Sequence record: NC_049936.1
DNA length: 18,286 nt
DNA from: Enterococcus phage vB_EfaP_Efmus3
Strand: one strand, 5' to 3'
Shown piece by piece: positions 1 to 18,286 of this stretch; position 1 is the first letter of the stretch; each line of letters opens with the position of its first letter. Under the pieces are notes generated by a model that did not search any database, was not told where the DNA came from, and worked only from the letters and a program-made list of their open reading frames with translations. Position numbers and translations under genes: made by a program.

Positions 1-24
1 CACAAAATGAGACCCCCCTCCCCA

Positions 25-101
25 AATTCTAATGTAATTCTAATAATTCTTAACAAATTCATTTTAATGTGATTCACATATAAATATCATTAAATTCTAA
101 T
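25..101 (+). repeat. Three copies of AATTCTAAT (25-33, 37-45, 93-101) upstream of P1; a fourth copy at 6169-6177 upstream of P2
   Basis: Exact 9-mers. The promoter-proximal copy sits exactly 10 bp 5' of the -35 in both promoter modules. Confidence 0.5.
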
Positions 102-111
102 CAAACTTTAA

Positions 112-140
112 TTGACAATTAGATATATATATTGTATACT
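112..140 (+). promoter_or_regulatory. Early promoter P1: -35 TTGACA (112-117), 17-bp spacer, -10 TATACT (135-140)
   Basis: Near-consensus sigma-A hexamers with exact 17-bp spacing, read directly. Followed by SD AAAGGAGG (155-162) and ATG at 171. The whole 92-170 module recurs at 6168-6246. Confidence 0.6.
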
Positions 141-170
141 TAATTCATAAAGTTAAAGGAGGAAACAAAC

Positions 171-329
171 ATGAAAGTTAGAATTATCAAACCAACACAA
201 GAAGATTTAAAGAAAGGAATTGCATACGGCACAGAATTAGAAATCGTTAGCACAAATTTCGGTTTTATCAACGTTAAGTATTTTGAGGAAGTAGTTCCTT
301 TTCTACCATACCAAATCGAATACATTTAA
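171..329 (+). CDS. Hypothetical small early protein (52 aa)
   Basis: ATG 171 lies 8 nt after SD AAAGGAGG and directly downstream of P1. Runs to TAA 327-329. Preferred over the antisense 140..325 track ORF, which has no SD. Confidence 0.5.
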   Translation: MKVRIIKPTQEDLKKGIAYGTELEIVSTNFGFINVKYFEEVVPFLPYQIEYI

Positions 330-342
330 GGAGGGAAATAAC

Positions 343-957
343 ATGAAATATACAAAGAAAGATATCCATAAGGGCATGAAATTAAAATGTATTAGAAAAA
401 CGTTAACCAGCAGATGGAGTATTGGAAGCATTTATACAACTACCAAAGATAAGTTTGGAAAAATTGTCTTAATTGATGATTGGGGAACCGAATGGGATGC
501 AAATTTAATAAAAGATTTTTTAAATGATTTCGGACATGTATATTTTAAGGAGGAAAACAGCATGCAAGAATTTAAAGTAGGAGATCTAGTAGAGGTATTA
601 AAAAACAATTCACACGCTTATAAAAATAAGAGTGACTTTTTCCAAGTTGGTGATACAGCTGTTGTAATAGAAGTTATGGGTTTTGATGTTAGAATTTGTG
701 AAAAGGGAGCTGGTAATAAATGCTTTGGCAACGTAATCAGTAAACACGAAATCAAAAAAGTAGAACCAGAACTAACAGAATATGAAGAAGAGTTAGTATT
801 ACGTTTAGCAAAATCAATAGAGTTAAAAGATAATTATGTAAAAGAACTAGAAGATTTAAGATATAAAACTTTACAGTTAGAAGAATATCACGAAAAAGTT
901 TCAAAAGAAATTAAAGAAATTTCGAAAAAAACTATTGACAAAATAAACACTAATTGA
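343..957 (+). CDS. Hypothetical early protein (204 aa), two SH3/KOW-like basic halves
   Basis: SD AAGGAGGG 7 nt upstream. An internal strong SD (AAGGAGGAAAACAGC) plus in-frame ATG at 562 suggests a possible nested shorter isoform. Confidence 0.65.
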   Translation: MKYTKKDIHKGMKLKCIRKTLTSRWSIGSIYTTTKDKFGKIVLIDDWGTEWDANLIKDFLNDFGHVYFKEENSMQEFKVGDLVEVLKNNSHAYKNKSDFFQVGDTAVVIEVMGFDVRICEKGAGNKCFGNVISKHEIKKVEPELTEYEEELVLRLAKSIELKDNYVKELEDLRYKTLQLEEYHEKVSKEIKEISKKTIDKINTN

Positions 958-1019
958 TATACTATAAGAGTAGTAAGGATACTACAAAAAATAATTTAAA
1001 CAGTAGAGGAGAATTTATT

Positions 1020-1352
1020 ATGAATTCAGTAACATTATTAGGACGTATCACAAAAGACTTTGAAGGAACAAAAGCACAAAACGAAACTTTAATCGCTCGC
1101 ACTTCACTAGCAATCAACCGACCAAAAAAAGGCGTAGATTTCATTAATATCACAGCATTTAACAAAACAGCAGAAACAATGGGTAAACACATTAAAAAAG
1201 GAGAACGTGTTCTAATCCAAGGACATATTCAAACTGGTTCTTACCAAAACAAAGAAGGTAAAACAATCTACACAACTGAAGTAATCGTAGATCGTTTCGA
1301 ATTTATCGAACAAGCTAAAAAACAAGAAAACACATCAAACGTACCATTCTAA
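1020..1352 (+). CDS. ssb: Single-stranded DNA-binding protein, bacterial SSB-type OB fold (110 aa)
   Basis: The sequence VTLLGRITKDFE…TLIARTSLAINRP…DFINITAF…GERVLIQGHIQTGSYQNKEGK…YTTEVIVDRFEFI matches the canonical SSB OB-fold pattern. The C-terminus ends …NVPF, like the SSB 'DIPF' tip. Start chosen at ATG 1020 (SD AGAGGAGAA), not the track's 954. Confidence 0.8.
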   Translation: MNSVTLLGRITKDFEGTKAQNETLIARTSLAINRPKKGVDFINITAFNKTAETMGKHIKKGERVLIQGHIQTGSYQNKEGKTIYTTEVIVDRFEFIEQAKKQENTSNVPF

Positions 1353-1358
1353 GAACTC

Positions 1359-1382
1359 GGGAGCTTTGCTCCCTTTTCTTTT
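1359..1382 (+). terminator. Intrinsic terminator/attenuator after ssb: GGGAGC-TTT-GCTCCC followed by TTTTCTTTT
   Basis: Perfect 6-bp GC-rich stem, 3-nt loop and T-tract, read directly. No obvious promoter follows, so it probably attenuates rather than fully terminates. Confidence 0.55.
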
Positions 1383-1419
1383 AAATATTAAATGATATAT
1401 ATATCAGGAGGTAACAACA

Positions 1420-1584
1420 ATGACAATATTAGAAAAAATAACTTTATTAATAATCGATATAGCAATAGCTGTTTTAACAAGCTCAATCATTAGCGCTTTA
1501 GCTTTATTCTTACCGTTTAATATATTTATTTTCATTTCAATTTTTATACTAGTTTTAGTAACGACAGTTTGGATTATGTTTTAA
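1420..1584 (+). CDS. Small hydrophobic membrane protein (54 aa, 2 predicted TM helices)
   Basis: SD AGGAGGT 8 nt upstream. The sequence is almost entirely I/L/F/V/A. Its position in the early operon is analogous to the phi29 p1/p16.7 membrane proteins, but that is analogy only. Confidence 0.5.
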   Translation: MTILEKITLLIIDIAIAVLTSSIISALALFLPFNIFIFISIFILVLVTTVWIMF

Positions 1585-1596
1585 GGAGGGTACAAA

Positions 1597-1761
1597 ATGT
1601 ATTATTTAGCAAGATTAGTTAATGGTAAATATGTAGAAATAAACCCGTTTAATTACGAATCTAAAGAATTAGCCGAATTAGATGTCAACAGTTTTAACAT
1701 GTTATTAGAAATGGAGAAAGAAAAAGGAGAATGGAAAGTAGTTAAAATAACAGAAGTTTAA
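1597..1761 (+). CDS. Hypothetical small acidic early protein (54 aa)
   Basis: SD AAGGAGGG 7 nt upstream. Tightly packed between neighbouring genes. Confidence 0.5.
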   Translation: MYYLARLVNGKYVEINPFNYESKELAELDVNSFNMLLEMEKEKGEWKVVKITEV

Positions 1762-1773
1762 GGAGGAAACAAA

Positions 1774-1962
1774 ATGAACCTTGAAGAAGAAACAAAAGAA
1801 ATAGAGACCTATTGCATAGAATATGAAATCAAAGAAAAATATTTCAAAGATGAAATAGAATTATATGAGTTCTTCCAAAGAAACTACAATAAATTTATAT
1901 TAAGAATATTTGAATTAAAAAATGGTTTTTCAGTAACCTACAGAGAGGAAAAATTAAAATGA
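1774..1962 (+). CDS. Hypothetical small acidic early protein (62 aa)
   Basis: SD AAGGAGGAAAC 8 nt upstream. ATGA overlap with the next gene. Confidence 0.55.
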   Translation: MNLEEETKEIETYCIEYEIKEKYFKDEIELYEFFQRNYNKFILRIFELKNGFSVTYREEKLK

Positions 1963-2180
1963 CAGTTCAAAGACCTTACATTATAAAAACGGCAAGACTA
2001 GTTAAAAAATACAGTTCAGAAAGACACAAAGATGTTTTAGCTTATGAAACACACGAAACAGAGATATACGCTTTTAATTTAAAAGATGCTTTAGAATGTT
2101 TTGAGACTTATTTATTAATAGATAAAGAAATATTATTAAGTATAAAACTAAGAAATGAGGAGGTTTACGATGAAATCTAA
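1959..2180 (+). CDS. Hypothetical early protein (73 aa)
   Basis: ATGA-coupled to the upstream ORF. Overlaps the next gene by 11 nt. Confidence 0.5.
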   Translation: MTVQRPYIIKTARLVKKYSSERHKDVLAYETHETEIYAFNLKDALECFETYLLIDKEILLSIKLRNEEVYDEI

Positions 2181-2592
2181 AAGTAAACTAAAATACAAAT
2201 TCACGTTTAATAAACAATTATATGGTGACATTGCTGATGAAGCACAAGCGAAACTAGACAGATTACATTTCGTTACACAGCAACGAGGTGACAGGTTCCC
2301 TAAAATGGGTGCTATCTCATTAAATGAAGCAATGAACCTAGTAGAGGGAACTTGGTCAAGAGCTTTAGATACGTTAATCAATTATTTATCAATGAGTCTT
2401 TCAGAGGTAAACCAGCACAAACTAGCAAGCACGAAACGTTTCATCGGTGACAAGATCGCTCAGAATGCAACATCAATTCCGAATCTAATGCTCGTAGTTG
2501 TTGAATACGCACAAAAATTTGAAAGTCAAACAAAGAAAGATAAAAATCGTCGCTTTTCAATTATAGCATATCAGGAGGGTTACAATGGTTAA
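2170..2592 (+). CDS. Hypothetical basic early protein (140 aa); candidate DNA-binding or terminal-protein-like
   Basis: SD GAGGAGG 7 nt before ATG 2170, so the track's 2155 start is rejected. Lies two genes upstream of pol. Lys/Arg-rich. Confidence 0.55.
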   Translation: MKSKSKLKYKFTFNKQLYGDIADEAQAKLDRLHFVTQQRGDRFPKMGAISLNEAMNLVEGTWSRALDTLINYLSMSLSEVNQHKLASTKRFIGDKIAQNATSIPNLMLVVVEYAQKFESQTKKDKNRRFSIIAYQEGYNG

Positions 2593-3826
2593 GAATCCAT
2601 TTAAAAAGACACCAGAAGAAAAGTTATTACAGTTTATTGATAAATTCAGGAAAGAAAACATTCCGAAAGACTTTAACCAAGTAGCAGGTTTAGAAATGCT
2701 AACCAATAAAGATATAGACTACATTGTTTCAATTTCATCACGTACCGATGGTAAAAGCTTCAACTATTTAGGAGGTTTGGCAGCTATATCAATCGAATTT
2801 AATTTAAAAATATGTTTATTGGTACGACATTTCACCATGAGACAATCTTATATGGAACTACTTTGGGAGATATTCGATGTTATGCCGTATTTTGATGTTA
2901 AACTATTAGATTTTGAAAGAGGAGACTCATACACAAATGTAGAATATGACGGTAAGGTAATAGCAACAATTGCAGACATTAATAAAAGTACAGATTTAAA
3001 AAACTATTCAACATTTCTAAAAAAGTTTCCTATAATTGTTTATGATGAGTTCATTACATTAGAAACAGATTACGTACCACAAGAAGAATTACATTTTGCA
3101 CGTATTTACACATCAATAGATCGTTGGGATGACCCTATCCCTTACATTGGTACACCAAAAGTATTTTTACTAGGAAATCCCGAAAACTTTGCTAGCCCTT
3201 TAATGGGTCTATTAGATGTTTACAACGTGTTAGAAACACACCCGATTAACACAGGTGCATGTTATGACATCGTGTATTTAGAAATGTTCAGAAACGAAAA
3301 TCAAAACGCTAAACGTAATAGTAGAGCTTTGAAACATTTAGATAATCCCGCTCAAAGTGGTGATTTTAACTTCAATAACACATACATTGCAACAGAAGCA
3401 GTTAGAACAAGAATAAGGCAAGGAGGTTTTAATTATTTCTTTATTAAATTAGAAACTGGATTTCTTAAAGTAATGTTTAATCTAGTAACAAAAGAGACCT
3501 TACTATCGTACAAGGTTAACTCTAAAGAATATGACTATTGTACAGAAGTAGCTGACATTAAACCAGATTCTACTTACTTAAAAGAAACTTATTATAAAGA
3601 AAGTCATTATAAATATCACGAAAAAGGTAAATACTGGTATGATAATGCCTACACAAAAACATTATTAACAAGAGATCCTCAATTGATTCAATTGAAGATT
3701 TGGCGTTGTGTTAGCGAATATAGAGTTCAACACCCTCTAACAGTTCCAGAGAGAGTTGAAAAGGAATACAAACAAGTTTACGAAGAACAAACATTAAAAG
3801 CAATATACAAAAGATTTTTCAGTTAG
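2585..3826 (+). CDS. DNA encapsidation (packaging) ATPase, phi29 gp16-like (413 aa)
   Basis: Walker A-like SSRTDGKSF (~2735-2760) and Walker B IIVYDEF (~3030-3050). Immediately upstream of pol, as in 44AHJD/P68-type genomes. SD AGGAGGG. Confidence 0.75.
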   Translation: MVKNPFKKTPEEKLLQFIDKFRKENIPKDFNQVAGLEMLTNKDIDYIVSISSRTDGKSFNYLGGLAAISIEFNLKICLLVRHFTMRQSYMELLWEIFDVMPYFDVKLLDFERGDSYTNVEYDGKVIATIADINKSTDLKNYSTFLKKFPIIVYDEFITLETDYVPQEELHFARIYTSIDRWDDPIPYIGTPKVFLLGNPENFASPLMGLLDVYNVLETHPINTGACYDIVYLEMFRNENQNAKRNSRALKHLDNPAQSGDFNFNNTYIATEAVRTRIRQGGFNYFFIKLETGFLKVMFNLVTKETLLSYKVNSKEYDYCTEVADIKPDSTYLKETYYKESHYKYHEKGKYWYDNAYTKTLLTRDPQLIQLKIWRCVSEYRVQHPLTVPERVEKEYKQVYEEQTLKAIYKRFFS

Positions 3827-3838
3827 GAGTTTTTACAC

Positions 3839-6187
3839 ATGAATGCATTACTAGAACACGCGAAATGGTTAGACGGAACAACATTCGAAGATTTTGAAAG
3901 ATACGTAAAACAACGTAAAATACACCAATTTGATTGTGACATTGAAACATTTTCTTATAATATGGTTTGGCAGAAACAAGCACCCAAAAGAATGAAGTCA
4001 AGAATGTTTACTTTTTGTGCTAGCTGGTATGAAAAAGGAGTTATCTACACCGTAGCTTTTCCAGATTTCAGATATTTCTTTGACGCTTATCATTATTATG
4101 CAAAACACTGTAATAAGAAAAAAGGTGAACCAAACAACAAACGTCTTAAAATGTATTTACACAATGGTAACAAGTTCGATAACCACTTTATTGCTAAAAT
4201 GATTCATGATGTTTACAACGCCGATTATTACAACATGCAAGACGAAAAAAGTGAAGTCACTCAAAAGGTGGCTTCTCATATGTCTTTAAAAGAACAAGAA
4301 AATAACTATATTTTAGAAAAACGTGTTAAAGGTATTAGTCACTTATCTTTTTCTGGTAAAGTTAGAGATGTTATTATAGAAGTAGAGGACACTGTAATGA
4401 AAACAGGTTGTTCATTGGCTGTTTGTGGCACTATGTTAGAAGCAGGAGGATTTTTAACGAAAGAACAATTAAAAACAACGTTTGATTATGAAAAATATCA
4501 CTATCAAGAAAACATGTCCGATGAAAAAGCTCAAAAAGTAGCTATGGATCTTTACTATCAACTTTCAGAAGAAGAATGGACTTATATCCAAAATGACACA
4601 ATTATTCTTTCAAGTTTGAGAATGAATTTCTCTAGTGTTTTTATGGGGTTTGATTTTAAAAAAGCAACAAAAACACAAAACATTATCAATGCTTACACTG
4701 TTAATAATTTAGCAAGGTATCAGATTCTAGGTAAAGTAATTACCAAAGAGGGTGTTAAAACAAAAACTCATTCAATTAACTATAGTGATTATTCTGTTAA
4801 TGGTGAAAACTTTGCAACAATTATTCAAAAGTTTTATAAAGGTGGTTTGAACTTCTACAATCAAGATTATTTAGCTAAACTAATCACAGAAGAAATGATA
4901 AGTTTTGATATCAATAGTTCTTATCCATCTATCATGTATGAATTTGCTTTACCTCACATTTTAATTGATTACTGCGAAGAGAAAGAAACAGTGAATATAA
5001 ATACTGATATAGATAAACAATTCATGTTATATCGTGTTAAGAAAACAACTTTCAATAGAATTATGTCTCAATTAGATACTAGAGTCGGTAGACAAATGTT
5101 AGTAAAATATTTCAGAACTGTTGAGGATGAAGATGTTTATTTGACAAGTTGGACATTCAAAATGTTAAAAGAGAATTTTAATTTAAATATCGAACGATTA
5201 ACAGTTGAGCAGTGGTATAAGTTCAGCGTAAAACCTTTTGGAGGGATTGAAAAATTAATTGAATTCTACTACACAAAAACACAAGGTAAATCAAAAACAT
5301 TGGTAGAATTTAAAGACAACAACCCAACAAATATTATTTTCACCGATAAACCTAGTAAACGTGTATTCACTAAACCAGAAATAGACATTTCAAAAGTTAA
5401 CTTAAACGGTATCTACGGAGCTCCAGCACTTAGACCAACTTATTCTATTGGGTATCGTGATGAGGATAACGAGTTACATCTAGAAAGAAACGCTTTTCAT
5501 AACACCGAAAGAAATGCGCTAACTTCTGTTTTTACAACTGGTGGAGCTTTATGGCGCTTAACACAACCCTTTAAATATTTAACAGGTAAAGAGATAGATA
5601 AGTGGTTTGTTTATTGTGATACGGATAGTCTTTATATGATTAAAAAATGTTTCAGCAAGCTGCCAAAAGAAATGTTTCACCCAGCAAATTTAGGTAGCTG
5701 GGATGTTGAACACGAAACAATTGAAAAGTTCTATGTTTTAAATCACAAGAAATATGCTTATTATGCCGAAAATGAAATACAATTTCGTTGCGGTGGAGTG
5801 CCGTTGGATAGCTTTGATAATAACATGAGTTTCGAAAAATTTATAGAAACACAATTCTCAAAAGGTGCTAAAGTAGCAAATAAACGGGGGATCTACACAC
5901 ATGAAGGAACTGTTGTTATTTATGATTCAGTGACTGAATTAGATGAAGGAAACACCTACCCTGAATTTTATCTACCAGAAGATGAAAAAGAATTTAGTAA
6001 AATGATTGATTTAGCTAGAGAAGAATTGAAAGATGAAGATGATAGCGACATTCTTTATTTAGAAAGTGACTTAGGAACCTTGGCTATAAAAGATCTTTGG
6101 CAATACGAATATGAAGAAACAAGTAAAGATATTTGGGATTTAGTTGTAGATTCACGAGAAATTAACAAAATTCTAATTGAAAATTAA
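3839..6187 (+). CDS. Protein-primed family-B DNA polymerase (782 aa)
   Basis: Exo I FDCDIET (aa 31-37), Exo II YLHNGNKFD (aa 106-114), Exo III YIQNDTIIL (aa 249-257), motif A DINSSYPS, motif B KVNLNGIYG, motif C YCDTDS (~5612-5629), KxY HKKYAYY. About 200 aa longer than phi29 pol, with an acidic C-terminal tail. Confidence 0.95.
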   Translation: MNALLEHAKWLDGTTFEDFERYVKQRKIHQFDCDIETFSYNMVWQKQAPKRMKSRMFTFCASWYEKGVIYTVAFPDFRYFFDAYHYYAKHCNKKKGEPNNKRLKMYLHNGNKFDNHFIAKMIHDVYNADYYNMQDEKSEVTQKVASHMSLKEQENNYILEKRVKGISHLSFSGKVRDVIIEVEDTVMKTGCSLAVCGTMLEAGGFLTKEQLKTTFDYEKYHYQENMSDEKAQKVAMDLYYQLSEEEWTYIQNDTIILSSLRMNFSSVFMGFDFKKATKTQNIINAYTVNNLARYQILGKVITKEGVKTKTHSINYSDYSVNGENFATIIQKFYKGGLNFYNQDYLAKLITEEMISFDINSSYPSIMYEFALPHILIDYCEEKETVNINTDIDKQFMLYRVKKTTFNRIMSQLDTRVGRQMLVKYFRTVEDEDVYLTSWTFKMLKENFNLNIERLTVEQWYKFSVKPFGGIEKLIEFYYTKTQGKSKTLVEFKDNNPTNIIFTDKPSKRVFTKPEIDISKVNLNGIYGAPALRPTYSIGYRDEDNELHLERNAFHNTERNALTSVFTTGGALWRLTQPFKYLTGKEIDKWFVYCDTDSLYMIKKCFSKLPKEMFHPANLGSWDVEHETIEKFYVLNHKKYAYYAENEIQFRCGGVPLDSFDNNMSFEKFIETQFSKGAKVANKRGIYTHEGTVVIYDSVTELDEGNTYPEFYLPEDEKEFSKMIDLAREELKDEDDSDILYLESDLGTLAIKDLWQYEYEETSKDIWDLVVDSREINKILIEN

Positions 6188-6216
6188 TTGATAATTAGAT
6201 ATATATATTATATACT
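6168..6216 (+). promoter_or_regulatory. Early promoter P2 with upstream AATTCTAAT element: -35 TTGATA (6188-6193), 17-bp spacer, -10 TATACT (6211-6216)
   Basis: About 88% identical copy of the 92-170 module, including AATTCTAAT exactly 10 bp upstream of the -35. The element overlaps the last pol codons. SD AAGGGAGG and ATG 6247 follow. Confidence 0.6.
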
Positions 6217-6246
6217 TATTTCATAAGTTTAAGGGAGGAATTAATC

Positions 6247-6417
6247 ATGTTATTATCATTTTTAAGAGAAGAATCAGAAGGTCACTATTTTATCGATTTA
6301 AACTACAATGTTTATCTTTATAAACCAAGAGATCCAAGAGTAAGCTTTGTAAAATTTGTAAGTATTGAAAGAAGCACATTAGAAATGTATGGAAAAGTAA
6401 CGGAGGTAGAAGCATAA
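6247..6417 (+). CDS. Hypothetical small early protein (56 aa)
   Basis: First ORF after P2, SD AAGGGAGG 8 nt upstream. Its 3' end is paralogous to the 3' end of the next gene. Confidence 0.5.
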   Translation: MLLSFLREESEGHYFIDLNYNVYLYKPRDPRVSFVKFVSIERSTLEMYGKVTEVEA

Positions 6418-6626
6418 TGTTAAGAGAAAAAGAATGTCATTTAAAACCAAGAATTTATAAGGTAGATTATTTACTAATTTATAACAATGGTACAGTTGAA
6501 GAAAATTCACTGTATTACGAAGGAGAATCAACTAGTGATGTACAACATAAATGGTTAGATATATATCAAGATTATCAATTTGTTAAATTTGTTAGATGTA
6601 CGGAGGTACCAATTCAATGGAATTAA
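6417..6626 (+). CDS. Hypothetical small early protein (69 aa), paralog of the preceding gene
   Basis: TAATG overlap and SD ACGGAGGTA. Shares …FVKFV…TEV… with the preceding gene; the duplicated nucleotide block TTTGTWAAATTTGTWAG…ACGGAGGTA is read directly. Confidence 0.5.
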   Translation: MLREKECHLKPRIYKVDYLLIYNNGTVEENSLYYEGESTSDVQHKWLDIYQDYQFVKFVRCTEVPIQWN

Positions 6627-6790
6627 ACTATTATGAGATTCAGGTATATAACGAAAGAACACACGATTTTGATATTTTTATTGTAATGGCTTCTGATATG
6701 ACAGGAGCTAGAATAGAGTTTTATAAATGTTTTAGAGAAACCACACATGACTTGTATAACATGATTACTAAGAAATTGGAGGGGATTTAA
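6617..6790 (+). CDS. Hypothetical small early protein (57 aa)
   Basis: ATG 6617 lies 8 nt after GGAGGT, so the track's 6596 start is rejected. Stop TAA abuts the next ATG. Confidence 0.5.
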   Translation: MELNYYEIQVYNERTHDFDIFIVMASDMTGARIEFYKCFRETTHDLYNMITKKLEGI

Positions 6791-7024
6791 ATGGAATTAA
6801 CAAGAGAAGAATTTTTAAATGAATATTGGAGAGCAGTCAAACAAATTTGTAAAGAAATGGATGTACCTTTCAATAAAGCTGTTGGAAATAACGCTTATCT
6901 ATGTGAAAAAGGTGTGTATAATCCTACGGTTATCAAAGAAAGACAAATAGCTAAAAACTTAGGGATAAGTTACACAATTTTAATTGATTATTTATATTAT
7001 TTTTTACCGGAGGGTTTGCAATGA
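6791..7024 (+). CDS. Small helix-turn-helix protein (77 aa), candidate transcriptional regulator
   Basis: SD GGAGGGG. The C-terminal stretch RQIAKNLGISYTILIDYL has an HTH-like character. Sits at the early/late boundary. Confidence 0.5.
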   Translation: MELTREEFLNEYWRAVKQICKEMDVPFNKAVGNNAYLCEKGVYNPTVIKERQIAKNLGISYTILIDYLYYFLPEGLQ

Positions 7025-7524
7025 ATGTTATCGAATGGAGAATTATACCAGACTTCCCTAACTATGCCGTTAATATTAAAGGTGAGATATTAAATATTAA
7101 AACACATCGAAAATTAAAAGAACGTTCACACAACCAAGGGTATAAAAAAGTAATGTTATCAAACAATGGAAAAACAAAACAATTCTATATCCATCGTTTG
7201 GTAGCTCAAGCCTTTATCCCTAACCCAGCTAATTTAGAATATGTAAATCATATTGACGAAAATAAAGACAACAACCACGTATCTAACCTTGAATGGATTT
7301 CAGCTAGAAATAACGTTATTTACTCCATATCTAACGTATACGAAGCTTTGAGACCTGACGGGTATAAAGTATCATTCTTAGGACATGGTGAACTTAAAAC
7401 AGCTGGATTTAACCCAAAACTAGTTGAATGTGTGGCAAACAACGAAAAATTAGAGTATCGTGGATACCAATGGCTTAAAGTTGGTACTAAAGCAGAAATA
7501 AGAAAGGGTGTTGCTAATGCCTAG
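7021..7524 (+). CDS. HNH homing endonuclease (NUMOD4-like N-terminus + HNH_3)
   Basis: WRIIPDFPNYAVNIKGEILN…GYKKVML…IHRLVAQAFIPNP…VNHIDENKDNNHVSNLEWIS matches the I-HmuI-type HNH family signature. Overlaps its neighbours (ATGA upstream, 8 nt downstream). Confidence 0.8.
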   Translation: MNVIEWRIIPDFPNYAVNIKGEILNIKTHRKLKERSHNQGYKKVMLSNNGKTKQFYIHRLVAQAFIPNPANLEYVNHIDENKDNNHVSNLEWISARNNVIYSISNVYEALRPDGYKVSFLGHGELKTAGFNPKLVECVANNEKLEYRGYQWLKVGTKAEIRKGVANA

Positions 7525-8935
7525 CTACAAAACTTATACAACTGAACAGTATCAAGCATTTCTAAGTCAACCATTCGGATATGACTTCGGTGTTAGCGAT
7601 GAAACAATTGCACAGTGGTTTATGATTCAGCCGGGAGCTAGACCTGTTATAAATTCATACGGTGTAACAAAAGCAAATTTACTTTCTGATTATATCCCAA
7701 AATTGAAACAAGAGTTTGGTGGTTCGTTAGTATTTCTAATGACCACCGTTTCCGAAGGTGGTGGAGCTGGTAACTGGGTAAACCATTACATGAGTGATAC
7801 AAGTAATACTGGTATGGGGTGTATGATAGATGATATTGCTTATATAAAAACAACATTTGACCGACATTTTCCTCCTGCAATTAGTGCACCAGAAGTTGGT
7901 GGAGCCTACACAGAAGATGAGGATGGTTTGACTATGAAAGTGTATAATGCTGTCCCTGATGGTTCTATAGGGTCTTACTTCATACCGTCTACAATGGCTG
8001 GTAATGCGTGGATTTTTGGATCACAATGGTGTTTAGCTAATCAAGGAGCCGCTCCTCCAGCTGTATATTTTGGTAATCCATACGATCAATTAATTGATAT
8101 TATAAAATCTTTTGGAGCTGATCCTTTTGAAGAAGGGAGTACGGCAAAACCTAACCCAGATACACCGAAAGGAGACCCTAACGAGTCAGGAAATAAACCA
8201 AAACCAAAACCAGACATTCAGAAAGCTATTGATAAAATACTAGATGAAATAAATAAAGCTTTAGATAATCAAACAATACAAGGAAGCCCATTACTAAGTT
8301 ATAATGACGACTTGACAATAGAAAGAACTTTTAACAATAGTTACAAGATTAGTTACACATCTTCATTTAAGAAGAAGTTATCTGATATGTTGAATGCTAG
8401 CGACTTGGGTTTAATTACTGATGATGGAGCTCAAACGAATCCTCCGAAAGAAGATCCAAAACCCCCAAGCATTGATGCTGGTAAAGAGTCAAAAACAATG
8501 AAAAAAATATATGACTGGTGTAATGAAAATCAAGGTCAAGCATTCGACACTGATGGCTATTATGGGGCTCAATGTGTTGATTTAATTAGCTGGATAAATA
8601 CGAAAGTTTTTGGTTTAGGTTTAGATACATCGGGAGATTATGCTAAGAACATTTGGAATAACCCAGTGCCAGCTGGTTGGTATAAAGTAAATGGTAACCC
8701 TAACGATGATAATGCCTCTCGTGAGATATGGAACACACTACCTAATGGTGCTATCGTTTGGTGGACCAATTCAGGAGCGGGACACGTTGGAATTAAAGCT
8801 GGCGATTTTGCAACAACCTTACAACAAAATTGGACTTCTCACGGTTTAGGAGGTCCGATCGTTTTAGCGGATTGTGCCAGCTGGATGGCAGCATCAAATA
8901 GCGGTTTTTTAGGTGCTTGGGTTACAGATAATTAA
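7517..8935 (+). CDS. Virion-associated peptidoglycan hydrolase (tail lysin) with C-terminal CHAP domain (472 aa)
   Basis: C-terminal YDWCNENQGQAFDTDGYYGAQCVDLISWIN…GHVGI is a CHAP Cys/His signature. N-terminal domain is unknown but looks lysozyme-like. Central Pro/Lys linker KPNPDTPKGDPNESGNKPKPKPD. ATG 7517 follows SD AAAGGGTG. Confidence 0.8.
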   Translation: MPSYKTYTTEQYQAFLSQPFGYDFGVSDETIAQWFMIQPGARPVINSYGVTKANLLSDYIPKLKQEFGGSLVFLMTTVSEGGGAGNWVNHYMSDTSNTGMGCMIDDIAYIKTTFDRHFPPAISAPEVGGAYTEDEDGLTMKVYNAVPDGSIGSYFIPSTMAGNAWIFGSQWCLANQGAAPPAVYFGNPYDQLIDIIKSFGADPFEEGSTAKPNPDTPKGDPNESGNKPKPKPDIQKAIDKILDEINKALDNQTIQGSPLLSYNDDLTIERTFNNSYKISYTSSFKKKLSDMLNASDLGLITDDGAQTNPPKEDPKPPSIDAGKESKTMKKIYDWCNENQGQAFDTDGYYGAQCVDLISWINTKVFGLGLDTSGDYAKNIWNNPVPAGWYKVNGNPNDDNASREIWNTLPNGAIVWWTNSGAGHVGIKAGDFATTLQQNWTSHGLGGPIVLADCASWMAASNSGFLGAWVTDN

Positions 8936-8962
8936 AATACAATTAGAAAATAAATTGGTACA

Positions 8963-8988
8963 CCTCTCCCCCACCGGTAGGGGGGAGG
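8963..8988 (+). other. GC-rich RNA hairpin CCUCUCCCC-[loop]-GGGGGGAGG (9-bp stem incl. one G-U, centred on ACCGGT)
   Basis: About 80% GC in a ~33% GC genome, read directly. No clean U-tract follows, so it may act as a terminator, attenuator or RNA-processing site between the tail lysin and the next gene. Confidence 0.4.
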
Positions 8989-9053
8989 CTTAAGCCTTGA
9001 TAATTCTAGGTTCTTATATGAGAGAAAAATGTGGTATAGGAGGAATAAATAAC

Positions 9054-9386
9054 ATGGAAAATATTGTTAATCGTTGCGGATATTGCGGAAAGACTTTTGG
9101 AACAGTTGATAATCTTAAGGTACATCAATTTTGTTGTTATGAAGGTCTAAAATATGAAAGTTTAAAACCAGACAATATCAAACCGAACCATTACAATAAA
9201 GGACAGAAAGACTTAATAGAAATGTGGTATCAAACAATGCCCTTAGAACAATTTAGAGGAGCTATGAAATCAAACATCATTAAATACACAATGAGGTATG
9301 AAAACAAAAACCAATTAGAGGATTTAAATAAAGCTTTAGAGTATTTAAAACGTTTAAAAGAATATGAAGAAAAAACCCTAGGTTAA
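9054..9386 (+). CDS. Zn-ribbon (CxxC…HxxCC) protein with C-terminal DUF3310-like domain (110 aa)
   Basis: RCGYCGKTFG…HQFCC, then KPNHY…DLIE…EQFRG…NIIKYTMRY…KN…EDLNKALEYLKRLKE. From memory this fits the DUF3310 pattern P-HY…IE…F..GN.IKY..R…K…DL.KA..YL. ATG 9054 follows SD TAGGAGG; the track start 8997 has no SD. Confidence 0.6.
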   Translation: MENIVNRCGYCGKTFGTVDNLKVHQFCCYEGLKYESLKPDNIKPNHYNKGQKDLIEMWYQTMPLEQFRGAMKSNIIKYTMRYENKNQLEDLNKALEYLKRLKEYEEKTLG

Positions 9387-9400
9387 TCCTAGGGCTTCTT
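9375..9400. terminator. Bidirectional intrinsic terminator at the convergence point: A-tract, CCCTAGG-TTAAT-CCTAGGG, then CTTCTTTTT
   Basis: 7-bp stem, 5-nt loop, with an A-run upstream and a T-run downstream, so it works on both strands. Lies between the stops of the 9054..9386(+) and 9402..10178(-) genes. Confidence 0.6.
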
Positions 9401-9401
9401 T

Positions 9402-10178
9402 TTATACTTTAACTTCCGTATAAGCTTTCTCAATCATTTTTAAACCAAAGTTATCATGATTGTAAACAGTTTGGTTCGTTGATCCTCCGTAACGTTTAAT
9501 TAATGCGTTAGCTTCATTTACATAAGTCATTGTTGGTAGATACATGCGTTTATCTCCGCACACAAACCATTGTTCAGTATTTCCATTCTTTTGTTTTTTC
9601 ATATAAATAAACATTTTATCATCCTCTTTCTGTGGTTTTGGTAATGGTGGTTTTGGTGGTTCTGGTTGTTTTCCGTTGGCAGCATCTTGAGCCATTCTCA
9701 CAAGTTTGTCTACGTTGATACCTCCGGGGCATGCTGTTGCAGTGACTTCATTGTGAGCTTTAATAGTGTTTCTATTAATAGGTAATCCGTAACGTTGGCA
9801 AATGTCAGCAATTAATTTGGCACTATTTCTAAGTGTTGCATCGCTAACACCCCATGAGGGGGCTCCTGATCTGTTAACGTGTTCTAATCCAATAGAACGA
9901 TGATTTACATTAGGAATAGTTGGAACGTCACTACCTCCTGTTCCACCAGCGTGATAAGCGGTATAGTTTTCGCCAACACAACCGATAATTTCATTATCTG
10001 TAATTTCATAGTGAGCTGAAGTCCAATTTCCTGTAGTTGTATACCACGTTGACATCGCAACATCTTTATTAGTTGTGGCGTTGTGATGTATAACAATAAA
10101 CTCAATTCTACCTTGTCTAGGTTCACAATACATAGCGTTAGGGTTCACGCTAGTTGTTAATTTTGAATAAGTTTCCAT
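9402..10178 (-). CDS. Endolysin: N-acetylmuramoyl-L-alanine amidase (Amidase_2/PGRP) + Pro-rich linker + unknown ~65-aa C-terminal wall-binding domain
   Basis: Amidase_2 is supported by FIVIHHNAT…SAHYEITDNEIIGCVGENYTAYHAGG…HRSIGLEHV…ACPG. Linker KQPEPPKPPLPKPQ. TAAATG junction with the holin gene and SD AAAGGAGGTG. Confidence 0.9.
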   Translation of the reverse strand: METYSKLTTSVNPNAMYCEPRQGRIEFIVIHHNATTNKDVAMSTWYTTTGNWTSAHYEITDNEIIGCVGENYTAYHAGGTGGSDVPTIPNVNHRSIGLEHVNRSGAPSWGVSDATLRNSAKLIADICQRYGLPINRNTIKAHNEVTATACPGGINVDKLVRMAQDAANGKQPEPPKPPLPKPQKEDDKMFIYMKKQKNGNTEQWFVCGDKRMYLPTMTYVNEANALIKRYGGSTNQTVYNHDNFGLKMIEKAYTEVKV

Positions 10179-10571
10179 TTATTCACCTCCTTTCGGGTTG
10201 TTATCGTAATCATTTTGGACCTTTTCTAAAGCTGATTTTAACCACTTAGGTAAAGTAACACCCATCTCTGTGAGGTTTTCAAAAATTGAAATGCCGTAAG
10301 TAGCCCCGAAAAAGAATAATAAACTATAACCTAAAAAGTCAACTCCTCCTAAGTGACAAAAAATACTTGTCACAACAATCGTTGCAAATACCGACATGTG
10401 TTTCATCATACCAGCTAGACCAATAGTAGAGTTAGCTTTCTTCGTTACAAATGCTTTTGTATAACCAGTAAACATATCTCCTAAAATTAAGGTGCTGATT
10501 ACTAAAAACCAATAATCATGAGCTAAAAAGTTAATAGCATCTAGTAAAGTAATAAATGTAATTTGTTGCAT
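10179..10571 (-). CDS. Holin (130 aa, 3-4 TM segments, charged C-terminus)
   Basis: Hydrophobic helices and a hydrophilic C-terminal tail (KVQNDYDNNPKGGE). Directly upstream of the endolysin, and TAATG-coupled to the tail-knob gene. Confidence 0.75.
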   Translation of the reverse strand: MQQITFITLLDAINFLAHDYWFLVISTLILGDMFTGYTKAFVTKKANSTIGLAGMMKHMSVFATIVVTSIFCHLGGVDFLGYSLLFFFGATYGISIFENLTEMGVTLPKWLKSALEKVQNDYDNNPKGGE

Positions 10572-12325
10572 TAAACGTTTCTCCTTTTGTTTTCTAGTGG
10601 GTTTTGTGTAAATGGGTTCTGTTTATTGTTAAAATGCCAAAAACGAACACCAGCCATTAATAAAGCTTTTAATTGTTCCATGTATTGCGTAGGGATACCG
10701 TTAATTTTAAACTGACCATCAATTTGTAAATAGTTACAGATCGTCATTGAGTGAATATCCTCTACAACCCCTTTTTCATTAAATTCAAACCCCATCATAC
10801 TGTAATATTTTCTTATTTTTTCAACTTCTGCTTCACTAGGGGCCGAAAACTTGACGGTAAAACCAAAAATATCGTTTTTAATATTAAAGGCTTGACCTCC
10901 GTTACTTGTTGTTAAACTTGGTGAGCTTAGAGCTAAGTCAGCAAATTCAGCGCGTTGTTTGCGGTAGTATTCCGTATCACTGGCAATTTTACTACCAATG
11001 TTAGTTAGTGATAAACCACCACCCATAAGCGAATAAGCATCAGTGAATATATTAGTAGCTTTTTCTAATATAGATTGGTTAGGGTCTGCTAAGTTCTTGC
11101 CAATGTTTTTGACACGACCTGTAGTCGTTTGTGAGTTGTTATAGGCTATTGTATTAGCGTTGTTAGCAAGTGATAATTTATAATTGTCAATTAACAATGG
11201 AACTTGTGTGAAGTTGTTATAAGTTAATGAATTATTTAAGAATGTTCCAGTTGGAACACCTCTTTCTTCTTCACTGCTAGCTTGCCAATATCTTACAAAA
11301 ATCCTCATTTCATTATGAAAACCAATCGATTGGCGCATTCCAAATTGAAGCCCCGCATCTGGTATTTGTGCTAAGTCTAAGTTTAAAGATTCACCCGCCC
11401 AGTTATAAACCTCACAGGTGTAATATCCGGCTCTAAAAATGTGTTCTTCATTAGATGGAACTTTCAAAACATACATCAAATCTGATTTTCTGGTGTTCAT
11501 AGAAATTAAATTCCCCTCCATCGACAAGCCACCGTCTGGCAGTTGATAAAGAGTGTCAAAATCTTCGTTGTTTAGTTTTACTTTTAACAATTTAGTTAAG
11601 TCAATCATTTCTTTAGGTAATAAAGTAATATCACTAATGTTTTGACCAATCCATGGATAATCTCTCAAAGCAATAGAAAATTTTTGGAAGTTTTTAGATT
11701 CTACCATATACAAACCTACGGGGCTGACAATTTTATCATATGAACCTCCTTTTGGTAATTTAATAATTGGTTTTTCTAAACTACCAAAGTCAGCCGATAA
11801 GTCAACACTAGAACGAATAAGAACAACCAAATCTTTAAATTTATAGTTTTTTTGATATACATACTGTTTAGATGTTGCTTGCAAAATATCACTATTTGTT
11901 TTAATTTCTATTAAACGTCTTTGATACATATTTTCTGGTAAATGTTGACGGTTAACCGTAACATTCGAAATACCAGTTAATACTTTTCCTTGTGTAAAGG
12001 TCATTAAAACGTCAACAACAACTTGAAACATTGTTACTTTTTCATTTGCATATTGAGTGGTCATTACATAGAAATAGTAGTCTTTTCCAGTGAAACCATC
12101 TTTAAAGTGGCCGTAATTGATACCGTCACAATCCTCATAAGGAATAGGCAAACGCAAAGTAAGCCTATCCTTTACAAGATTGAAATCACCTTCAAAAGAT
12201 ACTTTTTTAAAACCACTCGTGATAAAGAAATAACGTTCTCTTTCTTCGGTTGTGTCAAAGTGAATCGTTTCATTTAACGTTGTCATTGGTGTGTCGTAAA
12301 ATAAAGTAATCTTTGAAAGTTTCAT
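10571..12325 (-). CDS. Tail knob (distal tail) protein, phi29 gp9-like (584 aa)
   Basis: The N-terminal motifs (HFDTTEERERYFF; YGHF…KDYYFYVMTTQYANEKVTMFQVVVDVLMTF) resemble the phi29 gp9 N-terminus as I recall it. Size is within ~15 aa of gp9 (599 aa). Confidence 0.65.
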   Translation of the reverse strand: MKLSKITLFYDTPMTTLNETIHFDTTEERERYFFITSGFKKVSFEGDFNLVKDRLTLRLPIPYEDCDGINYGHFKDGFTGKDYYFYVMTTQYANEKVTMFQVVVDVLMTFTQGKVLTGISNVTVNRQHLPENMYQRRLIEIKTNSDILQATSKQYVYQKNYKFKDLVVLIRSSVDLSADFGSLEKPIIKLPKGGSYDKIVSPVGLYMVESKNFQKFSIALRDYPWIGQNISDITLLPKEMIDLTKLLKVKLNNEDFDTLYQLPDGGLSMEGNLISMNTRKSDLMYVLKVPSNEEHIFRAGYYTCEVYNWAGESLNLDLAQIPDAGLQFGMRQSIGFHNEMRIFVRYWQASSEEERGVPTGTFLNNSLTYNNFTQVPLLIDNYKLSLANNANTIAYNNSQTTTGRVKNIGKNLADPNQSILEKATNIFTDAYSLMGGGLSLTNIGSKIASDTEYYRKQRAEFADLALSSPSLTTSNGGQAFNIKNDIFGFTVKFSAPSEAEVEKIRKYYSMMGFEFNEKGVVEDIHSMTICNYLQIDGQFKINGIPTQYMEQLKALLMAGVRFWHFNNKQNPFTQNPLENKRRNV

Positions 12326-12326
12326 A

Positions 12327-13115
12327 TTAGAAAATCCCCTCTATCCATTTAATTTTTACACCTGCATCGTTATTAATAGCAGTCCAACCGCTTTCACCAC
12401 CTGTAACACTCTTACACGCGGTAAACGTTAGTTTGGTGTGCGTACTATCACCTGTGAAACGACATTCACCCATCGTTATTGTTTTATCTGATGGATCGTT
12501 TACTAAGTTAGACCATTGAAAAGTTGGGTTGTCTACAGATTCAACAAGCTTTACCTCGTTTGTATAATCTGATGCGATTCCGAATTTTAGTTGTCTAAAC
12601 CGTCTAGTTGATACTTTTAAAGGAATAACATCACCAACAGCAAAAGTACCCTCAGCAATTTTTGTTGTTTGGTCAATTCGTTTCCACTCTTTAGAGTTAT
12701 TATTCCCTCCACCACCTTTAGCGGATGAATGAATATAGTAAATAGAACCGTTGTTCGTTTCAACTAAGAAATATGTTTTGCGATTGGCGTGCTCACCTGT
12801 AACATATAACTCGCATAGATATCCGTAATCTGTAAAAATATCTGGTAGTGGAACGTCACGCCAACCACCATTACCACCAAACACAGTAGCATATTTTCCG
12901 AATGGTACATCCCAAAATGATGGGTATTTTACATCCAAATAGTTATCTTTTAATAAATGCCCTCTAGCTTGTTGTAAGTCTGTGGGGGCTATAAAACCCG
13001 GAGTCATTTCTGTTGCTAAAGCATGGTTTTGATTTTCGTCTCCATCATTATGACTAGCCCATTGTTCTAATAACCACTCAACCGCTTCAGGTGTTTTCAT
13101 ATCTTTTAAATCCAT
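12327..13115 (-). CDS. Structural protein of unknown role (262 aa); candidate receptor-binding or head-fibre protein
   Basis: SD TAGGAGGAG. Lies between tail protein genes. Has a Gly-rich loop GGGGNNNSKEWK. No domain recognised. Confidence 0.45.
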   Translation of the reverse strand: MDLKDMKTPEAVEWLLEQWASHNDGDENQNHALATEMTPGFIAPTDLQQARGHLLKDNYLDVKYPSFWDVPFGKYATVFGGNGGWRDVPLPDIFTDYGYLCELYVTGEHANRKTYFLVETNNGSIYYIHSSAKGGGGNNNSKEWKRIDQTTKIAEGTFAVGDVIPLKVSTRRFRQLKFGIASDYTNEVKLVESVDNPTFQWSNLVNDPSDKTITMGECRFTGDSTHTKLTFTACKSVTGGESGWTAINNDAGVKIKWIEGIF

Positions 13116-13126
13116 TTTATCTCCTC

Positions 13127-14692
13127 CTAGTAAGTATAATTAACAAAGTCAGTTCCGTTACCAACACCACGACAAATTACTTTTCTAGCAGTTGTATCTA
13201 CTTCAACCCCGTAGAAACTTCCTTCTTTATCAGTACCTTTTTGCCATGGGTCTTTTTTACCAAAAGCATTAATGAAAGCAATCATTTTATATTTGCGTGT
13301 TTCAGTAATTGCATAATCAATTTCAGAATGAACGTGACCTACAAATACACCAACCATATTTCCTGTACCGCGTGTTGCATTGTTAAACTTGATTTCTGGA
13401 TTATTTGTATTGTCAAGACCAACTAAAGTATTTGCTTGGATAGTGTAGTCTGTCCCATCTATAAAAGCATTTAGTGCTTCCTCTACGTTAATCCCGTTTA
13501 GCATTGTTCCTAAACCAGTTTCAGCTGTGATAGGTCTGTGAGCTAACAAGATGAAATGTTCATCAGATTTAATAGTGTTCATGAATTGACTTAATGCTAG
13601 CAATTGAGCACTTGAAATAGCTCCTCCTTGATAAATATGGTCTGTTTCTTTAAAACTACCGTCAGCGTTCGTTTGCTCACTGAAATCATCTGTGTATAAG
13701 TAGAACATAGCGATTTTTTTATCAGGGAATCGAATACCACCGTATAATTTAGAGCCCATTGTTTTCTCAATTTCTGCCTTACTTAAAACCATTTGGCTAC
13801 CATGTCCCGGGGTCCAGTTATATGGTACCCCTCCTTTGTCATGGTTACCGACAACCCCGATCTTAGGAGTTTTACCATATCTTAAAGCAGTATTTGCAAA
13901 ACGTAACATATTCTTTTGAGCTGAATACTTAACATCAGAAGGGAGTTGAGTGTCTAAACCATCACCAATTGAACCACTATTGCTGTCTACGTTATCCCCG
14001 TTGTGTACTGCTACATCGCAAACATTTTCTAATCGTTTGAATTGTTTAAGTACTCGGAAATTGTTATACTTTTGAACAAAGTTGTTTTCTGGGTATAAAT
14101 GTAGATCTGTAATTAACGCTAGGTTAAACTTAGCAGGGTCTACACTGTTAATTGCTACATTAATGTTTCGATATTCTACTGGAACTTTACTTGTAATTTG
14201 TTCTGTGTCAACGTCAACTGTTACAATAGTACCGTCTGGGTCTATATTGTCAACACGATCGTTTAAGTCGGCTATTTTCCTATCTAACTCTTTCATAACT
14301 GCTTCTAAGTCTTTTGAATACAATCCGTCAGGTAAAGCCTTGATTGCGTTTGTAAGCTCTCTTACCTGTGGCTGACGACCCATAGAAAGTAGTTGAGTAT
14401 ATTCTATGTTAGAACTTAATAAAACATCTGCTTTTAACTTAATCACCTGTTCAATGTTGTCTTCAGGGTTTAAACCATGTTTCCACTCTCCAAGTTTTGT
14501 TAAATCAACTGTGTTTGTATCCTCAACTTCAAGTTCTCGCTTGTCAAGTTTTTCTAACAATTTGACAAAATTATCTAATTGTTCGTTTAAACTAGCTAGG
14601 TATTTATAGTAAGATTCGCTGTTGGTGTTAAAATCACCGTGTTGGTATCTTGGATAAATACCGCTAGAATGTGGGAAATTTGTAAAATGCAT
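13127..14692 (-). CDS. Tail fibre/appendage-like protein with N-terminal coiled coil and C-terminal calcineurin-like metallophosphoesterase domain (521 aa)
   Basis: All five phosphoesterase motifs are present in order: ITDLH, HNGDNVD, VGNHD, LAHRP, VGHVH. Start placed at ATG 14692 (SD AAAGGAGAG); the track's TTG at 14728 is rejected. Confidence 0.7.
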   Translation of the reverse strand: MHFTNFPHSSGIYPRYQHGDFNTNSESYYKYLASLNEQLDNFVKLLEKLDKRELEVEDTNTVDLTKLGEWKHGLNPEDNIEQVIKLKADVLLSSNIEYTQLLSMGRQPQVRELTNAIKALPDGLYSKDLEAVMKELDRKIADLNDRVDNIDPDGTIVTVDVDTEQITSKVPVEYRNINVAINSVDPAKFNLALITDLHLYPENNFVQKYNNFRVLKQFKRLENVCDVAVHNGDNVDSNSGSIGDGLDTQLPSDVKYSAQKNMLRFANTALRYGKTPKIGVVGNHDKGGVPYNWTPGHGSQMVLSKAEIEKTMGSKLYGGIRFPDKKIAMFYLYTDDFSEQTNADGSFKETDHIYQGGAISSAQLLALSQFMNTIKSDEHFILLAHRPITAETGLGTMLNGINVEEALNAFIDGTDYTIQANTLVGLDNTNNPEIKFNNATRGTGNMVGVFVGHVHSEIDYAITETRKYKMIAFINAFGKKDPWQKGTDKEGSFYGVEVDTTARKVICRGVGNGTDFVNYTY

Positions 14693-14706
14693 ATTTTTTC
14701 TCTCCT

Positions 14707-15372
14707 TTACCATATTTGTAAGAAACAACGTCTATCATATTCTTTTAAATATCTATCCCATGCTCCTGAAAAAGCTTTTAAAGCTCCGGTGTCATAACTT
14801 TTACTGTTAGTGATTGTTGTTTGTTCATTGTTATTTGTTGACTTGTCTAAAGACTTAGCAATGTTGTTTTCGTCACCATAATCCATTTCAAAAGAATTTA
14901 AGTCTAGATTAATTTTATCTTGAGGTAAGGTGCTTCTTAAATCTCTATTTTCTGATAAACTTTCGTTACTTCCTAGACCTTTAGTGGTAGATTCTGTTTC
15001 GTTATTGTGAATGATGAAGTTTTCGTAATTCTTATAGAGTATCTCTATTTCTTGTTCGTATGATAATGAAGTGTAAACAACTTGAGATGCGAAGTCTTCA
15101 ACAGTTTGTCTACCAATCTGCCTGTTTAAAAACTTATTGATAAACATTTTCTTAATGAATTTGTCAACTTCTGGAGTTGGAAAAGTGTAACCTGCAAAGA
15201 ACACATCTGTAGTGATTTTTTCTACATCTTCATCATATCGCATTGCTTTTTGAATGAATCGGAATTTGTTGTTATCTCCTGTATACTCGCCGTTGTTGAA
15301 AAACTCATTCTTCCCCTGTTTCAAGAGTTCCGTTTGTAGGATATCCATTAGGGAGATTGTTATTAGACCCAT
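14707..15372 (-). CDS. Lower collar-like protein (221 aa)
   Basis: Sits between the portal and tail genes. ATG 15372 is preceded by AGGTGGTGA; the track start at 15387 is a GTG. Overlaps the portal 3' end by 68 nt. Confidence 0.4.
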   Translation of the reverse strand: MGLITISLMDILQTELLKQGKNEFFNNGEYTGDNNKFRFIQKAMRYDEDVEKITTDVFFAGYTFPTPEVDKFIKKMFINKFLNRQIGRQTVEDFASQVVYTSLSYEQEIEILYKNYENFIIHNNETESTTKGLGSNESLSENRDLRSTLPQDKINLDLNSFEMDYGDENNIAKSLDKSTNNNEQTTITNSKSYDTGALKAFSGAWDRYLKEYDRRCFLQIW

Positions 15373-16339
15373 TTTGTTGTTCACCACCTAACTTTTCATT
15401 TAAAATAGTAAGTTTTGTTACCATTTTATCATTCATAACTGGATAAACTTTAGCGCCATAACGTTTATTTAATTTATCCAAACCGTTTTTACGTGATTCA
15501 ATGTTAACGTTACCGTTAGCTGTCTGATAAGCTTCACCCGAATTGCTTTCACTTTCTGTAACACCACTTTCTTTATCAACTCCTAATCCACTTAAACCAA
15601 TCATAGAATTAAGCTCGTTTAAGGCGTTTGAGTATTCTCTTTTTAGTTCAGTCATTAGAGTTGAAATGTTTGAACCGTCGAACGTTTGAATGTGTTCGTC
15701 AGGATCGAAAGCACCTGTAATGTTAACGTAAGGTGCACCGTTGTATAGTGATTCAACGATTTGCTCAGCTGTTTGATCGTTTGGTTCACCTATAATGAAT
15801 GTTGTGATTTTAGATTGCATTTTTAAACTATAACGAGAACAAACAATTTCAGCAAGCTCCATTGCGTAGTGTTTAACAATTTCATAATCACTTGTGTAAT
15901 TCAGAATTTTGTTTCTTAGAACAATAAAGTTACCAGTTTGACAATCGTCAATTTCTGTGATTTCTTTCATGATTGGTAATCGATGTTCTTCTGATACTAA
16001 CCACTGAATATCTCTACCGTCTAAAGGGTCAGAAATTACAAAATTTGCTGGATCTGATACCGTTAATTTATTTGTTGAAATACCGAGTAAACGAATAGCA
16101 CCGCTTCTTGTTTCACCGATAATACAATCATAACCACCTCTTAAGGCTACTTCTACTTTAAGCCAGTCAACCGCTAGCTTTTTGTCGCTTAAATCTACAT
16201 AGGTGATAATAGTAGGTAGAATCTCCAAGTAACGATTGTAGAGAATACGGGCGAACCTATCTCTATGAGTGGTCACCCGTTCTGCTACTTTTAACCGTAA
16301 CTCTGATTCCAACCCGTCGTTAAATTGAGGGTTGAACAT
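15305..16339 (-). CDS. Portal / upper collar (connector) protein (344 aa)
   Basis: Immediately downstream of the MCP gene and about the size of phi29 gp10 or P68 portal. SD AAGGAGGT. Low-complexity N/G/Q-rich C-terminus. Confidence 0.5.
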   Translation of the reverse strand: MFNPQFNDGLESELRLKVAERVTTHRDRFARILYNRYLEILPTIITYVDLSDKKLAVDWLKVEVALRGGYDCIIGETRSGAIRLLGISTNKLTVSDPANFVISDPLDGRDIQWLVSEEHRLPIMKEITEIDDCQTGNFIVLRNKILNYTSDYEIVKHYAMELAEIVCSRYSLKMQSKITTFIIGEPNDQTAEQIVESLYNGAPYVNITGAFDPDEHIQTFDGSNISTLMTELKREYSNALNELNSMIGLSGLGVDKESGVTESESNSGEAYQTANGNVNIESRKNGLDKLNKRYGAKVYPVMNDKMVTKLTILNEKLGGEQQNGSNNNLPNGYPTNGTLETGEE

Positions 16340-16354
16340 TTAAATACCTCCTTG

Positions 16355-17569
16355 TTATACAGTTCCTTCTGGTTCTGTTGGTGCAGTTTTACCTTTTACT
16401 AACACTTTGTTATAGAAAGGACTGATTGCTTTCATTGAGTAGTAGTGAATCCAGTAAGTCACTTCATCAAATTCAGGATTATAGAATGGTGCTTTTAACA
16501 TACCTTTAGTGAAACGATTGTAAACAATTGAGTCAACGTCTAAAATCATAGCCCATAAATCGTTAGAAGGTTTAATTTCTTCGAATTGGTCTGCTACGGT
16601 TGGTAGATATTTAGTAACGTCAAATGTTACTACAGACCCTTTAGGAATAGTAGAGTTTGTTGTTACTTGATAATCTCCTAACGCTTTAAGAGCTGTTACA
16701 ACAGCTTCTGTTACTGGGATATCAGCTTTCGCACGGAATACACCACCTAAGTCAGGAAATGCGATAATACGGTCTGAAAAGTCAATACCGTTAATGTGGT
16801 ATGTGTTAGCGAGTTTACTATCAAGTAAACGAGCTTTAATTTTTGTTGTTGTTAAAATCATCAATTTAGACATATCAGAAACTGTGGTATAACGACCGAT
16901 AGCTCCTCCTGAAGCTTTAGGTGCTTCGTTGTATTTGTCTTGGTTTGTTTGTAAGTTCATCATTTGTTCAGCGATTTGTTCAAACATACCGTCCAAGTTA
17001 TCTACTTCGATTTTTTGAGAATCAGATAATTGGTTCTCAGCATAGTCTACTAACATGCCTTTGATTTGACGTTCTTCGTCTACGTTAATATCAGAGATTT
17101 TCTTTTTGTAAACGGCAATAGCATATTTCACACCATCTTTTAATGTTAACCAGTTTTGACGAACATCGTTATTATTTAATGTAAATTTAACTTTACGAAC
17201 GATTCCGGGTCCATATAATTTAGTAATCATGTCAGGGTAGTTACGTTTCAACATTAACATTTCATCTTTCGATAAATCCATGTTTGTTGGAATAGTATCC
17301 TTAATGACATATTCCTCGCTGTATTGACCTACGAAGTCAACTTCTTGAGCTAACCAGTCAAATGAGTTACCTAAAGCTACTTGAATTAAACGAGTTTCAT
17401 TAAGCTTAGGGAATAAGAATTTGTTAATGAATGTTTCGAATTGCGTTCCTACTGAAGTCCAGTTTTGGCCTAAAGTCCAAGCTTCACCAAATTCATGGTT
17501 GTAGTTGTCTAAGGCAGTTTTTACGTCAGCCGCTAATAAGTTGGCAGCCACTTTCTTGGTTGTTGCCAT
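16355..17569 (-). CDS. Major capsid protein (404 aa)
   Basis: Largest head-region ORF. Follows the scaffold-like and micro-ORFs. SD AGGAGGAG. Size is like the Rountreeviridae MCP (~400 aa). Confidence 0.55.
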   Translation of the reverse strand: MATTKKVAANLLAADVKTALDNYNHEFGEAWTLGQNWTSVGTQFETFINKFLFPKLNETRLIQVALGNSFDWLAQEVDFVGQYSEEYVIKDTIPTNMDLSKDEMLMLKRNYPDMITKLYGPGIVRKVKFTLNNNDVRQNWLTLKDGVKYAIAVYKKKISDINVDEERQIKGMLVDYAENQLSDSQKIEVDNLDGMFEQIAEQMMNLQTNQDKYNEAPKASGGAIGRYTTVSDMSKLMILTTTKIKARLLDSKLANTYHINGIDFSDRIIAFPDLGGVFRAKADIPVTEAVVTALKALGDYQVTTNSTIPKGSVVTFDVTKYLPTVADQFEEIKPSNDLWAMILDVDSIVYNRFTKGMLKAPFYNPEFDEVTYWIHYYSMKAISPFYNKVLVKGKTAPTEPEGTV

Positions 17570-17570
17570 A

Positions 17571-17741
17571 TTATTCTTCTCCTCCTAGGTTGTGTAATTT
17601 TTGTTCGTATTCATCTTGTGATTGTGGTGCGATTGACATAGAAGCATTAAGTTGTTGTTTCATACTGAATTTAGAATCAGTACCAGCTTCTGGCGTTGTC
17701 ATTTTTGGTTCGTGTGAACGTTCTAATTCTGTTGCACTCAT
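17571..17741 (-). CDS. Small protein (56 aa) between scaffold-like gene and MCP; candidate minor capsid ('Arstotzka'-like) protein
   Basis: Not in the track (<60 aa). SD AAAGGAGAG 9 nt upstream. ATGA-coupled to the 28-aa ORF upstream; its stop TAA lies 1 nt before the MCP's ATG. Confidence 0.45.
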   Translation of the reverse strand: MSATELERSHEPKMTTPEAGTDSKFSMKQQLNASMSIAPQSQDEYEQKLHNLGGEE

Positions 17742-17824
17742 TTCTTAGCACTCTCCTTTAATTTCTTTTTTAGTTTTAATAATGCCAATTTTTGGCTAGG
17801 TTTTAACATTTGTTGCACTTTCAT
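17738..17824 (-). CDS. Micro-ORF (28 aa, Lys-rich basic peptide)
   Basis: SD TAGGAGGT 7 nt upstream, overlapping the stop of the acidic gene. Fills an otherwise unexplained 94-nt gap. Sequence MKVQQMLKPSQKLALLKLKKKLKESAKK. Confidence 0.3.
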   Translation of the reverse strand: MKVQQMLKPSQKLALLKLKKKLKESAKK

Positions 17825-17835
17825 AGTGTAACCTC

Positions 17836-18177
17836 CTATAAGTCTAATAACTCAGCGATTTCTTCAGCATCTTCATCTACTGGTTCACCTTGTTCTGAAT
17901 CAGCTCCGATCACATCCATTTCCTCGCTTAAGTCTGTTTCTTCCTCTACAGTGTCAGCTGTTTGAATAGATGGTGTTGCTAGACTTTCAATAGATTGTTG
18001 AATAGCTTTCAATAAATCCATGACTTCTAGCATTGATGGTTCTGGTGTTACATCTGGAATATCAGAAGGTTCTTCTGTAGGTGTTTCGGCTACTGGCTCG
18101 ACAACAGTCTCTACAGCTTCATCTGGTTTTGCTTCTGTATCAACAACTTCCTCTTTGATTTCATCTGGTGTTGGCAT
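17836..18177 (-). CDS. Highly acidic scaffold / inner-core-like protein (113 aa)
   Basis: Asp/Glu/Pro-rich and first in the late operon, like phi29 gp7. Start at ATG 18177 (SD AGAGGTGA), not the SD-less ATG 18195. Confidence 0.5.
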   Translation of the reverse strand: MPTPDEIKEEVVDTEAKPDEAVETVVEPVAETPTEEPSDIPDVTPEPSMLEVMDLLKAIQQSIESLATPSIQTADTVEEETDLSEEMDVIGADSEQGEPVDEDAEEIAELLDL

Positions 18178-18207
18178 GTTTTCACCTCTTTTCATAATAT
18201 AGTAAAA

Positions 18208-18277
18208 TGGTCAAGGGTTTTATCTTCGTTAGTTAGTGTGAATCGTTTGTCACCTCTTTTGTCATTACCCTTGACCA
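18208..18277. repeat. Perfect 10-bp inverted repeat TGGTCAAGGG … CCCTTGACCA with 50-bp spacer, upstream of the late operon
   Basis: Read directly. Only a -10-like TATATT (18196-18201 on the minus strand) has no properly spaced -35. Candidate activator-binding site. Confidence 0.4.
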
Positions 18278-18286
18278 CTCTTATAT

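Follow-up and report, generated by a model that had tools for sequence, protein, structure and literature searches.

What is a metallophosphoesterase doing among the tail genes of a small podophage? Here we address this question for a window of 18,286 bp, the near-complete genome of a Copernicusvirus (a small, phi29-like podophage infecting Enterococcus faecalis), in which one late gene encodes a protein with a calcineurin-like metallophosphoesterase (MPP) domain. From gene order, family profiles, predicted structure and conservation across the clade we arrive at a reading in which a collar fibre carries a phosphodiesterase head that would cut the phosphodiesters of Epa or wall teichoic acids. 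We judge this complete reading to be evenly poised between right and wrong, and grade its parts separately where the evidence for each is given.

Genome setting and gene model

The MPP gene region shares 87-89.5% DNA identity with 23 Copernicusvirus records (Rountreeviridae, Sarlesvirinae), among them vB_EfaP_Ef7.2, IME195 and Idefix. No inverted terminal repeats are found at either end of the 18,286-bp window, whose ends have probably been trimmed back from the true genome ends. As taken from the list of open reading frames and its translation, the gene occupies 13127..14692 on the minus strand, running from an ATG at 14692 to a stop codon at 13129-13127 and specifying 521 aa plus the stop. 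A ribosome-binding site, AAGGAG (14702..14707, minus strand), can be read directly from the letters, overlapping the end of the lower-collar gene and leaving 9 nt between its GGAG core and the ATG. The Copernicusvirus orthologs have the same start and the same 521-aa length, and phrog_7158 matches the protein over its full length (E 3e-151). A TTG at 14728 was also considered as the start, but the ribosome-binding site and the ortholog lengths favour the ATG at 14692.

The surrounding late operon, likewise on the minus strand, encodes the major capsid protein (17569..16355), the portal or upper collar (16339..15305) and the lower collar or adaptor of the tail stem (14707..15387; phrog_3225 'adaptor Ad4', E 1.6e-55; phrog_5472 'lower collar'), with the gene order seen in Andhra and P68. 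The MPP gene follows, and the lower collar is the presumed docking partner of the fibre encoded just downstream of it. The sequence-only reading had placed the gene between the lower collar and the tail knob; it does lie directly after the lower collar, but on its other side a 262-aa open reading frame (13115..12327) precedes the tail knob (12325..10571, minus strand), after which the operon continues on the same strand with a holin and then an amidase endolysin. A tail-tip lysin with PlyCA_N and CHAP domains (GH+CHAP) is encoded on the plus strand at 7508..8935.

Putative virion anchor and helical shaft

Residues 1-53 (14534..14692, minus strand), which carry the motif D-F-N-T-N-S-E-S-Y-Y-K-Y-L, are homologous to P68 gp17 and Andhra gp15 and form a putative virion anchor together with the start of a helical stem. 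In a search of all PDB sequences with a family profile, the P68 tail fibre (6iab/6iac, E 4.5e-6) and Andhra gp15 (8egr, E 6.2e-6) were the top and only significant matches, both over residues 5-53; pairwise BLASTP against the P68 and Andhra fibres gave E values of 3e-5 and 2e-4, and a single-sequence phmmer search of the PDB sequences returned no matches. The likeness to both fibres ends at about residue 60. Cryo-EM of Andhra has shown the N-terminal loop of gp15 to bind the portal and the stem/collar protein, a loop that alone is conserved between the fibres of P68 and Andhra, which are unrelated elsewhere (PMC9710869). The parallel extends to gene position and to overall architecture: like the MPP gene, the receptor-binding protein genes of P68 (gp17; 6iab, 6iac, 6q3g) and Andhra (gp15; 8egr) lie immediately downstream of the lower collar, and their products likewise combine the anchor D-[FY]-N-T-N-S-x-S-Y-Y-x-Y-L and a helical stem with an exchangeable distal domain. 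It is this distal domain that differs, being a five-bladed propeller in P68, a beta-helix in Andhra and a metallophosphoesterase in the window.

Between anchor and head, residues 54-175 (14168..14533, minus strand) form a predicted helical shaft which, with the anchor, is common to Streptococcus podophage tail fibres bearing a different C-terminal domain. Specifically, tblastn found residues 6-143 alone only in the 'tail fiber protein' of Streptococcus phages SG005 and pBovineB21. An AlphaFold monomer places helices at residues 25-51, 80-95, 108-116 and 129-150, with low confidence; fibres of the P68 gp17 and Andhra gp15 type are characterised by a trimeric coiled-coil stem, 12 trimers being arranged around the virion tail. 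The remainder of the protein, residues ~135-521, recurs in tail-module proteins of Enterococcus, Lactobacillus and Latilactobacillus siphophages.

Because the anchor matches P68 gp17 and Andhra gp15 and the gene follows the lower collar, a tail appendage is very likely, and the earlier assignment to the tail structural proteins is borne out with the same strength by the anchor homology, by synteny and by the BppU_N fusions of the siphophage homologs. On these sequence comparisons, the MPP protein very probably sits on the tail as a fibre or appendage. It might instead be a head-associated 'minor capsid protein', or an intracellular, non-structural enzyme, and in neither case a tail appendage; GenBank labels the proteins of IME195, N13 and MDA1 and gpB of phig1e in the former way, and in the myophage Semele the MPP gene and its downstream neighbour stand beside DNA-metabolism genes, with no obvious tail module. 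The 'minor capsid' label, however, appears to be inherited from the annotation of phig1e, for whose gpB and gpO ('minor capsid proteins') it is a GenBank label only, virion detection being unstated in the papers within reach. Such a location is also difficult to square with an N-terminal anchor homologous to structurally resolved tail fibres, with the position after the lower collar, with the fusions to BppU_N and Prophage_tail, or with an 18-kb genome in which we found no other tail-fibre candidate, and we hold it to be highly improbable.

The metallophosphoesterase head and its clade

The distal head, residues 176-521 (13130..14167, minus strand), is a calcineurin-like MPP domain in which all five family motifs, as the sequence-only reading had stated, are intact and in canonical order in the translation. 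On the minus strand these are motif I, DLH (residues 196-198, 14099..14107; D196 and H198); motif II, GDNVD (residues 232-236, 13985..13999; bridging D233); motif III, GNHD (residues 282-285, 13838..13849; metal ligand N283 and catalytic H284); motif IV, H385 (13538..13540); and motif V, GHVH (residues 452-455, 13328..13339; H453 and H455). The Pfam Metallophos profile (PF00149) scores 33.7 bits against a gathering threshold of 21.5 (E 6.5e-8), and motif order, profile score and a double beta-sheet alpha/beta sandwich fold with the ligands at strand ends all place the protein in this family. In an AlphaFold2 model built from 14 family sequences, most of residues 176-521 is confident and each motif lies at the C-terminal end of a beta-strand, with a pLDDT of only ~50-56 in the loops bearing motifs II and III.

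Structural comparison points the same way. Foldseek upheld the proposed MPP fold, with SMPDL3A/3B and acid sphingomyelinase at E values of about 1e-6, and the structural neighbours of the head are led by the dimetal phosphatase 2nxf (22.6), Lmo2642 (20.6), the glycerophosphodiesterase GpdQ (18.8), SMPDL3B (18.5), acid sphingomyelinase (18.0), Rv0805 (17.7) and PhoD (17.2), followed at lower values by Mre11-type nucleases (12-14) and Ser/Thr protein phosphatases (~8). In the modelled structure, the folds closest to the head are those of phosphodiesterases, the Bacillus subtilis teichoicase PhoD among them. Sequence identity to these cellular enzymes is only 10-17% (PhoD, 2yeq; Enterobacter GpdQ, 2dxl; Rv0805; acid sphingomyelinase/SMPDL3); no PhoD or other subfamily HMM matched the protein, and an NCBIfam search gave nothing meaningful.

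An exhaustive HMMER search, run with residues 175-521 as the query over 1.84 billion representative proteins (E at or below 1e-3), recovered a clade of only 66 representatives, in nearly all of which the MPP domain forms the C-terminal end of a protein of 450-900 aa. BppU_N was present in 20 of the 66, and Prophage_tail, a carbohydrate-binding module and collagen repeats in one each; among the domains identified, no cellular-type architecture was seen. Unlike the cellular MPP enzymes, then, this phage clade is small and its identified N-terminal partners are virion-anchor modules, and by its domain content it looks specific to phage tails. Three siphophage homologs are fusions of BppU_N (PF10651) with Metallophos, encoded right after TMP-Dit-Tal. 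The BppU-type arm proteins with a Metallophos C-terminus (phig1e gpB, Silenus and vB_ElaS_B1578 gp18) have a homologous head at 23-28% identity with every catalytic residue kept; they dock on the siphophage baseplate via BppU_N, whereas the window protein, at whose N-terminus Pfam finds no BppU_N, uses a Rountreeviridae collar anchor. All matches in the phage collection that carry a credible host label come from phages with Lactobacillales hosts.

Across this diversity the active site hardly changes. Podo-, sipho- and myophage members, at 23-33% identity, all retain the seven metal ligands together with the catalytic histidine of GNHD, and over the 66 clade representatives each of these residues is conserved to at least 90%; this holds for motifs I to III and for H455, with H385 and H453 invariant in all 66. 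The rest of the head is only 25-29% identical to that of the Minhovirus orthologs, compared with 38-54% for anchor and shaft, and 38 of the 46 substitutions relative to the closest ortholog fall within residues 321-480. The catalytic residues are under strong purifying selection, and a frozen active site in a fast-moving surface is what would be expected of an enzyme tracking a variable host polymer. We consider the metal site to be probably competent for catalysis.

Partner gene, receptor chemistry and precedents

The 262-aa gene next after the MPP gene (12327..13115, minus strand; phrog_11663), labelled 'minor head protein' and overlooked in the sequence-only reading, accompanies it well beyond Copernicusvirus. 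It matches no Pfam domain. Its product has a receptor-binding-like fold and is homologous to the protein whose gene follows that of the MPP protein on a Minhovirus contig (37% identity, E 7e-36) and to the counterpart in siphophage vB_ElaS_B1578, annotated 'tail fiber protein' (30%, E 6e-28); transitive BLAST further links it to genes of Latilactobacillus phage P1, of myophage Semele and of phig1e (gpO). Of the seven loci examined, six have a partner of ~255 aa encoded after the MPP gene, among them those of most of the BppU-type arm proteins; Silenus is the exception, the protein downstream of its MPP gene having no significant similarity to the 262-aa partner. In Enterococcus podophages the two proteins co-occur in every record (46/46). 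The pair thus appears, from these comparisons, to travel together among podo-, sipho- and myophages of Lactobacillales, and the two genes look like a host-recognition cassette in which the partner is probably a receptor-binding tip protein that supplies or shares receptor recognition. A role for the partner as a head fibre (cf. Andhra gp13) was considered on gene position only and set aside, as it has no significant similarity to Andhra gp13 or P68 gp14.

The MPP head could bind without turnover, either with its metals gripping polymer phosphates in the manner of a lectin or as a scaffold that holds the 262-aa protein, and enzyme folds are indeed often reused for binding in phage receptor-binding proteins. 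The partner, which may be the real binding subunit, is diverging faster than the MPP protein (29.5% versus 51% identity to the Ef6.2 group), and the siphophage MPP protein sits at the BppU 'arm' position. In TP901-1-type baseplates this position holds the receptor-binding protein. A head that only binds is nevertheless hard to reconcile with H284, a catalytic residue, being kept alongside the metal ligands by 90% or more of the 66 divergent members, and we regard it as distinctly unlikely, retaining an active phosphodiesterase as the preferred reading.

In E. faecalis, gut colonisation, virulence and tolerance of antibiotics all require the Epa decorations, which are also the receptor layer for many therapeutic phages. 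The phage Idefix, whose ortholog of the MPP protein is 93.9% identical, does not adsorb to E. faecalis V583 once epaX or ef2169 is mutated (PMC6356687). The epaX-dependent decorations are ribitol-phosphate teichoic acids whose repeats contain GalNAc-(1-5)-ribitol-1-phosphate, attached to the rhamnan through phosphodiester bonds (PMC7188991). Idefix thus needs phosphodiester-linked Epa teichoic acids to adsorb, and a receptor-cleaving role for the MPP head is therefore plausible; furthermore, PhoD has been reported to be an endolytic teichoicase (PMC7086022). On these grounds the likely substrate is not classical wall teichoic acid but the teichoic-acid decoration of Epa, and the broader assignment to a phosphodiester of either Epa or wall teichoic acid falls, in our estimate, just short of an even proposition. 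The dependence of adsorption on Epa could come entirely from the 262-aa partner, and the MPP fold does not by itself predict the substrate; its near neighbours hydrolyse nucleotides, cyclic nucleotides, lipids and CDP-alcohols. The protein could be a tail fibre with an active phosphoesterase directed at some other substrate, and lipoteichoic acid, phospholipid or glycolipid head groups (in a sphingomyelinase-like reaction), extracellular DNA of biofilms, nucleotides, or a phosphomonoester or phospho-substituent of a wall polymer could each be the target. We think this unlikely.

Should a teichoic acid be the substrate, infection might proceed as follows. Residues 1-53 would dock on the portal and lower collar in the manner of P68 gp17 and Andhra gp15, and residues 54-175 would form a helical, probably trimeric shaft that carries residues 176-521 as a distal head, a binuclear-metal phosphodiesterase of the calcineurin-like superfamily. 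With the adjacent 262-aa protein supplying or sharing receptor recognition, the head would hydrolyse phosphodiesters of Epa or wall teichoic acid in repeats of the type sugar-(1-5)-ribitol-1-phosphate. Such cleavage would let the virion bind reversibly, process the polymer layer and cross it towards the wall, where the GH+CHAP lysin of the tail tip (7508..8935) would act.

Two kinds of virion-borne enzyme offer precedents for this task, each with a different fold. The pre-neck appendage gp12 of phi29 occupies the same virion site as the MPP fibre and, so far as its function is given through PMC6116005 (refs 38/39 therein), shares the proposed task of processing a phosphodiester-linked wall-polymer receptor. 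As a pectin-lyase-type beta-helix without a metal centre, it has no sequence or fold relationship to the predicted binuclear-metal alpha/beta sandwich of the window protein, among whose structural matches there are no beta-helix folds; the chemistry would differ, and an analogous function is only possible. GDPD enzymes, as on the baseplate of Lactobacillus phage Ld17 and in enterococcal phages, are likewise virion-borne phosphodiesterases proposed to act on teichoic acid, and their genes lie near Tal/baseplate genes in sipho- and myophages of the same hosts as the MPP protein (PMC10194240). They belong to a TIM-barrel family (PF03009) to which the window protein has no Pfam match at E at or below 1. 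We tentatively propose, as something that may well prove wrong, that the phage-tail MPP clade adds to phi29 gp12 and GDPD a third class of teichoic-acid depolymerase carried on virions, with a mechanism of its own. In enterococcal podophages it would cleave Epa decorations, and with its dedicated ~255-aa receptor-binding partner it would form a mobile cassette for host recognition that, across Lactobacillales, has been joined to the collar anchors of podophages, the BppU arms of siphophages and proteins of myophages.

If this is true, the clade would add a new catalytic fold to the few receptor-processing enzymes known on phage tails, and it would account for the exchange of the MPP gene and its neighbour, both mislabelled as 'minor capsid/head protein', between very different phage types. 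An Epa-stripping enzyme would furthermore help to dissect the structure of Epa, would be a candidate for use against vancomycin-resistant enterococci as an anti-virulence protein or a phage adjuvant, and would serve as a marker from which to predict the host range of therapeutic Copernicusvirus and Minhovirus phages.

In the searchable literature we found no paper on the role of the MPP protein or of BppU_N-Metallophos fusions. The Idefix paper gives the ortholog no function and reports no virion proteomics (PMC6356687), a 2023 survey of enterococcal tail-associated lysins includes GDPD and pectinesterase domains without the MPP protein (PMC10194240), and a 2024 review of phi29-like phages makes no mention of it. 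Apparently new here are the placing of the protein on the tail through its anchor homology, a phage-tail-specific MPP clade whose active site is invariant, and the conserved partner gene. The earlier statement that a calcineurin-like fold on a phi29-like podophage tail had not been described nevertheless went too far, in that GenBank and RefSeq records of orthologs already name the domain. These call the protein a 'putative calcineurin-like phosphoesterase' (vB_Efae230P-4), a 'phosphodiesterase' (ZEF1, AE4_17), a 'phosphohydrolase' (SHEF14) or, in the Idefix RefSeq record, a 'Putative virion protein with calcineurin-like phosphoesterase domain'. The record of vB_Ela_1E1 has 'putative collar fiber protein', and the remaining ortholog records read 'minor capsid protein', 'lower collar protein' or hypothetical.

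Substitutions in the metallophosphoesterase head

When the 521-residue metallophosphoesterase (MPP) tail protein is compared with P0001, the closest ortholog in the databases at 91% identity, 38 of the 46 substitutions lie within residues 321-480 of the MPP head. The substitution-rich stretch (residues ~321-455; window 13328-13730, minus strand) covers motifs IV and V together with a ~30-residue insertion that is absent from the Minhovirus orthologs. Recombination may have made this stretch a mosaic, or it may cap the active site and determine specificity.

Siphophage homologs and the downstream partner

The siphophage homologs of the MPP protein, namely Enterococcus vB_ElaS_B1578 gp18, Lactobacillus phig1e gpB and the Silenus "tail protein" (loci L005 7530-9275, L006 6422-8230 and L007 5512-7182), join BppU_N to Metallophos; in these three phages the homolog's gene directly follows the Tal gene. 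BppU_N is present in 20 of the 66 representatives of the MPP-head clade, and our literature search found no paper on the BppU_N and Metallophos combination.

Downstream of the MPP tail gene, podo-, sipho- and myophages share a conserved partner, represented here by the 262-residue ORF at window 12327-13115 (minus strand), which RefSeq and PHROGs label "minor head protein". Its predicted model, a weak one, is similar to phage receptor-binding tip domains, for example those of T7 gp17, phage K gp144 and the phi812 receptor-binding protein. "Head protein" is probably either a misnomer or a name carried over from phig1e gpO.

Among myophages, the pair occurs in the 139-kb Herelleviridae genome of Lactobacillus phage Semele (locus L009, 5539-7799), where the adjacent genes bear the annotations DNA-binding protein and DNA polymerase and form no obvious tail module. 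Semele also carries a second "putative phosphatase / phosphodiesterase" gene 3 kb upstream of the pair. Separately, a 40-kb entry in the phage collection, PQ554527.1 ("Acinetobacter phage D2SVT"), matches both proteins, in each case with the identity and E-value of Enterococcus siphophage vB_ElaS_B1578; the Acinetobacter host given for it seems to be mis-assigned or to stem from contamination.

Window ends and remaining genes

Inverted terminal repeats are normal in the protein-primed genomes of Rountreeviridae; none was found at the window ends (1-200 against 18087-18286; 32 of 120 positions match), so these ends probably do not coincide with the true genome termini, the window being either trimmed or offset. 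The PlyCA_N and CHAP tail-tip lysin gene (7508-8935, plus strand; GTG start in the ORF list) lies on the early strand, apart from the remaining structural genes, and its start is overlapped by an HNH endonuclease ORF (7021-7524, plus strand). On the minus strand, the lower-collar ORF (14707-15387), taken from its listed GTG start, overlaps the portal ORF (15305-16339) by 83 nt. Because the lower collar annotated in Idefix is shorter (222 aa), the true start of the gene here is probably an internal codon.
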